Virus record (IMG/VR): IMGVR_UViG_3300032116_000057
Span: 32,001 to 96,000 of that record
Strand: one strand, 5' to 3'
DNA: 64,000 nucleotides
Origin: a virus
Shown one piece after another: positions 1 through 64,000 of this stretch. A model generated the notes under the pieces. It was given only the letters and a program-made list of their open reading frames with translations, was not told the origin of the DNA and made no database searches. The stretch's first letter is position 1, and every line of letters begins with the position of its first letter. The translations under genes were made by a program, and so were the position numbers.

Positions 1-1263
1 GAAACTGAATACGACACACTCGTGGGACAGATCGGCACAGCCGAGCAACTTACACGAACTCCAGTCGGCGTATATGTTACGCCTGCTGATGAGCGTGCTA
101 TGACTGACAAGGGTTATTCCCCTGTCTTGGGCACTAAAGCGTGTCAGGCTCATACCAAAGCAACACTATCTACAGATACTTTGAGTAATATCCTTCCGGA
201 TATTTACTCACAAGTAAGCGAGCGCGATGATTCACTCGATGACTATGTTCTCGATAATCGTCGTCAAGCTGGCTCTGTAGTTCCGGTGGCAATGGGGGCT
301 GTGCCAACACAAACAATCGCCACGCCAATCGAATCAACACCTGTGGTAACACCGACACCAGCGTATGTTGCGCTAGCAGTCGTGCCACCAATGGAGTTGG
401 CTAAAAAGTATGTGCATAGGCAGGTATTTGGCAAAGAAGACTTTGCTATCTACGACTATGCCCGTTCTAACAACATCAACGTGCTTCTATACGGTCCAAC
501 AGGTCCCGGCAAGACAACATCTGTCGAAGCTTGGGCTGCTGAACGTATGCTCAGACTTGCGTTGGTATCTGGCAATGCATCATTGGAGCCAAGCCAAATG
601 TTTGGCAAAATGACTCAGATTGATGGCAAGTGGGTTTGGATTGATGGTCCAGTCACCGATGTTATTCGCAACGGTGGTGTGTTGCTCCTCGACGAGGTCA
701 ACTTCATCAACCCTAAAATCTACACAACTCTATACACATTGTTGGCAGGACAGCGTTCGATATCACTACTAGATCACATGGGTGAAGTAATCAAGGCTCA
801 TAAAGACTTGACTATCTTTGCAACAATGAATCCAGATTATATCGGCACTACACCGCTCAACTTCGCGTTTCGTAATCGCTTTGATATCCAAATTCCTTGG
901 GATTACGATGACAAGGTCGAGTCTAAATTGGTTAGTTCCAAGTCTCTGTTGAATCTTGCTAAGCAACTTCGCGTTGAAGCTGCTAAAGGTCAATACGAAA
1001 CCCCAATCTCAACCAATATGTTGATTGAGTTCGTTCAGTTCGTGGGTGACTTGAGTTATGAGTTTGCAGTTGAAAACTTCATCGCTCACTTTTCCCCAGA
1101 AGAAGCAGCGTCAGTTCGCCTTATCTTCCAAACTCACGAACACAACATTAAGACTGACTTCGGTATAGAAGTGCCTGTCACTGTTACACAGCCTGAAGAA
1201 TCGTTAACTCCTGAACAAGAACTTGAACAGTGGGTTAATGGTTTTGTCCCAACTTCTGTTTAG
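1..1263 (+). CDS. MoxR/CbbQ-family AAA+ ATPase (probably 5'-truncated by the window edge)
   Basis: Walker A GPTGPGKT, Walker B LLLDEVN, ATMNP and FRNRF motifs; frame is open back to position 1. Confidence 0.9.
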   Translation, partial: ETEYDTLVGQIGTAEQLTRTPVGVYVTPADERAMTDKGYSPVLGTKACQAHTKATLSTDTLSNILPDIYSQVSERDDSLDDYVLDNRRQAGSVVPVAMGAVPTQTIATPIESTPVVTPTPAYVALAVVPPMELAKKYVHRQVFGKEDFAIYDYARSNNINVLLYGPTGPGKTTSVEAWAAERMLRLALVSGNASLEPSQMFGKMTQIDGKWVWIDGPVTDVIRNGGVLLLDEVNFINPKIYTTLYTLLAGQRSISLLDHMGEVIKAHKDLTIFATMNPDYIGTTPLNFAFRNRFDIQIPWDYDDKVESKLVSSKSLLNLAKQLRVEAAKGQYETPISTNMLIEFVQFVGDLSYEFAVENFIAHFSPEEAASVRLIFQTHEHNIKTDFGIEVPVTVTQPEESLTPEQELEQWVNGFVPTSV

Positions 1264-1274
1264 AAAGGATAAAC

Positions 1275-3239
1275 ATGCCATTGATTGATGGACTGAGAGA
1301 TGAAGAAAACTCTTGGTATATCAAGGAGGCTAGGGATGAAGATTTGCAGGAACGTGCACTACAACTAGGAACTCTATGTCGTGTGTATGAACAAGCAGAT
1401 CGTGTTCTAACTGGCGATCCGATTGTTGTGAATGTTGTAAATCAAGGCCCGGCTCCAGCCTGGTCTGACGGTGCAACAATCACATTTAATGCTTCCGAGA
1501 TTCAAGACATGGACTTGGAAACATTGACACAAGTTACCGGCCTCAACTACCATGAGCTTTGTCATCAACTGTATACGCCTCGCAAAGGCACAGAAATGGT
1601 GAAATGGGTTATAGAAAATCAACTTATGGAGAGCATGAATATTCTCGAGGATCAACGAATCGAGACCCTATTTACTGCTCGCTACCCATCTGTTATTCCA
1701 TACCTATCATCTACCTGTGCTCGCTGGCTTTCAGAAGATGAATCAGATGTCTCTGGAACCTATTTGGCGATACGTGGTCGCAGATACTTGCCGGTAGAAG
1801 TTCGAGAAGCATATCGAGATGAGTTTGCTTTTCCAGAACTAATACCTACATTGGCTAGAATCATTGATGAGTATCGGCTGTTAGTATTTCCTCGAGATTA
1901 TGAACGAGCCAAAGAATTGATTCAACAATTCAATGACTATGTTCTACAACCAACAGGAATACTGGACCAAATTAGAGCACAAGTTAGTGCATACAACTAC
2001 AATCCAGAAGATGGTGGATGCACTCTCGGTGGTCCTACAGGCTGTGGGGGTCGTGCTCCCATGGCTAAAGGAAGACCAGAACCTGGCAAAGCACAGGAAC
2101 GTGATGCTGCTCGAGCTAAAGGTCAAGGCGTAGGAGAATCTCCTTACACCTACAAACCAAAAGTAAAAGGAGCCGGTAATCAAAAGCCTAGTGGTAAGCA
2201 AGATAAACCACAAGACGATGATGGAGGTAGTGGTGGTGGAAAAAACATTACAAACCACCGCACTCAAGATGAAGCACTAGATATACGCGAGAGTAATCTA
2301 GATACACCACCAGACATTGGTGTTGGTCATACTCCCAGCGTAGGTGGTGTTCCTAATCACATTGGAAACATGCTAGATGATATTGTCTTTGATACTTTGA
2401 ACAACAAAGATGTTATATCTGACATCAAAGCCAAACAAAAAGTAATTGTTGGTGGCGATGGTAGGTATGAAGATCAAAGTAAACGAGGCAAGTTTGATAG
2501 GACTCAGATTCCTGCAGAAGCAATAGTAAGTTATCGCAAGTTTGCGAAAGAACTACAACGCTTGCGTGATGAATCCGAACCATCATGGATTAGAGAAACT
2601 CCCTCTGGCAAATTAAACTTCAAACGAGTTATGGCTGGGTGTGAACCCGACGTAGCGTTTGATAGATGGGATGAAGGCGATGATGGATGTGACATCGAGG
2701 CTGTTATCTGTGTTGACAGGTCAGGCTCTATGTCATTCCAAAGCAATGATAGAAAGGCATCTATAGCGTGTTGGACTATTAAGCGAGCGTTAGAACACAT
2801 AGGCGCACCAGTTACTGTGTATGCCTTTGATGATCAAAACGAAGTTGCCTACAACAGAGCGGAGAAAGCCGATCGTCTCCAGTATAAGTTTATATACGGT
2901 GACGGCGGAACTAATCCCTATACCGCATTGCTTGAGGCAGAACAATTACTCATGTCCTCACGCAAGAAGAATAAGATGCTGTTCATAATTACTGACGGTG
3001 AGTTTAACCACGACCCTAATGATGATTTGATTGAACGCATCTCTAAGCGAGGTATTCTTACTTCGCTTGTCCTAATCATGGACGCTAAATCATTTGATAA
3101 TCACTACAGCAACAAGGATATGAAGAAGGTAGCCCACAGAACAGAAATCTTTGGTCGTATCTCTCATGCTGGCGAGTTACTATCGTTTGCCAAAGCGGTG
3201 GTAGTTGGTGCTATCAAAAAGCGTTCTCGTAGACGGTAG
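1275..3239 (+). CDS. VWA-domain protein with N-terminal HExxH region (CobT/VMAP-like partner of the AAA ATPase)
   Basis: MIDAS DRSGSM, GGTNP and ITDGE motifs; HELCH and NILEDQRIE motifs; directly follows the MoxR-type ATPase. Confidence 0.85.
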   Translation: MPLIDGLRDEENSWYIKEARDEDLQERALQLGTLCRVYEQADRVLTGDPIVVNVVNQGPAPAWSDGATITFNASEIQDMDLETLTQVTGLNYHELCHQLYTPRKGTEMVKWVIENQLMESMNILEDQRIETLFTARYPSVIPYLSSTCARWLSEDESDVSGTYLAIRGRRYLPVEVREAYRDEFAFPELIPTLARIIDEYRLLVFPRDYERAKELIQQFNDYVLQPTGILDQIRAQVSAYNYNPEDGGCTLGGPTGCGGRAPMAKGRPEPGKAQERDAARAKGQGVGESPYTYKPKVKGAGNQKPSGKQDKPQDDDGGSGGGKNITNHRTQDEALDIRESNLDTPPDIGVGHTPSVGGVPNHIGNMLDDIVFDTLNNKDVISDIKAKQKVIVGGDGRYEDQSKRGKFDRTQIPAEAIVSYRKFAKELQRLRDESEPSWIRETPSGKLNFKRVMAGCEPDVAFDRWDEGDDGCDIEAVICVDRSGSMSFQSNDRKASIACWTIKRALEHIGAPVTVYAFDDQNEVAYNRAEKADRLQYKFIYGDGGTNPYTALLEAEQLLMSSRKKNKMLFIITDGEFNHDPNDDLIERISKRGILTSLVLIMDAKSFDNHYSNKDMKKVAHRTEIFGRISHAGELLSFAKAVVVGAIKKRSRRR

Positions 3240-3251
3240 AAAGGAGTAACT

Positions 3252-3476
3252 ATGTGCGCAGAAACTATGTGCGTAGTTTGGGATGCTGTGACAGAGACCA
3301 TAATCGGTCCCTTCAATTCACACGATGATGCCCAAATGTTCGTGCTACATGCATCAGACATACTGATTGATGGCAATGTTTCCGAACTAACCATCGAACC
3401 TGTGTCAGACCCACAAGACTGGGCTCTTGACAACGCCTATGACGGTTCGCTATTTTCTACCCAGGAGGCTAACTAA
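3252..3476 (+). CDS. hypothetical protein
   Basis: ORF track; AAGGAG RBS. Confidence 0.7.
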   Translation: MCAETMCVVWDAVTETIIGPFNSHDDAQMFVLHASDILIDGNVSELTIEPVSDPQDWALDNAYDGSLFSTQEAN

Positions 3477-3637
3477 TGGCTATACCAAAGCAGGAACTAT
3501 ACATGACAGCATACCGGTTCAAAGAACAGGAGGATGCACGTTATGAAGAGGATAAAAAAACAGTTGTTAAACTCTTCATCAAACATAAACAAGAAGACCT
3601 ACTACCAATGTTAGGGTTGGAGGTGAATAATGATTAA
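3476..3637 (+). CDS. small hypothetical protein (MAIPKQELY..., ~53 aa)
   Basis: Translated by hand; TAATG overlap with upstream gene, GGAGG RBS. Confidence 0.6.
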   Translation: MAIPKQELYMTAYRFKEQEDARYEEDKKTVVKLFIKHKQEDLLPMLGLEVNND

Positions 3638-3800
3638 CCTTGCAAATATGGAAGAAGTCCAAGCTATTATTAATGATAAGAGTTTAGACTTCGTAGGTGT
3701 AAAGAAAAAGATTGAAACTTTACATCCTGATTACATTGTGTTTAGAACTCCAACAGGAGTATCTGTCCAGCATAAGGATGAGGTGAGTATCGATTGGTAA
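3630..3800 (+). CDS. small hypothetical protein (MINLANMEE..., 56 aa)
   Basis: Translated by hand; GGAGGT RBS; fills the gap between neighbours. Confidence 0.6.
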   Translation: MINLANMEEVQAIINDKSLDFVGVKKKIETLHPDYIVFRTPTGVSVQHKDEVSIDW

Positions 3801-4252
3801 ACACATTCTTACCTTGGCCTGACATGGAAAGATCAGCTAAGGCTCTAGACAACAAACGATTAGGTAAGCAACGAGTTGAAGCACTGCAGATACTCAGAGC
3901 AAACTTAGGACTAACTAAAGGCTGGAGAAATCATCCGGCTGCGGTTATGTGGCGAGGTCACGAAGGTTATCTATATCTATACACAAATGCTATGTGCATG
4001 GAATGGAGACAACGGGGCTTCGTCGATAATGTTCAAGGTCAGCTTCAAGATATATATGCAAAGTTTGACCTAGAAGGGTGGGAGCCACCGTGGTGGTGGA
4101 ACAACAATGAGTTCCATAAATCTCACCGATCTAATCTCAAACGTAAAGATCCGATTTGGTATCGGTTTCGAGTGCGAGATAACCTGCCGTATAAATGGCC
4201 CAAGCCAGATGGAACTCTGGCAATAACACAAAAGAAGGGAAAAGGTAAATGA
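3794..4252 (+). CDS. pyrimidine-dimer DNA glycosylase / endonuclease V-like (MSMEG_6728 family)
   Basis: TFLP...LDNKRLGKQRVEALQI, HPAAVMWRG and SHRSNL motifs. Confidence 0.85.
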   Translation: MVNTFLPWPDMERSAKALDNKRLGKQRVEALQILRANLGLTKGWRNHPAAVMWRGHEGYLYLYTNAMCMEWRQRGFVDNVQGQLQDIYAKFDLEGWEPPWWWNNNEFHKSHRSNLKRKDPIWYRFRVRDNLPYKWPKPDGTLAITQKKGKGK

Positions 4253-4283
4253 AACCAATATCAAGAAGAAAAGAAAGAGGAGA

Positions 4284-4937
4284 TTGATGCCTAATTGGTG
4301 CAGTAATACTGTCATCATTCAGGGCGAGCCTGGAGAGGTCCAACAACTTCTAGATTCAGTAGAGGATAGCGGGACCGCATTCAGTCTTGATAAGGTCATA
4401 GCAATGCCAAATGCATTGCGTGGTCAGTCAGCGCCTGAACGTGATGAAGATGCCGCATCTACTAACATGAAACTCTACGGAGCTAAAGACTGGTATGACT
4501 GGTCTAATCTCAATTGGGGGACTAAATGGAATGTAGATGCAAATATTGTCTACGATAACGGCAAGAACAATCCGTTATTAAATCAGAATAGAACTGTTCG
4601 TATTCAGTTTGAATCTGCGTGGGCTCCACCCTTGCCGGTGTATGAAGTGTTGGCTGCAAGGTGGCCCAACACAAACATTTACGTCGCCTATGATGAACCC
4701 GGTTCAGATTTTGCCGGATACGTCATGTATACCAAAGGGCGAGCAGTTAAGGAGGGAAACTTCTCATCTCCAAGTGGCCAAATGAACTATGTAGATCCTC
4801 CAAGTGAGGAGGACGTGTTCACGTGGTTTCCAGATGAAGAAAATTATGAGGAGGTGGGAAGTTATGTAGAAGCGGCCAAAATTCAACACCATGCTATGAA
4901 AGCAAGGCTAGAAGCAATGGCTAGTAAGTTAAGATAA
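4284..4937 (+). CDS. DUF1281/YubB-like ferredoxin-fold protein
   Basis: MPNWCSN start, WYDW...NWGTKW, FESAWAPP and YDEPG motifs. Confidence 0.75.
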   Translation: MMPNWCSNTVIIQGEPGEVQQLLDSVEDSGTAFSLDKVIAMPNALRGQSAPERDEDAASTNMKLYGAKDWYDWSNLNWGTKWNVDANIVYDNGKNNPLLNQNRTVRIQFESAWAPPLPVYEVLAARWPNTNIYVAYDEPGSDFAGYVMYTKGRAVKEGNFSSPSGQMNYVDPPSEEDVFTWFPDEENYEEVGSYVEAAKIQHHAMKARLEAMASKLR

Positions 4938-4955
4938 CAACAGAAAGGGGTAGCC

Positions 4956-5207
4956 ATGGATAAAGAAATGTACTACAACATAGTTGTATCATTTCATATG
5001 CAAGTTGCAAAATGGCGCGTTGATGACCCCACCAACAAAGATAACTGGGAGTATTCCCTTGAGATCTATGATCGTAATCAAGGTAGGTGGATAAACATCA
5101 ATGACCTTAAAAGACCGGGCGAGTTTAGCTACGTATATGACGTTAAACTCAATCCGGTACAAGAAGTAAAACCTCCGGGAGCACCGGAGGTTCTAGACGG
5201 AGAGTAG
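4956..5207 (+). CDS. hypothetical protein
   Basis: ORF track; RBS present. Confidence 0.6.
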   Translation: MDKEMYYNIVVSFHMQVAKWRVDDPTNKDNWEYSLEIYDRNQGRWININDLKRPGEFSYVYDVKLNPVQEVKPPGAPEVLDGE

Positions 5208-5241
5208 CCTATTAGAGCTTACTCCGCTAGTATACAGCAGT

Positions 5242-5490
5242 ATGAAGGGAGATAGGAACATGCTGTATATGCAAGTTAGAGACAAGCATATCCAAAAGCT
5301 AGTTAAAGCTCTTGAAGATGCGGGTCTCGAGGTATCCAGAACCAAAGGTAAGCAGCACGTTAGAGTGCGTAATCCAAAGACGGGTAAAATTGTCTTCTTT
5401 GGCGCTGCTTCACTTGGTGATTGGAGAGCCTCAAAAAACATCCTACGTGACCTAAAGCATGTAGGATATAACAGTAATAAACTCGGATAA
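5242..5490 (+). CDS. HicA-like (dsRBD-fold) protein
   Basis: LVKALEDAGLEVSRTKGKQHVRV...S.GDWRA pattern typical of phage HicA-like proteins. Confidence 0.6.
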   Translation: MKGDRNMLYMQVRDKHIQKLVKALEDAGLEVSRTKGKQHVRVRNPKTGKIVFFGAASLGDWRASKNILRDLKHVGYNSNKLG

Positions 5491-5504
5491 GAATAGGAAA
5501 CACA

Positions 5505-5786
5505 ATGCCACGAAAAGTAAAACAACGTGTCAAAGTAAACCTACGCCAAAATCTTGAAAAAGGTGGCGCATGGTTATGTGAAATCCTGTTTCTAGATGAA
5601 ACAGATACCACAGTCTCAGTAAATATGACAGCATGGAAAAATGCGTCTGCTGCTAAACGCCATATCAAATCTATCATCTCTACATCTACACCTAGAAAGA
5701 GCATCAAGCTTTTAGGAAGTGTTGTAGACGAGAAAGGTAAGCCTACGTATTTCGCAGGTGATATGACTTACTCAGTGGCGGCATAA
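5505..5786 (+). CDS. hypothetical protein
   Basis: ORF track. Confidence 0.6.
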   Translation: MPRKVKQRVKVNLRQNLEKGGAWLCEILFLDETDTTVSVNMTAWKNASAAKRHIKSIISTSTPRKSIKLLGSVVDEKGKPTYFAGDMTYSVAA

Positions 5787-5788
5787 CC

Positions 5789-5890
5789 ATGACTAAAACA
5801 GAATGCACACTGTGCTACGGGAAAGGCTACACTGGTTGGACATCCCCCGATGGAGATTACTCTATTGAAACCTGTGAATGCCAAAACTAA
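5789..5890 (+). CDS. tiny CxxC...CxC zinc-binding peptide (33 aa)
   Basis: Translated by hand: MTKTECTLCYGKGYTGW...ETCECQN (DnaJ-like CxxCxGxG). Confidence 0.5.
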   Translation: MTKTECTLCYGKGYTGWTSPDGDYSIETCECQN

Positions 5891-5923
5891 AATCTTCTCC
5901 TGATAGCCCTGTCTAAATAATTA

Positions 5924-5948
5924 AGCCCCCGCCTTTATGGCGGGGGCT
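5924..5948. terminator. intrinsic terminator between convergent gene blocks
   Basis: Perfect 10-bp GC stem AGCCCCCGCC/GGCGGGGGCT at the +/- strand switch. Confidence 0.8.
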
Positions 5949-5972
5949 AATGTTTGTGTTGGCGATTTTTGC

Positions 5973-6110
5973 CTAGTCTTTATGGAACTCTTCAAACTCG
6001 TCTTCTAAGTCTTCCAAATCTTCTAAATCTTCAATATCCCCTAATTCATCAGGCCATTCATCTTCAAATTCATCTTCAAATAGATCTGGATCTAGGTTAT
6101 CTTCTTGCAT
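5973..6110 (-). CDS. very acidic 45-aa peptide
   Basis: Translated by hand: MQEDNLDPDLFEDEFEDEWPDELGDIEDLEDLEDLEDEFEEFHKD; GGAG RBS just after the nrdJ stop. Confidence 0.65.
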   Translation of the reverse strand: MQEDNLDPDLFEDEFEDEWPDELGDIEDLEDLEDLEDEFEEFHKD

Positions 6111-6121
6111 GTGCTCTCTCC

Positions 6122-8155
6122 TTATTTTGTATTATCTTTGATTAGTTTTACTTCGCAAGCATCTGTGGTGCAGTATGCTTCACCAACGGCGTCTGCCGCC
6201 ATGCCAGCATATACTCCCGCAAAGTCTATAGGAAATAATGTCATAGTTGCTTCATCATACTCTTCTTTTGTAATTTGAGTATAAGGCATCTGTGGGTATA
6301 CAGAATTACCTGACGGGAGGAACGAGACTGTCTTCAGCTGGCCATCGTACATATGCAATACTGTGCCTATGTGATTACTTTCAGTTTCGGGGTCAAAGCT
6401 GATAGTTACAGATACCGAGTTATCAGACCAATGCCTTTGGGCTGTAGCCGCTAATCCAATTTTCTCATAGATAGAGACTTCTTTCTCTGACCTGACTGCA
6501 TTTGACTCAATTGGGAAGAATACAACGGACGTTGTGTCTGGTGATTCTGATGCGGGCTCAACCCTATACATTGCCATCTTAAATAGTGGGAGCATAGGGT
6601 CTGAGTTGGCAAATCTTATGGCTCTTAAGAAGTACTTTCCACCTACTGGCCAGTGAACTCCCGGAGATTCTCCTGCTAAAATACTGACTGTTCCTGACGG
6701 CTTAACCGTGGTCATTTTAATTGACTCTCGGATACCTAACCATTCTGAATATGATTGATCATAGTTCTTAATTACTTCATATCCCGCATCCATCCAGGAT
6801 CTGAGCTCCGGTAAACCTTTATTGTCCGCAAAGTTGGCGACTCCACTTATAGATGTTCCAATACGACGATTGCGCTGCATAATTGCATTTGTCTCTTCCC
6901 AGTGAGTAGGGAGTAGAGTTACGGTCTTAGCATAGAGATACGCAAACTTAAGGGTTCTCTTAAAGTCTTCTAAACTCTCGTGACGATTTAGGTACGTTTC
7001 TACCAATGTACAGCATTCAAAAGATTCTAAAGACTGTTCGGCACAAGGGTTATAGCCTGCTGCTCTCCAGTCTTTATTGTTGATTGGGTCTGATAAACGA
7101 CCATATTGTCTAGTTACGTCCATCCAGACTACACCTGGCTCACCGTTACGAGCAATACCATCAATGATGGGAGATAAGTCTTGTCCTACAGAGACTTCCA
7201 CAGAGTTATTAGACATCCATGCCCAACCCGGTTTAGCCGGATCATAGCTATTACGTTCTGGATAAACTTCTGCATTCTTTAAGTTGAGAAAATCAGGGTC
7301 GTCAATACGACCAATAAGAAGTTCAGCGCTACGACGTACGTTACCGCTAACGACGCAAACGCCAATTAGATTACCAATATCAGCAATATCTTTGCGAGTG
7401 AGTTTTTCACCGGCTCTTCCATTAAATATACTGTGGATATAGTTATGTAGTTTTTCTAACGGTTCGTGTCCCGCCGCTGTTCCGCCAAAAGTCTTAATTG
7501 GCGTTCCCGCTGGGCGAATCTCTTTGTAATCAAATACTGGAGCCGACGAATCTGGTCTGAGGTAGGAATTGATAAGGAGGCTGACTGACTCAACCCATCC
7601 TTCTCTGGTGTCTGATACGACATATTGTTCTCCTTGCTTAGGGGCGTAGATTGTAAAGTCCTTATCCGCTCCTTTGTCGTCAAACCCCACACCAACTCCA
7701 AGCATTGATGCTTCCATTAAAAATGCAAATGGTCTAGATGGATCGACTTTCGTCATAGATAGGGTAGACACGAATGCGCAGTTCTGAAGCGCGGCAGAGT
7801 TTCGGTATTGATTTACTATGGGTGTTCCCATTACCCATAGTCCACGTCCCGGTGGAGTCCACTTTAAGTTCCACAAACGGTCAAATGCTTCTTTAGCCGA
7901 TGCTTGAGCCTTAGCGTCATTCCACGGAAGACGATTAGTTTTGGCATGCTCTTTCTGGAGAGAATACATACCGTTGATGACTCGCTCACAAACGTCTACC
8001 CATGTTTCTTTGGTTCCGTCTGTTTTTAATCTTGAGTATGTTCTTAAAAAGGTTATCTCTCCCACCGAGTTACCTGCGGCATCTTTATAGCCCCAAGGTA
8101 CTGACTTTCCTCTATATCCATTAACAAAGTCTTCGGTTAACTTAAATGAAAACAA
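6122..8155 (-). CDS. nrdJ: class II (adenosylcobalamin-dependent) ribonucleotide reductase, monomeric RTPR type
   Basis: RTYSR, PPGRGLW, LQNCAF, NVRRSA, NPCAEQ, TTVKPSGT and C-terminal CTTDAC motifs. Confidence 0.95.
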   Translation of the reverse strand: MFSFKLTEDFVNGYRGKSVPWGYKDAAGNSVGEITFLRTYSRLKTDGTKETWVDVCERVINGMYSLQKEHAKTNRLPWNDAKAQASAKEAFDRLWNLKWTPPGRGLWVMGTPIVNQYRNSAALQNCAFVSTLSMTKVDPSRPFAFLMEASMLGVGVGFDDKGADKDFTIYAPKQGEQYVVSDTREGWVESVSLLINSYLRPDSSAPVFDYKEIRPAGTPIKTFGGTAAGHEPLEKLHNYIHSIFNGRAGEKLTRKDIADIGNLIGVCVVSGNVRRSAELLIGRIDDPDFLNLKNAEVYPERNSYDPAKPGWAWMSNNSVEVSVGQDLSPIIDGIARNGEPGVVWMDVTRQYGRLSDPINNKDWRAAGYNPCAEQSLESFECCTLVETYLNRHESLEDFKRTLKFAYLYAKTVTLLPTHWEETNAIMQRNRRIGTSISGVANFADNKGLPELRSWMDAGYEVIKNYDQSYSEWLGIRESIKMTTVKPSGTVSILAGESPGVHWPVGGKYFLRAIRFANSDPMLPLFKMAMYRVEPASESPDTTSVVFFPIESNAVRSEKEVSIYEKIGLAATAQRHWSDNSVSVTISFDPETESNHIGTVLHMYDGQLKTVSFLPSGNSVYPQMPYTQITKEEYDEATMTLFPIDFAGVYAGMAADAVGEAYCTTDACEVKLIKDNTK

Positions 8156-8167
8156 TTTACGTCCCTT

Positions 8168-9661
8168 CTAATCTTCGATATGGTCTGAGATAATCTTACT
8201 AGTTTCTGACTCGGATAGCCCATCGCCAGGCAGTTGTCTGAGGGTGTTGGCTCTGTCTCCAAATAGGGCAGACATAACACCTCCAGAGGTCTGTCTTTCG
8301 ACGGTCATCCGGACAAACTCTCGATTGTCCTCCAGTTCTTTCAGTTGCTTTACGATCTTAAATAGTCGATCAATTTCCTGCCCAGTATTGGGATCTGGAT
8401 ACCCGCCGTTTAATTCTTCGGCGTAACGAGAGAAGGCAACTCTAGCACCTTGCATCTCGATGATGGCATTGAGCAATCCCTTCAATTGGTCTTTAGTCTT
8501 AACCTCTACTGGAAGGTTGAATGCACAAGCATTATTTTCCTTAAATGCGGGGCAATTTGCTGCAACAAAACATGTATTACATTGACGCAATGAAGACTGG
8601 TTAGTTCCGAGCACATTTACGTCTCTTATCAGGTCCCTTCCATCTTCATCTTTATCTATAACTCTCTTCGTAGATACTGAAAATACGGGTAAATTCATAG
8701 TTTCTGATGGGTCTCTAGGAACTATTTTCATAGTTGCTGGGGTGTTTTCTTTCCGCATATCTAAGTCCTTGTTATCAGGTTCCAACCCTAGTGTTTCCGC
8801 AGAACCGGGAGTATCTATGTCATCACTGTTATCAGATAACAATCTTAAATGTGGTGGTTTTTTCTTGTCCAAAGATTCCTCCAGCTGCAGGTAGCTCCAA
8901 ATAGCGAGGCGAGTTACCTCGTTACTATCATCATTAATAATCTTATCGAAATCCAAACCTGCCCGTTCAATAACAGCTTTATAACGTGGCCGTGCCTGGT
9001 CTTTTTGTTTCTTTTGGTATCGTACTAGTTTAGTTCCATCCCAGACAATAGTTTCTCCTCGCATCATGGGGGATAGCCACGAGAGGGTGCTGGCGGTGGA
9101 TAGAGGCACTTGTCTTAGATTGTCTGGCTTGGCACAACCCAAACCATGGAAGTTAGTACCAAACTGCCCTTGTAGGGCCCTGGTTCTTCCGGATAACGTA
9201 GCGTCGTCTTCTATAGTATCTCCCAGAATAGCTATGTTAGCCCACTGCTCTGCTAAAGCCATTAAAGTTGGGTGCCCATGTTGTGAGTGCCATACTGGCC
9301 AGTATTTATCCCCAAGTTCAAATCCAAGAGTTTTTCGTTGCTGGGCAATCCAGTCATGACCAAGGGCAGGGGCATCAAACTCTACAACACCAGATATACG
9401 ATCATAGTTAATTGCAACCCAATCCTCGAAGTTAGCCGCATGTTCTTCTAGCTCAGCCTTACTTAGGTTGGGATTAGATCCGGCACCGGCTACATAAATC
9501 TTTACATCATCAGGATATTTCTCTGATAATAGATAGTCTTTAGTTTTAGGTAAACCGCGTTTAGCTAGGCCCCAGTAACTAACGCCTATATGTTTTACTC
9601 CACTATCAATCAAAAGAAGTCTATGAGAGGGGACTTCTCCCCCAAGAAATACTATATTCAT
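8168..9661 (-). CDS. TGT/DpdA-like TIM-barrel protein with degenerate motifs and a C-terminal Cys cluster
   Basis: HGLG and S-T-L-S-W segment resembling TGT-like HxFG...DSxSW; CNTC...C...C cluster. Confidence 0.4.
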   Translation of the reverse strand: MNIVFLGGEVPSHRLLLIDSGVKHIGVSYWGLAKRGLPKTKDYLLSEKYPDDVKIYVAGAGSNPNLSKAELEEHAANFEDWVAINYDRISGVVEFDAPALGHDWIAQQRKTLGFELGDKYWPVWHSQHGHPTLMALAEQWANIAILGDTIEDDATLSGRTRALQGQFGTNFHGLGCAKPDNLRQVPLSTASTLSWLSPMMRGETIVWDGTKLVRYQKKQKDQARPRYKAVIERAGLDFDKIINDDSNEVTRLAIWSYLQLEESLDKKKPPHLRLLSDNSDDIDTPGSAETLGLEPDNKDLDMRKENTPATMKIVPRDPSETMNLPVFSVSTKRVIDKDEDGRDLIRDVNVLGTNQSSLRQCNTCFVAANCPAFKENNACAFNLPVEVKTKDQLKGLLNAIIEMQGARVAFSRYAEELNGGYPDPNTGQEIDRLFKIVKQLKELEDNREFVRMTVERQTSGGVMSALFGDRANTLRQLPGDGLSESETSKIISDHIED

Positions 9662-10122
9662 TCAAATCTCTTTACCTTGCTGCCCAAATCAGCATCTAAC
9701 AGAGCCAATCGTTGACGCTCTACTTCTGCAGATAATTCTTTCCAGGGCCTTACCGGACGGGTAGTTCTAACAAACTTTGGTGCAGAAAATAACAATGTAG
9801 GTACATTGTTGGCGAGCGCATAGGCACATCTATCTACATCTGGATCTATAAAAAGCTCTACTCTGCCTTGAGATCTGGCAACATCTAGCTGACGCATGCG
9901 TAGATCTTTACCCTCAAAAGCACATCTATCATCATAGATTTGGGCATAACCAACTATGAGATTAGATTTAAGCCAATGTTCTGTAAGTTCTGGGTTTTGA
10001 TCTGACCCAATAGTCATGCGGTAGTTTTGTGCTAGTACTCTATATAGTTTAATACCGTCTGGGATTGGATCCCCAACTTCGGTACACAGCACGCCTTCTA
10101 ACGATATTAACGCTGTATTCAT
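9658..10122 (-). CDS. HAD-like fold protein (motif I degenerate)
   Basis: ISLEGVL at motif I position; LFIDPD at motif IV. Confidence 0.5.
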   Translation of the reverse strand: MNTALISLEGVLCTEVGDPIPDGIKLYRVLAQNYRMTIGSDQNPELTEHWLKSNLIVGYAQIYDDRCAFEGKDLRMRQLDVARSQGRVELFIDPDVDRCAYALANNVPTLLFSAPKFVRTTRPVRPWKELSAEVERQRLALLDADLGSKVKRFE

Positions 10123-11049
10123 CTATGGCCTTAGAGCTCTTCTGACCATAACACTTGCATCAGGGAGCTCTACGCCATACTGCTCTAGTTGACTTGCTTC
10201 TTCTGCTGCCTTTTTGTGGTCCTTAATTGTTCTTAGTGCTTGTATTACCCCAGTTCGTTTTCCAGCTTGCCATCTATAGTTATTAAAATCAGAATAGCCT
10301 TCGCCAATACGACTAAAGGCAACTTTTCTTCCAGAATGTATTTCATCAAAGAAAGCTTCAGCTTGCTCTGCAGCAAGTTTTAGTTTAGATTCGGCATTAA
10401 CTCTGTGTGCGGGGTTTTGTGCACTTCTAACCTCATTGAGCGCAGAAGAATACCTGTCTACAAGTTCTGAACCTTGTTGATAATCTCTATTAGCTTTCAA
10501 ATCCCATTCTGCATTGCGTGGCGGTGTTTCATACTTAGGCTCAACAGTCCAGTCATCTAGAATTAAATCATAGGCGGCATATGGGTTAATATTTCTAATA
10601 TCGGACTGCTCATTTACATAAAAAGTTAATTCAAATCCGTGCCAGTTTTTTGTTTTTGGAGCCAAAGCGTTATAAAACCCTTCATTTATTTCTTTGGCAA
10701 TCTCTGCGTCTGAGAATCCTATATAGTTTTTATTAGACTCTCTAAAGCTAACGTAATCTACCCCCACCAAACAATCTAAATCTCCGGGAAGCCGTGCCGC
10801 CTCCCATTGATAGGAAACCCCAGATCCGGCTAACCATGCCCTAGTCCAACTATGAGCATTGTTAAACCTTCCATCAAGGAAAGTCATTAGTAGCGTTAGA
10901 ACACCTGTTCGAATAAACGGGTGAAGCTTTTCGCCCACATCAAATAGCTTTGGGTCCAACATAGGGGATGGTGCGCTGAAATAAGAGGTAGATGCCGGTG
11001 AAATCGCGGGAATAGGTCCGCTCTTGGCTATAGCATCAATGTAACTCAT
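10123..11049 (-). CDS. Pol-beta-superfamily nucleotidyltransferase
   Basis: AGSGVSY...GDLDCLV (GS plus DxD signature). Confidence 0.7.
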   Translation of the reverse strand: MSYIDAIAKSGPIPAISPASTSYFSAPSPMLDPKLFDVGEKLHPFIRTGVLTLLMTFLDGRFNNAHSWTRAWLAGSGVSYQWEAARLPGDLDCLVGVDYVSFRESNKNYIGFSDAEIAKEINEGFYNALAPKTKNWHGFELTFYVNEQSDIRNINPYAAYDLILDDWTVEPKYETPPRNAEWDLKANRDYQQGSELVDRYSSALNEVRSAQNPAHRVNAESKLKLAAEQAEAFFDEIHSGRKVAFSRIGEGYSDFNNYRWQAGKRTGVIQALRTIKDHKKAAEEASQLEQYGVELPDASVMVRRALRP

Positions 11050-11088
11050 AGCCCTATTCTTTCACTGAGTGTGCAGGTACGTCTTGGT

Positions 11089-11334
11089 TTATTCTGCTTC
11101 AGCAGACTTTTCTAGCTGTTTAATACGGAGCACAGTATATTCAGCAGCGGCCTGTGCCTGAAGATCGCTGACGATCTCCGAGCAGAACCGGCGTACCTCC
11201 ACAAGGGAAGCTTCTCTATCTAAGTCAATAGAGAAAATCTCTGGGTTTCGTTCAACAAACATATCGCCGTTTTCATTCACTAATACGGCAAATCCGGTCT
11301 TCATCTTTGGCTTGTTTTGTGTTTCTTCAGTCAT
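11089..11334 (-). CDS. hypothetical protein
   Basis: ORF track; AGGAG RBS. Confidence 0.65.
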   Translation of the reverse strand: MTEETQNKPKMKTGFAVLVNENGDMFVERNPEIFSIDLDREASLVEVRRFCSEIVSDLQAQAAAEYTVLRIKQLEKSAEAE

Positions 11335-11342
11335 GATGCTCC

Positions 11343-11927
11343 TTATTTGTATAGGCCTTTGTCTTCACGTTGTCTTGTTACATAATATGTCTTTACTGGG
11401 CAGAAATCACAAAGATATACGTTGGTACTAGCAGACTGTGCTGCGGACTGTAAACCAACTTCTTTGCGAAGTTCTGCAGTGCTTTTAGGAATTAGACGCT
11501 TTTTGCTGTCTCTCCAATCCCCACAAGCTCCTACGGGACGCATATGTAAGTTGTAACACTTCATTGCGTCATCATAGAAAGTTGCTTTAGTTGTGTAGTA
11601 GTCTGGATCTAGATCCGCTAAACCCCCACCAACTCTAGTTCTTAAATTCTTTATGATCTCTTTTTTAAACTTTTCTTGAGACCATATTTTTACTCCGATC
11701 TTAGATAGAAAACCTGTGTGGGGAACGCCAGCGGACTGATGTTTTTCAACTAACAGCTCTAGCAGCGTATCATCTTCTGGACGACCTTCAAAGTCTGGCA
11801 ACTCTTCTATGGTCTTACAGTTAAAGCAATAGAGTAGACGAATCTTTGGACCGTCATCACGAACCTCGGTGTATGTTCCTTGGTCGGCAGGCGTGTTTCC
11901 ACTACCTAAAATAGGAATATCAGACAT
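11343..11927 (-). CDS. hypothetical Cys/His zinc-binding protein
   Basis: CFNC, C..H...C and CDFC motifs; leaderless-type start. Confidence 0.65.
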   Translation of the reverse strand: MSDIPILGSGNTPADQGTYTEVRDDGPKIRLLYCFNCKTIEELPDFEGRPEDDTLLELLVEKHQSAGVPHTGFLSKIGVKIWSQEKFKKEIIKNLRTRVGGGLADLDPDYYTTKATFYDDAMKCYNLHMRPVGACGDWRDSKKRLIPKSTAELRKEVGLQSAAQSASTNVYLCDFCPVKTYYVTRQREDKGLYK

Positions 11928-11948
11928 GGGCCTATCCTAGCAGGTAAT

Positions 11949-13130
11949 TTACTCGCCCCTGGTATTCCTGCGTGGTTTGCTCTGTACGGGGGCTGGAATA
12001 GCTGGTGTTGCAAGCTGAGATGTCTCGGTAAGCATCCTTTGCTCATCTGTTTCTCTATCAGAAATGGGAGTTAATCCGGCAGAAGCGGCTAGCTCGTTAA
12101 CTCTTGCCGGTCCAAAGAACTCTTCTTCAGCCACTTTTCTAAACTGAGTAGTTGGTGGAGCAGGTGGAACAAAAGAATCTGTTTTATGGACGCGTTTATG
12201 GTGGGCAATTGCTGGAACTATTAAAGATCTTGCTTCAGTACCCTCTAACCCTAAATTTTTGGCGTGATAATAGTAGGCTTCAGCACTGGGCTGCACGCTC
12301 CCATCATCTGCGGTAGACAATGATCTTAAAAGAGCTTGGTGAGCTAAATGTAGGCGGGATTTGCCGCCAGTAGCTCTAGATATAACATCAGGAATTGCAG
12401 GCAATGTGGCTTTCCACCCCGCATCAACTAAATCTTTAAAGTCTTTTTCTGAAAGCACGTCTTGAGCTTTAGGTTTTGGAGCTCTTCCTGGACCATGAGT
12501 AAGTTTTTTTCTACCCGTCCAAGGTTGAGCACCGGCTTGTTGTGCAAAACTTTCGTCTCTAAATTCACCTAATTTTTTATGTCTAGCTCTATGCACTCGA
12601 AATGCAAGTCTGTCGTCCTTTGTGATCGGATAGCTAGCAAACTCTTCTCCGCCCATATACTCAGACGCGGGAGTTGGTTCCATAGAAACTGCTGTTTCAT
12701 CCCTACTTAGTTTTAGAGCTTTTAGATGCCTATCACATACGGGCATGTGCATTTCTTGACCCGGAACTTTTATAAAGTGTCTGGCATAACCCGCATGTCT
12801 AGAACCTGGAGCATCACATTGCAATGGTTTGTGTGCTTCCGGTCTATTTCTAAATAATTTTTCTAAATAGTCAAAAGTAGGTTCATCTAATTCGCCTGTA
12901 TACGCATCTACCTGAGTTTCTTCAGGTATGCCAATTACTCTACGACGATATCCGCCAGGATGAAACTCTTCACTGAGGCCAACCTCAACGTGACCCCCAG
13001 ATTTTTCAATATCTGTTTTACCTGGTTTAATGGTATCTGGAAGCGCCTCAAACTTATCGGGAGATATGTCTGGGCCTTGTCGTTTGGCCGGTACATTACC
13101 ACCAGAACCTGGGACAACATCGTTAGCCAT
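11949..13130 (-). CDS. hypothetical protein
   Basis: 393-aa ORF coupled to the upstream gene. Confidence 0.7.
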   Translation of the reverse strand: MANDVVPGSGGNVPAKRQGPDISPDKFEALPDTIKPGKTDIEKSGGHVEVGLSEEFHPGGYRRRVIGIPEETQVDAYTGELDEPTFDYLEKLFRNRPEAHKPLQCDAPGSRHAGYARHFIKVPGQEMHMPVCDRHLKALKLSRDETAVSMEPTPASEYMGGEEFASYPITKDDRLAFRVHRARHKKLGEFRDESFAQQAGAQPWTGRKKLTHGPGRAPKPKAQDVLSEKDFKDLVDAGWKATLPAIPDVISRATGGKSRLHLAHQALLRSLSTADDGSVQPSAEAYYYHAKNLGLEGTEARSLIVPAIAHHKRVHKTDSFVPPAPPTTQFRKVAEEEFFGPARVNELAASAGLTPISDRETDEQRMLTETSQLATPAIPAPVQSKPRRNTRGE

Positions 13131-13359
13131 TTTTCTTTCGCTTCTTGCCTTTGGTAAGTGCGGTAGCGTTATCTCTTAATTCTCTGTTATCACGAATTCC
13201 CATAGTTCCGGTAAACTCATTATCATCAATTGCATAGTCTGGATGATCTTTTGGTAGGGCAGCACGACGAGCAATATCTGCATTTATTTCTGCTATTAAA
13301 TCTCTCTTTTTAGGAGCAAAACTAGGACGACTGTTGTCGCGACGTGGAACATTACTCAT
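13123..13359 (-). CDS. small hypothetical protein
   Basis: ORF track; overlaps neighbours. Confidence 0.6.
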   Translation of the reverse strand: MSNVPRRDNSRPSFAPKKRDLIAEINADIARRAALPKDHPDYAIDDNEFTGTMGIRDNRELRDNATALTKGKKRKKNG

Positions 13360-13735
13360 CTTGTTTCGTCATCCTTTTCATATCACGTTCTTCTTTAAAT
13401 TTACCCATTGATATTACATTATTATTGGATTCGTCTGCACCAACCATTAGATTAGCTAAACGACCCTTCCCAGCTAAACCATTTAGTACATCTGCAGTAG
13501 TATTTGGTCCAGCCTTTTTAACTCCGAATCCCATGTCATTTGCTACTAAATGCGAAGTGTCTTCTGGTTCGTAGTCGTCATCATAACTAGATTCACCAGT
13601 TACTTCGTTAATGCCTTGTTCTTTACCTAGTATGTGCTCAAAAAACGCATTTTTTCCTAAACGAAAACGCGCTTGAATATCGCCAGGACCTCTTCTAATA
13701 GGTACGACGTTAGACGGAGTGTCCTTCTCGTCCAT
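13352..13735 (-). CDS. hypothetical protein
   Basis: ORF track. Confidence 0.6.
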   Translation of the reverse strand: MDEKDTPSNVVPIRRGPGDIQARFRLGKNAFFEHILGKEQGINEVTGESSYDDDYEPEDTSHLVANDMGFGVKKAGPNTTADVLNGLAGKGRLANLMVGADESNNNVISMGKFKEERDMKRMTKQDE

Positions 13736-13738
13736 GGA

Positions 13739-14011
13739 CTAGTAGGTTGGCCCCATAGTATCTTCATAAGAGTTAGAAACTCTTTGAGAAGACGATGCAG
13801 CTTTTGTAGCTAATGGGTTTACCTTAGTGGAATCTTCTTGATCAATATAATCATAGTTCCAATAAGGATGTAAGTCTTGACGGTTAGCTCTTACTAGTTC
13901 GTCGCCCTTGCCTGCAGCTACAGTTGTATTCGGACGTACCTTACGATACTTTCCATCAGTAGCGCCTTCGTTTAGGCTTTGGTTTAGTGAGCGTGATTCG
14001 TTAGTTGCCAT
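13739..14011 (-). CDS. hypothetical protein
   Basis: ORF track; TAATG coupling. Confidence 0.65.
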   Translation of the reverse strand: MATNESRSLNQSLNEGATDGKYRKVRPNTTVAAGKGDELVRANRQDLHPYWNYDYIDQEDSTKVNPLATKAASSSQRVSNSYEDTMGPTY

Positions 14012-14223
14012 TAGTTATCCTTTTTCTTAGGTGCGGTTACTTGTACAGAAGGCATTGGTTCACGATATGGCTCGTTCTTTTTTGCGCCACCACTTGTCCA
14101 AGGATCTGCTGCACGGGCATCGTTATCCTTTTTAGCAGCGCTAGTAACGCTAGCTAAAAGAGCAAGTCCATTAGGTGATTTAAATCCCTTACGTATTTTA
14201 TCTCTACGAGGTACAAAACTCAT
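14011..14223 (-). CDS. small basic hypothetical protein
   Basis: ORF track; ATGA coupling. Confidence 0.6.
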   Translation of the reverse strand: MSFVPRRDKIRKGFKSPNGLALLASVTSAAKKDNDARAADPWTSGGAKKNEPYREPMPSVQVTAPKKKDN

Positions 14224-14381
14224 TTTTTGCCCGCTTTCTTTTTCTTTTTGGCCTGTTTTTCCCGCTCTTTATCCGACATAGTCTTTACCTTTAAAGGTAC
14301 GATCTTTGTTTTTTTAAGTGGGCTATCCACGTCTATAGTATTACGTGTAAATACCCTTTTATCTCGTCTAACGCCCGCCAT
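14220..14381 (-). CDS. small basic protein (MAGVRRDKR..., 53 aa)
   Basis: Translated by hand; TAATG and ATGA coupling on both sides. Confidence 0.6.
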   Translation of the reverse strand: MAGVRRDKRVFTRNTIDVDSPLKKTKIVPLKVKTMSDKEREKQAKKKKKAGKK

Positions 14382-14653
14382 TATGACTTCACATCCCGTC
14401 TGACTTGCTTTCTAACCCTAGGTCTGATTACTTTTCGGGTTCTAGACCTCTGTCCAGTAGCTCTATAAATACGGCGTTGTGCAGCGCTTTCTGAACCTGG
14501 GTTTAGTGTAGTAGATTGTTTACCTACCCAACGCCCAGAGGGTCTTTTCTCCCAACTATCGCCAACAGATTGGTATTTAACGCCGGTCTTAGTTTTAGGT
14601 TTGCGAGCTACGGCAGGTTTATAAGCTTTTACAGTCTTAGGTTTTTCAGCCAC
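14381..14653 (-). CDS. small Arg/Lys-rich protein
   Basis: ORF track. Confidence 0.6.
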   Translation of the reverse strand: MAEKPKTVKAYKPAVARKPKTKTGVKYQSVGDSWEKRPSGRWVGKQSTTLNPGSESAAQRRIYRATGQRSRTRKVIRPRVRKQVRRDVKS

Positions 14654-14813
14654 CCATAGCCCCTTTCCTTGCAGATTCGTACTTTAAATTTCTACATGTT
14701 GGGCAAACCTTGCCGTCACCATACATGACAACTACCGGATCCATAACTTCCCTGCACTTACGACAAATTCTACTACCATCATAGATAGTAAGGGTACTGA
14801 TTTCTTCTACCAT
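14646..14813 (-). CDS. small zinc-finger protein (55 aa)
   Basis: Translated by hand: MVEEISTL...CRKC...CPTC. Confidence 0.6.
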   Translation of the reverse strand: MVEEISTLTIYDGSRICRKCREVMDPVVVMYGDGKVCPTCRNLKYESARKGAMGG

Positions 14814-15154
14814 ACGGACTCAGTTACGTTTCTGGAAGTACCCTGGTAAGAAGTTGGAGACTGTGAGTAGTCAGTTCTAGTTGGCTGGTACTCAATATTG
14901 ACATCTACTATGTCCATAATAGTAAGCTCTTCAGTTCTATAGCCGAACTTAGGACGAAATAGCTGGATCTGAGGTAGGTTAGGACGCACAATATCTTGAA
15001 TCATAGCTGCCGGCAAAGTTACAGACATAATTGCACGACTAATTAAGGCATCCTGGGTATCTTCAAAAGGACCCATGTAGTCATAACGGATTTTAGGACC
15101 GTTATCTACAATTTCACGGGGCTTACTGTGATCGTATACGCCGTCTTGCATCAT
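14807..15154 (-). CDS. hypothetical protein
   Basis: ORF track. Confidence 0.65.
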   Translation of the reverse strand: MMQDGVYDHSKPREIVDNGPKIRYDYMGPFEDTQDALISRAIMSVTLPAAMIQDIVRPNLPQIQLFRPKFGYRTEELTIMDIVDVNIEYQPTRTDYSQSPTSYQGTSRNVTESVW

Positions 15155-15837
15155 GGTTTTCTCTTTGGTAATCGACTCATCTTTTTACCTACACTTTTTG
15201 ATGAAGCCAAAGCATCAGTAATATTTGATGTTATAAGCGGCTCATCATCGTTACTTGTTGTGCCGCCAGAAGGGTTAACTTGACGACCTTGTGGAAACCA
15301 ACGAAGTCTGTCTCGTAAATATTCATGTCTTGGATGTGGATTATCAAAAGTATGTACAGTCTCTCCGGCAGCACGTTTAGCACGTACGCCTGATCTTTCT
15401 TCGTCTCTTCTTCTTTTTAGCGGTTTAGAAAGATCGCCAAAGGGGTCCTCTTCATCCATATATCTAATGACGTCTTCCATTCTATGCCAAGTTCTTGTAC
15501 CACGCTGTAAACGATCTTCACCGCTACTACCCATACCCTTACGCTCAACGTAATGTGGCATGTTTCTGGTGTGTGTCCATTTTTTGACGGTATCTGGATG
15601 AACGCCGTAAACTCTCGAAAGCTCTGAGTTACTTAAAAGAGATAAGCCCTCATTATCAACAGGAACTGGTGCTGCAGTTGAGGGGCGTGTATATTCCTTA
15701 GACATAACTTCATCAAAATGTTCTTTGCTTTGAATAGGCTGAGCCTTAGGCATATCGTCTCTGGGATCGGCCACTGCTTCAAACTTTTTGACCTGGGGGG
15801 TTTTTTTATTATTGTCTTTTTTTGCCATTATTGCCAC
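15151..15837 (-). CDS. protein with excisionase/MerR-type HTH
   Basis: LSNSELSRVYGVHPDTVKKW HTH pattern. Confidence 0.55.
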   Translation of the reverse strand: MAIMAKKDNNKKTPQVKKFEAVADPRDDMPKAQPIQSKEHFDEVMSKEYTRPSTAAPVPVDNEGLSLLSNSELSRVYGVHPDTVKKWTHTRNMPHYVERKGMGSSGEDRLQRGTRTWHRMEDVIRYMDEEDPFGDLSKPLKRRRDEERSGVRAKRAAGETVHTFDNPHPRHEYLRDRLRWFPQGRQVNPSGGTTSNDDEPLITSNITDALASSKSVGKKMSRLPKRKP

Positions 15838-16370
15838 CTAGGTTTTAGGTGTTCAAAATGTCCAGCAAGCTTTGTATTAAACTCTAGAGGTACGTTGGCA
15901 GATATATTAGCCTTACCATCATTGATTAAACGTGGTGCTGGAGCTAAAGTAGACTTAGGGGCATTGCGTTTAACCATAAAAGCAACTCCCCCCTCATTAT
16001 CTATAAGCTTAGCTTGAGCTTTAATTCTACGGTCAGGCTCTAGTCCTTCTGGCCAAACATATTCACCAAGGTCTATGCGTTCGCCCTTATGAACACCGCG
16101 TTGGTATCCACGTTGATTCTGACGTGCCTTAAGGGAGTCAAGTACAACATCTGATACCGCGTAAGGCTTTCCTCTATCGTCACGGCGAGAACGAATAGTG
16201 CCTAAATAGCCGTCAGGGTATTCAGCAGACGGCGTTTTTCCTACACCAATACGCAATGAATCCATTACGCTGCGAGTAACTACAGGCGTACCTCCACCAC
16301 CAGTAGTGGTGTAAGCTCCAATATACCCGCTAGCGCCCAGGTATTGCCAGTTTTGATGTGAGGATGGCAC
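15828..16370 (-). CDS. hypothetical protein
   Basis: ORF track. Confidence 0.7.
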   Translation of the reverse strand: MPSSHQNWQYLGASGYIGAYTTTGGGGTPVVTRSVMDSLRIGVGKTPSAEYPDGYLGTIRSRRDDRGKPYAVSDVVLDSLKARQNQRGYQRGVHKGERIDLGEYVWPEGLEPDRRIKAQAKLIDNEGGVAFMVKRNAPKSTLAPAPRLINDGKANISANVPLEFNTKLAGHFEHLKPRWQ

Positions 16371-16372
16371 GA

Positions 16373-16657
16373 TTATTTCTCCTCAGTAGTCTCTTTAACT
16401 TCTGCTTTCTTTTTTACTGCTGCTTTTGGTTCTTCAACCACTTTTGGTTCTTCAACCACTTTTGGTTCTTCAACTACAGGCTCTTCAACAACAGGCTTTG
16501 AAATAGCGGGGGTAGGTAAAGAAACTTCAAAGATCTTTACGTTTAGATCTCTACTTAGTTTTATAAACCATGGCAAGTGAGAAGCACAATAAAATTGAGA
16601 CGTTGGTTTTTGTCTCAGTTCGTATACAGCAACACTTGAACAGTTATCGCACTTCAT
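16373..16657 (-). CDS. CxxC...CxxH protein with VVEEPK repeats
   Basis: CDNC/CASH motifs; coding tandem repeats. Confidence 0.65.
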   Translation of the reverse strand: MKCDNCSSVAVYELRQKPTSQFYCASHLPWFIKLSRDLNVKIFEVSLPTPAISKPVVEEPVVEEPKVVEEPKVVEEPKAAVKKKAEVKETTEEK

Positions 16658-16917
16658 TATTTTTTCTTTTTCTTCTTTGACTCTGCCACGATTGATTCAA
16701 GTTGTTTTTCAATCTCTGGAAGAACAGCTTTGACAATACCAAATGCTGGGTCTTTTGGATTAAATGCACGTGCTGCTACGGGTACAACAGCTGCAAGTCC
16801 TGCGGCAATAATTCCTTTTGGATCTGTAATTTCTCCAGTTTGCCATACGGCTAAAGCTGCTGCAATAAAAGAGCGACCGTATGAGGCTAACATAGCCTGT
16901 AGTTGTTTCTTGTCCAT
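16657..16917 (-). CDS. putative holin
   Basis: Two hydrophobic helices (SYGRSFIAAALA; AAGLAAVVPVAARAFNP.D..FG) and a basic tail. Confidence 0.65.
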   Translation of the reverse strand: MDKKQLQAMLASYGRSFIAAALAVWQTGEITDPKGIIAAGLAAVVPVAARAFNPKDPAFGIVKAVLPEIEKQLESIVAESKKKKKK

Positions 16918-16981
16918 ATTTATCCTTTCTAGGGAGGGTCCTAGACTACCAATAGTGCCCTAAAAGGGGTGTAACGTCAGG

Positions 16982-17230
16982 CTAATCCCGGCCTTCTTTG
17001 AGGTGCTGATCTAATCTGCCCTTCATTTCAGCCACATCAGCCCGGATCTCGGACAACAAGGGGAGGATCTCCAACTTAACTTTGTCAGAAAGACTTGATC
17101 CACCGTTAGGTTTTAATTCACTTAAGTATTCTTTAACAAGATATTGATTAAACTTTTTAATTCCAATTCCGAGTGATGAAAGAATTGCAATTAGTCCTGT
17201 AATTACTCCAACCCAATCAAGTACTGACAT
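16982..17230 (-). CDS. single-TM membrane protein, lysis-associated type
   Basis: N-terminal TM, ELKPNGGSSL motif, coiled-coil C-terminus. Confidence 0.6.
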   Translation of the reverse strand: MSVLDWVGVITGLIAILSSLGIGIKKFNQYLVKEYLSELKPNGGSSLSDKVKLEILPLLSEIRADVAEMKGRLDQHLKEGRD

Positions 17231-17320
17231 TTAAACTCCCAAGCGATATTAAGTTGTAAGTGCAAACTATGATACATGTAACACAATCTGTCATGGTAAA
17301 GTACGCTTACAAGATAGGAG

Positions 17321-20137
17321 ATTACCGTAAATACACTGCGTATATTCGCAGCACTAATTGGTCTCTATAAAAGAATAACATTTGCCCTAGGAGTAGGGTT
17401 TTTTTTCGTATTGCTAACTATTTCTTCTGCCTACGCTGAAGGGGAAGGGTCAACAACCACAGGAGAAACAACCCAACAGCCCACACAAAGTCCAGAACCA
17501 TCTCCTAGTCCTTCCACAACGTCTTCGAGCGAAGCGACTCCAACTCCGACTCCAACTCCAGAACCCTCGCCTGCAACTTCGGACCCTCAAACTTCCAGTA
17601 CGACATATTCCACTGAGGCGCCTCCATCCCAGACGAGTGGGACTGCGTCAACTTCTGGTTCATCCGAGCCAAGTCCGACTCCTGCGCCTTCACCTTCGCC
17701 TGAGCCCAGCGCAACTCCTCTTCCAACATCAGAACCCGCTCCATCTTCTGAACCGAGTCCAACTCCAACACCGACTCCAGAGACTTCACCTTCCGTAACA
17801 ACGGCTCCTTCGTCTGAACCCAGCCCACAACCCAGCCCGCAAGAAACGACAACAACGGTAGCCACAACTCCAGAAACATCAACGGTTACCTCCGTTCAAA
17901 ATAAAATTGAGAGCGCAACTGTAACATTAAACACGGCTGTTCAAGCCGCTAGTTCAGAACAACAATCTGCTGCCGCTACTCCGGTTGCAGAAGCTCAGAC
18001 AGCTATTGCAGCCGCCGAATCTGCCACCGTAATAGCTGTAGCAGCGCAAACTGCCGTTGATTCTCAAACTGTTGTGGTGTCTACGGCAGCAAGTAACGTG
18101 TCTACTGCTCAAGAGCAATTGGCTACTCTTCAGGGTGCCCCAGAAAACACAAAAGTTTTTACAACAGATGGGTATGTAGCTCCGGTAGCTCCTGAAAGCC
18201 CTACGGTAACTACTACTACTCTTCCTATTATGTATGATGCTGCAACTAAGATTCAAACACCATTTGACATTAAAATGGGTGATACCGTCTATAACGGTCA
18301 AGGAACAGCTAGCCAGATCTATGTAACTTCTAAAGCAACTATTACCTTTGGTACTGGCGACTTTAACTGGTGGGATTTTCCTAATGGTCCAAGCATCTCA
18401 GTGTTTGCAAGTGACTACCAGAATGCTGGTCCTGGGGCATCGACTGTAGTCACTACTACAGAAACTACTCTGGAAGTTGATTGGACCCTCCATAAGTTTG
18501 CAGATCCAAATGGACCGTTAACAAATGTTAATTGGAAGATGACGGTAAACCCTGAAACTGGGGAATGGACAGGAATCGGTAAGATTTCTGGAAACACTAC
18601 TGGCTTGTGGAATGGGCCTAGAACAGGAGTAAGAGAAGCTGTAGGAGAACCAGTTAAACCAATGACTGCCGTAACTTCTGAGACCATTGCTGCAGCTGAA
18701 ATTGTTGTAACAACAGCTCAAACTACTTTATCAACTGAGCAAACAACCCTAACTACACTAACTGAAACAGCTACTGCAACTATTGCTGCTGCGGATCAGT
18801 TGGCAACTGTTGCTGTTGAGAAGGTTGCGACTGCAGTAACTGCGCTCTCAGCACCTGTAACTTCGCCAGAGACTCAACAGCCGTCTGTGTCGCCAAGCGA
18901 ACCGACTCCTGAACCTGCTCCCTCTCCAACTCCTCCTGCTCAAGAATCTTCTCAATCAACAAATCCTCAGAGCCCTCAGCCATCCACTCCTCAACAATCT
19001 GACGCGCCTTCGCAATCTCAAGATTCCACAACAACTCAAACTGATGCTGGTCCATCTACTTCTCCTTCTGACACTGGCAATTCTGGCACTGACACGGCTC
19101 CAGAACCTCAACCCGAGACTCAACCTCAACCAACTTCTCCTGAGCCTCAGCCTGAGCCAACCTCTCCATCAGAACCTGAGTCTGAGGATCCTCCAGTAAC
19201 TCCTGAATCGCCGTCTGAACCTCAGGACGAACCTGTAGAACCAGAGCCAACTCCTCAAGAGCCTGAACAAGAACCTTCTGAAGAGGAAACACAAAATCCG
19301 GAAGAGGTTGATCCGGTTGATACTCCAGATGACAATCCTTCAGACACTCCAGACGATTCAGAGAATCCTCAAGAAGATTCTGAAGCTTCCAATGATCAGT
19401 CCACAGAAACGGATTCATCTACTGAGTCGCCCACAGAAGAACAATCAGAGCCCACAGAATCCCCAACAGATACGGAAGATACTTCATCGGAATCCGAAGA
19501 AACTTCGGAGCCTCCATTGGAAGATGGCGCAGCTGAGGAAGAAGAATCACAACAGCAGTCACAAGAGCAAGAGCAAGAAAATCAGTCCACAGAATCATCC
19601 TCTAATACTACACCTTCTGTAGAAGAAGCTGTCACAGAGGCGCTAGCAGATGGAAAACTAACGGAAGCTGAGAAAGAGGTTGTTGCTGAAGCTTTAATTG
19701 AGGCTGCTAATGGCGGTCCAGTATCTGCTGAAGCCATAAAAGAAGCAGGTATTGAATATAAAGATCTTCCTGCCGAGACTCCAGTTGAGGTTAGGAAGGA
19801 TGAAAACGGTAACGAAGTTATAATTACAGCAGACGTTGCTGCGGCTCTCGTTTTATTAGAGAACCCATCTGAATTAGTTGGCGCAATATTTAGCGACCCC
19901 GGGGAAGCACTACAAGCACTTGGAAGTATCGGTGCTGATATGTCCCCTGAAGAAAGAGAAGAAGCAGAAAAAATGGTAGTTGCTGCCGTCATTGCAGGCA
20001 ATGCTGCAATCAATGCTGTAGCAGTTGCTGGCGCTGCTGGAGGAACCACCACCGGTGGTAGCTCTAGTGGTGGAGGAAGTTCTGGAGGCGGAGGAGCCTC
20101 TGGAGAATCAAAAGGATATAGGAGACGCAAACCTTGA
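17321..20137 (+). CDS. large secreted/membrane-anchored Pro/Ser/Thr/Glu-rich mucin-like protein (start uncertain, 17321-17411)
   Basis: Frame open from 17321 with signal-peptide-like ...FALGVGFFFVLLTISSAYA/E; low-complexity arms around a beta-rich domain; hydrophobic C-terminal segment then RRRKP. Confidence 0.8.
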   Translation: MTVNTLRIFAALIGLYKRITFALGVGFFFVLLTISSAYAEGEGSTTTGETTQQPTQSPEPSPSPSTTSSSEATPTPTPTPEPSPATSDPQTSSTTYSTEAPPSQTSGTASTSGSSEPSPTPAPSPSPEPSATPLPTSEPAPSSEPSPTPTPTPETSPSVTTAPSSEPSPQPSPQETTTTVATTPETSTVTSVQNKIESATVTLNTAVQAASSEQQSAAATPVAEAQTAIAAAESATVIAVAAQTAVDSQTVVVSTAASNVSTAQEQLATLQGAPENTKVFTTDGYVAPVAPESPTVTTTTLPIMYDAATKIQTPFDIKMGDTVYNGQGTASQIYVTSKATITFGTGDFNWWDFPNGPSISVFASDYQNAGPGASTVVTTTETTLEVDWTLHKFADPNGPLTNVNWKMTVNPETGEWTGIGKISGNTTGLWNGPRTGVREAVGEPVKPMTAVTSETIAAAEIVVTTAQTTLSTEQTTLTTLTETATATIAAADQLATVAVEKVATAVTALSAPVTSPETQQPSVSPSEPTPEPAPSPTPPAQESSQSTNPQSPQPSTPQQSDAPSQSQDSTTTQTDAGPSTSPSDTGNSGTDTAPEPQPETQPQPTSPEPQPEPTSPSEPESEDPPVTPESPSEPQDEPVEPEPTPQEPEQEPSEEETQNPEEVDPVDTPDDNPSDTPDDSENPQEDSEASNDQSTETDSSTESPTEEQSEPTESPTDTEDTSSESEETSEPPLEDGAAEEEESQQQSQEQEQENQSTESSSNTTPSVEEAVTEALADGKLTEAEKEVVAEALIEAANGGPVSAEAIKEAGIEYKDLPAETPVEVRKDENGNEVIITADVAAALVLLENPSELVGAIFSDPGEALQALGSIGADMSPEEREEAEKMVVAAVIAGNAAINAVAVAGAAGGTTTGGSSSGGGSSGGGGASGESKGYRRRKP

Positions 20138-20304
20138 AGCTACTTAGAGACATGATAGATCAGCTTTGGACACTATTAGGCATGTTTATTGCCTGGGTTG
20201 TCCTAGACGGTAGTGCTAAGACTGTTGTAGGCTACGCAATAGTAGGCACCTTGCTGGCGTGGGCAATCACATACCCCTTGAGGAACCCAAAGGATGAAGA
20301 ATAA
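20134..20304 (+). CDS. small two-TM membrane protein (56 aa)
   Basis: Translated by hand: MKLLRDMIDQLWTLLGMFIAWVVLDGSAKTVVGYAIVGTLLAWAITYPLRNPKDEE; TTGA overlap. Confidence 0.7.
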   Translation: MKLLRDMIDQLWTLLGMFIAWVVLDGSAKTVVGYAIVGTLLAWAITYPLRNPKDEE

Positions 20305-20497
20305 GAGTAAGCTATTCCTTGCAGGAATGTCCCTGGTCTTTTTAACAGGCTGCGGATATGATGGACATTTTAGATATCCGTGTCAAGATCCAGCAAACTG
20401 GGAAGCAGCAGAATGCAAGCCACCAATTTGCACAGCTAGTGGAACTTGTCCAGAAGACTTAGGCAAACCAGAACAAGAAGGAACACAAAATGGCTAA
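20294..20497 (+). CDS. small Cys-rich lipoprotein
   Basis: Signal peptide with lipobox LTGC; four further Cys. Confidence 0.75.
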   Translation: MKNKSKLFLAGMSLVFLTGCGYDGHFRYPCQDPANWEAAECKPPICTASGTCPEDLGKPEQEGTQNG

Positions 20498-20900
20498 AGA
20501 AAGACTTACCCCCCAAGAACTAGATGCTCGCCTTAAGTTTATTTTAGGCATAACACTAGGCTCTATTTTATTTTTTACCGCTATAGGTATTCTCTATGGC
20601 CTTTTATTTGTTACTCAACCTATTGGGGCTCAGTCTGAAAATGACAAGATGTTCTTTAACGTTCTTGGAAGCGTAGCAACATTTATCACCGGAACCCTTG
20701 CTGGCCTTCTTATCGGTCAATCAGGCGCTAAAGATATTATGGCAGCACAGCTTGCTAATAAAGAGATGGATGCTAAGAACACTCAAGCCGACAAGAAGCT
20801 TGAAGCGGAGATTGATGATGCTAAAGCCCGTAGATTGGCAAAACCAGACGGCGCTATGCCAGAACCACAACCAGTAGATGAGGAATGGGATAAAGACTAA
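20490..20900 (+). CDS. two-TM membrane protein (holin-like)
   Basis: Two long hydrophobic helices; directly upstream of the endolysin. Confidence 0.7.
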   Translation: MAKERLTPQELDARLKFILGITLGSILFFTAIGILYGLLFVTQPIGAQSENDKMFFNVLGSVATFITGTLAGLLIGQSGAKDIMAAQLANKEMDAKNTQADKKLEAEIDDAKARRLAKPDGAMPEPQPVDEEWDKD

Positions 20901-21472
20901 TGGCTGAAATGGGAACAGCAGCAAAGCTCATTGAAGTAGCTACTGCGGAGATTGGAACCGTAGAAGGTCCTAAAGATAACGAAACTAAGTATGGTGCTTT
21001 TACCAAGGCTAACTTTCAGCCATGGTGTGGCTCATTCGTTATGTGGTGCGCTGATCAAGCTGGAGTAAAAGTACCTAATACTGTTTACACTCCAGGTGGA
21101 GCACAAGCATTTAAGAAGAAGAACTCTTGGATTGATGGAGACCTAGCTGATCCAGAACCAGGCGATATTGCGTATTTTGATTTCCCATCCGATGGAGTAG
21201 ACCGTATTTCGCACGTCGGCATTGTTGTTAAGGACAATGAAGACGGCACCGTATGGTGCATAGAAGGAAATACCTCTGGAGATTCCAAAGGTAGTCAACG
21301 TAACGGAGGAGAGGTCTGCAAAAAACTACGTGCATACAAGAAAAATAAAAAGAATGTACAAATCTCTATCGTTGGATTTGGTCGCCCAAAGTTTAAAGGG
21401 GCAGCTAAATCATCTCCGTCTCCAGCTGCTGAAACTCAGGAGACATGCCATTGTTGTGGTAAACCTAAATAA
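20900..21472 (+). CDS. CHAP-domain endolysin
   Basis: PWCGSFV (catalytic Cys), SHVGIV (His) and IEGNT motifs. Confidence 0.9.
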   Translation: MAEMGTAAKLIEVATAEIGTVEGPKDNETKYGAFTKANFQPWCGSFVMWCADQAGVKVPNTVYTPGGAQAFKKKNSWIDGDLADPEPGDIAYFDFPSDGVDRISHVGIVVKDNEDGTVWCIEGNTSGDSKGSQRNGGEVCKKLRAYKKNKKNVQISIVGFGRPKFKGAAKSSPSPAAETQETCHCCGKPK

Positions 21473-21495
21473 TTAGGATGTGATCCTTATCTAGG

Positions 21496-21519
21496 ACGGG
21501 GAGCCGAAAGGCTCCCCGT
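21496..21519. terminator. intrinsic terminator, probably bidirectional
   Basis: 10-bp stem ACGGGGAGCC-GAAA-GGCTCCCCGT between convergent genes, T-rich 3' flank. Confidence 0.8.
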
Positions 21520-21525
21520 TCTTAT

Positions 21526-22692
21526 TTATAAGACTACTAGCTCCCTGCGTGGATCTATACCATCCCCTACGACTAAAGAAACAAGACCTGGGGCGCTTTC
21601 AAGACCGGACTTATTTCTAAACCAAGCGGAGCCATTATCCATTGCAGGGTTCTGTATAAATAACCTAGGGCCTACGCTTTGAACATGGTAGTGATGAAAG
21701 TGACCAACATTTAGAATGTCAGCTTGAGCGACGGAGCAACGTCCCATAGCTTGTCCCATCCACCACTTAATAAGATCCCTAGCTTGATGGCCATGAGCCA
21801 TGCCATATAGGGTTCCACTTAAATCTACTGCAATAGTTGAATCGTCTGCAGCAGGATACCTAAACTCAACTCGATCACGAAGGAAATCATTTTCTTTACA
21901 GATATCTTCTACTGAAGCAACAATATCAATCTGCCAAGAATCTTCCGGCCTACCTACAAGAAACCTTTGTACCTCATCATGATTACCAGGAACTACAGGA
22001 ATAATAATTTTAGATGTTAGTTGAGACATGGCTTTAATCTGTGAAATAAGCATGCGTCGTCCTACACGAACTTGTTCTGATACTCCTATATCATGACGTC
22101 CCATGACTTTACCTTTTTGGCTAGTCATGCCTTCGATGCAATCGCCTAACTGTGGTAATGCGATCTGACCAATAGAATATTTTTTAGTTAGTTCTTGATG
22201 GCGTTCTACTGATGCATCAAAACCTTTTAACACTCTATCAATAATAGCTGGGGTATCGTCTTTACCGTATTGTGTGTCGCCAATGCTATATACGGCTGTT
22301 AAATCTCCAGTTGTATCTACAGACTTGTTTGGTGTCCACTTGCTTATACCCTCCAACAACTGCTCTAAGTCATAATCTTTTTTAACCGAATCAGTAACTG
22401 GAACTACGTTAACTCTAAACGACTCTAACCAATCACCGTTGTATGTTTGCCAACGAGATCTACGATGGGATACGACTGCCCACTCTTCTGGGTTTAGATT
22501 TGCTTCACGCAGAATATCTTCTGCACCTGGCGTATTACCATCTGGTCTAGGTGTTGAAACAACAAATCCACCATCAGTGCCAATCTCTGATCTAGGACGC
22601 CAAGCATCCGGAATACTTTTATTTAACTTATCTGATCCTTGATTACCGGCTTGAATTATTGCATCGTAATCATCTGCTAAGGACATCCGCAT
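21526..22692 (-). CDS. calcineurin-like metallophosphoesterase / nuclease
   Basis: GDTQ, LGDCIEG, PGNHD, HGH and GHFHH motifs. Confidence 0.85.
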   Translation of the reverse strand: MRMSLADDYDAIIQAGNQGSDKLNKSIPDAWRPRSEIGTDGGFVVSTPRPDGNTPGAEDILREANLNPEEWAVVSHRRSRWQTYNGDWLESFRVNVVPVTDSVKKDYDLEQLLEGISKWTPNKSVDTTGDLTAVYSIGDTQYGKDDTPAIIDRVLKGFDASVERHQELTKKYSIGQIALPQLGDCIEGMTSQKGKVMGRHDIGVSEQVRVGRRMLISQIKAMSQLTSKIIIPVVPGNHDEVQRFLVGRPEDSWQIDIVASVEDICKENDFLRDRVEFRYPAADDSTIAVDLSGTLYGMAHGHQARDLIKWWMGQAMGRCSVAQADILNVGHFHHYHVQSVGPRLFIQNPAMDNGSAWFRNKSGLESAPGLVSLVVGDGIDPRRELVVL

Positions 22693-22910
22693 GCTCCATT
22701 TCTATGGGTGAGCAGGGATGACAAACCAAATGTTGCTCCTGCTTTTTGGTATAAACGAAAAAGACTTCTCGTTGAGAAGTCTGCGTCATTAATCGAAGTA
22801 TCAAATGCAGCTCTATCATTTTCTGCAAGAGAAGCTGCCCATTGTCCTACAACACAATAGTTGAGGATCTTGTTATTTTCTTTAGCCTCTTCGTAGAGGT
22901 TTTGTAACAT
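22677..22910 (-). CDS. small hypothetical protein (C...HRxxxCxC)
   Basis: ORF track; typical partner upstream of this phosphoesterase type. Confidence 0.6.
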   Translation of the reverse strand: MLQNLYEEAKENNKILNYCVVGQWAASLAENDRAAFDTSINDADFSTRSLFRLYQKAGATFGLSSLLTHRNGACGCP

Positions 22911-22937
22911 GTGTTTGCTCCGTATGTTGGTCCGTAT

Positions 22938-22965
22938 TGCCTAGCCCCAATTCTGAGGCTAGGCA
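22938..22965 (-). terminator. intergenic hairpin, possible terminator
   Basis: TGCCTAGCC...GGCTAGGCA inverted repeat downstream of 22980..23330. Confidence 0.45.
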
Positions 22966-22979
22966 TATACTACACGAAA

Positions 22980-23330
22980 TTAGTACGAAGCGGAAGTTCC
23001 GCCGTCAAAGTTAATTCGAGTACGCTTTGTAGCTGTACGAATAATGACGCCGTTACGTTGGGTCTCACCTGAAGCTGGGTCTACCTGCTTTGTATATCTA
23101 GCGGTAGTAGGTGAATAAGCTGCGCCATTTCGCTCAGCTGCTGAAGGCAACGCGTTCTTACGATTTGCTTTAGTACCGTAAGCGCTTGGGTCTCCAGACT
23201 GTGCACCCTGCTTCTTAACTAACTTACCAGCTTTTGGTGTAGCCGTAGAAAACTTAGTGCCTTCACGTCCCATAGGGGTGCGGCCTTGCTTTGCCATTCC
23301 GGCTAAAGCTTCTGATGTTGCATCTGCCAT
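22980..23330 (-). CDS. basic hypothetical protein
   Basis: ORF track. Confidence 0.65.
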   Translation of the reverse strand: MADATSEALAGMAKQGRTPMGREGTKFSTATPKAGKLVKKQGAQSGDPSAYGTKANRKNALPSAAERNGAAYSPTTARYTKQVDPASGETQRNGVIIRTATKRTRINFDGGTSASY

Positions 23331-23373
23331 TTTAATCCTAACCCTTGTTAGATCTCTTAATGATAAGAATACC

Positions 23374-23652
23374 CTAAGAGACTTGTATAGTAAAGACTAT
23401 CGCAGAGATTTGTCCATCTCTTGAATCTACCGTAGTAAATCCAGGTCTGCAAGTAAGATCAAGCCCTCTTGGGGCAACATATCCACGAGCTATTGCAATA
23501 GCTTTGACAGCCTGGTTGACAGCGGATGCGCCTACGGCTCTTAATTTAACTTGAGGAGCCTCATAGAGAGCGTGGGCGATAGCCGAACCAACCGACTGTG
23601 CATTAGATCCAGCGCTTACACGCAGGAATTTATCTTCAGTTTCTTCTGCCAC
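23374..23652 (-). CDS. spoVS: SpoVS-family (Alba-like) protein
   Basis: LRVSAGSNAQSVGSAIA...RAVGASAVNQAVKAIAIARGYVAPRG closely follows the SpoVS consensus. Confidence 0.9.
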   Translation of the reverse strand: MAEETEDKFLRVSAGSNAQSVGSAIAHALYEAPQVKLRAVGASAVNQAVKAIAIARGYVAPRGLDLTCRPGFTTVDSRDGQISAIVFTIQVS

Positions 23653-23711
23653 GTTTAGTAGTCCTTCGGTTTCGAATAGTGGAAGCCCTCCGAAGGTAAA
23701 CGGTACGATAT

Positions 23712-24062
23712 TTATGGGGTTAAGTCAGCGTATCCTGCCGCCTTTAATAGCTTAATTAGGTCGTCTAACCTAAGAACTGCTGGCCAGTCTCCCACGGTAG
23801 CTGGTCCCTGGCCATTCAGTCGGAGGACGGCTACAGGCAACAGGTCGTCCGCACTTCTTTCCTTTAGCTGCTTTATAGCTGCACTTGGATTAAAATCTTT
23901 GCGAGCTTTTACTTCCCAATCTATGCCGATAGTTCCTGTAACGTCAGTACCTGATCTACCCGCACCAGTAGACTTTGCATAAGGCCAGCCTTCAGACACT
24001 AACTTGTTGGCAAGAATGTCCTGGGATTTGTACCCGCGATGCTTTCTAGATTGCGATGGCAT
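23712..24062 (-). CDS. Holliday-junction-resolvase-like PD-(D/E)xK nuclease
   Basis: RKHRG...GTDV...WEVKAR. Confidence 0.7.
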   Translation of the reverse strand: MPSQSRKHRGYKSQDILANKLVSEGWPYAKSTGAGRSGTDVTGTIGIDWEVKARKDFNPSAAIKQLKERSADDLLPVAVLRLNGQGPATVGDWPAVLRLDDLIKLLKAAGYADLTP

Positions 24063-24645
24063 CGTTCATCCTAATTTTAATTAGGAGTTCTAAGTCTTCT
24101 AAAGTTCCCCCATTGACAATGGTATGGTCTGGAGTAAATCCGTCCAACTCAGTCTCTGATATGTGAGAATTTACTGCTTCTACTCCAGGGCGTACAACTC
24201 TCCAGAGCTGCCCCTCAAACCGCTCAATATAATTTGCTTCGTTGGTAAAACGAACATCAGTAACAACGATTCTTTCTGATGGGTGCATGTCAGATAAGGC
24301 GGCTTGAATCCAAAAGTCTTCATTAAAAACTTTACGGGCAGATACTCCCAAGTCTTGTAATAAACGCCTTACTTGATTCTCCTGCTTAGCTTTATCCCAA
24401 CCAACAAGATCTACTAAGTCTTTTAGATAACCTGTTGGGCTGCAAGCAACCAGGGGATTTACGTCGTACAAAAACTCTCTGATCTTATCTGCAAAAGCGA
24501 CACGTCTATATCCATACTTCTCTACAAGAATGTTTGCTACAGTATCTTTACCCGACTGAGCATAACCTGTTAGTCCAATTAACTTATAGGATCTTCTAAT
24601 ACCAAGCTCTTCATCAGTAAATAAAGCCATTTGTTCCCAAGTCAT
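24046..24645 (-). CDS. deoxynucleoside monophosphate kinase
   Basis: IGLTGYAQSGKDT, RRLLQDLG, DVRFTNEA and HISE motifs. Confidence 0.9.
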   Translation of the reverse strand: MTWEQMALFTDEELGIRRSYKLIGLTGYAQSGKDTVANILVEKYGYRRVAFADKIREFLYDVNPLVACSPTGYLKDLVDLVGWDKAKQENQVRRLLQDLGVSARKVFNEDFWIQAALSDMHPSERIVVTDVRFTNEANYIERFEGQLWRVVRPGVEAVNSHISETELDGFTPDHTIVNGGTLEDLELLIKIRMNDAIAI

Positions 24646-24653
24646 GTGTCCTC

Positions 24654-25151
24654 CTAAGGTAATAGCCAGGTACTTCTACCTGCAGCTTTGTTTATATTAA
24701 CTCTACGAGTAATCTCTCTATTGATTAGAGCAATATCTTTTGATAAGCGGTCAGAGATAATCTTTATAAGGCCGCAATAATTTGATAGTTCTTGCAAAGC
24801 ATCCGCTTTGTTTCGGTACTCCTCATCCAACTCAATCTCTGCGTCAATCATGGCCACTGCCTTGCCAGAACCCTTGAGGGATAATTTTTTTTCAGCCCTA
24901 ACTATGCTAAGAACTTTTTCGCCTTCTGCTTTATCTACTTCTGCACACCAAAGCTGTAGGTTTATAAACTCTAAATAAGCAACATACTTTGTGTATAAAT
25001 CCATAACTTCTTCTTCCATCATACCTGTGATGTCTGATGGTAATGCTGGAGCGTCATAACCAAAACGTTCGTTAACTAATAAGCCTTGATTCTTTAACGC
25101 CTGAATAGTTCTACTACTGGCCTCAGCTACCTTTAATTCAATAGGGCTCAT
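24654..25151 (-). CDS. helical protein, possible UvsY-like recombination mediator
   Basis: Coiled-coil character ending REITRR; lies in the recombination cluster. Confidence 0.45.
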   Translation of the reverse strand: MSPIELKVAEASSRTIQALKNQGLLVNERFGYDAPALPSDITGMMEEEVMDLYTKYVAYLEFINLQLWCAEVDKAEGEKVLSIVRAEKKLSLKGSGKAVAMIDAEIELDEEYRNKADALQELSNYCGLIKIISDRLSKDIALINREITRRVNINKAAGRSTWLLP

Positions 25152-26029
25152 GCTTCTCCTCCTCTAAAAGGTGCACATCTCTTACACCCAACTACTGGGT
25201 TAATACTACACACTGGTGGTCGGTTGTTGTCAACTGCCCAGGAAACATCCATAGCCTTATCAAAAATATCTTTGGTGTACTCGGGGTTATATTGAACTGT
25301 AAATTCTTTATAGTCTTGACTTGATTTAAGTTCATAGATAAATACAATCTCTGTTGGCGCAGAATCTAAAAGACCTTCTGCAACCATTAAATGACATAAA
25401 TGTAGGTATACCTGCCCCTGCAACTGGTGGCTTCTAAATGGAGACTTGATATTCTTCCAGGCTTTTTCTACATCTCCGTCGGCCTCTGCTAGTAAATACG
25501 GGGCTTCAAAACGAAGAGTCCCAGGACCTATTGATTTAATCTCAATAAGAAAATCGGGCCCTAATCCCTTAACCCAACCATCTGCTTTTCCAGAAATCTT
25601 ATGCTTAGCGCTGTGTAGAGGAACTTCTGCATAGTCAACACTTGGGTGAATATCTTTTGATAAAGCCCAACTTGTTCCAGTTTTATCTTTCCACGTACCG
25701 TACAAGTTTCCCATTTCGGCAATCCATGTTTGCCATTTAGTGTGAATGTAGTTACCTTCAGCAAAAATAGATGCCTGTCTAAGAGTTAACTTATCCCGCA
25801 CTTCTACATAATTTCCACGTAGTGCGTGATAAGCAGCTAAGGCACACCACTCTATCTTTACTAGATCAGATGGGTGAAGTACGTCATGATTACGTTCATC
25901 AAAAGGCTTTGCAAGTATGTGGCGCTCTAAAGCACCTACAAGCTTTGTTTCTCGCTTCTTTGTATTAAGGAAGCTTTTTAGCTCCTTGTTTTGTATCGCC
26001 TTTTTTACCACGTTTGTCCTCCGAATCAA
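25148..26029 (-). CDS. Cas4/RecB-like PD-(D/E)xK exonuclease
   Basis: HPSD...WC, GKADG, IEIKS, QGQVY and C-terminal CKRC. Confidence 0.85.
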   Translation of the reverse strand: MIRRTNVVKKAIQNKELKSFLNTKKRETKLVGALERHILAKPFDERNHDVLHPSDLVKIEWCALAAYHALRGNYVEVRDKLTLRQASIFAEGNYIHTKWQTWIAEMGNLYGTWKDKTGTSWALSKDIHPSVDYAEVPLHSAKHKISGKADGWVKGLGPDFLIEIKSIGPGTLRFEAPYLLAEADGDVEKAWKNIKSPFRSHQLQGQVYLHLCHLMVAEGLLDSAPTEIVFIYELKSSQDYKEFTVQYNPEYTKDIFDKAMDVSWAVDNNRPPVCSINPVVGCKRCAPFRGGEA

Positions 26030-26330
26030 GCCACTGGTCTAAGCTTAAACCCTTGGCGGTATACCGACGCTTAGCTGCATTTCTTTCTCTATGAGACATG
26101 CCGCCAAAAATTCCATGTAGTTCATCATTAATGATAGCTTCCTTTAAACATTCTCTACGTACAGGGCACGGAGGTCTCCCATCTTTGCCCCAGCAAATAG
26201 CCTTAGCTTTGTCTGCTATCTCTTTATATAAAGTTTTGTCTCGTGGCGGAAAAAATATTTCCGTATCTTCTCCTCGGCACTTAGCCTCATATCTCCACGC
26301 CCAAGACACTCTGTCCTGGTATTCGTCCAT
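25965..26330 (-). CDS. whiB: WhiB-family transcription factor
   Basis: Four Cys (AKC, AIC, CPVRREC) and GIFGG turn. Confidence 0.9.
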   Translation of the reverse strand: MDEYQDRVSWAWRYEAKCRGEDTEIFFPPRDKTLYKEIADKAKAICWGKDGRPPCPVRRECLKEAIINDELHGIFGGMSHRERNAAKRRYTAKGLSLDQWLDSEDKRGKKGDTKQGAKKLP

Positions 26331-26647
26331 CAGTCTCCCACTATTAAGTTGTGCAGCTCAAAAAAATCCTCCTCTAATAGGACTACATAATTCTCACCGT
26401 CTAGGTGTAATCCTAGCACTGGTTTACGACTATCCAGGATCGCCTCTTTGGTGATCTTCTTGAGCACTTCAGACTTAATGGTGACCTGTTTTTTTCCAGT
26501 CCACTTATGCTCTATGAGGAGGCTGTCGTTTCTTACATCCCCTTTACGAGACCAAAACGCCCCCGAAGCAGCACTGCGTTGCCCGCCTATTTTTTTGGCT
26601 AGCCTCTTCTCGTGCTTTAGGGACTCTTTTTTACCCCTACTCTCCAT
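26330..26647 (-). CDS. Holliday junction resolvase-like nuclease
   Basis: HEKR...SGA...KGDV...IEHK. Confidence 0.7.
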   Translation of the reverse strand: MESRGKKESLKHEKRLAKKIGGQRSAASGAFWSRKGDVRNDSLLIEHKWTGKKQVTIKSEVLKKITKEAILDSRKPVLGLHLDGENYVVLLEEDFFELHNLIVGD

Positions 26648-27692
26648 CGAGCATCAAGATTGGCTTGGTCTTAAGAGTATCCATAACAGCCCGGCTAATC
26701 TCCTGCTGTAGGTCAACTTCTTCTCGCAGAGAGTCTAGGAGGGCTTGGGTACCCTGCCACTTACGCTCTCCGTAATACATCCAACCTCCACGGCGGTCTA
26801 CGATCCCATTTAGAATCGATAAAGCAACAATCTCTTTAGCAGAATCATAATGACCTGCATCGATTGCCCCACCGTCCGAAAAATAAAAGTCTAGGTACGC
26901 CGTTTGTTGCGGTGGAAAGGTTTTGTTTTTGATGGTCCGAACGCGAATAGTTTGTCCAACACGTCGCTTATCTTGTCCAGTACCGACTTCGAGCCACTCG
27001 TCTCGTTTGACTTCACAACGAATCGAGTATGCGTAGTCTTTGCCGAGTCCTCCCGGCGTTGTACGCGGGTCACCGTGCATCACTCCGATCTTCATTCTAT
27101 ATTGGTTGATCATAATTCCTAAGATTGGGCGTTCGTCTTCGACGAGATCGCGCTTTGTAGCAGCTGCAACCTTACGGAAGAACTTATTTGTAAGCATAGC
27201 TCCGCGTCCGACCGTAAACTCCTCCATAGTTTTCTCATCCTCAGCCGAGGGTACAAGAGCAGGTAAAGAGTCGATGACAACCATGTCAACAGACTTAGAC
27301 TCACAAAACTGAATAACAGCGTCAAATGCATCCTCCATACTATTTGTTTCTACAATCAGTACCCTAGAGGTATCGACTCCGCACATCTGTGCGTATTCTG
27401 CGTCAAAGTTTTCAGCAGCTACCCATACAGCAGTAAAGTCTGCATTTGCTTTTTGATTAGCTGCAATAGTTTTCAGCGCAATAGCTGTCTTGCCGTGAGA
27501 TGCCTCACCAACTACTTCAACCCAATGATTCATAGGCCAGCCCCCACCTAGAACTACGTCAAGTGTAAGAGAACCGGTAGTAATTCTTTTAGGTAATCTC
27601 ATTTCTGAGGCAGTAACTACGGTGTTGTTTCCTAGTTTTTTGTTAATAGATGCCGCAATTTTTAGTGCATCTGAATTAATTGTCATGGTCAT
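26637..27692 (-). CDS. recA: RecA/UvsX recombinase
   Basis: TGSLTLDVVLGGG, GEASHGKT, VIDSLPAL, INQYR and TTPGG motifs. Confidence 0.95.
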   Translation of the reverse strand: MTMTINSDALKIAASINKKLGNNTVVTASEMRLPKRITTGSLTLDVVLGGGWPMNHWVEVVGEASHGKTAIALKTIAANQKANADFTAVWVAAENFDAEYAQMCGVDTSRVLIVETNSMEDAFDAVIQFCESKSVDMVVIDSLPALVPSAEDEKTMEEFTVGRGAMLTNKFFRKVAAATKRDLVEDERPILGIMINQYRMKIGVMHGDPRTTPGGLGKDYAYSIRCEVKRDEWLEVGTGQDKRRVGQTIRVRTIKNKTFPPQQTAYLDFYFSDGGAIDAGHYDSAKEIVALSILNGIVDRRGGWMYYGERKWQGTQALLDSLREEVDLQQEISRAVMDTLKTKPILMLDGE

Positions 27693-28090
27693 TACCCGAT
27701 CCTATCTACGATTACAGTGGGGTTGAATCCGCTTCCTTGTGCTGGTTGTTTTGCTGGAGTTACTGGACCTTCGGACCCGGTACCACCAACACCGCTACCA
27801 GCTTGAACTAATGGGTAGCCGCAATCATAGCAGCGTTTACGTTGAGTGCCTTGAGGCGCCATGTAATTTCCTGATGTACAGTTTGGACAACGTTCAGTAT
27901 CTCTTGCGCTAGCAGCTCTAGTAACTAGCTGATCTTGGTTTGGATCGTAAGAAACTTGAACGTTAGGTTGCTGGGTAGTGGGGCGGTATACATTGCCCGG
28001 CAATGGACTTGTTGGAGGTGTAGTAGGTACGGCGTTTGGATTACCTAATTTTTTGTTCCACCAATTTGCATTACTCATAGTCTTCCTCAT
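27692..28090 (-). CDS. zinc-ribbon hypothetical protein
   Basis: CPNC...CYDCG. Confidence 0.65.
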   Translation of the reverse strand: MRKTMSNANWWNKKLGNPNAVPTTPPTSPLPGNVYRPTTQQPNVQVSYDPNQDQLVTRAASARDTERCPNCTSGNYMAPQGTQRKRCYDCGYPLVQAGSGVGGTGSEGPVTPAKQPAQGSGFNPTVIVDRIG

Positions 28091-28520
28091 CTACTAATAG
28101 CTTTGAGTCAATTAATCCTAATGAAAATAGAGTTGATACGCAAGAGACCGCAGCCGATAGAGATACCAGTCTAAATAATTCGTGAAGTTGGGCTGCATCC
28201 TTTTCGCTCAAAGCGTCAGGATCTCCTGAGGAATCATCCAACATATACGCTGCAGTAGTTATCTTTGCACATAAATCTGCATGAGAATCAATTAGGGGCA
28301 GTAGTGCTCCCATCCTAGAAAGTCTAGCTTGACTATCTTGTTCTTCCATTTCTGAGACTTCGTCGGAGATGGGAGGTAGGCCCATTGCATCAGCTATACC
28401 TTCAGGAGGAGTAAGCATAGTGTCGTAAATAACTTGTCGCATAAGCACTGGAAGAGGAACCTGCGTTACTGTAATCCTTTTCTTCTTACGTCTAAATAGC
28501 CTCACTTTGCCTCTCCCCAT
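28071..28520 (-). CDS. hypothetical protein
   Basis: ORF track. Confidence 0.65.
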   Translation of the reverse strand: MGRGKVRLFRRKKKRITVTQVPLPVLMRQVIYDTMLTPPEGIADAMGLPPISDEVSEMEEQDSQARLSRMGALLPLIDSHADLCAKITTAAYMLDDSSGDPDALSEKDAAQLHELFRLVSLSAAVSCVSTLFSLGLIDSKLLVDEEDYE

Positions 28521-30478
28521 CTATTTACTACCTTTACATCTGCTAACAAAGGTATGTTCAATGCTTTGATGCCTTCCATAGCTTGACGAATTGCTTCAGC
28601 TGTTTGCTCAGCAACATCTGCTGGCGTTACTGTAACTAACTCATCGTGTACCGTAAGAATAAGGCCTGCCCCTTCCGGGATCATTTTGTTAGCCCTAATC
28701 ATAGCAAGTTTAATTAGGTCAGCTGCCGACCCCTGTATAACCGTGTTAAAAGCTTGACGTTCAGCACGAGAACGCTTCCAAATTTCTGAGGATCTAAGAT
28801 CAGGCAAATACCTGCGCCTCTTTAAAAGAGTGCTGGCGTAAGGTATGGGAGACTGACGCTTGCTTTCAGCTATAACTAGTCGTTTATACCTAGAAACAGA
28901 GGGAAACTTTCTGGAAAACTCATCAAGTAATTCTTTTGCTTCCGATAAAGAACACCCAATCGATGTAGAGATTTTATCTGGGCCAACACCGTAAGCTAGG
29001 GATAAGACAAGAACCTTTCCAGCTTTTCTATCTACACCCATAGTATCTCCGATAGTGGTATAGATATCCTCCCCGTTAAGATATGCCTCGCACATAATAC
29101 GGTCCCCACTAAAGGATGCAATAACTCTAGGCTCAATCTGACTATAGTCAGCAACAACTAGCTGATGACCTTCTGGCGCTACAAACAGATTTCTAATAGC
29201 TTTTCCATTGGCGGTGTGTGGTGCTGGCACATTTTGTAGGTTTGGATTTCTACTAGAAAATCGACCTGTCTCTGCCCCATACTGAACAAAGTCTGTATGA
29301 ATTCGGCCTTTATTAAGCAAAGCCTTCTTAGCAACAATCTTTGATTTGCCGCCTAAAGTTCTAGTTATATCCCCACCAAGGTAGGGAATCACATAGGTAG
29401 TCAACAACTTATTTAAATCAGAGTACTGAATAAGGCTATCTACTAACTCATCCTTACCAGCAAAAGCCTGTAGAGCCGGCTCAGCAACTGAGTAGTCGGC
29501 AACTGTTGGTGTAAGACCCTGATCGATTCTCTTCTGTCCTGCCGGAGTTAATACCTTTGGCTTTAGTCCTCGTCCCCCAACTGTTTTGGGAGAATACAAA
29601 AGCTTTTGTTTTTCTGGAACACTGTTGATATTAAAAGCTTTGCCGGCATTTTTATATATATCTGCCTTAGTTTGTTCTAGCTGCTCTTCTAAGTTAATCT
29701 TAAGAGAAGAAAGCTCACTAACATCGATGTCTGCTCCCCGCAGCTCCATGTTGCAAATAACCTCTAGTACGTCCATCTCTAAAGCAAAAATACCTTGTAA
29801 TCCATCAATTTTTAAACGATCTGAGTAGTTTAAGTAAAGCTTCCAGGTCCACTCGGCATCCAAGGCTGAGTATTTAGCAACCTCATCAAAGCTGTGAGAC
29901 TCTACGTGAGCTCCGACTCCCTTAACCATATTGTATTTAAACTCACGCTCAAGGCAATCGTCAAGACCTAAACTGTTGCGAACTTGGTTATCTAATATAA
30001 ACGCTGCATTAAGGGTACAAGCGTAAGGCTGTGCAGGTAACTGCCCCAAATACTTTGTAATGCTTTGTAGATCAAACTTTAAGTTATGACCGACTTTAAT
30101 CTTGTCACTTAAAAATAATGGTTTCAATGCTGAAAAGACTTCAGCTGGAGTTAATTGCTTGGGTGGCTCACTAAAGATGCGCTTAGCCTTACGTTCATCT
30201 TTACTGTAATCGATAGGACGAAGCTCTAGTCCTTTAAGCACTCGTGCGTGTGCGGAAGGCAGTAGTGGATATTCAACACGCAAAAAATCTCCGTTGGGAT
30301 GTCCCATAGGTATGACATCTACTCTGTCATGTGTTGCTAAAGATATCCATACAACAACGTTTTGTCGTGGATCTCCTCTGTGATCGCCCATGCTCTCGAC
30401 GTCAAATGCAAAAGCATCTACTTGTTCATAGGCTGAAACTAATTCTTGTAACTGTTTAGTGGTCGTAATAATATTCAT
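28502..30478 (-). CDS. polA: family A DNA polymerase (3'-5' exonuclease + polymerase, no 5' nuclease)
   Basis: Exo motifs FDVE, HNLKFD, YSALDA; TGRFSSRNPNLQN, ADYSQIE, RKAGKVLVLSLAYG and VHDE. Confidence 0.95.
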   Translation of the reverse strand: MNIITTTKQLQELVSAYEQVDAFAFDVESMGDHRGDPRQNVVVWISLATHDRVDVIPMGHPNGDFLRVEYPLLPSAHARVLKGLELRPIDYSKDERKAKRIFSEPPKQLTPAEVFSALKPLFLSDKIKVGHNLKFDLQSITKYLGQLPAQPYACTLNAAFILDNQVRNSLGLDDCLEREFKYNMVKGVGAHVESHSFDEVAKYSALDAEWTWKLYLNYSDRLKIDGLQGIFALEMDVLEVICNMELRGADIDVSELSSLKINLEEQLEQTKADIYKNAGKAFNINSVPEKQKLLYSPKTVGGRGLKPKVLTPAGQKRIDQGLTPTVADYSVAEPALQAFAGKDELVDSLIQYSDLNKLLTTYVIPYLGGDITRTLGGKSKIVAKKALLNKGRIHTDFVQYGAETGRFSSRNPNLQNVPAPHTANGKAIRNLFVAPEGHQLVVADYSQIEPRVIASFSGDRIMCEAYLNGEDIYTTIGDTMGVDRKAGKVLVLSLAYGVGPDKISTSIGCSLSEAKELLDEFSRKFPSVSRYKRLVIAESKRQSPIPYASTLLKRRRYLPDLRSSEIWKRSRAERQAFNTVIQGSAADLIKLAMIRANKMIPEGAGLILTVHDELVTVTPADVAEQTAEAIRQAMEGIKALNIPLLADVKVVNRWGEAK

Positions 30479-30494
30479 GGGTCTCCTGTTTAAG

Positions 30495-30546
30495 TGTTAG
30501 GAGCCGGGGAAGAGAAAGGAGGTTAAACAAAACCCGGCTCCTAACA
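30495..30546 (-). promoter_or_regulatory. 14-bp stem-loop immediately upstream of the polA RBS
   Basis: Perfect inverted repeat TGTTAGGAGCCGGG / CCCGGCTCCTAACA with a 24-nt loop. Confidence 0.6.
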
Positions 30547-30557
30547 ACGATGATTGG

Positions 30558-31268
30558 TTATGCCTGTCCAGCTAGTTCTCGAGCTACCTCTTCCAACTCG
30601 GACTTACTCGGGATGTAGAGGGCATCCGGGCCAAGTGGCTTGAGGGGTTTAATTAGCTCTGCAGCTGCGACAGGGTCGATGTCCCAGTCATCAGCAAGAT
30701 CGCGCTCTTTAACAGGAGTAATAGAGTACGCGGTCTTGGTTCCAGTACCAGACTTGCTCACTGCCCAGTAAAGATCTGAGCGGTCAAGTGGTCCAGTCTT
30801 TTTATCCATGTGCAACTTCTCAAGTTGTCCACATAGACGAACGCCAACAATCATCAACTGAAGTTGTGGTTCTTCTTCAGATAGATTTAGAACAGTAAAA
30901 GCAAACTTCTGTGAAGGTACGCTTCCTACTGCGATTAATGGATCTCCTTCTCCAATACTAATGAATGATTTTTTTCCTTGACGATTTACCCAATGCTGCA
31001 TAAAAGTCATTGGCTCTCCAGAAATAAATTTGATTAGCTTAACGTCTTCTTCAAATCTAAAATCAGTAGCGTACTTCTGATTAGATTTAGCTACTGCTTT
31101 CTTTGCAGCAGCCCAACCACTTTGGATTGAAGAAGAGCGATTAGTTGTATCGTTTTCATCTTCTTGGGTAAAAATTTCCTCCAGCTCAGATGCTGAAGGT
31201 GTGTGAGGTTGTGCGTCAACATAACTGTCTAAGTTAGGTGTTTCTGTCTTTTCAATTCGAATACCCAT
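30558..31268 (-). CDS. single-stranded DNA-binding protein (gp32-like)
   Basis: Position before polA; aromatic OB-like pattern (FMQHWV, SKSGTGTKTAYSI). Confidence 0.6.
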   Translation of the reverse strand: MGIRIEKTETPNLDSYVDAQPHTPSASELEEIFTQEDENDTTNRSSSIQSGWAAAKKAVAKSNQKYATDFRFEEDVKLIKFISGEPMTFMQHWVNRQGKKSFISIGEGDPLIAVGSVPSQKFAFTVLNLSEEEPQLQLMIVGVRLCGQLEKLHMDKKTGPLDRSDLYWAVSKSGTGTKTAYSITPVKERDLADDWDIDPVAAAELIKPLKPLGPDALYIPSKSELEEVARELAGQA

Positions 31269-31283
31269 TCTGGGGTACTCCTT

Positions 31284-31316
31284 TCATAGGATCATAGGAT
31301 CATTGGTCATAGGTCA
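31284..31316. repeat. four imperfect 7-8-nt direct repeats (TCATAGG[A])
   Basis: TCATAGGA TCATAGGA TCATTGG TCATAGG TCA directly upstream of the SSB RBS. Confidence 0.7.
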
Positions 31317-31319
31317 AAT

Positions 31320-31790
31320 TCAAGAAACGGCTGTTTCTTGAGAGTGAATCTTACTCCATTTTTCCATCAACTCAATTGATAGATCTGGATATCGATTCCA
31401 ATCAACCCGAGGGGCTCCTAAGAGCTCTCTAGATTGAAAGCTTTCAATGGTGGTTTCAATAATTGCTCTGCTGTACATCCGCCATCCTGGCTTCTTTACA
31501 CCATCTACAATCACTGACTTAAGTCTATAGGGTGCACGAGGTATGTACCCCTTACGTTCCCACAACCTAAGCGTAACCAGCGGTCTGTTTAGCGCCAGGG
31601 ACAGAGCCCCGGCACTGAACAATTCTATACTCTTTCCGTTAGGAAGAGTCTTCAGTTGGGGCTCTGAATCCCAGGCAGTAGACAGCTGTTTTACAGGTTT
31701 AGCGTTAGGGTTTGGTTCCCGACGCTTACGTTTTGATCCCGGATAGTAATCGTCCAGGTCACTAAACAGTTTGTCTACTTCGTCGCTCAT
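31320..31790 (-). CDS. MerR-like HTH DNA-binding protein
   Basis: FSAGALSLALNRPLVTLRLWERKGYIP...RMYS. Confidence 0.75.
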   Translation of the reverse strand: MSDEVDKLFSDLDDYYPGSKRKRREPNPNAKPVKQLSTAWDSEPQLKTLPNGKSIELFSAGALSLALNRPLVTLRLWERKGYIPRAPYRLKSVIVDGVKKPGWRMYSRAIIETTIESFQSRELLGAPRVDWNRYPDLSIELMEKWSKIHSQETAVS

Positions 31791-32224
31791 GATTTACTTG
31801 TAATAAACGCCCACGTAATTTTCTTTGGAAACATAGCGTCCACATCTTCCTCTGTGAGTTTTCCCTCATAGAGTGCAGCCATAACCTCATCCTCAGCAAC
31901 TGTTGGGATAGGCTTGATACAGCGATCTGCTAATCCTTTTTGAGTAAGAATTAGAATTGCTGCATCCATATCAAGACTTTGTGAAACTCTGCGTTCCCGC
32001 TTAAGAGATACAACGCCATCTACTTCTTCTGGAAGAGGAAGCCAAACGTGTCCCTTATCGTCTGTCTCACCTTGTTTGTCTACAAGATCTGAAAGCTCCG
32101 TTTTAAGTACGCTCTGCTCTTTAGTCAGATCATCAATCCGACGCTTTAGATTTACGTATTGTTTTACCGTTCCTAGTAAACCTTTGGGGGATACGTCACG
32201 TGATGGTTTTTCTACTGTTGCCAT
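31787..32224 (-). CDS. hypothetical protein (coiled-coil N-terminus)
   Basis: ORF track; AAGGAGG RBS. Confidence 0.7.
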   Translation of the reverse strand: MATVEKPSRDVSPKGLLGTVKQYVNLKRRIDDLTKEQSVLKTELSDLVDKQGETDDKGHVWLPLPEEVDGVVSLKRERRVSQSLDMDAAILILTQKGLADRCIKPIPTVAEDEVMAALYEGKLTEEDVDAMFPKKITWAFITSKS

Positions 32225-32241
32225 GTGCCCTCCTTGTTTGG

Positions 32242-32733
32242 CTATTTAATTTGGATAGATTTTGCTTTCTTATCCTCTGGCAATTCCTGTTCCAATGTAA
32301 TACGAAGCATACCATCTTTAAGCTCAGCGCTTTTAATTTTGACATACTCTTGTAATACAAAGTCCTGTTCAAAATCTCTGGCTGCGATTCCGCGGTAAAC
32401 CGCAGCTTCTGGCTCAGAGGTTTTTTCTCCAGACACCGTAAGAATATTCTCTTTTACGGTAAGTTGCAAATCTTCTTTTGTGAAGCCTGCCACAGCTAAC
32501 TCTAGAGTGTAGGTTTCCCCCTGTTTATAAAGGTTATAGGGAGGATAGGTAGTGGTTTTTACCTCTTTACTGATCTCCTTTAAAGTTTCAAACAGGGGAT
32601 CAAAGCCAATTGCCCAACGATTAATGTTGGGGAAAAGGGTTGAGAGGGTTGGTGGCATAGATGCCGGTAGTTTTGATCTTGGCGTTTCCCAATCTTTTGG
32701 GCGCCAGTCTTTTCCATTTGGGGTTGGGTACAT
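32242..32733 (-). CDS. small heat shock protein (Hsp20/IbpA-like)
   Basis: YPPYNL, LAVAGF, YRGIAARDF and AELKDGML motifs. Confidence 0.95.
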   Translation of the reverse strand: MYPTPNGKDWRPKDWETPRSKLPASMPPTLSTLFPNINRWAIGFDPLFETLKEISKEVKTTTYPPYNLYKQGETYTLELAVAGFTKEDLQLTVKENILTVSGEKTSEPEAAVYRGIAARDFEQDFVLQEYVKIKSAELKDGMLRITLEQELPEDKKAKSIQIK

Positions 32734-32761
32734 AGTTCTCTCCTTAGACGAGACTAGTTAA

Positions 32762-32800
32762 AGACCCCCGTTCGGCGGGTCTAGGTGTGTAACAATTATA
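32762..32800 (-). promoter_or_regulatory. hsp20 promoter -10 (TATAAT) and 5'-UTR hairpin
   Basis: TATAAT at 32800-32795; AGACCC...GGGTCT hairpin at 32762-32782 before the AAGGAG RBS. Confidence 0.5.
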
Positions 32801-32809
32801 GCGTAAAGA

Positions 32810-32953
32810 TTATTCCGCTATGTATTTTTTGAGGGCTTCGATAATAACCTGAGTTACGGTCGTTCCCTCAATAGCTGCTTTTTCTTTTACAGCAGCCCAA
32901 AGCTCATTAGAGACACGTATAGTACGCGTCGGAGTCTTAGGCGAATTAGGCAT
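32810..32953 (-). CDS. ribbon-helix-helix DNA-binding protein (47 aa)
   Basis: Translated by hand: MPNSPKTPTRTIRVSNELWAAVKEKAAIEGTTVTQVIIEALKKYIAE. Confidence 0.8.
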   Translation of the reverse strand: MPNSPKTPTRTIRVSNELWAAVKEKAAIEGTTVTQVIIEALKKYIAE

Positions 32954-32962
32954 AGTAATATG

Positions 32963-34525
32963 TTACAGGGAAACATTTTGTAAGAACCCCCTAAGTGAAC
33001 CCACAGTCAACTTAATTCCGCCCTGTGAATCTATACCCTCTCCATCTACAACAGCGCCAGCTACTGCTAATTTTTGATCTAGCATTGCATGCTGTCGTTC
33101 TTCTACCGACCCCTCCATTAGTAAATCCTGTATGACTATAGATCCCCATTCGCTGGATGCTCTTCGGATTCGTCCATTACGTTGAAGTGCGAGTCCGGCA
33201 TTCCACGGAAGATCGTAGTTAATAAGAAGATTAGCTTGAGGTAGATCCACACCATAACCCCCAGCATCAGAGCTGACAAGGATCCTAACTTCAGGATCTG
33301 TTTGAAACTTAACTTTTGCTTCTTCTTTTTGTTTAGCATTCATTTCTCCTGTATACGGTGCACTAGCCCAATCCATTATAAACTCATCGCGTATTAAATT
33401 TACCATGTGCACATAGCTGGTAAAAATAACAACTTTGTTGCCTTCGTACTCTGATAAAAAGTTATTAACGTATTCTTTTAAAGCAGATAATTTTGGCGAC
33501 TTAGTCACTGAATCTAGACGACCGCTGTTCTTTAGCTCTTCAGCATACGCAGAGGATTTGGCAGACTTTCTAAGTAGATCTGGGTGGTCGCAAAGCATTC
33601 TAAGTGCAGTAAGTTTAGACATAATTTTACCACGCATAGCGTCGGCACCATCAAAGTTTTCTCCCTGACCATAGTGTGCAAAAATATCAAATGATGCACC
33701 GTAGGAGTCTAAAGCCTCTTCTAAATCATTTAATAGTTCATAAACTATAGACTGATATAGCTTCTTACCGGCTGAATCAAAAGCTACAAGGATAGGTTCG
33801 GCATTAATAGTTTCTGGCAAGAAGGGGGCTACATCAGGATCGCTTTGACGTTTACGTACGCAAGCTTCCATAAGAGTTTTGTTAAGTACGGGAAGATTTC
33901 TGTATCTCTCTACGCCACCAAACCTATTTCTAACAATAAATGTTTGGTCAAATAAATCAAAACGACCTAGAACACTTTTGTCTACAAACTGCATTATGCT
34001 ATACAGCTCTTCAGGCTTTCCATTTTCTACTGGGGTACCTGTAAGGGCAAACTTATAATCGCTACTTAATTTCTTTATGTATTTAGATCGTTTTGATCTA
34101 AAGCTTTTAATTGCGGTTGCTTCGTCACAGACAATGAATCCTGTAGGGAGTTGTCGTACATACTCCCAGTCGTTAACAACTTGCTCGTAGTTAAGAATGA
34201 CGTAATCCACCAACGAATGACCCCAGTCGATGGCTTCCGCATACTGCTCTGCTCTTTGCTTTGGCGTTCCATCAATGACCAAAGGGTTTGAAGATCCATC
34301 GGTAAACTTCCTTATCTGTTCTGCCCATTGATATTTAAGGCTGGAAAGACAGATTATAATTCCTGGCTCACGTACGGAACCGCTATCCATTAGCTGTTCT
34401 AGCGCAGCAATTGTAAGGACTGTCTTTCCCAGCCCTAAGTCATAAGCAACCAGCATCTTTCCCCGCCGAGTCATAGCTTCAACGGCTTCTGGTTGAAACG
34501 GGAGTAACGTGCCTGTAAATGTCAT
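32963..34525 (-). CDS. SNF2-family helicase
   Basis: DLGLGKT, CDEAT, LTGTPVEN, GVDL and QRNGRIRR motifs. Confidence 0.9.
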   Translation of the reverse strand: MTFTGTLLPFQPEAVEAMTRRGKMLVAYDLGLGKTVLTIAALEQLMDSGSVREPGIIICLSSLKYQWAEQIRKFTDGSSNPLVIDGTPKQRAEQYAEAIDWGHSLVDYVILNYEQVVNDWEYVRQLPTGFIVCDEATAIKSFRSKRSKYIKKLSSDYKFALTGTPVENGKPEELYSIMQFVDKSVLGRFDLFDQTFIVRNRFGGVERYRNLPVLNKTLMEACVRKRQSDPDVAPFLPETINAEPILVAFDSAGKKLYQSIVYELLNDLEEALDSYGASFDIFAHYGQGENFDGADAMRGKIMSKLTALRMLCDHPDLLRKSAKSSAYAEELKNSGRLDSVTKSPKLSALKEYVNNFLSEYEGNKVVIFTSYVHMVNLIRDEFIMDWASAPYTGEMNAKQKEEAKVKFQTDPEVRILVSSDAGGYGVDLPQANLLINYDLPWNAGLALQRNGRIRRASSEWGSIVIQDLLMEGSVEERQHAMLDQKLAVAGAVVDGEGIDSQGGIKLTVGSLRGFLQNVSL

Positions 34526-35520
34526 GCGTATATGGCCTCTACCCCGAATACGAAATGTTTGGCATTATTAATGCCATTTTGAACTTCTTCTAAAGCCATA
34601 TCCCCTATATCTTTCTTGCCGCTATCACCGTAAGCAAAAAAGGAACACTCCATTCCTAATGACCGTATTCTAGTAAACATATCGAGGGATGCTTTCTCAC
34701 CAGCCGGATCTACTTTGGGATTATCAAATGCAAGGATTAACTTGTCCGCCTGTCGCATAAGATCGATCTGTTCTGAGCTTACAGAAGCTCCAAAAGTTGA
34801 AACACCAGATCCAATTCTCAATGAAGAGAGATATACGGCGTCTAAAGGAGACTCAACTACAATCATAGTTCCGCCCATCCAAACGTCAAGACCAAATAAA
34901 GTCTTTGATTTTTGTACGCCGGCAGGACGGTTTCTAAATAGCCTGGAGTTCTGACCCTTTTCTTGCCAACCCATAAGCTTGTTAGTTTTAGGGTCACGTA
35001 TGGGGGTAATCCAGGACTCCTGTTTATCATTCCACAAAACACCAAAGTTATAGCAGGCAGTGGCTGTTAGTTTGCGGGCAGCCAAAGCCCATTCAGGAGC
35101 GCTATTAAATACCGCTAAACGAGCTTCGCTCATCTCTACAGGTCTAGGAAGAGATACGTATGACTCACGCATCTGCTCTACATGCTTAATAAGTAAATCT
35201 AGATCTACTTGGATAGATGCTCTTAGCCAGTCTTTAGCAGCATCAAAATCTAAGCGTCCCCACTCAGTTTTAAGATCAAGTATTTCCGCCACCAAAGTTA
35301 GTAATGTTCCTTTGTATCCACAGGAAAAGCAGTGGTGGACACCGGTCTCAACATTAATAGACCAGGATGGATTGAAGTCTTCTCTGCCGGTACGTTCCAA
35401 GTGCATAGGGCACCAGCCAGTAAGTTCATCACGATGCTGAGCTTTGTGGTCTAACCCTAAACGAAGTAGGGCTTGTTCTACATCCCCTTCTCTATACATT
35501 ACGGCCTTCCCACTCTTCAA
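34522..35520 (-). CDS. DNA primase (CHC2 zinc finger + TOPRIM)
   Basis: CPMH...HCFSC; VVESPLD; AFDN; KKDIGD. Confidence 0.9.
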   Translation of the reverse strand: MKSGKAVMYREGDVEQALLRLGLDHKAQHRDELTGWCPMHLERTGREDFNPSWSINVETGVHHCFSCGYKGTLLTLVAEILDLKTEWGRLDFDAAKDWLRASIQVDLDLLIKHVEQMRESYVSLPRPVEMSEARLAVFNSAPEWALAARKLTATACYNFGVLWNDKQESWITPIRDPKTNKLMGWQEKGQNSRLFRNRPAGVQKSKTLFGLDVWMGGTMIVVESPLDAVYLSSLRIGSGVSTFGASVSSEQIDLMRQADKLILAFDNPKVDPAGEKASLDMFTRIRSLGMECSFFAYGDSGKKDIGDMALEEVQNGINNAKHFVFGVEAIYA

Positions 35521-35728
35521 CGCTCCACTCTTTATGGCAATGCATGCAGTAATAATGATCTACTGGAGACAAGTAATCGTCTGTAAGTAGAACTCCTGCT
35601 ACTAACCCGTGATTACCACGCTTACACTTAACCGTGTAGATATAGTTTCTAATTCTCCACAGACCTGTGTTGAACTCTACAAAGCTTATTGCTCGCTTAA
35701 ACAGATATTTAAATCTCCACACGATCAA
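35492..35728 (-). CDS. hypothetical protein
   Basis: ORF track; C..H...CxxC. Confidence 0.5.
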   Translation of the reverse strand: MIVWRFKYLFKRAISFVEFNTGLWRIRNYIYTVKCKRGNHGLVAGVLLTDDYLSPVDHYYCMHCHKEWSVEEWEGRNV

Positions 35729-35951
35729 TTGGCGTAGGCGCTGTAGCTAATGCTCCGCACTCCGCACACTCCATTTCTAAGAAGTAGAACGATATCTCAT
35801 AGTCATCGAACATGACTTTTAGGTTCCATAAAGTTGATCCGCAAATACATACGTGTATAGGGTTGTCTTTATCTCTTAAATCAAGTGGTGACACGTACCC
35901 TCCTTCGACGTAGGTATTTGCGATCCTTAGATGTTGTGCCACCCCACACAC
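35709..35951 (-). CDS. small zinc-ribbon protein (true start probably ~35891)
   Basis: CICGS...CAECG. Confidence 0.6.
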   Translation of the reverse strand: MCGVAQHLRIANTYVEGGYVSPLDLRDKDNPIHVCICGSTLWNLKVMFDDYEISFYFLEMECAECGALATAPTPIDRVEI

Positions 35952-36138
35952 CTTCTAACTCTGGGTGGCGTACTGCGTATGCAAGGCAATCAAGGGTGAG
36001 CGGACAGTCTTTGCAGATGCTCTTAGCTTTATCTAAGTCTGCGTACATCCCCTCGTCATCTGGAAAAAATAGTTCAGGGTCTGCGTCTTTACAGCTTTGT
36101 TTGCCGTTAAATGGATGTGTTTCCAAATAGAGATCCAT
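35881..36138 (-). CDS. whiB: WhiB-family transcription factor (second copy)
   Basis: C...DPELFFP...AKSICKDCP...C...GVWGG; start moved to ATG at 36138. Confidence 0.9.
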   Translation of the reverse strand: MDLYLETHPFNGKQSCKDADPELFFPDDEGMYADLDKAKSICKDCPLTLDCLAYAVRHPELEGVWGGTTSKDRKYLRRRRVRVTT

Positions 36139-37348
36139 ACTCTTCAAACTTCCCTTCTTCCCAATCCCATAACAGGTCAGTGGATGCTGGCCCGCAGTTG
36201 CGACTTGCAACAATTTTTAACTCTCTAGATGTATCGTCATTCTCATCTTGCTTTTGTAGACCAAGGATTACATCTGAGTCCTGGTAGAACGAAGATGAAT
36301 ATCCAATGGCGTCCGCCGAAACTTGGCGCTTCTTCATCTTCCAAAGAAGAACCTGGGTAGAGATAACCATTGGAAGTTCTTTGGACATTGCTAATTTCTT
36401 TAAGTTACGGGTGACATTTGTAATAGATTGAGGTGTGTTAATCTCCCCCGTGATTTCATCTAACATAAGGTAAACACCGTCTACAAATACTATATTGGGA
36501 CGAAGCTTATCAATCTTGGCAGCAAGACCCGTAACCGTCATTGAAGGTACTGCGTCAGTTAGATAGAAGTTGTGCATACTTTCCATCTTTGAAAGTGCTG
36601 CTCTATATCGAGCTTCTTCTTGTTGATTTAAGGATCCACGAATCAAGCGAGAATGTGCAATCTTGGCACGCATTGCGTCGTGACGATGTTGTTGCTCAAT
36701 GTTAGTCATCTCAAATGATTGGAACATGGGTACGAAACCATCTTCGTGGACGTTAACTGCAATTTGCATTGCAAGGACAGACTTACCTGTCTTTGGTGGA
36801 GCAATAATTGTTACTAACTGGCCTGGCTGTAATCCGGCAGTAGCCTTGTCGATTGTAGGAAACCCGGTAGCCATACCAAGCAAACCGTTTGGTCTAGTCT
36901 TGATAGATAGATACTCATCAAAACGCTGTGATGCATTGTCCGTAAGATCGATATCACCAGAATCTTTTATGCCTTCGTCTGCAATCTTGGCAACGCCAAC
37001 ACTCATAGCAGCGATAGCTGCATCATGATCTCCGCCTTGAATTGCTTCTGCTGCAGCCTGTACTACATCAATAGTTTTTTGACGTTTACGATATTCAATT
37101 AATTGATCTAATAAATAATCCAGTGAATCATCTACAGCAAGTAAGTTATATGTAGGAAAGTTATCTTTTACAGTCACAGCTGTAGGAACTTCTTGATATT
37201 TAGTCCAATGATTTACTACGAAATTCCATACTGATCTATTGTCTTCTACAAAGAACCAGTCACCTTTTACACCAGCCTCAAGAAGTGGAGATATATCCCG
37301 TGTTCTAATTGCTCTAGACAGAAGACGAAGTTCATTATCAGCTGCCAT
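36107..37348 (-). CDS. dnaB: DnaB-like replicative helicase
   Basis: TGFPTID...GLQPGQL, APPKTGKS, SFEM, FVDGVYL and QDSDVIL motifs. Confidence 0.9.
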   Translation of the reverse strand: MAADNELRLLSRAIRTRDISPLLEAGVKGDWFFVEDNRSVWNFVVNHWTKYQEVPTAVTVKDNFPTYNLLAVDDSLDYLLDQLIEYRKRQKTIDVVQAAAEAIQGGDHDAAIAAMSVGVAKIADEGIKDSGDIDLTDNASQRFDEYLSIKTRPNGLLGMATGFPTIDKATAGLQPGQLVTIIAPPKTGKSVLAMQIAVNVHEDGFVPMFQSFEMTNIEQQHRHDAMRAKIAHSRLIRGSLNQQEEARYRAALSKMESMHNFYLTDAVPSMTVTGLAAKIDKLRPNIVFVDGVYLMLDEITGEINTPQSITNVTRNLKKLAMSKELPMVISTQVLLWKMKKRQVSADAIGYSSSFYQDSDVILGLQKQDENDDTSRELKIVASRNCGPASTDLLWDWEEGKFEEYGSLFGNTSI

Positions 37349-37755
37349 TAGATCTTCCCCCCCAGGTCTATAAACTTGCTGCCATATCGTAGAGCACGAG
37401 ATGGTATATCCACAACTCCGACAAGTTCAGGGCGGTAAGGCAGCTCAGCCACAAGATCGGCTACTACGTTATATCTAAGATAATAGTTAAAAGGGTTAGT
37501 ACCCAAATTGTCTAAATCTTCCTGGACTTGCTGCATTTCTTTGGTAGACATGTCAAAGCCTACAAGCTCCATGGAATAACCATATTTGTCAGCAAAGCGC
37601 CAGAATAAAGACAGCGCCTGTCTATTGTAAGAAACTTCTTCCCCTACTACAGGGACACCTAGGACCCGTTTGAAAGTGGGCTTTCGATCAATAATGCAAT
37701 CTAAAGTTACCACTACTCTCAAAGGAATCCCGTTAGAGATATCGCCCCCCTTCAA
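37348..37755 (-). CDS. hypothetical protein (possible degenerate HAD fold)
   Basis: ORF track; VVTLDCII at motif I position. Confidence 0.6.
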   Translation of the reverse strand: MKGGDISNGIPLRVVVTLDCIIDRKPTFKRVLGVPVVGEEVSYNRQALSLFWRFADKYGYSMELVGFDMSTKEMQQVQEDLDNLGTNPFNYYLRYNVVADLVAELPYRPELVGVVDIPSRALRYGSKFIDLGGKI

Positions 37756-37756
37756 G

Positions 37757-38053
37757 TTAGACTACCTCAATTTTTCCGTAATCAATTAGAAGTTGTCTAA
37801 ATACTTTTGGATCTTGACTTGCGGCAATAGCGTCTAGCTTAGACGCACGAGTAGAAAGATCGCAAGGATAAATTCCACCATTCCTGTTCATCTTAACTCT
37901 AACAAACCGCATATGTTTGCATTGAGCTCTTCTCTCAGAACCAGGACAATTACAGCGTAAAGTCTTACCGTCAGAGTTTAGTTCTACTTCGTGCACGCCC
38001 GTCTCTGACAGAAAGATCTGTAACACTTGCCAGTCATTCATTTTCAAGCCCAT
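37757..38053 (-). CDS. SWIM zinc-finger protein
   Basis: CNCPG...CKH. Confidence 0.7.
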   Translation of the reverse strand: MGLKMNDWQVLQIFLSETGVHEVELNSDGKTLRCNCPGSERRAQCKHMRFVRVKMNRNGGIYPCDLSTRASKLDAIAASQDPKVFRQLLIDYGKIEVV

Positions 38054-38721
38054 CGTCTTCTATCTCCCTTCTCTGATACTACGTCAATAGGAACAAAAGC
38101 TTCGTGGCCAAAACTTCCCATCGACTCACCATACATGTCATCCCACTTATCCAAAGAATAGTTGGTTGTGACTATCGTTGGCAAACCGGCGTTAAACCGT
38201 GCCCTAAGTAAAGCATCAAAAGTATTTTCTGCCCACCCTGAAGCGGTCCTATATTCTTTTCCTAAGTCATCTAGTATGAGCAGACAAACATCGTTTTCTT
38301 TGCCCGCCTCTCCATATAAGCCTTTGATAAGCAATTCAATAGAGTCGTCATCTTCAGACCAACTCATTTTTTGTAATCTTAATAGCTTTGGGTAATCAAG
38401 AAACATAACTGGTCTTCTTACAAAGCTAGTTGAGTTTCCCCAGACAGAAGACTCTGCTGTCAGTATGAGCTCCTGTGCTACAGCAGATGCCATCGTTGTT
38501 TTACCGTGGCCCGGGCTGCCCTGGAGTAGCAACCCAAGACCACAAGTCTTTTCCCCAAACGAACGAACTACAAGTTGTTTCTTTACTAAACCAAGCCACA
38601 TTGGAATTTGATTTGGTAAATGATCTAAATCCTCTAAACGCATGCCAATAGTTTTTGCAGGAAAGTTAGCATTATTAATTTGTGCTCTCTTACTTCCTGG
38701 TAAGCCCTCTAGTGAATACAT
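38044..38721 (-). CDS. DnaC/IstB-like AAA+ ATPase (helicase loader)
   Basis: GSPGHGKT, LILDDLGKE, RARFNAGLPTIVTTN. Confidence 0.85.
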   Translation of the reverse strand: MYSLEGLPGSKRAQINNANFPAKTIGMRLEDLDHLPNQIPMWLGLVKKQLVVRSFGEKTCGLGLLLQGSPGHGKTTMASAVAQELILTAESSVWGNSTSFVRRPVMFLDYPKLLRLQKMSWSEDDDSIELLIKGLYGEAGKENDVCLLILDDLGKEYRTASGWAENTFDALLRARFNAGLPTIVTTNYSLDKWDDMYGESMGSFGHEAFVPIDVVSEKGDRRRWA

Positions 38722-39740
38722 TACCCCTCCAGTAGTTTCAACATCTTTTCCTGATGTTGTTTCATAGCTTCTGCATCGCCCTCAGGTTGCTGATCGCGGT
38801 GCACAATTCCATGAACAGTTCCGTAGTATGCCACAAACCGACGCCACAATGGCTCACCGATTCCAGCATCACGAATTAATCGTGGATCTTTAAAGAACAT
38901 GCGAACTGCTTTTAGCATTCCCACATTTGTAGATCCTTCTCCAAACATGCGTAACATCCAGTTGCGTAGATGATCACGATTAATCTGCCCGGGAACTCCG
39001 GGAACATTTTCACGAAGCAAGTCATAAAACTCTGCGATGATGTCGTTAACATCCCAGTCCTCTTCAACACGTTCGTTACGGCGCATGTGTTTAGGGACTG
39101 CCTCAAACTTTGTGCGCTTGTACTTTGCGTTTAGTCGTGCTTGACGGTCTTCAATTTTTCCTACGGCGCCTGGTGTTGCGTCCATCTCCTTGGCGACTTT
39201 CTTCTTTGGCGATGTTGAATCTTCTTCTTCAAAAGGCCAACCCATATCTTCTCCTTCCCGTCCGTCAGGACCTAGAGATAAAGTACGTAGTACTTTATCT
39301 CTCTTTAAGCTAAGTGACTTATCGCTAGTATTAGTACTAGCGACTGTCCCACTATTAATGTATAGACTGCCTGAAAAACCGCTGACGGAAAACCCGTCAC
39401 TGGTTTTCTTTACATAAGGCATATTAAGGTCTTCTTCAGCAAACTTCCAATAGGTGCGGAATTGACCTTTTACTCGATGCTGTTCCATTTTGATATAACC
39501 AGCTAATTCAAGTTCTTTCATAGCGCTACGTATTGCGTCTCGTCCCTCATTAACATCCGGGCGATCCACAGCTTCCTCAGCAGATATGACTCTACCGATT
39601 TCTAAATAGAAATAAAAAAATCCCACGGCTCGTTTTGATAACCGCGGATCTGATGCGGGTGATTTCATAAGCCCTCCTTCAAAGGAGGACTCTAGCGTGG
39701 TGGGACCCTTGGTGGCAACTTGGGGGCTGGGGCGCTCCAC
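38721..39740 (-). CDS. putative replication initiator with N-terminal winged HTH (start probably ~39668)
   Basis: DPRLSKRAVG...EGRDAIRSAMKELELAGY pattern; upstream of the DnaC-like gene. Confidence 0.6.
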   Translation of the reverse strand: MERPSPQVATKGPTTLESSFEGGLMKSPASDPRLSKRAVGFFYFYLEIGRVISAEEAVDRPDVNEGRDAIRSAMKELELAGYIKMEQHRVKGQFRTYWKFAEEDLNMPYVKKTSDGFSVSGFSGSLYINSGTVASTNTSDKSLSLKRDKVLRTLSLGPDGREGEDMGWPFEEEDSTSPKKKVAKEMDATPGAVGKIEDRQARLNAKYKRTKFEAVPKHMRRNERVEEDWDVNDIIAEFYDLLRENVPGVPGQINRDHLRNWMLRMFGEGSTNVGMLKAVRMFFKDPRLIRDAGIGEPLWRRFVAYYGTVHGIVHRDQQPEGDAEAMKQHQEKMLKLLEG

Positions 39741-39952
39741 TCGTCTACCAAGAGGGTAAAGACTAGGGCTAAAAAGGCCGCTGCAAGCCCATAGACGGGC
39801 AAATAAAGGATCTTAGTATCCAGGACTAGGGCTGCTCCTATAGAGGCTATAAGAGCCACTAGACCGCGCCATTTGCCTATTGGACGTATTAAACCTTCTA
39901 TGGCAGACAGCAAACAGGCAGAAGCCAAAGCGGCTATAAAGACTGTTTCCAT
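39692..39952 (-). CDS. small membrane protein
   Basis: About three hydrophobic segments. Confidence 0.6.
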   Translation of the reverse strand: METVFIAALASACLLSAIEGLIRPIGKWRGLVALIASIGAALVLDTKILYLPVYGLAAAFLALVFTLLVDEWSAPAPKLPPRVPPR

Positions 39953-39960
39953 GGCGCCTC

Positions 39961-42603
39961 CTATTGACGGAATATTACCCTATCCACGTCGAATACTATA
40001 CCTGGGGCAGGAAGATCTGGAGTACATTCAATTTTAATGTCAGCTTTAGACGCCCCATAAATTTCAGCTTTTGGAGCGTACACGGAAATATACGCCCAAC
40101 GATTTAGTGCCTGTATACGTACTGTTTTAACTTTAGTTTGTAAAACAACATTTGACTCATCATAAAACCTAGCTTTTAATGTGTAGTTTCCAAAAGCATC
40201 CGCGTTTTCAGGTTTAATGGCTACAGATGCGTAATACCCCGAAAGGGTATCTATTAGTTCTATGTCACTATGTATTCCAAAAGTAGTTGCCGCAGTAGAC
40301 GTAACTTTTCCAAAAGCAACTCCATTTGTGGAGTACTCGTCAAATAGCGTTCCTCTAAATACTGCTCTAGTTAAAAGTGAGGAATCAGTATTCCACCCAT
40401 CAGTAGAGGATTCAAAAGAAGGAGACTGTAAAATTGATGGTGTTAATTCTGGAAATTTAGGGGTGGGTAATCCTGGTCTTAGTTCCCAGCTTGCAGCATA
40501 AGGAAGAACTAAACTAATAGTGTCTACTAATCTTGCAGCTTTAGCTGCATAATTAGTCCAGCGATAACTACGACCAGAGGATGTGGAGTCATTTTCCCAC
40601 TTACAATCGCTTGTTTCTATAACTTCTTCATTGATAGGATCAGCCGGAATATTTGCGCCATCTCCATCAAAGTATGTAGACTCTACTCCACTACGTTCTA
40701 GTTGTACTCCGTCTACATAAAAAATATCTCCAACTTCTGGATTAGTTAAAAATAAAGAAACTTTTGCTGACGGCGCTCCCGCGTCTATTACATAGGTAGG
40801 GGCTATAGCAGTTACCTGTACTCTAGTAGCAGAAGTTGATACTTCTTCTTCTATAGCCTCTACGTAATAAGAGCCTGTAGGGTAATAGTCCCCGTCCTCA
40901 TCAGAAAGAATTTGAGACTGATCTTCAGCAGACTGTAATGAAGAAAATTCAAGACGAGCTGTAATTTCTTTTGAGGACTGAGCACTAACATAAGCAGTAA
41001 ATGTATATGCTTGTCCGGCTCTTACCGGCATCCAATCACTTACTATTCCAGCCCTATCTGTAGTTGAAGCAACAAACTGTGCAGCATAAGAACCCCTATG
41101 GATTGCGTAAGCTGGCGTGGTTACCCTAGTCAAAGTGCCGTCGTGCGGTGTCCAAAAATTTGTATTATTTTCAAAAGACGGGTTGTGAATAAGATTAGTT
41201 TTATCTCCAGCTGCGTATATAAGAACTTTTCTTGCATCTTCAAACGTAGTGGTTCCATCAGCAACTGCAAGCTGCAACATGTCTATAAAGTATTCAACTT
41301 GATTGTTGTTATTTGTAAAGGTAAGGGCTATAGATGCATACGCCGCGTTATCCGGTGACAGTTGGCCATTTACTCCAGAGTCCGATTTTGATGCAAATTC
41401 TTGCCAAGTAGTTGTACCAGTTAGCGCTGTATTATTTGCTGTTGAAGATATCAAAGTACCTGCTCTGTCATACCAATTGATCTTTGCAGCAACTGATCCG
41501 GTTTTACTAGAGTCTTTTATTCTTAACCAACCAGTAAATCTATATCTAGTTGCAGGTTTTACAGGCACCCCGTATAAAACTTTATCTGCAGAGGTTGAAG
41601 GTAAATTAAGAACTGGAGAAGTGTTGTGTCCATGAATCCAACCAAACCCTATAGATCTAGGATTAAACCCAGGATTGTAAAACAGTTCTGGGCTAGGTGG
41701 ACCTATAGCTATACCAACTGTGGCAAAAGAATCAGAGTACTTTACCTGCGCAAAATTACCTACAGAGGTTACCCAATTTCCAATTGACTCTTCAAAAGAA
41801 GAATCATTATAATTTAAAAGAAGATTTTTACCAACTTCTATTTCTGGAACCCAGTGAGTAAGAGCGGTTACATAAGACTGTATAGACTGTGTGCTTCCTT
41901 TAGTTGCATTTACTTTTTCACTAACTCGGTACACGCTTCTGTGGTAAATGTCTCCCAAAACAGGTTCATAACTAAACCCACGTTCTTCTATTTTAGATTG
42001 TAATAGTTCAACGGGGGTGTACTTATAGTCCATTGATAACTCTAGTACCTTAGCTTCGGTTCTTAACTTATCGTACGCAAAAGCATACCCAGAAAGAACG
42101 TCATTTAAATAGGTGTCATCAGGCTCACCTATTTCGTCTCCTTCTATATTTAGCCAGGCAGCTGGCAACCACTTTTCTATTTTTACTAAAGTAGGGGTTA
42201 CTGACTCATCTACAATTACAGTTGAGGTGTTTCCGCAGTTAATCCAATCATCGCCGTCGAATATCCAAAGAGAATAGGTTACCTGTCTTCCTCCATCCAA
42301 AGGTCCATCTATAGCGGTAGTCCTATAATTTGAAATGGTTCCACTATCGACAATTGTCCCATCATAAGGATCATCAGCCGCACCGCTAAAATTTCTGTTT
42401 ATTCTCCAGTGCGTAACTGTTGCAGCTACTCCCGGACTTAATTCTTTTTCTGGGTCTGTTAATACAGAGCTCCAATATAGATAAACTGCACCATACGTAA
42501 GTGGAATAGCCCTAAGATTTCCGTTATAGTACGCACGATTGTTTTCTATCTGGCCATATTTAAGTCCAGCCTGTCCGTATACAACAAACGAATAACGACC
42601 CAT
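39961..42603 (-). CDS. baseplate wedge/tail protein with repeated carbohydrate-binding-like domains
   Basis: Tail_P2_I-like KGS..SI segment followed by three N/SPSFE...W CBM-like repeats; follows baseplate J. Confidence 0.7.
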   Translation of the reverse strand: MGRYSFVVYGQAGLKYGQIENNRAYYNGNLRAIPLTYGAVYLYWSSVLTDPEKELSPGVAATVTHWRINRNFSGAADDPYDGTIVDSGTISNYRTTAIDGPLDGGRQVTYSLWIFDGDDWINCGNTSTVIVDESVTPTLVKIEKWLPAAWLNIEGDEIGEPDDTYLNDVLSGYAFAYDKLRTEAKVLELSMDYKYTPVELLQSKIEERGFSYEPVLGDIYHRSVYRVSEKVNATKGSTQSIQSYVTALTHWVPEIEVGKNLLLNYNDSSFEESIGNWVTSVGNFAQVKYSDSFATVGIAIGPPSPELFYNPGFNPRSIGFGWIHGHNTSPVLNLPSTSADKVLYGVPVKPATRYRFTGWLRIKDSSKTGSVAAKINWYDRAGTLISSTANNTALTGTTTWQEFASKSDSGVNGQLSPDNAAYASIALTFTNNNNQVEYFIDMLQLAVADGTTTFEDARKVLIYAAGDKTNLIHNPSFENNTNFWTPHDGTLTRVTTPAYAIHRGSYAAQFVASTTDRAGIVSDWMPVRAGQAYTFTAYVSAQSSKEITARLEFSSLQSAEDQSQILSDEDGDYYPTGSYYVEAIEEEVSTSATRVQVTAIAPTYVIDAGAPSAKVSLFLTNPEVGDIFYVDGVQLERSGVESTYFDGDGANIPADPINEEVIETSDCKWENDSTSSGRSYRWTNYAAKAARLVDTISLVLPYAASWELRPGLPTPKFPELTPSILQSPSFESSTDGWNTDSSLLTRAVFRGTLFDEYSTNGVAFGKVTSTAATTFGIHSDIELIDTLSGYYASVAIKPENADAFGNYTLKARFYDESNVVLQTKVKTVRIQALNRWAYISVYAPKAEIYGASKADIKIECTPDLPAPGIVFDVDRVIFRQ

Positions 42604-42607
42604 TTAG

Positions 42608-43150
42608 TTACATTCCGGCTAGAAGGAAAGGGTCAAACCTAACTGCTTGGGCTGTTGCATATGCTTCGTTAGCGGTAGTGTTTAACGTGTTGTATTCAGA
42701 GCTACCCACGTATAAAACATTTGCTGTTCCAACCTTAGGTTGAGCATTTCCGTTTAGATTAAACCCAAGAGTATTGGTAGAGTTATATGCTTCAAATAAG
42801 TTGCTTGTTACCGTGGCTGAGCTATTTTTTAAAGTTAACGCAACAACGTTAGCTACAGTCATGTTATCCCCAGCCTTAAGCAAATATGGGGAAGTAGGAA
42901 CGCCATTTACCAAGCCACGTTCAATATTTGATATGCGCTCATCCAAAGAATTCCAAGAAGATGTAGAGGCAAACGTTCCTGTATAGTTTGAAGTTAATAA
43001 ACCATTAGTAGCATCAACTGTTCCATTAAGAGCAATTTCAATGGCACGTACTTCATCTTGTAGCGAGTTAATGTGATCAGCAAGAATGGTATCTTGAAGA
43101 TCTACTTTTGTAGTAAAGCTTCTTACCGACGTGGGAAATGAGGCTGGCAT
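42608..43150 (-). CDS. minor tail/baseplate protein
   Basis: A.HINSLQDEV.AIE motif; baseplate operon context. Confidence 0.6.
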   Translation of the reverse strand: MPASFPTSVRSFTTKVDLQDTILADHINSLQDEVRAIEIALNGTVDATNGLLTSNYTGTFASTSSWNSLDERISNIERGLVNGVPTSPYLLKAGDNMTVANVVALTLKNSSATVTSNLFEAYNSTNTLGFNLNGNAQPKVGTANVLYVGSSEYNTLNTTANEAYATAQAVRFDPFLLAGM

Positions 43151-43163
43151 TATTTTTCCTTTT

Positions 43164-44696
43164 CTAGGCTATTCCACCGGTTAGGTTGAATACAAGGTTA
43201 GTAGGCAGAAGGTATCCAAGTTGTCCTGCACTTAATGAGATTGTACCGACAGATGCCGCGTTAGTTGTATTGAACTTGACCAAGGTTACGTCTTCTACAC
43301 CTGGAATTAGGGCCACGGTAGAGATTACAGAAGACATAGTTATTGTTTTACCAAATTCACTATTCTCATAGGAGAACAGACCTCCAGCATTTAAAAGAGC
43401 TTTTGATATGTTCAGCTTTACAGCGGATTGTTTATAGGAATTGCTTATTGTTACTGCTAAGGTTAAGTATACGGGAACATATGTTGGGGCCTGTACGGTT
43501 ACTGTAGTTCCCACAGGAATTTTATCGTCTAAGTAGTTTTCTACTCTATTTTTTATTTCTGTCCATGAATTTGTAGCAACAGAGTTCACAATACCTGGAG
43601 TAACAGTTCCGTCGTCTTGTGGTTGCATATATAGGGTGATGTTTGTATATACCGCACCAATAGCTTTTGTACGACCTACCTGCGCCACTGTATTTGCTAG
43701 GTACTCAAAGTCAGCTAAAGTAATTGCTCGTTTTTTAGATATAATTGCGCCCTTAATTTTTTTTCTAAGCTGTGGCCCAGAATCAGCATCTGCTCCACCG
43801 ACAGCGGCAGATCCGTTACTTACTCCAATTAAAGAAAGAACTTCAGGATCTCCATTGCCAGGAATAAAGGTAACTTCTTCTATCTTATCAGCAAATATAT
43901 TTCCAGCTATGCCGATGCTTACTTTATAAAGTGCACTGATTAATTGGTTTGCCTGAGGAATTAATCCATTGACGCCATCTCCAAATATTACCGTGGTAGT
44001 ACCGTCTGCATTTAACCTTGTAGTAAACACCAAATCTCGTGGACTAGAATCTGCAAGAGACTCTACGTATGTCCACGGCGTAAAAGCGGTTCCTTGTCCT
44101 ACGTACACAACTAAGCTATTGTCTACAATTCCGGTGTCAAATAGATCAAACTCCTGAGCGGAGGATCCATCGGATGTTCCTACGCTTACAGGAAGGGGCT
44201 TATATGTAGTTGGGCTAATTAAATCTGGACGATCTGTGTTAACTGTTTTTCCTTCTCGTGTTAATACTGAGATGCTTTGTCCAGGTTGCAACGCAATTAT
44301 TGCCTCAACTGTTTCAAAATACACTTCGCTATAGTTACCTGTAGTTAGTGGGGCCATTACTTGAGTACCAGCAGGTAGGGTTACGTTAACATCTCCATTA
44401 TTTAAAAAAGTAACTAATAGTTCTGCGGGGGTAGGTCCTGAGGGTTTATAGCCGTAAAGTTCTGCAAATTTAAGGAGGGTCTCCGTCTTTACTGCCGTAT
44501 CAACCCCAGTTTCGTTTGCTACTCGGTCTAGGTAATAAGACATGATGTCGCCCATATAAGCAAAGGCGTCAAGAAGGACTGCCCCAAAATCTGACTCATC
44601 CTCAGCATCCCAGTTAAAGTTAGTTCGTTGGTTTATTAAACGAACTAAATCAGCACGCAAAGCCTCATAGTCTCTAGAGGTGTAATCTATTTGCAT
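43164..44696 (-). CDS. baseplate J-like wedge protein
   Basis: IDYTSRDY, YYLDRVANE, FGDGVNG, GGADAD and RAITLADF motifs. Confidence 0.9.
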   Translation of the reverse strand: MQIDYTSRDYEALRADLVRLINQRTNFNWDAEDESDFGAVLLDAFAYMGDIMSYYLDRVANETGVDTAVKTETLLKFAELYGYKPSGPTPAELLVTFLNNGDVNVTLPAGTQVMAPLTTGNYSEVYFETVEAIIALQPGQSISVLTREGKTVNTDRPDLISPTTYKPLPVSVGTSDGSSAQEFDLFDTGIVDNSLVVYVGQGTAFTPWTYVESLADSSPRDLVFTTRLNADGTTTVIFGDGVNGLIPQANQLISALYKVSIGIAGNIFADKIEEVTFIPGNGDPEVLSLIGVSNGSAAVGGADADSGPQLRKKIKGAIISKKRAITLADFEYLANTVAQVGRTKAIGAVYTNITLYMQPQDDGTVTPGIVNSVATNSWTEIKNRVENYLDDKIPVGTTVTVQAPTYVPVYLTLAVTISNSYKQSAVKLNISKALLNAGGLFSYENSEFGKTITMSSVISTVALIPGVEDVTLVKFNTTNAASVGTISLSAGQLGYLLPTNLVFNLTGGIA

Positions 44697-45091
44697 TACT
44701 GAGCCGCGCTTTCTATGAGTCCATTAGCGCCAAATACTGCGCTACTTATGGTAACAGAGGTAAGTCTATCGTTTGGAAGTGCCGCTACGATGGTTATATT
44801 CGCATAGCCTTCAGAACTAATTTCATCTAGGACTAGGCTAGTAATACGAAGTTCTGGAAGCCACCGATCCATAGCCTCGGTAATGGCTACCTTAGCAGCC
44901 GTATAAAAGTCATTATCGTTTTCAAACAAAGCGCTAGCTATGTCTGTGCCGTAGTCCGGATTCCATGGTCGTTGACCTTTGGGGGTGGATAGTAGTGTCA
45001 GCATCCTATCCATATAAATTTTAGACTCGGTGGTTACCGCCTCTAGTTTTCCAAAAAGGTCTAGGGTAAACGGGTAATTTATTGCTCTCAT
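44696..45091 (-). CDS. gp25/GPW-like baseplate wedge protein
   Basis: LLSTPKGQRPWNPDYG...FE...WLPE. Confidence 0.85.
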   Translation of the reverse strand: MRAINYPFTLDLFGKLEAVTTESKIYMDRMLTLLSTPKGQRPWNPDYGTDIASALFENDNDFYTAAKVAITEAMDRWLPELRITSLVLDEISSEGYANITIVAALPNDRLTSVTISSAVFGANGLIESAAQ

Positions 45092-45882
45092 GCTTTAGCT
45101 CCTATCCATACGGGAAATTCGGGATCTCCACCCTCAAACATAACCCACACATTTGATCCAATTTTAGGTACAAACTTTCCTACAAAATTTACTGAAGTAA
45201 TAGCACTGCCCGATAGAGCCGCCCCCGCAGAAGATCCTTGGCACCCCACCTCTAGATAATCTTTTGCTTTTAGTTCCAGGGTATAGGCAAGAGATACCTG
45301 GTGTATTGGAGCAGTTCCATTATGGTTGATTACCATATCTGTATGGTTACCGGTAACTGTACCCCCACCAGATGGGGCTACATGAGTATACGCCGTTATA
45401 GTGTGTTCGCTGATCCATCCTAAAGCTGTTACTGTTTGAGTGGTATTGGCTACGGCAATCCCGTTTTTTCTTAAAGATAAAGATATGTTGCTTTGACCCA
45501 AAGAGTTTTTTGTAAAAGTAGCTAAGGAGTTTATTAAATAAGTTCCTGTTTCAGGTATGACAATCTGTGTTCCATTCACAGTAATTTTATTAGCATTCTG
45601 TTTTGTCCAACCAGTAATTGCTGCTATAGAAGTTGTAATAGTCTGGGTAGACGAAGACGTAAAAGTTCCATACGGCATATTTACATCCGCAATTTTTCCT
45701 GTTACTTGGTCAAGCCAACCAGAGCTTTCAGTTCCAGTTACTTGAGGAACTTGAACCTTTATGCGACCCTTTTTAAGGGGATCAGTTACGTCCACAACTC
45801 TACCTGAGTACACTCCAAAAAATCTGACTCTTCCTAAAGGATCTTGCATATAGTTAAGGTCATTAATTTCTCTCCCGTTCAT
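45088..45882 (-). CDS. Gp5/VgrG OB-fold baseplate spike protein with internal insertion
   Basis: GVYSGRVVDVTDPLKKGRIKVQVP at N-terminus; PKIGSNVWVMFEGGDPEFPVWIG at C-terminus. Confidence 0.85.
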   Translation of the reverse strand: MNGREINDLNYMQDPLGRVRFFGVYSGRVVDVTDPLKKGRIKVQVPQVTGTESSGWLDQVTGKIADVNMPYGTFTSSSTQTITTSIAAITGWTKQNANKITVNGTQIVIPETGTYLINSLATFTKNSLGQSNISLSLRKNGIAVANTTQTVTALGWISEHTITAYTHVAPSGGGTVTGNHTDMVINHNGTAPIHQVSLAYTLELKAKDYLEVGCQGSSAGAALSGSAITSVNFVGKFVPKIGSNVWVMFEGGDPEFPVWIGAKA

Positions 45883-46499
45883 AGCACCCTGCTTGCTTTA
45901 GTAGCTTGCCAAGATGTGCTTCTCTTTACCGCAGAAAAGTCTGGTATAGAGTCTTGGTATAAATCCGGAGAGTTTACTGCTGGGGTTACCGCCGTATCTC
46001 GTGGCTTTATATTTACTGATTCAATAGGTGGCTTATATAACTCAGTATCATTTACAGAAAAAGCGTAATCAACTAATACGGACTCTGCTGGAACAATATT
46101 TTGTCCAGCTAATTCCGAATTAACATCCCTAGTTTCTACAGATTTGTAAGCTTTAGGGTTTTCTTCTCCAAGCACGTCGGTACCTAACTCTACTTCAAGC
46201 ATGTAGTTAGCAGGTATTCTTCCAAATCTATGAACAACTTTTAGAACTGTCCAGTATCCAGACATTCCGTTTGGTAGGCCATCAATATAAATTGGGTCGT
46301 AAGGACGTATTCCAGCGTTACCAACTAGCGTAGCTGTAGCTCTATACGCATATCGTTTAGTTTCTGCCAAATCATTGGCAATTGCTTTTGCTTCTGTTAA
46401 GCTTGTAGTAACTTCGTGCACGTGATGTTTTTTGTATTTTGCTTTTGGTTTACTACTAGAACTAACCTTAGAATACTTTGTAGATTTAGATGGCATCAA
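45879..46499 (-). CDS. baseplate hub, C-terminal part (gpD/gp27-like)
   Basis: ATLVGNAGIRP...IDGL...SGYWTVLKVVH motif. Confidence 0.65.
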   Translation of the reverse strand: MMPSKSTKYSKVSSSSKPKAKYKKHHVHEVTTSLTEAKAIANDLAETKRYAYRATATLVGNAGIRPYDPIYIDGLPNGMSGYWTVLKVVHRFGRIPANYMLEVELGTDVLGEENPKAYKSVETRDVNSELAGQNIVPAESVLVDYAFSVNDTELYKPPIESVNIKPRDTAVTPAVNSPDLYQDSIPDFSAVKRSTSWQATKASRVL

Positions 46500-47373
46500 A
46501 GTACTCCTTGCTTGGTACTACTTTTCCTAAACTTTCTTTTCCAGCATAATCTTTTGTAGCGTGGCTAGTAGATATGATTCCTCCGGAAGAGGCATTAGTG
46601 CCGGTCATTACTCGATCTACACGTACTCCGGTTTCTAATGAATCGTCAGAAAGATTTGGAGTAAATCTAAAGCAAGTACCAACTTGTCGTTCTTCTTTTG
46701 TTAATCCATCTACGTATCTAAAGTATGGAGCTTTAGCTTTTTTATCCTGATAAATTTTATCTTTAGATACAAAAAATACGGTGGTGTTTTCTGTTCTTAA
46801 AGCAAAACCGGTTTGCTTTGCAAGGCGTCTCATTATTTGCCAATCGGTTTGTCCAGCTTGGACAATAGATTCTCGTAGGCGGGGATGCCGTTGAGTTACG
46901 GCGGTCATGCCCCTTTTCTTAGCAATTTTTGTTATCACCTGATCAGCCGTTACTTTTTTAAATACAACTTGATCACTGTCTTTTAGCACTGCTGATGCAG
47001 ATACGCACCATATCTCAGTAACGTGTGCTTTTACTGTTGACACCGGGTTTATTTGATAGACGTATCCTTGGAATGTAGAGTTTGTTCCTGCGCTATCATA
47101 TTTAAACTCTACTGGATCAGAAGATACAATGCTGATGTTATCGGCTTCAGACTTACCTTTAAAGGTAAGAACTAAGATATCGTGTGCTTCTTGTTCTTGA
47201 TAAAGATCTGCGCTTATAAGTATTAGGTCAAGCTCTGGAGTCTTTGGAAATTTTACAGAGAAATCTGAAAGCCAAGGAGAAGCCGAGGACTCAAATTGAA
47301 AGACCTCTGAAGCCGTGGATAGGTTATCTATTGACATACGGGATCCTAATAACGGTTCCTGGCTCAATATCAA
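46486..47373 (-). CDS. baseplate hub, N-terminal part (gpD/gp27-like)
   Basis: IAKKRG...Q.GQTDWQIMRRLAKQTGF motif. Confidence 0.75.
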   Translation of the reverse strand: MILSQEPLLGSRMSIDNLSTASEVFQFESSASPWLSDFSVKFPKTPELDLILISADLYQEQEAHDILVLTFKGKSEADNISIVSSDPVEFKYDSAGTNSTFQGYVYQINPVSTVKAHVTEIWCVSASAVLKDSDQVVFKKVTADQVITKIAKKRGMTAVTQRHPRLRESIVQAGQTDWQIMRRLAKQTGFALRTENTTVFFVSKDKIYQDKKAKAPYFRYVDGLTKEERQVGTCFRFTPNLSDDSLETGVRVDRVMTGTNASSGGIISTSHATKDYAGKESLGKVVPSKEYFDAI

Positions 47374-47614
47374 ACGGGTCTGTTATTGTCGGGTTTATCT
47401 CCAGTATCTTCCACCACAGCACCGAGTTAAGCAGATGCTTATCGGCTAAGGCTCCTAGGCTATCTCCAAACACCCAGGTGTAATCAAAGAAACTAATGTT
47501 ACCTAGCTCTTCAAACTCTCTGTAAACAGCAATGTCATAGTTGCCTGTAGATTTATTTTCAAGCTGAGCTAAAGGCCCAGTAAAGTATCTAGAACGACGC
47601 GTTATGTTACTCAT
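47324..47614 (-). CDS. LysM/gpX-like baseplate protein
   Basis: GDSLGALA...WWKILEINP...IEPGTVIRIP. Confidence 0.8.
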   Translation of the reverse strand: MSNITRRSRYFTGPLAQLENKSTGNYDIAVYREFEELGNISFFDYTWVFGDSLGALADKHLLNSVLWWKILEINPTITDPFDIEPGTVIRIPYVNR

Positions 47615-49464
47615 TGACTTGGCTGCTCACCTTCTTTTTCAACGTTAGCAGTGCGTACCTTCTTCTTCTTATCAGACCAGGCTTGTTGTACTTTCTCGTC
47701 TGTATCGCTAATAACTGGGTACCTAATAAACTGAAGGTCTACAATAGAAAACATAGGGATCATTTGTTCGCTAAATATAACGTGGTTTACGTTTAAAGAC
47801 GCAAGCGATACCTTGTACCTCATATTAGGGTGGATTTTTAACCATACCGGAGTTCCAGTTATATAACCAAAGTCAGCAGTTTTAGGTTTTGAACCACCCT
47901 CGCTATAGCTTAGTAAAGTTCCAGAGCTTTCTTTTGGATCGCCGTTTACTACTCTATATAAAAACTCTAGATCATACTCGGTGCCTCTATGTAGAATTCC
48001 TTCAACTTCTTGCGCAGTTAACCCTCTAGGATAGTTTTTTGAGTAGGGTTGATTCTTACCCTTTAATGGAGCAAGCTCAGTCATGTCTACTACTCGGTTT
48101 AGGTATAGCTGAACACTCACGCTAAAGCTTCCACCAATATAGTTGGCTGGATCGTGTGTTGCCAATATCCAGTCAATAGAGGTATCCATTTGAGTACCAT
48201 AAGAGACGTAGGTAGGGTTGTATATAAACCTAAATCCCCAAGGTTTTTTTGTATCCGCATTTAATGCTTTAGCTGTTTGCGTATCTTGAAAGAGCATTCC
48301 TAAGACACCTTTTTCTGAAGTCTCTTCATATAAAAGATCCTTTTTACCTGGAACAACAAAACTTGCTCTACGAGTTGTTTTAGTATCTTTTAGGTATTGA
48401 TCTTTTATTTTTGCCCAGTGGGACGGACTTCTAGTGTAAAAATGGTTGGGGGGATTAGTCCTAGAGTAGTCTTTAAAATCTTCTGGTCTTCCCCTATCAA
48501 AATCAGGTTCTTCTGAAGGTCCACCATCTTCAGCTTCTTTACAGGTGTTGTTCCTAATTTCAGTTAATCTTGTTCTTGCCACTCTTCCGTGGTCTACCCC
48601 GTCGGGTCCAGGCACTCCCACCCTACTGTCATAGCCAATATAAATAGTTTGCACATTTTGTTTTAATACTGCGGGGCTCATATTGTCAGCATCTAGGGGG
48701 TAATATCGTAAAGACCAATTTACAGCGTTTGGTTTGATATCCAATTCTTTAATTACAGCAGCCCATCGATTGGGGGTAGAGCACCTATCTAATGCAATTA
48801 GTTCTTCCTGGTACGCCTCTTGTTTTACAATTTTTGGTATAGATGTGGTTTTGGATATAGCGTTAGTAAAACTTATGCCAGTAACATATGTACTACTGTG
48901 GGGAAGAACTTCTCTATCTTCGTTTGAATTGTTTTCATTTCCATTTTTCTTTAGTTTTACATAAATATCTGGTTGAAGAAACACATTTGATTTTTTCGCT
49001 CTTACGGTAAATACAAAAAGTCTTTTTGTTGTTTCTGCGTCTGTAGTTACACCACTGCTGCTTACGCTGTAGCCTGGGTCAGTGTAGTAAGGGAAATCAC
49101 CAACAGTTTTTCTTTTAAATAATTTTTCGTGCTTTCTCCACTCAACTTCGCTAATTTCAAAGTTTGCTGCTTGGGCATTCCTATAAGAGTCTAAAACATA
49201 TACCTCTAGATCATCGTCTCTGGTTAAAGGGGTTGCAGGACTTGTGGGATTAAGTTGAAAAGCGTTTTGTTTCCAAACCCTCACTACATAGTAAATAGTA
49301 TTGCCTTTGTACACGCTTTTATTATCTGTGTTGACTGGGACTGCAACGGCAGTTTGACCCCCAGCCTCATAGCAATCTACGGTCCAAAAGTATGCTGGAT
49401 ACCCAGCTTGATATACAGAGTTTGCATCCTGTACGGAAGAAAGGTTCTTATATGTCCAAGCCAT
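47611..49464 (-). CDS. tail tube initiator-like protein with long N-terminal extension
   Basis: GFRFIYNP and C-terminal tube-initiator-like region; lies between TMP and LysM genes. Confidence 0.55.
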   Translation of the reverse strand: MAWTYKNLSSVQDANSVYQAGYPAYFWTVDCYEAGGQTAVAVPVNTDNKSVYKGNTIYYVVRVWKQNAFQLNPTSPATPLTRDDDLEVYVLDSYRNAQAANFEISEVEWRKHEKLFKRKTVGDFPYYTDPGYSVSSSGVTTDAETTKRLFVFTVRAKKSNVFLQPDIYVKLKKNGNENNSNEDREVLPHSSTYVTGISFTNAISKTTSIPKIVKQEAYQEELIALDRCSTPNRWAAVIKELDIKPNAVNWSLRYYPLDADNMSPAVLKQNVQTIYIGYDSRVGVPGPDGVDHGRVARTRLTEIRNNTCKEAEDGGPSEEPDFDRGRPEDFKDYSRTNPPNHFYTRSPSHWAKIKDQYLKDTKTTRRASFVVPGKKDLLYEETSEKGVLGMLFQDTQTAKALNADTKKPWGFRFIYNPTYVSYGTQMDTSIDWILATHDPANYIGGSFSVSVQLYLNRVVDMTELAPLKGKNQPYSKNYPRGLTAQEVEGILHRGTEYDLEFLYRVVNGDPKESSGTLLSYSEGGSKPKTADFGYITGTPVWLKIHPNMRYKVSLASLNVNHVIFSEQMIPMFSIVDLQFIRYPVISDTDEKVQQAWSDKKKKVRTANVEKEGEQPSQ

Positions 49465-52400
49465 TAGTTAACTCCCAGTCCATTCACCTTAAACTCATCA
49501 TTGATAGCCTTCTTTAAGCTAGAAGCAACTCTGGTAATCTCTGCACTACCTAACTTATCTACCTTAAGCTGTAAGTCTACCTTTACGTTTATTGTTTGAT
49601 TACTAGTCACTGATCCAGATATAGATCCAGATCTTCTGTATCCCGCTGCACCTGTAGTTTCCATAGCCATGCCAGCAGTTGCAGGGTTGTCTCCACCTAT
49701 ACCTGCTTGTTCTCTAGCCATAACTGCATCATCTAAGAACTTGGTATAGTCACCTGTATTGTGGGATACCCACCTAATCCAGTTTCTTCCTTTGTTCGTC
49801 ATGTGATATGCAACTTTGGCATTAGTTGTGGGATTTAAAAGATCACCAAGCCCTTTTAATTTAAACTTGGTACCGTGATAGTTCCACTCTTTCTTTATTC
49901 TATCGTCATAGTTTTTGCCATCCATATTGATCTGGAATAGGCCATAATCCTTACTACGCTTATTGATAGTTCCAGAATTACCACCAGATTCTGCCAATGC
50001 AACAGCAAACGCAGTATCTAAAGCTTTTCCTCTAAAACCAATATTGTGTAAGAACTGAATTAGTCCTTTTCTACTTCCCCCAACCATGGACCCACTGTCA
50101 CCAGACACTTTATCTATGGTGTTGTTTAAGAAATGTTTCCCACCAGATTTTCCAAATCTTATGCCTTGTTCAATATCATCTGCTGGAAACTCTCTTTGGA
50201 AATCAGCAAAGTTTACTGGGGCTCCAGACATCATAGAGCTGCTTAAAGACTCACTTAATGGCACGCTGCTTAGGTTAGACAGCGTTCCTTCAAAACGCAG
50301 CCCCTCTCCAGAGTTACGAATAGTTTTGCTTTTAATGTCTTCTTTTTCTTTACCTATTCCTAGAAATCCCTTTACAGCACCAAAGATGTTGCTTACAGCG
50401 CTCTTAACACTACTTACTAATTTACCAAAGAAACTCTTAGGGTTTACTCGCCCTTGTGCTCCAACTCCGCCAGGATCTCTAAGCTCAAAGTGAAGGTGAG
50501 GACCTGTAGAAGTACCTGCTCCAGGGGCACCCCTCTTACCACCAGACTTTGCGATTACATCGCCTTTGTTTACTTGCTGCCCAACCTTTACTAAAATTTG
50601 GCTTAAGTGTCCGTAAAGAGTGCTCTTTTTTCCGTGATTTAGAATTATGTAGTATCCGTATTGCCTATGTGTTCCGGCATGTGTAACCGTACCGTTAGCT
50701 GCTGCAACAATTGGAGTACCTACTTGTACACCGTAGTCAATACCCCTGTGGTATGCAGAAATTTGTGGGTTCTTTGAGTTATCTCGAGGACCGTAATGAG
50801 AAGTAACTCTAGTACCTGCCGGGACAGGCATACCAAATATTTGACCTTTAGTGTCTTGATTGCCCGGACCCTTACCTGTTGTAAATCCTTTTTGTGGAGC
50901 AGACATAGATCCGGCAGGCATATTCTGCATACTTGTGCTGTTGTCTCCACCAACACCACACTTATGTGGCCCAACATTTCCGTGAGTGCAGTCGCCACCT
51001 TGTCCGTAAGGATTTGCTATTGATCCCACTCCACCAGCCACAGTTCCTGCAACTGCTCCAGGTATACCGCCAGCAGCTAAACCAGTTAACGCACCCTGGC
51101 CTAAATCAAACATAAAGTTACCGCCAGCACGAAGCCAGCCAGGACCCACCTGCATCCTCTTTTGTAAAAACTCCATGCCTTGATATACGCCAAGTGCAAG
51201 TCCAGCTCTTCCTAATCCTTTTACAAAAGGACTTTTAAATCCGCCCTTAAATAAACCTTTTGCTTTTGCTAAGTATCCTGCTGCACCGGTAGCTCCTGCT
51301 GCTGCAGCTGCACCACCAGCAGTAACGCCTCCCGTAGCTGCTGCAGCACCGGCAGTTCCCGCTGCATAAAGTCCACGCATCTTAGAAAGCATGTACATAT
51401 TCATTCCTACACTTGCTGCAGTACCGGCTACACCAGTTAGAGTAGCTCCGGTATTTCCTGCTGCAGGTAATGTTTGGAGTACGCCACGTAGTGTTCCCAA
51501 TGCATTTGCAACGCCTGCAGCCTCTTCTGCTAGCTTGCTAAAACCATCGTTAACCGCAGCTGTTGTTCTCATAGCTACGTTGTATCCGCCTACTAAACCT
51601 TTTTCTGTAGCCTGTAGCTTACGAGCTTCGCTAGTGTTGTAGCGGAAGTTAGTTCGCATAGGGCTTTCTTGACCAACACCCAAAAGATCTAGTGCTCGGT
51701 TTGACCCTTTAAGGTCTTCTTTTTTTAGAGGGCTGTCTTTCTTTGCACGAGCAATGATTCCCATTTGGATAATTCCAGCAAGGTTTTGATCTCCACCAGC
51801 AATAGCTTGAATAGTTGCATAGCCTTTAGATCCTGGATTAAGAACTAAAGCGGCTTGTTCTGGAGTTACTTTTCGCCCACCGTATAAAAATCTATACGTG
51901 TCGTTAATAATTGCATTAGGTGGTCGTAAGTTTCCTTTAGTATCACGAGCTTGAACACCTATGCGAAGGAACCGCATAGCATTTATGCCGGCTAATCCTT
52001 GCGCCATCTGTTCGTTGGTGCCGCCAGTTAATGCACTTAAGCCACCAACTTGTGGCATAACATTTCTAAAGGTGCCGCTATTAGCTGTATAGCCACCACT
52101 GTACATAAGGGACATGGCCGCCATGGTTGGACCCATAGCGCTAGTTGCTCCGCCACCTACCGCATTGTTAGATCTTAATATTACTTGACGAGAATTAAGA
52201 CCACTAATACCTGCTACAGCATCTGCACCTAAACGTTGTGTAACAGCAGCGCTTGTGTTTGGCATCATGCCCATACCAATAGCGCCTACAGCTGCAGTTC
52301 CTAGCCCTACCCTACCTGCAATAGTTGCTGCCCGTGAAGCTCCAAACGTGGGCATAGCACCCAAAGAGCTAGACATTCCCGAGGATGATTTACCGCCATT

Positions 52401-52583
52401 GGCGGCTTCCATATTTTTCTTTATCTTCTCGGTAACTTTTTCAACTTCTTTAAAGACCTTAAGCATTTGCTTTTGGCCTTTGTCCATCTTTGTAAATAGT
52501 TTATCGACACCAGAAGTCATCCCGCCAACGATATTATCGTCGCCAGCAGGCATCAAGTTTTCATAACTTGCCAATGCTTCCAC
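49464..52583 (-). CDS. tape measure protein with M23 peptidase and lytic transglycosylase domains
   Basis: Gly/Ala-rich helical N-half; HRGID...HL...GPHLHFE (M23); AVALAESGG...GLFQIN (SLT). Confidence 0.9.
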   Translation of the reverse strand: MEALASYENLMPAGDDNIVGGMTSGVDKLFTKMDKGQKQMLKVFKEVEKVTEKIKKNMEAANGGKSSSGMSSSLGAMPTFGASRAATIAGRVGLGTAAVGAIGMGMMPNTSAAVTQRLGADAVAGISGLNSRQVILRSNNAVGGGATSAMGPTMAAMSLMYSGGYTANSGTFRNVMPQVGGLSALTGGTNEQMAQGLAGINAMRFLRIGVQARDTKGNLRPPNAIINDTYRFLYGGRKVTPEQAALVLNPGSKGYATIQAIAGGDQNLAGIIQMGIIARAKKDSPLKKEDLKGSNRALDLLGVGQESPMRTNFRYNTSEARKLQATEKGLVGGYNVAMRTTAAVNDGFSKLAEEAAGVANALGTLRGVLQTLPAAGNTGATLTGVAGTAASVGMNMYMLSKMRGLYAAGTAGAAAATGGVTAGGAAAAAGATGAAGYLAKAKGLFKGGFKSPFVKGLGRAGLALGVYQGMEFLQKRMQVGPGWLRAGGNFMFDLGQGALTGLAAGGIPGAVAGTVAGGVGSIANPYGQGGDCTHGNVGPHKCGVGGDNSTSMQNMPAGSMSAPQKGFTTGKGPGNQDTKGQIFGMPVPAGTRVTSHYGPRDNSKNPQISAYHRGIDYGVQVGTPIVAAANGTVTHAGTHRQYGYYIILNHGKKSTLYGHLSQILVKVGQQVNKGDVIAKSGGKRGAPGAGTSTGPHLHFELRDPGGVGAQGRVNPKSFFGKLVSSVKSAVSNIFGAVKGFLGIGKEKEDIKSKTIRNSGEGLRFEGTLSNLSSVPLSESLSSSMMSGAPVNFADFQREFPADDIEQGIRFGKSGGKHFLNNTIDKVSGDSGSMVGGSRKGLIQFLHNIGFRGKALDTAFAVALAESGGNSGTINKRSKDYGLFQINMDGKNYDDRIKKEWNYHGTKFKLKGLGDLLNPTTNAKVAYHMTNKGRNWIRWVSHNTGDYTKFLDDAVMAREQAGIGGDNPATAGMAMETTGAAGYRRSGSISGSVTSNQTINVKVDLQLKVDKLGSAEITRVASSLKKAINDEFKVNGLGVN

Positions 52584-52731
52584 CCCTAGGTCTACTAATT
52601 GCTCTGTCCAACCAGATCATACGTTCTCGCAAGCTAAGCCCTTTTAACTCTGTCAAAGACCACCCAGGATAAAACTGTGCTAGGTAATCTAATGAAATAA
52701 TTAAATTTTCGTAGCTAAGCTCTTTACTGAA
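52561..52731 (-). CDS. tail assembly chaperone 'T' extension, probably reached by frameshift
   Basis: Open frame FSKELSYENL...YPGWSLTELKGLSLRERMIWLD with no upstream ATG; begins at the end of the chaperone gene. Confidence 0.7.
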   Translation of the reverse strand, partial: FSKELSYENLIISLDYLAQFYPGWSLTELKGLSLRERMIWLDRAISRPRGGSIGKL

Positions 52732-53542
52732 ACAAGTCCGCTAAAGTTAGCGGAAGCGATACCTCCTGACCGCAAGTTGGACATTCTTTCTTGATTTGTT
52801 GAAGTTGTGGGCCGGGGTTGCGTTCTGATATAGCGTTTAGGATTGCTCTACGATCTGAGACGCTCATCTTAAGGACAGTACTTGAATCTAAGATGGGATT
52901 GCCGTTGATCTCTAGAACACAGCTCTTTAATACTATGGAGTCCAATTCTGGAGCTGTTTTATTTGTTGCTGTTACTAGTTGCTTTTGTACTACACCGTTT
53001 GGAAGCTTTACTTTAACGTCCCCAATTTTACATTTTACTGTAAATACTGGATCGTTTTCTAACTTCTTCATCGGCACATCTTTATCTAAATCAATTGTAA
53101 TGCTTTTTGTATCTTCACACTTAGAACAGATTTGGCCTTCTATAGCTACTTCTGATCCAAAAGTAAGTTTTCTAATCTCTAACAACAGAAGTTCTCTGTC
53201 TCCAGCCAACATAGTATCTAAAAGATCCCTGTCTACTGGCGAATCATTTAGCTTAACAACAGCACGTTCTAGTATTGTCATTAAACCTTTTGATATATCT
53301 GAGATTCTTGCGATAGCTTCCTCGTCCGCTCCTGTAAGTTCTCTTACCTCAGCTGTTGAAATAAATTCACCAAACGGAACTTGTAACCCCGCTAACAAAG
53401 TTACTTGTGGATCAGAAGGCGGTTTGATTGGAGATTCCTCTCGAACCGCCTCCTGAGGCACAGACTTAAGTGCTTTTTCGGTTAGTTGATTTACCAAAGC
53501 GGGATTATCTACCGCGCTTATGGTTGTCGTATCAGTAGTCAT
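52724..53542 (-). CDS. tail assembly chaperone / baseplate hub assembly protein
   Basis: VRELTGADEE, GDRELLLLEIR, two CxxC; between tube and TMP. Confidence 0.8.
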   Translation of the reverse strand: MTTDTTTISAVDNPALVNQLTEKALKSVPQEAVREESPIKPPSDPQVTLLAGLQVPFGEFISTAEVRELTGADEEAIARISDISKGLMTILERAVVKLNDSPVDRDLLDTMLAGDRELLLLEIRKLTFGSEVAIEGQICSKCEDTKSITIDLDKDVPMKKLENDPVFTVKCKIGDVKVKLPNGVVQKQLVTATNKTAPELDSIVLKSCVLEINGNPILDSSTVLKMSVSDRRAILNAISERNPGPQLQQIKKECPTCGQEVSLPLTLADLFQ

Positions 53543-53561
53543 TTAGTTTTCCTTATCTAAT

Positions 53562-54188
53562 TTAGAGACTTAGTTTTGCTGCTGATCCTGCTGTAGTCAA
53601 TCCAGTAGCAAATGAAACATCAAAACCTTCATGGACTAGAGTCATTTCTTCTACCATGAGGGTATTGCCACCCGCATCAAGATTGCTGTATCCAATGTTG
53701 GTAATCCAAGCATTGTACACCTTAAATCTCATAGAGGTGTGAAGGTCAGTGTCATACTGACTTCCATTTGATGTGTCATCGCTTCCGGTTAGTGCTTTTG
53801 GATTTGGATGACTTAGTACTTGAATATCTATGTCGCAGCGGAACTCAGCTCCTACCCCACTCTGAGCAGTTCCCGTGGAGATAGCGAATAGTCGCTTCAT
53901 CCATAGGGCATGCTCCTTCTGTCCAAAGGTGATGCCTTTAGAAAGAGTAATTGGAGTAAATGAGCTTTGACCTGGTAACTGATGGAAGTTGGTATTGAAT
54001 CCACCTTCGCGGTAAGCGATGCTTTCAGTAGAGACAGTTAATCCGGAAACAGAAACAAAACCCATCTTTCCGAACTTATCTCCCCAACCAGTGTCTACCG
54101 TACCTACTGGATCAAAAGATACCAAGAATCGAAAATTGCGAAATTGATCTGTAGCAATTTGACTCAGTGTATTTTGTGGATTTGACAT
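53562..54188 (-). CDS. tail tube protein (T4 gp19-like)
   Basis: FRFLV, GFVSVSGL, YREGG, ITLSKG, NAW and EEMTLVHEG motifs. Confidence 0.9.
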   Translation of the reverse strand: MSNPQNTLSQIATDQFRNFRFLVSFDPVGTVDTGWGDKFGKMGFVSVSGLTVSTESIAYREGGFNTNFHQLPGQSSFTPITLSKGITFGQKEHALWMKRLFAISTGTAQSGVGAEFRCDIDIQVLSHPNPKALTGSDDTSNGSQYDTDLHTSMRFKVYNAWITNIGYSNLDAGGNTLMVEEMTLVHEGFDVSFATGLTTAGSAAKLSL

Positions 54189-54198
54189 GAGTTATCTC

Positions 54199-55731
54199 CT
54201 ATGCATTTCCGGTTAGTTGGCTTAGCTTAATAACGATAAACTCAGCTGGATATTGCAACGCAACTCCAATTTCGATATTAACTATTCCATTTTGGATATC
54301 AGTAAAGGAGGTTGTTGAAGAGTCTACACGCACAAAGAATGCCTGTGCCGCAGTAGCTCCTCGTAAACCACCTGATTGCCAGAAGTTAAGAAGGAAACCA
54401 CTCAGCGTAGTATTGAGACGTCTCCAAAGATTTGGATCGTTATTCTCAAACAAAGCAAACTGGCTTCTGTTCTCTAGTTCTTTCTTGATATAAATCAAAG
54501 AACGCTTTACGTTGATGTAGCGTTCATTTGAAGTATTGCGAAGTGTACGTCCACCCATTGACACAATTCCTGCACCAGGAACCTGGCGGATTGCGTTGAT
54601 AGGTTTAGTGCTATTGTTTAACGCATCGAGTTCTGCGTTAGTTAGCAAACGCTCTGTAGCAACTACGTTTGCTAAAGAATTGGTTAGGCCTGCTGGAGTC
54701 TTAAAGACACCACGAGAAGCATCAGTAGCAAGGTACTGACCAACCATAGCTGCACCAGGAGCCTGTAGGCGGGTTGCGCCACCAGCAGCACGGAGGCTAT
54801 CTGGAATTAAGGTCCATGGCCAGTAAGCGGCTGCAACTCCACCATCTGAATCTGGTGCTGCAGCAATTAGATCAGTCACATAAGTAGCGGCCTGTGCTCT
54901 TGTTTGAGCCTGTGGAATATCAACTACTGCAAAAGCGTCTCCGCGTAGTTCGCAGTAATTAACAAGATCTCCCTGTACGTTAAGGGAGAGGGTACGATCA
55001 TCGTTACTTCCTGTTGGCAAGTAAATGTACGCTGCGTTAGGAATGTTAAAGACGAGTGGGTTTTGAATGGCATCAAAAGTTGCCAATCCATCTGAGTAAT
55101 TAACTCTTGTTGGGGCAGATCCATTTGCACCTCCACTGAGGGCTTTTAAGCCATCAGCTTCTGGCATATTATCTGGAGCAACAGATGCTGAGTTTAGATC
55201 ATTAACCCGTACATATACAGAGCCAGAATTAACTACTGACTCTACAAATCTTGGATCATTATCTACCAAACTTAGATCGGTAAACTGTTCTACAACAACG
55301 CCGCTTACAGATACAACAAGATTAAATCTATCATCTACTCCTGCGTCTGTTACTTCAACGGCAATGTTATTACCCCATGCACCTGCGTTTTCAGCTTCTA
55401 CAGCGAGTGTGTTAAGACCCCCTGAAGCCCGGTCTGTTAAGATTACGCTAGCCTTTGCTGCACCGGTGCCAGTAATACGCTTTACGTAGAGCTGACGACC
55501 ACCATTAGCAAAGAAGTTATATGCTGCCCAAGTTACTGGGTAAGTGTCATTTAAAGCACCAAAAATTTTGGTGAATGATGTCCAGGAGTTAAGCAATACT
55601 GGAGCTGTTGCAGGTCCCTTTTCTAGGGGACCAACAAATGCACCAGCCGCTGTTCCTACATCTCCAAGAGCTACCGATTCTGGAAGCGGTACCTCGTTGA
55701 TAAAGACACCTGGTCTACTGTATGTAGCCAT
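54199..55731 (-). CDS. contractile tail sheath protein
   Basis: RPGVFINE, FFANGG, YWPW, GVFKTPAG, YINVKR, FENND and PAEFI motifs. Confidence 0.95.
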   Translation of the reverse strand: MATYSRPGVFINEVPLPESVALGDVGTAAGAFVGPLEKGPATAPVLLNSWTSFTKIFGALNDTYPVTWAAYNFFANGGRQLYVKRITGTGAAKASVILTDRASGGLNTLAVEAENAGAWGNNIAVEVTDAGVDDRFNLVVSVSGVVVEQFTDLSLVDNDPRFVESVVNSGSVYVRVNDLNSASVAPDNMPEADGLKALSGGANGSAPTRVNYSDGLATFDAIQNPLVFNIPNAAYIYLPTGSNDDRTLSLNVQGDLVNYCELRGDAFAVVDIPQAQTRAQAATYVTDLIAAAPDSDGGVAAAYWPWTLIPDSLRAAGGATRLQAPGAAMVGQYLATDASRGVFKTPAGLTNSLANVVATERLLTNAELDALNNSTKPINAIRQVPGAGIVSMGGRTLRNTSNERYINVKRSLIYIKKELENRSQFALFENNDPNLWRRLNTTLSGFLLNFWQSGGLRGATAAQAFFVRVDSSTTSFTDIQNGIVNIEIGVALQYPAEFIVIKLSQLTGNA

Positions 55732-55778
55732 ATGTATTTCTCCTTGAGTTTAGGTTTATATTGTCTCGAGTTTCCATG

Positions 55779-56393
55779 TTATAGCGTTATTGTTTCGAAT
55801 GGAGTGGCCGTGTATTGGATATCGATATTTGGATTTTGAGTGACCTTATAGACATCTGCAAACTCTTTCTGGAAGAGCTCAGAGCTAATTCGGACAGTGT
55901 AAACATTTCTAAACAAGCGCTTGTCTTGTTCAGTCGTGTCTCTTTTGGCAAACCCGATAAGATCCAGACGACGAATGCTTCGATCTTCTGGGATTACTAG
56001 GCCGCCAAATCTAAATGGGATACGAGTTGGTTTAGTTAACTCGTATATAATCTGCCGGTCATGTCTTGGTTGACGAGCATATGTAGTAATTTGATAATCT
56101 AGATATACGGGAATAGGAAGACTTGACCTATATTCTTGCCCGTCCACAGTTCCTTCAGGACTATATTTATGTTCTCCGGGAGTGAAGTACCACTCGCCAC
56201 GCATTTCTCTTTCAGAGTCAATAGTTACATTTATTAAATCTATAGTGATATACGGATAGGATTGAAATCTAATTTCTGGATCAGGCTGCCCAAACCATAC
56301 GCCTACTGGACGTGCTGAGTTACCTGAGTCAGATACCGTGATTCCAGACAGGGCTGCCTTTAGCGCCTGGTCCTCATTTAAAATAAATGGCAT
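55779..56393 (-). CDS. tail terminator / sheath stabiliser-like protein
   Basis: YPYITIDL, P.PVYLDYQIT motifs; upstream of the sheath gene. Confidence 0.6.
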   Translation of the reverse strand: MPFILNEDQALKAALSGITVSDSGNSARPVGVWFGQPDPEIRFQSYPYITIDLINVTIDSEREMRGEWYFTPGEHKYSPEGTVDGQEYRSSLPIPVYLDYQITTYARQPRHDRQIIYELTKPTRIPFRFGGLVIPEDRSIRRLDLIGFAKRDTTEQDKRLFRNVYTVRISSELFQKEFADVYKVTQNPNIDIQYTATPFETITL

Positions 56394-56716
56394 TAGAACA
56401 GCCCACCCTTCTTTAATACTCTATCAAAGTATGCAGTCATCTCTGTATCTTTTACTCCAGTCAAAAAATTACGAACTACTGGATTAGGTTGAGAATGCTC
56501 AGTACCGTATTCAGCATCCTCTACAGTTTGGGCATGCTTTGCTGGATAGGTAACTTTGTAGCTTAGATCAGAAGGGACAACCGTTAGATGTCTAGAAGCG
56601 CCAGATGGCCAACCAGATTGGTAGGCTTTACGGCGTAGCTGTGCAGTAAGTTTCTTAGCTGCTTTCTGCTGACCCTGTTGAATATGCTTCGAGATGAAGT
56701 TACTTACGCTTGTCAC
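56393..56716 (-). CDS. putative neck/tail completion protein
   Basis: EYGT...P.VRNF motif (HK97 gp10-like); context. Confidence 0.5.
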   Translation of the reverse strand: MTSVSNFISKHIQQGQQKAAKKLTAQLRRKAYQSGWPSGASRHLTVVPSDLSYKVTYPAKHAQTVEDAEYGTEHSQPNPVVRNFLTGVKDTEMTAYFDRVLKKGGLF

Positions 56717-56873
56717 TTTTACCGAGTTTCGAGGAGAGTAGGTATCCTGCTACGAATCCCACCACTGCGGCCTTCTTCCCCTTTTCAGGAGTAGCGCCAA
56801 CTAATCCTCGGACAAACTCTTGTTTATCAGCGTCTGTCTCGGCTTGCATCAATTTTCGTGCAAGATTAATCAT
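56700..56873 (-). CDS. small hypothetical protein (MINLARK...)
   Basis: Start moved to the ATG after the GGAGG RBS, downstream of the terminator. Confidence 0.55.
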   Translation of the reverse strand: MINLARKLMQAETDADKQEFVRGLVGATPEKGKKAAVVGFVAGYLLSSKLGKSDKRK

Positions 56874-56954
56874 CTCAAATCCTCCATCATGAGGCGTGCA
56901 GGGTATAGCAGGGTTCCGGGTTTCCCCGGCGTCATAGATAAGGATAAACAAGAA

Positions 56955-56972
56955 AGGCCCCTTTCGGGGCCT
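56955..56972 (-). terminator. intrinsic terminator after the basic-peptide array
   Basis: AGGCCCC-GAAA-GGGGCCT then TTCTTGTTT on the - strand. Confidence 0.8.
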
Positions 56973-56978
56973 AACTGG

Positions 56979-57266
56979 TTACTTCTTTTTGTGCTTCTTT
57001 TTCTTATGTTCCCGCTTCTCTTCTTCGCGCTCGCCCTTTTTGCCTTCCTTGGCTTCATGGCGTTTTTCGACTTTCTTTTCAGCCTTCTTTTTTAGACGCT
57101 CATCGATCTTACGGTCTGCGGTTTGACTCTCAGGCTTATTACGCTTCCCATGGGCTGTGTCCAATTTTTCAAACTCTTCTTTTTCTTCTTTGGACATTCC
57201 TTTAGTAGTTTTGGCGTCCTGCTTTTTGTCATTTTTCTTGTTATAGGGAAGCCGCTTTCTAGACAT
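56979..57266 (-). CDS. Lys/Glu-rich small protein
   Basis: ORF track; TAATG coupling. Confidence 0.7.
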   Translation of the reverse strand: MSRKRLPYNKKNDKKQDAKTTKGMSKEEKEEFEKLDTAHGKRNKPESQTADRKIDERLKKKAEKKVEKRHEAKEGKKGEREEEKREHKKKKHKKK

Positions 57267-57409
57267 TACATGCCTTTCTTACGAGGCATGGCTTGCTTTT
57301 TACCTTGTGCTTTAGAGCTACCCTTTTTACGGAGAATAGCAAAGTCACCGCTGTCAACCTTATTGTTCTTGTTGGCATCGAGTTTTTTCTGTCCACCTTT
57401 TAGCGCCAT
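57266..57409 (-). CDS. 47-aa basic peptide with EF-hand-like loop
   Basis: Translated by hand: MALKGGQKKLDANKNNKVDSGDFAILRKKG...; TAATG coupling on both sides. Confidence 0.65.
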   Translation of the reverse strand: MALKGGQKKLDANKNNKVDSGDFAILRKKGSSKAQGKKQAMPRKKGM

Positions 57410-57540
57410 TATTTCCCTTTCTTGGCAGCCTTTTTACTGGCAGCCTTCTTCTTAGTACTAGCATACTTCTTGTTGGCAGCGGTTAGAGTCTTCTCGCCGT
57501 GCTTATCTTTGGGGCGCATACATCCGCAAGTTGCACACAT
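57409..57540 (-). CDS. 43-aa peptide: MCxxCGC head and histone-H1-like KKAA tail
   Basis: Translated by hand: MCATCGCMRPKDKHGEKTLTAANKKYASTKKKAASKKAAKKGK. Confidence 0.65.
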   Translation of the reverse strand: MCATCGCMRPKDKHGEKTLTAANKKYASTKKKAASKKAAKKGK

Positions 57541-57546
57541 GTCGGC

Positions 57547-57618
57547 CTACTTACAGCACTTGCACTTGCAAGCTTTGGTTTTGCACTTACCTTTTTTGCA
57601 TCCACATCCAGCGCACAT
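57547..57618 (-). CDS. 23-aa Cys/Lys metallothionein-like peptide
   Basis: Translated by hand: MCAGCGCKKGKCKTKACKCKCCK; TAATG coupling. Confidence 0.55.
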   Translation of the reverse strand: MCAGCGCKKGKCKTKACKCKCCK

Positions 57619-57788
57619 TATTTTTTCTTCTTTCTGGCAGCAGCCATATTGTCTACGAGGTTAGGATAGGGACGGCCTGCTGCCCGAGCCCTAGCCCTAG
57701 CAGAAGCCTTTTGCTTCTTGCTAAGTTTCTTTGATTTACCCGGAGTAGGATCTTTTTTATCCCAAACAGGCTTATCGCTTTTTGCCAC
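57618..57788 (-). CDS. 56-aa basic peptide
   Basis: Translated by hand: MAKSDKPVWDKKDP...ARARARAAGRPYPNLVDNMAAARKKKK. Confidence 0.65.
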   Translation of the reverse strand: MAKSDKPVWDKKDPTPGKSKKLSKKQKASARARARAAGRPYPNLVDNMAAARKKKK

Positions 57789-57909
57789 TTTTTTTCTTCA
57801 CTTTCTTAGGGAGCTTCTTACCCTTAGGGGTTTCACCCCCCCACTTTTCAGCCATTTTAGGGTCATTAGCATACATCCATTTACGCTGAGCTTCGGATTT
57901 AAAGGGCAT
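57772..57909 (-). CDS. 45-aa basic peptide
   Basis: Translated by hand: MPFKSEAQRKWMYANDPKMAEKW...KKR; TAATG coupling. Confidence 0.65.
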   Translation of the reverse strand: MPFKSEAQRKWMYANDPKMAEKWGGETPKGKKLPKKVKKKSGKKR

Positions 57910-58526
57910 TAAATACCTGGCACAGTTCCTTCAGGATCCTCATAGAATGAGTATCTATCTCTAGGACCAAATGGAGTGTAGGTCGCGTACTCTGCAAACT
58001 GTGGGTCATTAATAAGCTCTTCAGCGTTTACCTGGTAGCAGACTACAGAAAATAAGGTGTAGTCATTAGTAATAATCCCCTTAGGTAGTACCTGTCTAGG
58101 GCTAAATACCTGGTTCTTAAATACAACGCGATCTCTTAAAAAAGCATCTGGGTTTGTAGGTAGGGCTCTTAATTCTGGGATAAGCAACGTCTCACTAGTT
58201 GATAGCGAGCTGCCTTCTGCTATATCCATATTTATTGTTATATTTAAAACGTCGGTGTTGTAGAAACCACGGTCACTAGGCACCGTACTGCCTTGTGTCA
58301 AGGTAGCGTTAATAACGGGAATGTGGTATGGGCCAACCCAACGACGTCCCCCAGTATTAGCTCCAACGTCGTATATGGGGTCAACAACAGTAGCAACAGG
58401 GTCATAAAGCCACCACTCTAAGTCATAGCCTACGGTACGTACTATTTCTTTTGTGGTGCCCTTAATAATCGATCCACGCTCATGATTGATCGTAAATCTG
58501 GAACCTTCGACTCGTTCTCCACGCAT
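57909..58526 (-). CDS. putative head-closure/neck protein
   Basis: DPIYD...DRVVF...F pattern; position before tail completion genes. Confidence 0.5.
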   Translation of the reverse strand: MRGERVEGSRFTINHERGSIIKGTTKEIVRTVGYDLEWWLYDPVATVVDPIYDVGANTGGRRWVGPYHIPVINATLTQGSTVPSDRGFYNTDVLNITINMDIAEGSSLSTSETLLIPELRALPTNPDAFLRDRVVFKNQVFSPRQVLPKGIITNDYTLFSVVCYQVNAEELINDPQFAEYATYTPFGPRDRYSFYEDPEGTVPGI

Positions 58527-58573
58527 ATAGAGAGTATATCCCTAAAAGACCTAACCTATAGGGTTTACAAAAC

Positions 58574-59308
58574 CTACTTCTTTTGATGATCAATAAAAGG
58601 GTTATCCCAGGCATCCCTACCCCTAAAATATTTTCTTCCGGCTGAGTGGGGCTTTAGCATGTCCTCTTGTTGCCGTTGCCTAGCTAATTCGGTCCCGGCT
58701 TTGTACTCTAACTCAATCTCTTCAGGGGTAAACAGTTCGTCTGCATATTTGATGGTAAAACGATCTGCAAAATATCTAGGTATTGGTATAAAAGCTCCAA
58801 TAGGATCTCCTGCCTTTATAGTCACATAGATATTAGGTTTGGTGACTTTTAAATTAAAGGTAAAATCACGACTAAGATTATCAGTCTCTATTACCCCAGT
58901 CATATGCATAAGCCCGTGTTGAGGAAAATTAGGTGGGGTTATAGTCATTAAATTTATTCCTGGCGGAGTTCGATAATGCCATAAGTTTTGAATTGTTAAT
59001 ATTCCAGAACCAAAATGACCATCAAATCGTTGACATCTAGCGTCTTCATGTTTTTGATTTATTATAAGGCCATGTATAGAGTCGTCCCCATTCCAATGAA
59101 CAGTTACGTCTCGTTCAGCTCTTACTATAAACCCATAAACATTTCCTATAGACAGCGGAAGGCAATAGTAAAAGTGAGAAGTAAACCAATCTCTTTTTTT
59201 AATTTCTGTCAGAGGTATTAAAAGCTTATCAATATCCTTTTTGTCTATCCCTGGTTGTGGTACGACAACTAACGTTTGTTTTGGAACAAAAGTGTCTTTA
59301 TTAATCAT
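58574..59308 (-). CDS. DUF6065-like protein
   Basis: RDW...YYCLPLSIGN.YG, TPPG.NL, GVIETD, FTFN and GDPI..FIP motifs. Confidence 0.65.
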   Translation of the reverse strand: MINKDTFVPKQTLVVVPQPGIDKKDIDKLLIPLTEIKKRDWFTSHFYYCLPLSIGNVYGFIVRAERDVTVHWNGDDSIHGLIINQKHEDARCQRFDGHFGSGILTIQNLWHYRTPPGINLMTITPPNFPQHGLMHMTGVIETDNLSRDFTFNLKVTKPNIYVTIKAGDPIGAFIPIPRYFADRFTIKYADELFTPEEIELEYKAGTELARQRQQEDMLKPHSAGRKYFRGRDAWDNPFIDHQKK

Positions 59309-60194
59309 GAGTTGGCACCCCTATTTTGCTTATGTTTAAAGGAACTATATACCCGGTTAATTTACAAAACTCATCTATAGTTTTTTTAGGGACACCATAA
59401 AAACCTTCAAGCTCTCCGCGTATAAATTTGTTTCCCCTAGAGGTATCATTTAACATGTCTAATTTGGGGTGGCCATCATTCCACGGCTTTACGTTACTTT
59501 GTATAGCTATTCTATCTTGCGAGTAAAAATGAAAAAATACCGGGTTATTAAAAAAAACTATTGGGTAGCCGTGATAAAAAGCCCTAATACTTAAACACAT
59601 CTCATCACAAAAAAAATCTAATTCTGGGTCTTGAGGCACTTTTAACAAAAACTCTTTTTCAGAAAAAACGCAAGCTCCATGTATATAGTGGTGTTCTGTT
59701 AAGTCTTCGGCTTCTTTATGACTAGGCCAATTTCTAAACTGGGCACCTTCTAATACGGCGTGGGACATACGTAAAACCGGTCCTGTTTCTCTGTTTCCAT
59801 TGGAATATAGTCTATACATCGCGGGGTATGCGCTCAAAACTACTGGGGAATTGAATTTTTCTTTTGCTTTTTTATATACATTTATTATGTCGACATCCCA
59901 ATTTTTTACAGAAAACATGTGTGCGTCTATCTGAAGAACATAATCGTAATCGCTAAACATGGCGGTTGATAAAGATCGCGCCCAAGTTACGCCGTAAGTT
60001 TCTTTTGGATTTACTTTTAGATATCTTAAATTTAAAGTAGGTATAAATGAAAGATCTGGATGCTCGTAGTCTTGAGATACTACAGAGAATAAGATACGAT
60101 CTTTATACTTAGCGTCTTCATAAAAAGAACGAACAGTGTGTTCTAATTCTATTTCTCTATATGAAGGGACAGAAATAAGTATTTTTTCATGCAT
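59301..60194 (-). CDS. GT-A glycosyltransferase, Gnt1/GT60 ([Skp1]-hydroxyproline GlcNAc-transferase)-like
   Basis: ISVPSYRE, GVTWARS, YVLQIDAHM..VKNWD, LSAYP and DPEL.F..DE motifs match the Gnt1 pattern. Confidence 0.8.
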   Translation of the reverse strand: MHEKILISVPSYREIELEHTVRSFYEDAKYKDRILFSVVSQDYEHPDLSFIPTLNLRYLKVNPKETYGVTWARSLSTAMFSDYDYVLQIDAHMFSVKNWDVDIINVYKKAKEKFNSPVVLSAYPAMYRLYSNGNRETGPVLRMSHAVLEGAQFRNWPSHKEAEDLTEHHYIHGACVFSEKEFLLKVPQDPELDFFCDEMCLSIRAFYHGYPIVFFNNPVFFHFYSQDRIAIQSNVKPWNDGHPKLDMLNDTSRGNKFIRGELEGFYGVPKKTIDEFCKLTGYIVPLNISKIGVPTHD

Positions 60195-60754
60195 TAGTAC
60201 AACGCATACTCTTTAGATTTATCAAAAGTCCAAAAAGAAGCAATCGTGTACCTAGTGCTATCTTCTATTTTAGTTACGCCATGAAGATGTTCAGGATCAC
60301 CAGGATGTATAGCTAAGTTTCCAGCTTTTGGTATAACCTCAAAATTATGCTCCGGGTAGTACGTATGACCCCCAGAATAGTTATCGTTTAAATAAATTAT
60401 CGCTCCAAATACCCTATGCTCAAAACCTCTATGTTCTGTATTAGTCATGTCGTCTGCGTGAGGGGGTTGCTCCATTCCGGGAAACCAACGAATAATTTGA
60501 GTAAGATCTGCGTAAACTTCTTTGTCTAGGCCGTACTCAAACATAATAGCGTTTTTAACTTTTATGGTGGCTTCGGCAACAATATCTGCAACTTTAGGGT
60601 CTATGTTTTTTCTAAGGTTGGGAAGTCCTAAAGCCCTATTAGACCAAAAATCATTGCCCGCACCCTCCCAAGTATCTACTTTAGATACGGTGGTTACTAC
60701 GTATTCGCAATCTTCTTTAGATAAAAAATTTGATACTACTTTTGGATTAAACAT
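60194..60754 (-). CDS. 2OG-Fe(II) oxygenase, prolyl-4-hydroxylase-like
   Basis: NFLS.EDC, HAD, IIYLND.Y.GG, HGV and RYT (HxD...H...R). Confidence 0.9.
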   Translation of the reverse strand: MFNPKVVSNFLSKEDCEYVVTTVSKVDTWEGAGNDFWSNRALGLPNLRKNIDPKVADIVAEATIKVKNAIMFEYGLDKEVYADLTQIIRWFPGMEQPPHADDMTNTEHRGFEHRVFGAIIYLNDNYSGGHTYYPEHNFEVIPKAGNLAIHPGDPEHLHGVTKIEDSTRYTIASFWTFDKSKEYALY

Positions 60755-60764
60755 TTTAGCCCTC

Positions 60765-61025
60765 TTAATCTTCCGTTTTAGACCATTTTCCTACGGGACA
60801 TTCCGCAAGTTTTAATTTAGTTTTTAGGTGCATTAAACAACCGCATTTTTTACACTGGTTTGTAGATTTTGTAAGAAATTCGCAGCCCCTACAAATGTTA
60901 AACCTAAGCTCAGCTATAGCGTCGGTAGTGTAATTATCCTTATTTAAAAGTTGCCAAGGTCTAGTTTCTCCTTGAGCTTCTTTCATATCTTGGAGTTTTT
61001 GCTTATATTCTTTCCATGCAGACAT
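60765..61025 (-). CDS. small Cys-rich protein (DUF6171-like)
   Basis: R..ICRGC...QCKKCGC.M..K.....ECPVGKW. Confidence 0.7.
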   Translation of the reverse strand: MSAWKEYKQKLQDMKEAQGETRPWQLLNKDNYTTDAIAELRFNICRGCEFLTKSTNQCKKCGCLMHLKTKLKLAECPVGKWSKTED

Positions 61026-61043
61026 GCGTATAGTGTACCCTAC

Positions 61044-61490
61044 TTAATTGGTGTGGGGTAAAAAGGCGGTTCCGTCATGCACCCAACCAATAGAAACTTC
61101 TTGGGAGCAGGGAAATACATGGGCATCAGAGGATAAACCAGCCTGAATCCTATAAAAATCTTCTGGATCCATATCCTCTTTAACATAGGTAATTGTTCCT
61201 ACTACATCCTCATCAACAACCACAGCTACCCTACAGATACCTTCTGAAACGCTCTCAACTTCTGTAGCCGGATATAGCATTTCAGAGTCAGAATAAAAAA
61301 TTCCATCCTTATATGTGTACGTTTTGTCCACGTTAGGGTAACGGTCGATATTTATGACTGATGGATCAGAGCTAAATGCCGCAATCCATCTGTCCCAACT
61401 TCTTGTACTAATATCGCTGGGTTGATCAGGTAGGTCCATAGTTAAGAACACATCGCCTTCAACAACAAATGCAAATCGTTTTGTTAGCAA
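61044..61490 (-). CDS. fibre-associated protein with internal duplication (possible chaperone)
   Basis: Two repeats of FAFVVEGDV...A.SSD...; directly follows the fibre gene. Confidence 0.55.
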   Translation of the reverse strand: MLTKRFAFVVEGDVFLTMDLPDQPSDISTRSWDRWIAAFSSDPSVINIDRYPNVDKTYTYKDGIFYSDSEMLYPATEVESVSEGICRVAVVVDEDVVGTITYVKEDMDPEDFYRIQAGLSSDAHVFPCSQEVSIGWVHDGTAFLPHTN

Positions 61491-63550
61491 ACGATGCCTC
61501 CCAAGTTAGTACAGTTACCTGCACAGCTTACGGTACCCAGTCTAGCGCACTCTCCGCCAGGGCCATAACCGTAGACTTCACAGATATCTCCTTGGTTAGG
61601 TACACAACCTGGAGGTGGAGGTGGTGGTGGAGGCGGAGGCGGAGGTGGTGGAGGCGGAGGTGTTGACGGACAGCCAACAAACTCACAAAATCCTAAGAAA
61701 CACTCATAGCAAGTCGGACAGCTCACATTACTACATGGATCCGCTGGTGGAGGTGGTGGAGGTGGAGGTGGTGGAGGTGGAGGTGGCGGTGGCGGTGGAG
61801 GCGGTGGTGGAGGTGGCGTACAACTATCCTGACATACGTAAGAGTATCCAGATATGCTTCCACAACAATTATAGTTTGCTATACGCAAGGCATTACCGCA
61901 ACACTCAGCTCGGTATACAGTTCCTGAAGGTATTTCATCACACAAACCGCAGCAACCGCAATCGTTACACCCACAGGGAGCAGGTGGAGGGGGTGGTGGT
62001 GGCGGAGGTGGTGGCGGTGGAGTGCTACAACCAAGACCAACATAGTATGGGCTACCATAGTTTGTAGTTCCATCCGAACACTTAGGCCAATAAGTTTGAT
62101 AGTTAGTGCATCCCGGGCAAGATCCATCAGGGCAGCTTCCGCTACCTACAGGTCCTTGAGTACTTCCATATTGAGTGCCACAAGTTAATGTAGGGCAGCT
62201 GCTTCCAGAGCCGCCACTACCCCCGCAACCAGAAACGTTTACAGCAATACAATTACCATAGCTCGTAAGGGTAGCTGCAGGACAACCATCAGTAGTATAG
62301 ACCCCATCACAGAGTCTTCTATAACCGGTGTAGTTTCCTACGTAGGAATCTTCCCCGTTACATGTAGGTTGTGTAAACGTATAGGTTTCACAAGATCCAC
62401 ATTGAACAGTACAAGTACGAGCAGTAGCAAAACTACCAGTTTCAGTATAACTATTGTTACAGTTATCAGTTCTAGTCCTAGTAGTAGCTGTACCGGATTC
62501 AGTGTTGTTAACGCAGTTACCGCTCCAAGTAATACCGCTGTATGACCATGCTGAGTACGAAGTGATAGTACATCCTCCTGGCCCTGGTGGCGGAGGAGGA
62601 GGTGGCGGTGGAGGTGGAGGCGGTGGTGGCGGAGGTGGTGGTGGAGCTACATATCCGCATACCACCGAGTTAGATTCTACTAATTTGTCTAATATAAATT
62701 CATTATTAGTAACTCCTGCAGAACTATATCGAAGGTACCCAAGACGTTGACGTCTATTTACTCCGCTGCAATACAACTCATTGAGAAATGTACCGACTTG
62801 ATAAAAAGATGAAGTCGCTTCGGTAGTTGCGGGAGACGTTATGTAAATATTGTCTGCAGTGCTACCCTGTTGATCAGAACTTAAAGTTTTAATTAACCCA
62901 ATATAAGTACCTTGAACAGGAGATGGGGGAGTGACTATTAGCGGCACTGATAATTGAGTAGTTGCTAAAAGATCAGAATAAGCGATTATCCTTAACGTTC
63001 CGTCTAAAGATTTTACAGAAATGCTATTTATAGACGTGTAGGCAGAACTACTATAATTTATTACCGCGGTATATACCGTTGATCTTGTTCCCGACACATT
63101 TCTAATAACATCAATAGATGATAGGTATACGCCATCAGACAACGAGTATCTAGGTACTGCTGCCCACCAATTATTAGAGTCTGTTACCCAAAAAGCTAAC
63201 CCGACACCGCCGCTAGTACTTACCCTAGCGTCAAAACTAGAGCTATATAAATCTGCTACGGTTAATGCATTGCTGCTGGGGCTTTCATCACATGATGCTT
63301 GTTGAGACCCATTTACTTTCCAAACACCACCACCAAAAGACAACCATGTTTGTCCACTTTCAGCCGTTCCCAAAGATGATACGGAAGACGCTCTGCTAAA
63401 GGTGTCCTCTATTCTAGAAGCAAACCATTGACGCCATTGACCATTAACTTTAACGTAGGCAGCAGTAACGGTTTTCCATTGACCGCTTATTTTAACTGAA
63501 AGACGAGACGCCGTCCTCCAAGTACCGCCAACCTTCGCTTGACCTGGCAT
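61484..63550 (-). CDS. putative tail fibre/appendage protein with Cys-rich modules and four polyproline runs
   Basis: N-terminal KVGGTWR/KISGQWK/KVNGQWR repeats, beta-sandwich domain, then Cys-rich blocks separated by P20, P13, P24 and P17. Confidence 0.75.
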   Translation of the reverse strand: MPGQAKVGGTWRTASRLSVKISGQWKTVTAAYVKVNGQWRQWFASRIEDTFSRASSVSSLGTAESGQTWLSFGGGVWKVNGSQQASCDESPSSNALTVADLYSSSFDARVSTSGGVGLAFWVTDSNNWWAAVPRYSLSDGVYLSSIDVIRNVSGTRSTVYTAVINYSSSAYTSINSISVKSLDGTLRIIAYSDLLATTQLSVPLIVTPPSPVQGTYIGLIKTLSSDQQGSTADNIYITSPATTEATSSFYQVGTFLNELYCSGVNRRQRLGYLRYSSAGVTNNEFILDKLVESNSVVCGYVAPPPPPPPPPPPPPPPPPPPPGPGGCTITSYSAWSYSGITWSGNCVNNTESGTATTRTRTDNCNNSYTETGSFATARTCTVQCGSCETYTFTQPTCNGEDSYVGNYTGYRRLCDGVYTTDGCPAATLTSYGNCIAVNVSGCGGSGGSGSSCPTLTCGTQYGSTQGPVGSGSCPDGSCPGCTNYQTYWPKCSDGTTNYGSPYYVGLGCSTPPPPPPPPPPPPPAPCGCNDCGCCGLCDEIPSGTVYRAECCGNALRIANYNCCGSISGYSYVCQDSCTPPPPPPPPPPPPPPPPPPPPPPPPADPCSNVSCPTCYECFLGFCEFVGCPSTPPPPPPPPPPPPPPPPPGCVPNQGDICEVYGYGPGGECARLGTVSCAGNCTNLGGIVC

Positions 63551-63786
63551 TAGATATACTGCACCCAGAGATCTCCGTCGTTACCTTGCCCAGATGATGG
63601 GGCGTTAGTAGAGACGAATGTATTTCTAACAGCAGCTTGTCCAGGATTAGCTGTAGTAACTGTTCCGTTATTTACAGCAACTGCGCCAATTGATGCCGGA
63701 GTAATTCCTAAGCTAGCTGGGTTTAGTTGTGGACTACCAAATTGTTCCCACTGTCCGGTATTTGCGTTATATCTTCTAATTGCCAT
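63550..63786 (-). CDS. small fibre-associated structural protein
   Basis: RN.FVST.APSSGQGNDGDLWVQY motif typical of fibre proteins. Confidence 0.65.
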   Translation of the reverse strand: MAIRRYNANTGQWEQFGSPQLNPASLGITPASIGAVAVNNGTVTTANPGQAAVRNTFVSTNAPSSGQGNDGDLWVQYI

Positions 63787-64000
63787 TAATTTACTCCATA
63801 GACTAATGCGGTACCACTTAAAGTTCCGCTAGAGGCTGTTAAGGTTAAAGTAGTAAGTGCAGCAGTATTTTTAAATGCTGATGTAGAATCTACTACGGTA
63901 ACTACATCAGAAGCGTTTGTGTACACCCCCGTCAAAGATGCCCAACGAAATAAATCTGTAGTTACCACGTCTGGGATTTCTAATTCAAAATGGTTTGTAG
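63786..64000 (-). CDS. C-terminal part of a Thr/Ser-rich virion protein (runs off the window)
   Basis: Frame open to the window end; ends LTTLTLTASSGTLSGTALVYGVN. Confidence 0.6.
   Translation of the reverse strand, partial: TNHFELEIPDVVTTDLFRWASLTGVYTNASDVVTVVDSTSAFKNTAALTTLTLTASSGTLSGTALVYGVN

Follow-up and report, generated by a model that had tools for sequence, protein, structure and literature searches.

Glycosylation of hydroxyproline (Hyp) is known in plants, algae and protists and, to our knowledge, in no phage. In Dictyostelium and Toxoplasma, the Skp1 pathway begins with PhyA, a 2OG prolyl hydroxylase of the cytoplasm that acts on one proline of a regulator; a soluble GT60/PF11397 transferase, Gnt1, then adds GlcNAc to the new Hyp. 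Chlorovirus PBCV-1, a eukaryotic algal virus, has a collagen-type prolyl hydroxylase (P4H), vCPH (PDB 5c5t), with no known GT60 partner, and also encodes Pro-rich repeat proteins, the reported substrates. The virion proteins of mycobacteriophages are decorated by phage-encoded glycosyltransferases, in what is reported as Ser/Thr O-glycosylation with no hydroxylase step, and we know of no GT60 enzyme or poly-Pro acceptor described in these systems. In the extensins and pherophorins of plants and green algae, poly-Pro rods of polyproline II (PPII) type are hydroxylated and their Hyp is then glycosylated (PMC8724618). A tandem dioxygenase array with a dUTPase-fold protein bearing a conserved cysteine was described in Synechococcus phage Syn9 (Iyer et al. 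2010, PMC2938197), where secondary-metabolite synthesis was proposed and no link to a Pro-rich substrate, GT60 or DUF6171 was described.

The window analysed here, a stretch of 64,000 nucleotides, comes from an uncultured lake phage, lytic and freshwater, whose host is probably an actinobacterium, since the genome has two WhiB genes. ORF calling revealed a six-gene cluster on one strand (-) at positions 58574-63550, located within the fibre/neck structural block, among tail-fibre genes, and outside any early or metabolic region. The original prediction of a Cys-rich fibre with four pure polyproline runs, followed on the same strand by two small proteins, an oxygenase, a glycosyltransferase and a DUF6065-like gene, corresponds exactly to the ORFs found:

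61484..63550, minus strand: fibre-like protein, 688 aa (ORF; proposed substrate)
62585..62644, minus strand: poly-Pro run 1 of the fibre, 20 Pro, aa 303-322
61982..62020, minus strand: poly-Pro run 2, 13 Pro, aa 511-523
61745..61816, minus strand: poly-Pro run 3, 24 Pro, aa 579-602
61610..61660, minus strand: poly-Pro run 4, 17 Pro, aa 631-647, then a 6-Cys terminal knob
61044..61490, minus strand: 148-aa protein (ORF; no Pfam match)
60765..61025, minus strand: DUF6171 protein, 86 aa (PF19668, E 1.2e-7)
60194..60754, minus strand: 2OG/Fe(II) oxygenase, prolyl-hydroxylase type, 186 aa (PF13640)
59301..60194, minus strand: GT60 glycosyltransferase, 297 aa (PF11397)
58574..59308, minus strand: DUF6065 protein, 244 aa (PF19541)
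57909..58526, minus strand: 205-aa protein, last in the cluster, perhaps part of the module (no family match)

The oxygenase stop and the transferase start overlap (TAATG), in agreement with the translational coupling claimed before; the transferase and DUF6065 ORFs share 8 nt, and no minus-strand terminator-like site was found inside the cluster. The gene order is unchanged in relatives with fibre identities of 94% and 67% (Pro runs excluded), in which 45/45 and 42/45 of the fibre cysteines are kept while the run lengths vary; the cluster is thus not a product of chance.

The fibre contains 45 Cys, and its pure Pro runs, coded by a mixture of CCA, CCT and CCG, separate modules with 18, 12, 6 and 6 Cys. 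Only residues 3-46 match known phage families (phrog_36019 and phrog_25859, both of unknown function). The protein is Ser/Thr-rich (76 of the first 302 residues) and the Pro runs, of 13-24 residues, are devoid of Ser. We propose that the protein, presumably a virion component, attaches by its N-terminal part and continues in rigid poly-Pro (PPII) rods that alternate with Cys-rich knots. Rods likewise alternate with Cys-containing or globular modules in extensins and pherophorins, although the plant motif is Ser-Pro(3-5) and not a pure Pro run of 13-24 residues. The 148-aa protein gave no family in the Pfam search; an ORF of ~150 aa holds its slot in most related loci, with recognisable homology in 13/80, and a sub-threshold Atlas match to tail-fibre assembly proteins (0.77) weakly suggests a possible helper role in the assembly of the fibre.

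A closer inspection of the oxygenase supported its predicted P4H-like 2OG-Fe(II) character. It matches PF13640 (E 2.2e-8, 35.4 bits, above the cut-off of 27), and its triad H99-x-D101 ... H158, together with R168, is invariant among homologues. A profile search against 177,635 PDB sequences returned prolyl hydroxylases only, the best match being the B. anthracis P4H (9.3e-8), with P3H1, the Chlamydomonas P4H and the chlorovirus vCPH also found. The top folds for the predicted model (pLDDT 89.5) were P3H1, PBCV-1 vCPH, B. anthracis P4H, Chlamydomonas P4H, PHD2 and LH3; for the algal enzyme among these there is a structure in complex with (Ser-Pro)5 (3gze). By profile and predicted fold, the oxygenase is grouped with peptidyl prolyl or lysyl hydroxylases only. 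The parallel drawn with PhyA and Skp1 is not supported: its nearest relatives in sequence are P4Hs of collagen, algal and chlorovirus type, PHD2-type enzymes were matched by fold but not by sequence, and the phage genome encodes no Skp1. No copy of the family was seen in 185,579 species genomes, which makes a host-derived housekeeping role unlikely.

Two partner proteins accompany the oxygenase. DUF6171 has six invariant cysteines (C-x2-C ... C-x2-C-x-C ... C-P-x-G-K-W), suggestive of a zinc-ribbon-like adaptor, and lies upstream of the oxygenase in 72/80 loci; similar ORFs directly precede 2OG oxygenases in T4-like cyanophages (cyanomyophages) too. It forms fusions with GT60 (P0328) and with a domain of borderline similarity to sulfotransferases (P0323). 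The assignment of the last gene as DUF6065-like was confirmed (PF19541, E 6.1e-37); it is present downstream of the oxygenase in 70/80 loci, and W41, C49, P51, D143 and R178 are invariant. Its predicted model (pLDDT 84.5) gives VIA Z values of 8-10 to dUTPases, against ~3 for unrelated rows. A dUTPase-like fold with an invariant Cys, as the model indicates, fits the dUTPase-fold protein of the Syn9 array.

The linkage to Pro-rich proteins was surveyed in 80 viral contigs with oxygenase orthologues (51-63% identity). A Pro-rich ORF (threshold, 16 of 40 residues) could be seen just upstream on the same strand in 44 of 55 judgeable loci and in 25 of 30 oxygenase clusters (~25 lineages), against a background of 4/881 other genes and 2/1204 genes in GT-only phages. 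Wherever DUF6171 lies upstream on the same strand and enough upstream DNA is available, the adjacent ORF is Pro-rich or near the threshold, three loci reaching 15 residues. The stalks are built of (PPVT)n, (PPPIIAT)n, (PPIIAVT)n or (PPPPT)n repeats or of uninterrupted Pro, up to 49 residues at a stretch, and usually end in a C-terminal knob with 4-12 Cys. The pairing holds across lineages whose repeat units are entirely different, which points to selection on the pairing. The conserved unit is thus a Pro-rich stalk and Cys knob protein, an ORF of ~150 aa, DUF6171, the oxygenase and DUF6065, with the transferase optional.

The transferase shows the SYRE, WARS, QIDAH and NWD motifs noted before and matches PF11397 'GlcNAc' with E 7.1e-28 (98.5 bits, cut-off 21), so that both of the profile checks proposed for the enzyme pair gave scores above the cut-off. 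Residues Y12, A72-R73-S74, Q88, D90, H92, W99 and D100 are invariant among 10 homologues, and by these sequence criteria it is a true PF11397/GT60 member. The expected co-occurrence of both enzymes with polyproline fibres is seen for the oxygenase, with Pro-rich stalks of several kinds; GT60, in contrast, is found in 20/80 oxygenase loci and is absent from 60/80, which places glycosylation outside the conserved core. Within the cassette it occupies three positions (before the oxygenase, after DUF6065 or ~3 kb downstream), and the copies, every one PF11397, are split by long branches in the tree. Judged from these sequences, GT60 entered the cassette repeatedly, at different positions, and the sources were divergent lineages. 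Pure Pro runs of at least 11 residues were found in 6/7 GT lineages and in 1/10 GT-less lineages (Fisher p = 0.004), an association drawn from roughly four independent recruitments, at a threshold picked after the data were seen. In bacteria, PF13640/PF13661 oxygenase domains are present, in either order, on 47 of 120 long GT60 proteins listed, and one such domain aligns with the phage oxygenase family at an hhalign probability of 97% (E 3e-11); JmjC, radical SAM/SPASM and PqqD modules, which are peptide-modifying, are also fused to GT60. Another 76 phage loci have their GT60 within a glycan island, surrounded by GT1, GT2, FkbM, methyltransferase and epimerase genes, with no PF13640 protein among the 20 largest neighbour families. 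These loci carry WhiB, so their hosts are probably Actinobacteria, and they resemble the virion glycosylation systems of mycobacteriophages.

The reading that we favour, with about even confidence, is that the cluster is a protein-tailoring module for the adjacent fibre, whose prolines would be hydroxylated and would then receive a sugar from GT60, likely on Hyp. All steps would occur in the host cytoplasm, as in the Skp1 pathway and not in the ER/Golgi, where the plant pathways rely on arabinosyl- and galactosyltransferases from different GT families. The P4H-like oxygenase would hydroxylate the rod prolines, with the Cys6 protein DUF6171, which may bind substrate or metal, and the dUTPase-fold DUF6065 as its partners. 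In this phage lineage the coupled GT60 would then move a sugar from a UDP-sugar to the fibre; the precedent of Gnt1, whose Pfam model the phage enzyme passes, suggests GlcNAc, and the new Hyp hydroxyl would be the most likely acceptor. The product would be extensin-like rods, stiffened and protease-resistant, holding the Cys knots at the distal end for binding. In this scenario the target is a many-site poly-Pro rod and not a single proline, the transferase is, unlike Gnt1, an optional addition to a DUF6171-oxygenase-DUF6065 core, and the hydroxylase, unlike vCPH, is co-encoded with DUF6171 and DUF6065 in an operon of fibre genes. The claim that the phage encodes the substrate and both enzymes is partly supported by the type of oxygenase, the Pro-rich linkage, the GT60 recruitment, the fusions and the operon layout, and is weakened by the optional nature of the transferase.

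The two enzymes could instead carry out separate modifications, the oxygenase on the Pro rods and GT60 on Ser/Thr residues, either in the fibre or in a different virion protein, with no Hyp-sugar bond. The family includes protist polypeptide alpha-GlcNAc transferases that act on Ser/Thr and start mucin-type O-glycans (PMC8724618), Ser and Thr are abundant in the fibre, Thr lies within the repeats of several GT-bearing relatives (such as (TPPPA/TPPPV)n in L117 and (PPPAT/PPPTT)n in L095), and the 76 island loci have no conserved hydroxylase neighbour; to this extent the role of GT60 as a Hyp-directed partner has lost ground. We nevertheless regard separate modifications as unlikely, because the fusions of GT60 to PF13640 are hard to explain if the steps are unrelated, the oxygenase and GT genes are joined by the TAATG overlap, and the cassette GT60 lineages accompany long pure Pro runs without Ser/Thr. 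The enzymes might also act on collagen-like fibres nearby, on another virion protein or on a host protein; most of the oxygenase loci are related by synteny, and the linkage could therefore reflect an inherited order of the tail module and not an enzyme-substrate relation. About 4 kb upstream, the same genome encodes two collagen-like proteins, one of them a fibre with Mtd_N and collagen repeats, and in L163, L164 and L105, which have neither a Pro-rich ORF nor a same-strand DUF6171 upstream, the oxygenase and DUF6065 adjoin Mtd_N-type, Gly-rich or collagen-like fibre genes. Moreover, DUF6171-oxygenase pairs of cyanophages, that of S-RIM2 included, are flanked by fibre genes without Pro repeats, and solved bacterial P4Hs act on collagen-like peptides or EF-Tu (PDB entry titles). 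Such targets seem equally doubtful, given that the adjacent ORF is Pro-rich or nearly so in every judgeable locus with same-strand DUF6171 upstream and that the oxygenase family was not found in the species genomes searched. Collagen P4Hs use Pro in an X-Pro-Gly context, and the Gly-Pro-Thr/Gln repeats of this genome place Pro outside it.

For cyanophage 2OG oxygenases, roles in 2OG modulation or DNA repair (PMC3037559) and in the synthesis of secondary metabolites (PMC2938197) were proposed earlier. An auxiliary metabolic role of this kind, in 2OG turnover or small-molecule and nucleotide chemistry with DUF6065 as a divergent dUTPase, would suit the fold of DUF6065 and a genome in which no canonical dUTPase was found. 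It is nevertheless highly improbable in view of the position of the genes in the structural block, the restriction of the oxygenase matches to protein hydroxylases, the peptide-modifying modules fused to GT60 and DUF6171, and the tight linkage to Pro-rich proteins. At the downstream edge of the cluster, the 205-aa protein, for which profile searches (Pfam and phage families) gave no family, is counted in 4/80 GT loci and 5/80 oxygenase loci, and it also ends the cluster in a few relatives.

The phage record is 104,454 bp long and is rated complete by CheckV, the window corresponding to its bases 32001-96000. The genes of the cluster and the other loci relevant to its interpretation are as follows.

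Features of the cluster, the window and the flanking genome
63550..61484, minus strand: fibre-like protein, 688 aa (ORF call)
61490..61044, minus strand: protein of 148 aa (ORF call)
61025..60765, minus strand: DUF6171 protein, 86 aa (ORF call and Pfam)
60754..60194, minus strand: PF13640 oxygenase, 186 aa (ORF call and Pfam)
60194..59301, minus strand: PF11397 GT60 transferase, 297 aa (ORF call and Pfam)
59308..58574, minus strand: DUF6065 protein, 244 aa (ORF call and Pfam)
58526..57909, minus strand: protein of 205 aa (ORF call)
Window 35914-36102 and 26076-26297, minus strand: two WhiB-family genes (E 4e-20 and 3e-19)
Whole phage genome (G000) 97887-100145 (L167:3888-6146), outside the window: Mtd_N and collagen-repeat fibre (630 aa, Gly-Pro-Thr/Gln triplets) and a 121-aa collagen-like protein

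The seven minus-strand genes from 63550 to 57909 form an unbroken row. Beyond the 205-aa gene come neck-region ORFs, the tail sheath (54199-55731, 36-37% identical to Streptomyces phage sheaths) and then an ORF that probably encodes the tail tube, while upstream of the cluster lie further fibre genes, including the Mtd_N and collagen-repeat fibre, the second collagen-like protein and a TPR protein. The phage probably infects Actinobacteria, because its genome has two WhiB genes, and a low-GC freshwater actinobacterium is a plausible host (genome GC 43%). A scan of the window for tRNAs found none, and the whole locus, used as a DNA query against cultured phages, gave no match.

The 688-aa protein contains 45 Cys and four pure Pro runs (20, 13, 24 and 17 residues) encoded by a mixture of Pro codons, with 18, 12, 6 and 6 Cys in the Cys-rich modules between the runs. 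The starting observation, a Cys-rich fibre with four pure polyproline runs followed by the genes listed and a coupled transferase, is fully borne out by the ORFs, the Pfam assignments and the gene junction. Outside the Pro runs, the fibres of two related contigs are 94% and 67% identical to this one and keep 45/45 and 42/45 of the Cys positions, and the run lengths vary (14/7/13/24/11 and 6/11/9/25/14). From these alignments the fibre appears to be under selection, the Pro rods behaving as variable-length spacers between conserved knots. Pro runs of 20-49 residues need host EF-P for translation, and genes with such long runs are an extreme case for translation studies. In locus L008 (L008:3-635, IMGVR_UViG_3300043395_000387), whose GT is 51% identical, the fibre ends in a 20-Pro run followed by a Hint/intein-like domain, which starts with Cys-Leu-Val-Gly-Ser-Thr, ends with Ser-His-Asn and replaces the terminal Cys knob; this domain suggests that the rod end may be self-cleaved or ligated in some lineages. 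For the 148-aa protein, an Atlas search returned only sub-threshold leads, to tail-fibre assembly proteins.

The oxygenase passes PF13640 (35.4 bits, cut-off 27) and is the sole copy of this family in the genome. Residues H99, D101, H158 and R168 are invariant in 24 oxygenase sequences and, judging by their position, would provide the H-x-D...H iron triad and the basic residue for the 2OG carboxylate. A profile search of the PDB matched eight distinct sequences, all of them prolyl hydroxylases, among them B. anthracis P4H, human P3H1, Chlamydomonas P4H and chlorovirus vCPH, with PHD absent. The AlphaFold model (pLDDT 89.5) has P3H1 (4e-11), vCPH, BaP4H, CrP4H, PHD2 and LH3 as top Foldseek matches, PHD2 at slightly weaker E-values. 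The Pfam, PDB profile and fold matches all confirm the P4H-like oxygenase of the original prediction, which appears to be a peptidyl prolyl/lysyl-hydroxylase-type enzyme nearest in sequence to the collagen/algal/viral type. Its homologues make up more than 396 database clusters, many of them 55-62% identical and several on contigs of ~100-110 kb. The family looks phage-borne, because a scan of 185,579 species-representative genomes revealed no member; the scan also gave no prophage or host clue.

The surroundings of the oxygenase were compared, by profile searches, in the best 80 of ~141 viral contigs (orthologues 51-63% identical, plus three near-identical). In these loci, with mechanically called ORFs, many short contigs and a kinship that inflates the counts, DUF6171 occurs in 72, DUF6065 in 70 and GT60 in only 20, and additional PF13640 paralogues are common. 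The ORF directly upstream on the same strand encodes a Pro-rich stalk that usually ends in a small knob with 4-12 Cys. Its repeat unit is lineage-specific, namely (PPVT)n, (PPPIIAT)n, (PPIIAVT)n, (PPPPT)n or (TPPPA)n, and in other lineages the stalk has pure Pro runs, the longest reaching 34 and 49 residues. Some stalk proteins begin with an FN3-like part, and the shortest consists of a 20-residue N-terminal peptide, the rod and the knob. By a fixed criterion (at least 16 Pro in 40 residues, in an ORF within 2.5 kb, at loci with enough upstream DNA), a Pro-rich upstream ORF is present in 44 of the 55 judgeable loci, with three more reaching 15 Pro in 40, and in 25 of 30 oxygenase clusters at 85% identity. 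The background is 4/881 for the other genes of these loci, where each of the four is a frame on the opposite strand and perhaps not a gene, and 2/1204 for the genes of phages carrying only the GT. Loci without the Pro-rich ORF are also without a same-strand DUF6171 directly upstream. Among them, L088 and L118 are truncated copies of arrangements that have the Pro-rich gene, and in L163, L164 and L105 the oxygenase and DUF6065 stand beside Mtd_N-type, Gly-rich or collagen-like fibre genes. This gene order argues strongly for a conserved module; the evidence for an enzyme-substrate relation between the oxygenase and the Pro-rich protein is weaker, because the loci are related by descent and the order of structural genes tends to be conserved. 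At another locus, a (PPVV)n ORF is separated from the oxygenase pair by a gene (L106:875-1873) whose product has a radical-SAM-like Cys motif (C-x3-C-x2-C).

The transferase passes PF11397 ('GlcNAc') with 98.5 bits (cut-off 21), its residues 55-251 aligning to positions 98-294 of the model. D90-A-H92, within Q-I-D-A-H, is invariant in 10 homologues and presumably corresponds to the catalytic D-x-D-like motif of Gnt1. The oxygenase stop and the GT start overlap in the sequence TAATG. Both the GT60-family membership and the coupled start noted for this gene hold. Neither the single GT sequence nor its profile had a match in the PDB, and a protein search of cultured phages turned up just four jumbo phages, 23-26% identical. 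Sequences similar to the window GT make up only nine database clusters, and the profile search gave 145 viral stretches. Among the best 80 of these, 4 loci (including L008) are close kin of the window with the whole cassette and a poly-Pro protein, and the remaining 76 come from another group of phages with WhiB, in which GT60 is found among GT1-like, GT2-like, FkbM methyltransferase and NDP-sugar epimerase genes. PF13640 is absent from the 20 largest neighbour families of these 76 loci, and GT60 is therefore not tied to the hydroxylase in phages generally. Of the expected co-occurrence of P4H and GT60 with polyproline fibres, the part concerning the oxygenase stood, and GT60 proved an occasional member. 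Within the oxygenase cassette it occupies three positions (before the oxygenase, after DUF6065 (window) and ~3 kb downstream), and these copies, all passing PF11397, lie on long separate branches of a quick tree, a pattern that fits repeated recruitment into the cassette. A pure Pro run of at least 11 residues occurs in 6/7 GT-bearing lineages versus 1/10 GT-less ones (Fisher p = 0.004), with GT-less lineages counted only where at least 5 kb of downstream DNA was available, the threshold of 11 set post hoc and about four independent events represented; the association of GT60 with long pure Pro runs is suggestive only.

DUF6171 passes PF19668 (32.4 bits, cut-off 27), with C45, C48, C58, C61, C63 and C76 invariant in 24 sequences, and belongs to a family of 9,360 representatives at E <= 0.001. 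A complex prediction for the oxygenase and DUF6171 scored 0.00, which counts neither for nor against binding. T4-like cyanophages have a DUF6171-like ORF directly before a 2OG oxygenase, in S-RIM2 inside the fibre gene cluster. In this cultured Synechococcus phage, an unannotated DUF6171-like ORF of 66 aa with 6 Cys (L169:2986-3183, KX349258.1 27874-28071) directly precedes the annotated 2OG-Fe(II) oxygenase among tail-fibre-like genes; no Pro-rich tract was found beside the pair, which could be a tractable DUF6171-oxygenase model.

DUF6065 passes PF19541 (127.8 bits, cut-off 26.6), and C49 and D143 are invariant. Its model (pLDDT 84.5) aligned in VIA-align to eleven dUTPase or dUTPase-like chains with Z 8.2-9.9 (~103-129 aligned residues, rmsd 2.4-3.2), compared with Z of ~3.5 or less for unrelated rows, and gave Foldseek E-values of ~1e-3. 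The predicted structure has a dUTPase-like fold, and a 'GVIETD' stretch may resemble dUTPase motif 3. Iyer et al. (PMC2938197) described, within the dioxygenase array of Synechococcus phage Syn9, a protein of dUTPase fold that has a conserved cysteine, and DUF6065 agrees with this description. Canonical dUTPase (PF00692) has no match in the whole genome at E <= 0.1, DUF6065 being the only dUTPase-fold member detected there. A PDB sequence search with DUF6065 gave nothing useful, the fold search alone being informative, and a protein search of cultured phages gave nothing. At one locus (L135:7721-10200), four DUF6065 paralogues and a second DUF6171 copy lie within ~8 kb, and the family therefore expands locally.

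Domain fusions in bacteria bring these enzymes together in single proteins. Among 120 listed long GT60 proteins, 47 carry PF13640 and/or PF13661 oxygenase domains (hand count from the table); three such fusions were confirmed by hmmscan, with the oxygenase at either end, and two more are open frames in bacterial MAGs, one of 654 aa in Cyanobium and one of 1,938 aa in Rickettsiales (L180:4099-9912), the latter with eight GT60 and two oxygenase stretches. In one of these fusions the oxygenase domain can be aligned to the phage family (hhalign probability 97%, E 3e-11). DUF6171 is itself fused to GT60 in the database protein P0328 and to a borderline sulfotransferase in P0323 (21.9 bits, cut-off 22), and this Cys6 module seems to accompany enzymes acting on hydroxyl groups. 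The best argument that oxygenase, DUF6171 and GT60 may act on one protein substrate, with the GT using the hydroxyl made by the oxygenase, comes from these fusions taken as a whole. Stand-alone GT60 loci of bacteria, mostly Acidobacteriaceae, have no adjoining oxygenase of the family and no convincing Pro-rich ORF; only the fused forms are informative. In other GT60 fusions (P0187, P0203 and P0213) the partners are radical SAM/SPASM, PqqD and JmjC/cupin-8 oxygenase domains, that is, peptide-modifying modules, PqqD being a recognition element for ribosomally made peptides; they suggest an unexplored bacterial class of peptide-glycosylating enzymes. Giant proteins of 1,300-2,000 aa (L180 and P0130-P0163) combine multiple GT60 and PF13640/PF13661 domains with GT2 and peroxiredoxin (AhpC/TSA) domains, an architecture expected of uncharacterised multi-enzyme protein-glycosylation machines.

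The reading that we favour, at about even chances, is a fibre-tailoring module in which the oxygenase would hydroxylate prolines of the rod and, in this lineage, the coupled GT60 would then glycosylate the same protein, with Hyp as the most likely acceptor and GlcNAc as the sugar suggested by family precedent. Evidence for this donor and acceptor is indirect and consists of the oxygenase fusions, the TAATG coupling and the association with pure Pro runs. The 2OG, Fe(II), O2 and UDP-GlcNAc would be supplied by the bacterial cytoplasm. The cytoplasmic Skp1 pathway shows that hydroxylation followed by GlcNAc addition works without the secretory pathway. The transferase could instead carry out a Ser/Thr glycosylation unrelated to the hydroxylation of the rod, since GT60 also includes Ser/Thr-directed members (PMC8724618); with the oxygenase and GT60 joined in the same bacterial polypeptides, we regard this as improbable. 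A similarly low probability is given to a different substrate, the Pro-rich linkage being mere synteny. The collagen-like pair ~4 kb upstream of the poly-Pro gene offers alternative candidate substrates for the hydroxylase, and the three loci with Mtd_N-type, Gly-rich or collagen-like neighbours bear on the same point; on the other side stands the persistence of a Pro-rich upstream ORF whose repeat unit differs between lineages. A metabolic or small-molecule role of the enzymes is very improbable, the PDB relatives of the oxygenase all being prolyl hydroxylases.

The tailoring of the rod by hydroxylation and glycosylation, as proposed, works like the PhyA/Gnt1 pair of Skp1 and resembles in its working the Hyp-rich glycoproteins of plants and algae. 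These parallels, drawn in the original prediction, are likenesses of the proposed mechanism. The module does not belong to the Skp1 pathway, Skp1 (PF01466) having no match in the genome at E <= 0.1 and the oxygenase being nearest in sequence to the collagen type. Nor is the fibre an extensin, whose Ser-Pro(3-5) motif it does not contain: its Pro runs (13-24) are flanked by Ala, Thr or Gly, and repeated Ser-Pro(n) units are absent. Chlorovirus vCPH is the nearest viral precedent. Searches of the literature on phage prolyl hydroxylases with Hyp glycosylation, on DUF6065 and on bacterial GT60 turned up no such phage system. Specific to this locus are a GT60 step, rods of pure poly-Pro with Cys knots, and fusions tying together GT60, PF13640 and DUF6171.

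The role of the many 2OG/Fe(II) oxygenases of aquatic phages has been debated since about 2007-2010. They have been proposed to balance 2OG or repair DNA (PMC3037559) and to make secondary metabolites (PMC2938197). The present locus and its ~80 relatives offer an alternative, namely that these oxygenases tailor the phage's own Pro-rich fibre proteins, to which the GT60 gene adds Hyp glycosylation as a possible second step. [quoted passage not shown] More tentatively, and with chances somewhat below even, the phage may build extensin-like Hyp-O-GlcNAc poly-Pro rods in the bacterial cytoplasm; Hyp-linked glycosylation of proteins would then have its first example outside eukaryotes. The responsible system would be a widespread one for fibre tailoring, seen to date in phages alone, and made up of a stalk of Pro repeats ending in a Cys knob, DUF6171 as substrate or metal adaptor, the P4H, a dUTPase-fold partner and an optional GT60 or sulfotransferase; it would account for the orphan 2OG oxygenases that aquatic phages carry and have the bacterial GT60-oxygenase fusions as its cellular counterparts. 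If true, this would be a new virion decoration bearing on host recognition, particle stability and protease resistance, and a compact toolkit for producing hydroxylated, glycosylated poly-Pro rods in the bacterial cytoplasm, and the abundant bacterial fusions of GT60 with oxygenase, radical SAM and PqqD would represent an unexplored class of peptide glycosylation.

Two further observations concern regions outside the window. A 367-aa protein of the fibre block, encoded on the minus strand at G000 96656-97759 (L167:2657-3760), contains TPR repeats and has a weak, sub-threshold GT2-like match at its N-terminus. One of its TPR matches, weak and below the cut-off (E 1e-4), is to the TPR domain with which collagen prolyl 4-hydroxylase binds its peptide substrate. 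A second enzyme that modifies the fibre is a possible identity for this protein. At both ends of the linear record (G000 198-4879 and 100185-104152) lie seemingly paralogous four-gene sets, encoding proteins of 807 or 948, 94 or 89, 223 or 233 and 177 or 192 aa. The N-termini of corresponding proteins are very similar, and those of the proteins that were searched against Pfam matched no family; the arrangement looks like a duplicated fibre cassette, or the record may be circularly permuted.
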